Shown in pieces: positions 1 to 6,174 of a DNA stretch of 6,174 nucleotides (position 1 is the stretch's first letter; every line of letters starts with the position of its first letter). Where the stretch lies: positions 1 to 6,174 of the IMG/VR virus record IMGVR_UViG_3300020030_000001. One strand, written 5' to 3'. The DNA comes from a virus. Both the position numbers and the translations under genes were made by a program. The notes beneath the pieces were generated by a model that saw only the letters and a program-made list of their open reading frames with translations, was not told the DNA's origin and did no database searches.

Positions 1-121
1 CTACCTGTGGTAGTTTACCTCATTTCCGAGTTGATTTTTTTGACAATACTCTTGTTCTCATGTTTGATTTTAATCTCGATTCTGATGAAAGCACGCCGAA
101 AGAAGAAAGGAAGAGGAGCTA
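1..121. repeat. Terminal redundancy, copy 1 (identical to 6054-6174); circular-contig overlap
   Basis: Base-by-base comparison by eye: 1-121 (ctacctgtggtagtttacc...aggaagaggagcta) equals 6054-6174 with no mismatch. The repeat begins exactly at the window start and ends exactly at the window end. Confidence 0.95.
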
Positions 122-122
122 A
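3..122 (+). CDS. 3' end (duplicate copy) of the junction-spanning 107-aa ORF that starts at 5852; stop TAA at 120-122
   Basis: The reading frame from ATG 5852 continues through the repeat. Position 6056 corresponds to position 3, and the frame ends at TAA 120-122. Third codon positions are pyrimidine-rich, as in the other genes. Confidence 0.55.
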   Translation, partial: TCGSLPHFRVDFFDNTLVLMFDFNLDSDESTPKEERKRS

Positions 123-167
123 GATTGTAACCCGCCCTCTTGGTGGAAGAGTTTTATAACCGTGAAG

Positions 168-195
168 CTCCCGGGGGGTTTTTCTCCCCTGGGAG
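168..195 (+). other. GC-rich stem-loop (10 bp including one G:T); possible weak terminator or ssDNA hairpin
   Basis: CTCCCGGGGG (168-177) pairs with CCCCTGGGAG (186-195), loop GTTTTTCT. It lies 45 nt after the TAA of the junction ORF and is followed only by TTT, so it is not a canonical intrinsic terminator. Confidence 0.45.
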
Positions 196-212
196 TTTCC
201 GCTCGTAGACTC

Positions 213-228
213 ACCGGATTTATCCGGT
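213..228 (+). other. Perfect 6-bp hairpin ACCGGA-TTTA-TCCGGT
   Basis: Direct inspection: 213-218 is the reverse complement of 223-228, with a 4-nt loop. Confidence 0.5.
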
Positions 229-257
229 ATATACATCATGTGAAGTGGAGCCATGGA

Positions 258-298
258 GCTCGAAGACGCGGAGCGTCCCGGCCGTTAGGCCGTCGAGC
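258..298 (+). other. Predicted three-way junction (16 bp in 41 nt)
   Basis: Outer stem GCTCGA (258-263) / TCGAGC (293-298). Arm A is GACGC (265-269) - GGA - GCGTC (273-277). Arm B is CGGCC (279-283) - GTTA - GGCCG (288-292). Single-nt linkers sit at A264 and C278. Confidence 0.5.
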
Positions 299-305
299 GG
301 CGTAA

Positions 306-347
306 CGAAACAGTTTTCGCGCTCGAAAGTACCGCCTTTCGAAGCGC
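306..347 (+). other. Tandem / alternative hairpins built from alternating CGAAA and TTTCG units
   Basis: CGAAA (306-310) / TTTCG (315-319). GCGCTCGAAAG (319-329) pairs with CTTTCG-A-AGCGC (336-347), giving 11 bp with a bulged A342 and loop TACCGC. TTTCG 315-319 could pair instead with CGAAA 324-328, a mutually exclusive fold. Confidence 0.5.
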
Positions 348-366
348 AAAGTATTATTTTACGATT

Positions 367-567
367 ATGGATAAGTTTGATTTTCGCCCCTGTTTTTCTC
401 CCGTGATCGACAGTATTCCTTACCGTTTTTCTGTTGCAGCATATCGCGGTAAGAAGCGAGTTGTTATCGCCTGGTTTTCCGATGAAGAACCCGCCAATGA
501 TTACCTCATTCGCTGTCGTCTCGATTATCCCGCTATTAAGTTTGATTGTCTTAGAAGCTTCCTGTAA
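367..567 (+). CDS. Hypothetical 66-aa protein, translationally coupled to Rep
   Basis: ATG-initiated ORF. Its stop TAA (565-567) overlaps the Rep ATG (567-569) as TAATG. By hand count 52 of 66 third codon positions are pyrimidines (about 79%), matching the clear genes. I recognise no motif. Confidence 0.62.
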   Translation: MDKFDFRPCFSPVIDSIPYRFSVAAYRGKKRVVIAWFSDEEPANDYLIRCRLDYPAIKFDCLRSFL

Positions 568-1637
568 TGCCTTGTTCGTCGCCTATATGGATACGTAATC
601 GTCGCTATTTCGATAAGAAGAATCCCTGTCGTGATGGCTCAGACGTCGCAAAGTCCGCTCTGGCTCTCCGCCCCTGGGACATCGCCCGTCAGTGGCTCAT
701 GGTCCCCTGCGGAAAATGCGAAGATTGTTTGCGTCGTCAGCGTAATGATTGGTTCGTTCGGCTCGAACGCGAGCTTGCCCATTGTAAAGCTAATAGTCAG
801 CAGGCTATTTTTATTACAATAACGATTGCTCCGAAGTATTACGACAAAGCTTTGCTTGACCCTTCTTGGTTCATTCGCCGATTCAATGAACGTCTGCGCC
901 ATAAGCTAGGCCATTCGTTTAAACATGCTTTTTTTCAGGAGTTTGGGACTCACCCAGAAACAGGAAATGAACCTCGATTGCATTTTCATGGCTTTTTGTT
1001 TGGCACTAACGTTCTGTACAATACGATTCGTTCTGCTGTTCGAGACCTTGGTTTTGTCTGGCTAGCGAAAGCGACTCATAAGCGTGCTCGTTACTGCGTT
1101 AAGTATGTTACTAAACAGATTCAGTTTAATCCCGAAGAAGTTTCGGATAAATATGTTACCATAGATGGAAAAGTTACACCTTTATCTTGCCTCCTCCAAC
1201 ATCGCCGTTATACGCGAAAATTCGTATCTGCTGGCGTTGGTGATTTTCTTGGCTATATGCCTCACCCTTCTGTTCGTGTTTCGTCGTGGTCTTATTACGA
1301 TTTCGAGAAGCGTATCAATTATAATTACTCGATTCCTCGATACTATCTTAAATATCTCAAATCGGAAGACGAAGTTTGTCGTTCGATTACCGCTGCTGAT
1401 TCTTATGCACGTTTTAGCAAGTCTTCTCTGGTTCAGCGTGTTGTGTCTCTGTGTGTTGAGCGGTTCGCCCTCAATTCCTCCGTATCCCGTAGAGCGACGT
1501 ATACTTGGGAGCAGAAGCAAATGATGCGTTTTGCTGCGTCTTCTCGGGAGATGCCTGATTTTGACCCCCCTACTTGGCTAGACCTGGATATTCTTCAGTT
1601 TTGGAGAGATCATTATAAACTTCAACTAAACATTTAA
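567..1637 (+). CDS. VP4: Replication initiation protein (HUH rolling-circle endonuclease, Microviridae VP4 / phiX174 gpA-like)
   Basis: 356 aa. The N-terminal MPCSSP and VPCGKCEDCLRRQRNDW Cys cluster are typical of microvirus VP4. It has the motif IFITITI, the HUH motif LHFHGFLF (HFH = nt 981-989), and the double-tyrosine catalytic motif YCVKYVTK (nt 1092-1115), matching YxxKYxxK of phiX174 gpA. Confidence 0.93.
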   Translation: MPCSSPIWIRNRRYFDKKNPCRDGSDVAKSALALRPWDIARQWLMVPCGKCEDCLRRQRNDWFVRLERELAHCKANSQQAIFITITIAPKYYDKALLDPSWFIRRFNERLRHKLGHSFKHAFFQEFGTHPETGNEPRLHFHGFLFGTNVLYNTIRSAVRDLGFVWLAKATHKRARYCVKYVTKQIQFNPEEVSDKYVTIDGKVTPLSCLLQHRRYTRKFVSAGVGDFLGYMPHPSVRVSSWSYYDFEKRINYNYSIPRYYLKYLKSEDEVCRSITAADSYARFSKSSLVQRVVSLCVERFALNSSVSRRATYTWEQKQMMRFAASSREMPDFDPPTWLDLDILQFWRDHYKLQLNI

Positions 1638-1640
1638 TTT

Positions 1641-3446
1641 ATGGGAAAGCAACCTTTTATCTCACACGCTGTTAATGGCTACTCTCGCTACGATGTTCCC
1701 GAGAGTAAGGCCTTTACGTGCACGCCGGGTATTTTGTATCCTGTGCGAATCGATTTTATTAACGCTCGCGACCGCGTCTCTATCGAGCAAGGCATTGACG
1801 TTCGTAGCAATCCCTTGGCTGTCCCAACGTTTAATCCCTACACCATTCGTTTGCATCGTTTTTGGGTGCCATTGCAATTGTATCACCCTGAGATGAGAAC
1901 AAACAGCAGTAAGTTTGATATGAACGATTTGAGCTTGAATTGGGTGCCCGCTACGATTAATTCAGGGCCTATTATTGGCACGACGCAGGTTGCCCCTTCC
2001 AATTCTCTTTATGCTTGGCTTCGCTTTGCGAACAAGCGTATTATCGGCGACGGTATTTTGCCTTCTGTCCCCGCTGATGTTATGGCCCTGCCTTCTAACG
2101 CTGTTTCGGCTTCGTGGTATAACGCCGATCCCCTTTTAGCTTATTGGGACATCGTCCGAAATTACTATGGTTATTCGCAATGGAGCATTTTTTCTTACGC
2201 TTGGCCCGGCTCTTCGTCTTTTAAATATGACACCCAAACTAACTCGTATGCGGCTGTACTTGATTCTCCAGGCAGCTTCTTCTCGCAGTGTTTCGGAAAT
2301 CTTGAGTTCCTTGATGCTTACTACGAGAGTCAGTTTTATCCGAGTTCCGTGACTTCCTCTAATAACACGTTTAATCGGGGTAATATTTTTTTGCAGATTC
2401 TAAACAGTGATGTCCGGTTGAATTCTGGTAACCTTGGTGCTGCCGGTGACGGTTACCCAGTCGCCTCTATTACTACTCTGTTTTCTGGCGTTGTTCCCGA
2501 TGCATATGTCTCTTCGACTGAACCAACTGCTAGAGAGTCAGATATGCCGTTCTCCTCGTTGGCTGTGCAGTATTTCCCTATGGCCGTAGTTCCGTCAAAT
2601 CCTGACCGTTATAGTCGTGCTCTTCCTATTGGTGCTAATTCCGCTGTTTCGATGACTGGCATTCAGACGATCCCCCAGTTAGCCATTGCCTCTCGCCTTC
2701 AGGAGTACAAAGACCTCCTCGGTGCTGGCGGCAGTCGTTATTCCGATTGGCTGGAAACTTTCTTCGCATCGAAGATTGAACACGTTGATCGACCTAAGCT
2801 TTTGTTCAGCGCTTCGCAGACTGTTAACGTGCAGGTAGTTATGAATCAATCGGGCTTGAACAATTTTAGTGGTACCCAACCTCTCGGCCAACAGGGCGGC
2901 GCTATTGCGTTTAACGATAGATTAGGTCGACGACAATCTTATTATTTTCGCGAGCCCGGTTATATGATTGATATGTTGAGTATTCGTCCAGTTTATTATT
3001 GGGCAACGATTACACCTGATTACCTTTCATATCGCGGCGCCGATTATTTTAACCCAATCTACAATGATATTGGTTATCAGGACATTTCCACTGCTCGTGT
3101 TGCTAATCGTCCTCCGCAGGCAGATCGCGTTGCCGTTCAGGAGCCGTGTTTCAATGAATTTAGGGCTTCTTACGACGAAGTATTGGGCCAGTTGAGTAGT
3201 GTATTTGCTGCGGAAACTTCGCGGCCTCTTTACTCTTATTGGGTACAGCAGCGCAACGAGTCGTTGCTAACTCTTACTGCTGGAAACGATCGAGATTACT
3301 ATAGATTTTTGTATGTTGATATGTCGCAAGTTAATTCGCCGTTTTTTTCGAATTCGGAAGACAATTTCTTTATTAACCTTTCTTACGCAGTTCAGAGGAA
3401 GAGTTTGGTGAATAAAACTTTCGCTACTCGCTTGTCTAATCGTTAA
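1641..3446 (+). CDS. VP1: Major capsid protein (Microviridae VP1 / F-like)
   Basis: 601 aa, the largest ORF, starting 3 nt after Rep. The N-terminal segment ...FTCTPGILYPVRIDFINARDRVSI...RLHRFWVPLQLY resembles the conserved N-terminal strands of microvirus capsid proteins (recognised from memory, not aligned). Its size fits VP1 proteins with a large surface insertion. Confidence 0.88.
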   Translation: MGKQPFISHAVNGYSRYDVPESKAFTCTPGILYPVRIDFINARDRVSIEQGIDVRSNPLAVPTFNPYTIRLHRFWVPLQLYHPEMRTNSSKFDMNDLSLNWVPATINSGPIIGTTQVAPSNSLYAWLRFANKRIIGDGILPSVPADVMALPSNAVSASWYNADPLLAYWDIVRNYYGYSQWSIFSYAWPGSSSFKYDTQTNSYAAVLDSPGSFFSQCFGNLEFLDAYYESQFYPSSVTSSNNTFNRGNIFLQILNSDVRLNSGNLGAAGDGYPVASITTLFSGVVPDAYVSSTEPTARESDMPFSSLAVQYFPMAVVPSNPDRYSRALPIGANSAVSMTGIQTIPQLAIASRLQEYKDLLGAGGSRYSDWLETFFASKIEHVDRPKLLFSASQTVNVQVVMNQSGLNNFSGTQPLGQQGGAIAFNDRLGRRQSYYFREPGYMIDMLSIRPVYYWATITPDYLSYRGADYFNPIYNDIGYQDISTARVANRPPQADRVAVQEPCFNEFRASYDEVLGQLSSVFAAETSRPLYSYWVQQRNESLLTLTAGNDRDYYRFLYVDMSQVNSPFFSNSEDNFFINLSYAVQRKSLVNKTFATRLSNR

Positions 3447-3458
3447 TATACTGATTTT

Positions 3459-3755
3459 ATGGCACTTAATTGGTTACTCGAAGACACTCCCGCCTATATT
3501 TCCCGCGGGCAGCGCATTATGTCGGTTCTCGACGGTTCTGGTTCTGTCGATGTTCTTCCCGGTCGTCCCGATGTGACGGCCGATCCTTCTGATTTCGATA
3601 AGGGTGAGAAATTTAACCCTGAAATCGACTTCGACCCTAACTCTTTCTCTCGCATGGATAAGTTCGATGGCCTCGAGGTTGGCCAGGAACTCATTGATTC
3701 AGAGATAGATAGATCGAAGGCTGCTTCGAAACCCTCTAACCTTGAAGAAAAATAG
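3459..3755 (+). CDS. Acidic 98-aa protein; possible internal scaffolding (VP3-like) protein
   Basis: Strong pyrimidine bias at third codon positions. It is Asp/Glu-rich (DPSDFDKGEKFNPEIDFDPNSF...DSEIDRS) and lies directly after the capsid gene. The functional call rests only on position and charge. Confidence 0.6.
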   Translation: MALNWLLEDTPAYISRGQRIMSVLDGSGSVDVLPGRPDVTADPSDFDKGEKFNPEIDFDPNSFSRMDKFDGLEVGQELIDSEIDRSKAASKPSNLEEK

Positions 3756-3777
3756 TACCCTCTTTACTTGACGATAT

Positions 3778-3903
3778 ATGCTACGTGCGCGGACCCCTTT
3801 TGCAAGAGTCCGTGAATTGCTGAAGGTTATTGGTAACGATTGCAGGAGAGGCCGCGCATTTTTCTATCGTTCTTTAATTGTTTACACCATTGTGGCGAGG
3901 TGA
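3778..3903 (+). CDS. Candidate 41-aa arginine-rich protein (J / VP8-like DNA-binding protein?)
   Basis: ATG 3778 to TGA 3901-3903, 22 nt after the preceding stop. Translation is MLRARTPFARVRELLKVIGNDCRRGRAFFYRSLIVYTIVAR, with 10 basic and 2 acidic residues and a hydrophobic C-terminus. The third-position pyrimidine fraction is only about 59%, and the region is GC-rich and structured, so it may be non-coding. Confidence 0.35.
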   Translation: MLRARTPFARVRELLKVIGNDCRRGRAFFYRSLIVYTIVAR

Positions 3904-3911
3904 CGCATTTC

Positions 3912-3928
3912 GCGGTTCGGAGAACCGC
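3912..3928 (+). other. Perfect 7-bp hairpin with GGA triloop (GCGGTTC-GGA-GAACCGC)
   Basis: 3912-3918 is the reverse complement of 3922-3928. The loop and closing pair C-GGA-G are the same as in the hairpin at 265-277. It lies in the 77-nt gap upstream of the lipoprotein/VP2 genes. Confidence 0.55.
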
Positions 3929-3980
3929 CCCGAACGAAGTGAGGGTGCGGCACCGTAGCTTCCCTTAAATCTTTAATATC

Positions 3981-4172
3981 ATGTCAGACGTCAAACAACC
4001 GTTCTATAAATCAAAGGCTTTTTGGACGCTCGTTTCATCTATCGTTGCTGCGTTAGCTGCCTTTTTTCTTGCTTCTTGTTCGGCTCAAGCTAGGGTACAG
4101 CGTAGCGGCATTCATATTGACACTGTCCGCGTTGATTACATTATTCGTTCTAACAATTTAACTCGTATTTAG
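3981..4172 (+). CDS. Small predicted lipoprotein (63-aa precursor, about 31-aa mature peptide)
   Basis: It has a Lys-containing n-region (K5, K10, K12), a 19-residue hydrophobic core AFWTLVSSIVAALAAFFLA, and a lipobox L-A-S-C with Cys33 (TGT 4077-4079). By hand count 44 of 63 third positions are pyrimidines. Stop TAG 4170-4172 lies 1 nt before the VP2 ATG. Confidence 0.6.
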   Translation: MSDVKQPFYKSKAFWTLVSSIVAALAAFFLASCSAQARVQRSGIHIDTVRVDYIIRSNNLTRI

Positions 4173-4173
4173 T

Positions 4174-5439
4174 ATGCCTATTCCTGTTGCTACTGCCGCC
4201 GCCGCCTCATCTTTTGGTCAGGCTCTTGGACAGTCGGCTGCTTCTACCGGTACTACCGGCCTCATCTCTGGCGCTCTCGGCCAGCTTTTTGGCGGTATGA
4301 ACGCGCGTCGCCAATGGCGTTATCAGCAAAAACAAATGAAGCTTCAGCAGCAGTACGCCCTCGAGCAGATGCAGAAGCAGTCAGAACTTTCCTATGCTAA
4401 TTGGCAGAAGCAGTTTGATTACGAGAATGCCTACAATGACCCTACGAAGGTTTTCGACCGCTACTTGAAGGCTGGGGTCACCCCTGCAGCCGTTTTAGGC
4501 TCTTCGGGTGTCGGCGTTAATGCCACCATGTCCGGCGGCTCTGCCTCTATGCCCTCTGCCTCTGGTCCTTCCGGTGGTGCTCCCGTTGCCCCCGGTGGTT
4601 TTGCCGCTGCTGACCCTACTGCTATTGCGCAGAATATGGTTGCGCAGTCCACGGTTGCTCGTAACGATGCTGCTTCTAATCGTGACAACGCCGAGGCTGA
4701 TCTGCTTCGTGGAAATACACATACTATTGAATGGCGGAAGGACATCGACGAGTTGGATAAGCAGATTCGTACGCACAACGTCGACAACGCTGCTGCACTT
4801 GCTGATCTTAATCGTGCTCTTGCTAATATTCATATGGCCGACGCTGAATACGCAGATTTGATGGCTACTTATAAATTTCAAGATTTTGTTGCCCAATACA
4901 GTAAGCATGTCGAGGAAGCTGTTCAGATCAAGAAATTCAATTCAAAGTATTTTGATCAAATTTACGCCGCACAAATTGCTCGCGATTACGCTGCCGCCTA
5001 CTGTTCTGCCGCTACAGGCGACCTTGCGAAAGCCGAGTTCGATATAGCCGAAGTTCGTTTGTCCGATCTTCGTGAGTGGTTTCGCCTTAATTGGGAAGCT
5101 GAAATTGAGGTCCCTCAGGTTACTGAGTCAGGCAAGCCTACTGGTAAAACTGTTAAATTAACTGGCCGTCAGATACACGAACATCTTATGAGTATAGCCG
5201 CCGCCAACGCGTCGCAAGGCCTTTCTGCTCAATGGTTCTCCAATCGATCAGAGAAGAATGCTTTTGGTTATTCGATGGCCCGCACGGCTCTTGCCGGTGC
5301 TCTGGCTCTTTGCGGCATAGCGCTTACCAAAGGCGCATCTGCTCCTGCTGGCTACGATGAAATGCGAGATGTTTATGGCCCCTCCGGCGATCAAATTGGC
5401 GCCACGTACACTCGCCGCAGCTATTTTAGGGGAAATTGA
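4174..5439 (+). CDS. VP2: DNA pilot / minor capsid protein (Microviridae VP2 / H-like)
   Basis: 421 aa. The Ala/Gly-rich N-terminus carries glycine-zipper spacing (GLISGALGQLFGG), followed by a Gln-rich helical segment RRQWRYQQKQMKLQQQYALEQMQKQ. YLKAGVTPAAVLG resembles the AG-x-NP segment common in gokushovirus VP2. A G/S/A/P low-complexity linker spans aa 109-147 (nt 4498-4614). Confidence 0.78.
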   Translation: MPIPVATAAAASSFGQALGQSAASTGTTGLISGALGQLFGGMNARRQWRYQQKQMKLQQQYALEQMQKQSELSYANWQKQFDYENAYNDPTKVFDRYLKAGVTPAAVLGSSGVGVNATMSGGSASMPSASGPSGGAPVAPGGFAAADPTAIAQNMVAQSTVARNDAASNRDNAEADLLRGNTHTIEWRKDIDELDKQIRTHNVDNAAALADLNRALANIHMADAEYADLMATYKFQDFVAQYSKHVEEAVQIKKFNSKYFDQIYAAQIARDYAAAYCSAATGDLAKAEFDIAEVRLSDLREWFRLNWEAEIEVPQVTESGKPTGKTVKLTGRQIHEHLMSIAAANASQGLSAQWFSNRSEKNAFGYSMARTALAGALALCGIALTKGASAPAGYDEMRDVYGPSGDQIGATYTRRSYFRGN

Positions 5440-5462
5440 ACAATTTTTCCAACCTTTTGACC

Positions 5463-5493
5463 TTTGCGTTTGTTCTTTTTGGTTGTATCTTTG
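5463..5493 (+). promoter_or_regulatory. Bacteroidota-type promoter candidate (-33 TTTG / -7 TAnnTTTG)
   Basis: TTTG (5463-5466), a 19-nt spacer, then TATCTTTG (5486-5493), ending 26 nt upstream of ATG 5520. It sits in the 80-nt non-coding gap after VP2. The consensus and spacing are recalled from the Bacteroides promoter literature. Confidence 0.4.
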
Positions 5494-5519
5494 TGCTGTA
5501 AACCAATAACCTCAATACT

Positions 5520-5840
5520 ATGAAAAAAGGAAGTAAGTATTTCAAGGCTGGCGATTTGATTGTCGACGTTCTCGATTATGCTTTTACCGAGTGGCTCGTC
5601 CGCCAGGGAATATTCGTCGCCTTTAAGACGAACTACGATGTCGTCGTTTCGCCCTACGGGGGTTTTCGCGACCGTTTGCGCGCCCATATTCGGCGTTCTC
5701 TTTGCGACCCGAGTCTAGGCCCTACCTACCTCATTTCTACCGCTTTCTTGTTTGACACGACGCCCGAGGGTTATGATTTTTGGAGGAAGTACTCTGACGC
5801 TTGGAAGCGTTTTTATCTCAGATTTCAATCGCAAATTTAA
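5520..5840 (+). CDS. Hypothetical 106-aa basic protein (orphan)
   Basis: ATG-initiated ORF with strongly pyrimidine-rich third positions, preceded by the promoter-like motif. It is rich in aromatic residues (TPEGYDFWRKYSDAWKRFYLRF). I recognise no family. Confidence 0.6.
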   Translation: MKKGSKYFKAGDLIVDVLDYAFTEWLVRQGIFVAFKTNYDVVVSPYGGFRDRLRAHIRRSLCDPSLGPTYLISTAFLFDTTPEGYDFWRKYSDAWKRFYLRFQSQI

Positions 5841-5851
5841 ATTACATTGCT

Positions 5852-6174
5852 ATGACACAGATTCACGTTGTTATTCGCCGCGTCAACCCGGCTCTCAAAA
5901 TTGACCTCGCCCAGGTAGGCTATCTCAAGGATGATCAATTCGTATCCCTTCCGCTCAGTGCTCTTGTGGATACCCCTATCGCGCGTTTTCTGAATAGCTC
6001 TTTCATTAGCGATTCGCTTTACGTCGATCATTCAGAAATTTTTGAACTTGTCACTACCTGTGGTAGTTTACCTCATTTCCGAGTTGATTTTTTTGACAAT
6101 ACTCTTGTTCTCATGTTTGATTTTAATCTCGATTCTGATGAAAGCACGCCGAAAGAAGAAAGGAAGAGGAGCTA
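5852..6174 (+). CDS. Hypothetical 107-aa protein spanning the circular junction (truncated by the window edge; stop TAA at 120-122)
   Basis: ATG 5852 lies 11 nt after the previous stop. The frame stays open to the window end and closes at TAA 120-122 in the other repeat copy. Translation is MTQIHVVIRRVNPALKIDLAQVGYLKDDQFVSLPLSALVDTPIARFLNSSFISDSLYVDHSEIFELVTTCGSLPHFRVDFFDNTLVLMFDFNLDSDESTPKEERKRS. Third positions are very pyrimidine-rich. It is absent from the ORF track only because no stop occurs inside the window. Confidence 0.6.
   Translation, partial: MTQIHVVIRRVNPALKIDLAQVGYLKDDQFVSLPLSALVDTPIARFLNSSFISDSLYVDHSEIFELVTTCGSLPHFRVDFFDNTLVLMFDFNLDSDESTPKEERKRS
6054..6174. repeat. Terminal redundancy, copy 2 (identical to 1-121)
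   Basis: Same comparison as for 1-121. Confidence 0.95.

Follow-up and report, generated by a model that had tools for sequence, protein, structure and literature searches.

The prolipoprotein gene and its surroundings

The window (the whole stretch of viral DNA that was analysed, 6,174 nucleotides in length) carries on its plus strand, at positions 3981-4172, a gene of 63 codons plus a TAG stop that belongs to the core genes of its microvirus clade. Translation from the ATG at 3981 to the stop at 4170-4172 gives a product of 63 residues, MSDVKQPFYKSKAFWTLVSSIVAALAAFFLASCSAQARVQRSGIHIDTVRVDYIIRSNNLTRI, in which a signal peptide is followed by a short mature part. Codons 1-32 (3981-4076, plus strand) encode the signal peptide, with an n-region of residues 1-12 (MSDVKQPFYKSK; net charge +2), the h-region AFWTLVSSIVAALAAFFLA and a serine; the hydrophobic core extends without interruption over the 19 residues A13-A31, and the mean Kyte-Doolittle value is 1.98 for residues 13-32. 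The lipobox L30-A31-S32-C33 (4068-4079, plus strand), before whose cysteine cleavage by signal peptidase II (SPase II) is predicted, fits the consensus [LVI][ASTVI][GAS]C (PMC6139136), and C33 falls within the expected distance of ~15-35 residues from the start. What would remain after cleavage is a mature lipopeptide of 31 residues, CSAQARVQRSGIHIDTVRVDYIIRSNNLTRI (4077-4169, plus strand), predicted to be a cationic β-hairpin with a net charge of +3. The earlier note on this DNA had described the 63-residue ORF, its type II signal peptide architecture, the LASC motif and a mature part of ~31 residues, exactly as we find them.

In the AlphaFold2 (AF2) model of the prolipoprotein (mean pLDDT 80.6), there is one TM helix, comprising residues 12-32 at pLDDT 91-94, and one β-hairpin, formed by strands 33-42 and 48-57 of the mature peptide; the invariant residues G43, H45, and D47 lie in or beside the turn. 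Surface-exposed lipoproteins of Bacteroidota carry an acidic export signal directly after the +1 cysteine. No such signal was found in the prolipoprotein, whose mature N-terminus reads CSAQARVQRSG and whose first acidic residue beyond the cysteine is D47, in agreement with what the earlier note had claimed. A mature lipopeptide without acidic residues after its cysteine fits a predicted placement facing the periplasm.

When the ATG-initiated ORFs of at least 40 residues on both strands were scanned with a PROSITE-style lipoprotein rule (a form of PS51257), the prolipoprotein ORF was the sole match; because 13.5% of shuffled genomes also give at least one match, a match in a single sequence is only suggestive. 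The assignment of a genuine type II signal peptide and lipoprotein gene is supported by every sequence test that was applied.

Upstream of the gene is a conserved, structured, terminator-like element (3785-3866, plus strand), composed of a long hairpin at 3785-3859 followed by the T-run TTTTT at 3860-3864. The hairpin has a ΔG of -38.3 kcal/mol (z=-3.47) and shows compensatory pair changes among relatives; it matched no family in Rfam. In some gene calls the element wrongly appears as a basic ORF of 41 residues (3778-3903); in others it supplies the N-terminus of '100-aa' lipoprotein forms, which make up about half of the database matches. We rejected the '100-aa' forms as a true protein with a long cytoplasmic N-terminus and regard them as artefacts, because the upstream element is without codon periodicity (entropy 0.19/0.17/0.28), the ATG-to-ATG spacing covers all three frames (111, 112, and 203-208 nt), and the hairpin covaries. 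Neither a Bacteroidetes -7 promoter box nor a sigma-70 promoter was found directly upstream of the lipoprotein gene.

Downstream lies the gene for the DNA pilot protein VP2 (4174-5439, plus strand; PHROG pilot protein, E=1.8e-7). Its ATG at 4174 is separated by 1 nt from the lipoprotein stop, which ends at 4172, and TAGTATG or TAATATG junctions are kept among relatives. Because VP2 starts 1 nt past the stop, co-expression and translational coupling of the two genes are likely, and we concur here with the earlier note, which had suggested late co-expression from the same gap. Records of the MG945680 type were considered as a lipoprotein-VP2 fusion and rejected as such, the annotated 'VP2' ORF extending upstream in another frame. 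The database artefacts corrected here comprise the '100-aa' forms, unannotated genes, and the MG945680 VP2 annotation that overlaps the lipoprotein gene.

Conservation, selection and exchange of the lipoprotein module

Among 150 surveyed genomes, picked by the lipoprotein peptide or by VP1 similarity, 148 contain the gene; the two exceptions are truncated contigs, which leaves 148 of 148 informative genomes with it. The 63-codon ORF is intact in all 84 of the genomes found with the lipoprotein peptide, and the ATG is kept in 83 of these. A conservation survey at this position had been proposed in the earlier note, and its outcome bears out the gene. The Nei-Gojobori dN/dS is 0.068 in the lipoprotein frame versus 2.4 and 2.7 in the other two, at a dS of ~1.4; the off-frames are unconstrained, and the gene overlaps no other gene. 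On these comparative data the ORF is a real coding gene, core to a clade of gut microviruses. One family member (P0024) is already named 'lipoprotein' in its public record, and in the GenBank records of several relatives the gene is unannotated.

Purifying selection is, to judge from these alignments, strong on both halves of the protein, with a dN/dS of 0.051 in the signal peptide versus 0.086 in the mature part and a majority-residue frequency of 0.83 in the h-region versus 0.60 in the mature part. The lipobox cysteine is invariant, and the residue at -1 is Ser, Gly or Ala in 162/162 family proteins; that at -3 is Leu in 128/162, and Asp never occurs at +2. Invariant positions in alignment A1 are K12, F14, W15, and F29 in the signal peptide and G43, H45, and D47 in the mature peptide. 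At the same locus, the same signal peptide is joined to at least three unrelated mature hairpin peptides (types A, B, and C), different mature peptides being found in L091-L094 and in P0171, P0172, and P0174. Since it is more conserved than the mature part and is reused with different mature peptides, the signal peptide appears to be functional in its own right. The type-A mature peptide is also found on unrelated signal peptides (P0148, P0157, and P0164), where the cysteine with Ser at -1 is retained; the family can thus dispense with the conserved signal peptide.

A host search with VP1 in GTDB genomes gave no match, and a search with the lipoprotein alignment matched two Alistipes prophages; Alistipes (Bacteroidota) is the probable host of the window clade. 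Gut viromes of mammals and reptiles contain the clade in abundance (366 protein clusters at 90% identity, with samples from pig, rodent, lemur, civet, musk deer, and tortoise), and no peptidase is recognisable in it. The lipoprotein module shares 80% identity with its counterpart in an Alistipes montrealensis prophage, for which the identities of VP4, VP1, and VP2 are 27%, 26%, and 22%, and phages with VP1 only 21-26% identical have type-A peptides of 73-80% identity. Judged by these identities, the module is portable and host-adapted and has moved between microvirus lineages with 22-27% core-protein identity. The same pattern is reported for a microviral lysis peptidase, 74% against 21% (Kirchberger 2022, PMC9239249).

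In the Alistipes prophage microviruses the module lies upstream of Rep and begins an ORF of ~200 codons that has a J/VP8-like basic tail at its end; the lipoprotein gene comes first in the prophage and adjoins the junction. Such a place at the prophage edge is typical of lysogen-expressed genes, and these relatives are temperate. Long forms, with the lipoprotein module and the J-like tail in one frame, occur at 10 loci (~34 representative proteins) and consist of an N-terminal lipobox, a Ser/Thr/Pro/Leu-rich linker of ~100 residues, a hydrophobic stretch of 12-16 residues, and the basic tail; no start codon stands immediately before the basic motif in the tails that were inspected. Because the middle part of the long ORF shows no constraint at the protein level (pN/pS 1.2-2.2), the fusion may merely serve translation of the tail. 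In split ORFs the J-like peptide begins at a separate ATG (L157 and the window clade), and in the window clade it is a free-standing J/VP8-like peptide of 24 residues with no TM segment, ~2 kb from the lipoprotein gene. The ORF running from 5852 to 122 of the window was considered as a homologue of 'ORF-X' of the prophage lineage and rejected, BLASTP having found no significant similarity between the two; it is a positional counterpart only.

Candidate functions at the host envelope

Searches of Pfam, NCBIfam, PHROGs, and PADLOC returned no significant family for the prolipoprotein, the long forms or type B; the best match, PADLOC PDC-M02A (E=0.003-0.01), which spans the lipobox and mature-peptide region, was treated as noise. 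The Pfam family Lysis_col (PF02402) gave no match at E<=1 for the prolipoprotein or its long or type-B relatives, and a profile search against PDB sequences gave chance matches only (E>1). When the AF2 model was compared with the PDB by Foldseek, nothing was retrieved at E<=0.001 and no Llp entry was in the top 50; the comparison with BFVD retrieved only the family's own uncharacterised Microviridae entries. Homology of the prolipoprotein to colicin lysis proteins, Llp/Cor or spanins was thus not detected in the Pfam, PDB sequence, and Foldseek searches, and a literature search found no paper describing a microvirus lipoprotein or a lipobox lysis protein.

The earlier note had seen no endolysin, peptidase or E-like gene in this genome. 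For the enzymes this stands, as no endolysin, peptidase or holin family was found by Pfam and PHROGs in the standalone ORFs, but the statement on E-like genes does not: an overprinted ORF of 119 codons with two hydrophobic segments lies inside VP4/Rep at 1165-1524 (plus strand), and the premise of a genome with no other lysis candidate was wrong. The 119 codons and the ATG start are kept in all 74 copies that are uncut by a contig end, two 50%-identical relatives included, and VP4 synonymous diversity drops from 0.46 to 0.19 across the ORF (p=8e-26). Because Rep synonymous diversity collapses there, we regard the overprinted ORF as real. It has no match in Pfam or PHROGs, and the two-TM protein may be a lysis effector that either partners or rivals the lipoprotein. 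A hydrophobic stretch in ORF 7-159, upstream of the J-like peptide, was rejected as an E-like TM protein for the window clade because the stretch is variable and often interrupted by stops, only the 24-residue peptide being conserved.

With its structural reading upheld, the interpretation of the earlier note is partly supported by sequence analysis overall, and the lipoprotein gene is a leading candidate for opening or modifying the host envelope. By analogy with the colicin lysis proteins, we tentatively prefer a role in lysis or release over superinfection exclusion, with a confidence somewhat short of even. Sec would export the precursor, which would then receive a lipid on C33 and be cleaved by signal peptidase II; this processing would also release the 32-residue signal peptide, the sequence of which is itself under selection. 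Expressed late and at a low level similar to that of VP2, the lipoprotein would act on the host envelope as a lysis or release effector in the manner of the colicin lysis proteins, and it may act jointly with the overprinted two-TM protein from Rep. In the colicin lysis proteins the envelope is permeabilised both by the lipopeptide of ~28 residues and by the signal peptide, which is stable and toxic. The presence of the gene in 148/148 informative genomes, the strong purifying selection, the higher conservation of the signal peptide than of the mature part, and the exchange of the module across lineages indirectly favour such an essential, envelope-directed role, similar to that of bacteriocin release proteins (BRPs), over an accessory one in exclusion.

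Several points weigh against the lysis reading. No homology to any lysis protein was detected in the searches above, and the role is a putative one; the gene truly responsible for lysis could be the overprinted ORF of 119 residues. An exchange of mature peptides (types A, B, and C) among close relatives would also be expected of a receptor-specific exclusion protein, and the relatives are temperate, with the prophage gene at a position of the lysogen-expressed type. The colicin lysis mechanism depends on OmpLA, and we know of no single-gene lysis protein that is a lipoprotein. If the lysis role is nevertheless extended into one joint proposition, possible but on the doubtful side, the family would represent a new class of phage lysis, in which a signal peptide and a cationic hairpin lipopeptide of ~30 residues kill or open the cell without a muralytic enzyme. 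Under the same proposition, the class would belong to ssDNA phages infecting Bacteroidota and would require one gene or two, its signal peptide being both conserved and released; the module would be a host-specific cassette exchanged across lineages with 22-27% core identity, and sister lineages would read it through an overprinted gene into the J/VP8-like peptide.

The alternative that survives best, although we consider it unlikely, is a superinfection-exclusion or receptor-masking lipoprotein like T5 Llp or phi80 Cor, which would block further adsorption or DNA entry and would protect progeny from cell debris. Small phage lipoproteins with such a role exist, as exemplified by Llp, which acts from the periplasmic side to alter FhuA conformation (PMC9586334). 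The mature types A, B, and C on one signal peptide among close relatives have the look of specificity switching, the gene adjoins the pilot gene VP2 and occupies a prophage edge in temperate relatives, and a cysteine followed by no acidic residues would suit a periplasm-facing protein of this kind. Exclusion genes are, however, usually sporadic and fast-evolving, whereas the gene studied here is universal (148/148), with a dN/dS of 0.07, in a genome of 6 kb. The identity of 73-80% in the type-A peptide against 21-26% in VP1 argues against a tight coupling to receptor specificity, a plain targeting signal would not be expected to exceed the effector peptide in conservation, and no Llp complex was among the Foldseek matches in the PDB, none of which reached E<=0.001.

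An uncleaved signal-anchor 'protein antibiotic' seems improbable to us. On the models of phiX174 E acting on MraY and LysM on MurJ, the N-terminal helix would serve as a permanent TM domain that inhibits an envelope-synthesis enzyme, with the cysteine and the hairpin accessory. The helix is the most conserved part of the protein, its residues K12, F14, W15, and F29 being invariant, and the C-terminal part can be swapped for unrelated peptides; phiX174 E tolerates replacement of its C-terminal domain. An accessory cysteine is difficult to reconcile with its invariance and with Ser, Gly or Ala at -1 in 162/162 proteins. Because members with unrelated helices retain the cysteine with Ser at -1, SPase II processing is indicated rather than a specific contact between helix and target, and the topology predicted from the basic n-region is N-in, the reverse of that of E.

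We also assign a low probability to a multi-component lysis, in which the lipoprotein would perform a spanin- or disruptin-like step at the outer membrane once the inner membrane or wall has been compromised by a second phage protein, such as that of the overprinted two-TM ORF; the long form would then be a tether in sister lineages, similar to a unimolecular spanin. The lipoprotein signal is of the outer-membrane type, the conserved two-TM ORF could supply a holin-like partner, and the long-form layout of lipobox, linker, hydrophobic stretch, and basic tail would have the topology of a u-spanin as defined in PMC6139136. Yet neither an endolysin nor, beside or inside the gene with its unconstrained off-frames, an i-spanin-type partner was found, and a hairpin of 31 residues cannot span the periplasm. 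A TMD would normally be longer than the hydrophobic stretch of the long form, and the free 24-residue J/VP8-like peptide, which has no TM segment, makes it doubtful that the long-form tail is a 'C-terminal anchor'.

It is very improbable that the lipoprotein helps to assemble virions or to package the genome at the membrane, for instance as a tether or carrier of the J/VP8-like DNA-binding peptide. Such a role is suggested by the lipoprotein module and the J-like tail in one ORF in sister lineages, but the two genes are ~2 kb apart and clearly independent in the window clade, the export of the lipoprotein is incompatible with the cytoplasmic location of a DNA-packaging peptide, and the middle of the long ORF is unconstrained (pN/pS 1.2-2.2). 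A chance ORF or gene-calling artefact, as might be supposed from the 13.5% of shuffled genomes that match the lipoprotein rule and from the unannotated GenBank records of several relatives, is already refuted by the comparative data, that is, by a dN/dS of 0.068 at a dS of ~1.4, a length and start kept in 84 genomes, presence in 148/148, and homologues in lineages with only 22-27% core-protein identity.

Lysis by microviruses other than phiX174 is a long-standing question. Two papers on Microviridae name phiX174 E as the only elucidated lysis mechanism and M15 peptidases as possible endolysins of some other genomes (PMC3394797, PMC9239249). The lipoprotein gene and the overprinted ORF are two concrete candidates that can be mutated cleanly and may account for lysis or envelope modification; the lipoprotein family is now linked to a host, Alistipes, and its module is short enough for synthesis. 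Should the lipopeptide or the signal peptide kill Bacteroidota, this would constitute a new envelope-targeting principle in a phylum with little-studied phage lysis. Should the protein instead be an exclusion factor, it would be, to our knowledge, the first lipoprotein with that role in an ssDNA phage.

Comparison with known lysis and exclusion proteins

Like T5 Llp and the Cor proteins of phi80 and N15, the window protein is a small phage lipoprotein on the (predicted) periplasmic side that is encoded beside a gene related to entry or receptors. It differs from them in that its gene is universal and slowly evolving rather than accessory, and neither Llp nor Cor was retrieved in the PDB sequence and Foldseek searches. 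Mature Llp and Cor are about twice as long as the window lipopeptide.

With phiX174 E the protein shares its small size and membrane targeting, its occurrence in a tiny phage without a muralytic enzyme, and the combination of a conserved TM helix with a tolerant C-terminal part. In contrast to E, however, the lipoprotein gene stands alone and is not overprinted, and its product has a lipobox and the opposite predicted topology; Pfam and PHROGs gave no match to E, whose N-terminal TMD is essential for inhibiting MraY. The E-like feature of the window genome is the overprinted ORF at 1165-1524, not the lipoprotein gene.

The spanins (o-spanin Rz1 and u-spanin T1 gp11) likewise have an N-terminal lipobox signal, and the long forms have what may be the u-spanin layout (PMC6139136). 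The window gene is not part of a cassette with an i-spanin, a holin, and an endolysin, and the protein is too short to bridge the membranes. An i-spanin has an N-terminal TMD and a periplasmic coiled coil, and its gene is embedded in, overlaps or adjoins that of the o-spanin. No such partner was found around the window gene, the neighbours being a non-coding hairpin upstream and VP2 downstream, with unconstrained off-frames within the gene. T1 gp11 has a C-terminal TMD, whereas the window protein ends after the hairpin, and the tail at the C-terminus of the long forms has its homologue in the free 24-residue J/VP8-like peptide, again unlike a spanin.

The colicin lysis proteins, or BRPs, differ from the window protein in that the latter lacks similarity to Lysis_col, has a much longer signal peptide and a predicted basic β-hairpin, and comes from an ssDNA phage of Bacteroidota rather than from a colicin plasmid of Enterobacteria. 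Both are nevertheless very small prolipoproteins: precursor, signal peptide, and mature lipopeptide measure 47, 19, and ~28 residues in the colicin lysis proteins (PMC2896534) and 63, 32, and 31 residues in the window protein. The mature colicin lipopeptide is an activator of outer-membrane phospholipase A and kills the cell when overexpressed (PMC2896534). Expression of the colicin lysis proteins brings about quasi-lysis. Both kinds of protein would face the periplasm, and in both the signal peptide appears to matter itself, that of the BRP being stable and lethal according to titles in the reference list of PMC2896534. Finally, as with the BRPs, the window protein would be a low-level product at the end of an operon, behind a terminator-like hairpin.

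Genome layout and the prolipoprotein gene

The window spans a microvirus genome in full. An exact 121-nt direct repeat at both termini (1–121 and 6054–6174) is the assembly signature of a circular genome, so the true circle measures 6053 nt. Its plus strand encodes VP4/Rep (567–1637), the VP1 capsid protein (1641–3446), a 98-aa acidic ORF that is "VP3-like" by position only (3459–3755), the target prolipoprotein ORF (3981–4172), the VP2 pilot protein (4174–5439), a 106-aa ORF (5520–5840), a 107-aa ORF running past the window end (5852 to 122), a 24-aa basic ORF (85–159, its first part repeated at 6138–6174 via the terminal repeat), and a 66-aa ORF (367–567). Junction-crossing ORFs such as the 107-aa ORF are overlooked by linear ORF lists. 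Relatives found by megablast at ~75% nucleotide identity come from faecal viromes of pig, musk deer, civet, rodent, and lemur.

The earlier note had described the target ORF as encoding a basic n-region, a 19-residue hydrophobic core, the lipobox LAS|C33, and a 31-aa mature peptide, with a 1-nt gap to VP2, and each of these features was confirmed. It is the sole match in the window genome to a PROSITE-style lipoprotein rule; 13.5% of shuffled genomes contained at least one such match, so the single sequence alone is not conclusive. A protein search placed the product in a family of 366 clusters, and a 63-codon ORF occupies the same place in all of 80 IMG/VR and three GenBank genomes. The target frame has a dN/dS of 0.068, and the two alternative frames have values of 2.4 and 2.7 (dS ~1.4), which excludes an overlapping gene at this locus. 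The gene is present in 148 of 150 genomes picked through either the peptide or VP1 similarity, and the two lacking it are truncated contigs, one broken exactly at the locus. On these sequence comparisons, the assignment of the ORF as a core gene of the window clade is conclusive.

Across 162 family proteins, the lipobox cysteine is kept, preceded at −1 by Ser (150), Gly (7), or Ala (5); Leu predominates at −3, and +2 takes small residues but never Asp. Three members (P0148, P0157, and P0164) have signal peptides unrelated in sequence that nevertheless end a hydrophobic stretch with a cysteine preceded by Ser. Residues M1, K12, F14, W15, F29, C33, G43, H45, and D47 are invariant in the family alignment. 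An AlphaFold2 model built from a 19-sequence alignment contains a helix (12–32) and one hairpin (33–42/48–57), with a mean pLDDT of 80.6. The ORF is very probably a real gene for a lipoprotein of the SPase II type. Its mature peptide is basic (+3), and no acidic export signal follows C33, in line with the earlier note, which saw no evident Bacteroidota surface-export signal; the mature peptide should therefore face the periplasm.

The target protein had no significant match in Pfam, NCBIfam, PHROGs, or PDB sequences. Foldseek against the PDB was likewise without a significant hit. A BFVD structure search returned only two "uncharacterized" Microviridae proteins, both of the same family. The gene is "hypothetical" or unannotated in 32 GenBank phage records (MG945790, MG945813, Tortoise microvirus 7, and bajarodmic virus 634 leave it without annotation), and a single nr record (TPA) is already labelled plainly "lipoprotein". 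Annotation problems in public records were seen at loci L088, L001, L002, L089, and L090; at L088 (MG945680.1), a "similar to VP2" feature (3402–5030) starts upstream in another frame and spans the lipoprotein gene.

Modular architecture and exchange between lineages

Evolution is slower in the signal peptide than in the mature peptide (dN/dS 0.051 versus 0.086), with majority-residue frequencies of 0.83 for the h-region and 0.60 for the mature part. The close relatives MG945151, MG945170, Dulem virus 225, and bajarodmic virus 1104 carry at the same locus a 65-aa ORF (type B) that joins the same signal peptide to an unrelated mature peptide, CTARHYVVQSASSIKSGDTTRTTITYEQIGNFKRP. Further mature-peptide types, beyond type B and the window's type A, are represented by P0171 and P0172. 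By inspection, each alternative type is basic, ~30 aa long, and has the look of a strand, a Gly/Asp turn, and a second strand. A 950-aa repetitive β-rich protein from the representative library (P0173) repeats the motif G[VL]H[TS]DT[VI]Q[VL]DYN[DN]G. This motif is similar to GVHIDTVRVDY, which forms the conserved turn and second strand in the type-A lipopeptide, but at E=6e-4 the match is a weak one that may reflect convergent hairpin chemistry.

Searches of the representative library also identified distant homologues of 180–220 aa, on contigs of a different microvirus lineage and placed between VP2 and VP4. These ~200-codon ORFs (L084, 1512–2114; L085, 6001–6606; L086, 6977–7585; L089, 4688–5320; and L153–L159) start with the lipoprotein module, continue through an overprinted "ORF-X" region, and end in a J-like basic tail. 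When selection was measured by frame on pairs of related long forms, their own frame was under purifying selection over the first 62 codons (pN/pS 0.10–0.18) and the last ~30 codons (0–0.17); over the middle ~100 codons the selected frame was ORF-X (0.15–0.16), and the lipoprotein frame was unconstrained (1.2–2.2). The tail, RRGGRRGKPRPK.K.IPLGGSHL, has a homologue in the window, the free-standing 24-aa ORF MKARRKKKGRGAKIVTRPLGGRVL (85–159). This ORF is highly basic, keeps its own Met in the listed window-clade genomes, and has a stop codon 2–4 codons upstream in many of them; we read it as a putative J/VP8-like DNA-binding peptide, a kind that Krupovic and Forterre could not detect in Bacteroidetes microviral proviruses (PMC3091885). 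At L157, the lipoprotein ORF is unfused and the J-like peptide starts at an ATG of its own; in the fused forms, no ATG adjoins the basic motif in the tails inspected.

Two long-form loci are prophages in Alistipes montrealensis kh20 and an uncultured Alistipes sp., and a third long-form prophage has the same flanking host genes as that of A. montrealensis. The lipoprotein module of the window is 80% identical to that of the A. montrealensis prophage, versus 27% for VP4, 26% for VP1, and 22% for VP2, which bears the signature of a host-adapted cassette exchanged between lineages. A microviral peptidase described by Kirchberger et al. shows the same pattern (74% versus 21%; PMC9239249). Because the module is shared with Alistipes prophages, we infer that Alistipes would also be the host of the window phage. 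Host genes for a formate/nitrite transporter and an HTH_3 protein flank both prophages, L085 and L086, which are oppositely oriented with respect to this gene pair; the placement fits integration at a dif-like site, the mode proposed for microviral proviruses of Bacteroidetes (PMC3091885).

An overprinted ORF in Rep and a hairpin upstream of the lipoprotein gene

A 119-codon ORF (1165–1524, plus strand) lies within VP4/Rep in another frame and encodes two hydrophobic, TM-like segments and a basic C-terminus. Its length and ATG are kept in every one of the 74 copies that no contig end truncates, including those with 50% identity, and the ORF coincides exactly with a drop in Rep synonymous diversity from 0.46 to 0.19 (p=8e-26). 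It has no Pfam or PHROG match. It is probably a real overlapping membrane-protein gene, and its conservation contradicts the earlier note's view that an E-like gene like that of phiX174 is absent: the genome does hold an E-like membrane-protein gene.

Between the VP3-like and lipoprotein genes, a conserved ~75-nt hairpin (3785–3859) is followed by a T-run (element 3785–3866, plus strand). The hairpin has a folding energy of −38.3 kcal/mol (z=−3.47), shows compensatory pair changes, and matches no Rfam family. By analogy with phiX174, the element looks like an attenuating terminator between abundant VP1/VP3 and low-copy lipoprotein/VP2; alternatively, it may be a signal for ssDNA replication or packaging. 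Gene callers take the stretch for a 41-aa basic ORF (3778–3903) or for the N-terminus of "100-aa" lipoprotein forms in databases. Both were rejected as artefacts, since the stretch lacks third-position wobble, lies at distances from the lipoprotein ATG that fall in all three frames, and folds into the hairpin.

Candidate functions and known systems

Our leading, still tentative reading is that the product resembles bacteriocin release proteins (BRPs) and would permeabilise the host envelope for lysis or release, possibly together with the product of the overprinted ORF. The gene is universal in a genome without a recognisable muralytic enzyme (the Pfam and PHROGs scans detected no peptidase, endolysin, or holin family in the window genome, bearing out the earlier note on the absence of a standalone endolysin or peptidase). 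The gene is under strong selection, with constraint on the signal peptide itself that recalls colicin lysis proteins; the module is exchanged as a cassette like lysis peptidases, and it has the expression context of a late gene made at a low level.

Superinfection exclusion, for which the receptor-blocking lipoprotein Llp is a precedent (PMC9586334), is less likely: mature peptides are swapped among close relatives and the gene sits at the prophage edge, as exclusion would suggest, but against it stand the gene's universal presence, its slow evolution, and a sequence that does not follow capsid divergence. Still less weight falls on inhibition by a signal anchor, a spanin-like accessory, or a role in assembly.

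Literature searches found no paper on a microvirus lipoprotein. Small envelope-acting lipoproteins of phages and plasmids are a known kind, with none described in this virus group or host phylum. Colicin lysis proteins act through a ~28-aa lipopeptide that activates phospholipase A (PMC2896534), and the signal peptide constraint seen here parallels their stable, lethal signal peptide, as described in literature cited in that source. The overprinted ORF is arranged like E/K of phiX174, and the long forms have a layout similar to a unimolecular spanin, as putative u-spanin-like chains. Beside these systems, the target family is new in having no homology to existing families and in its unusual modular design.
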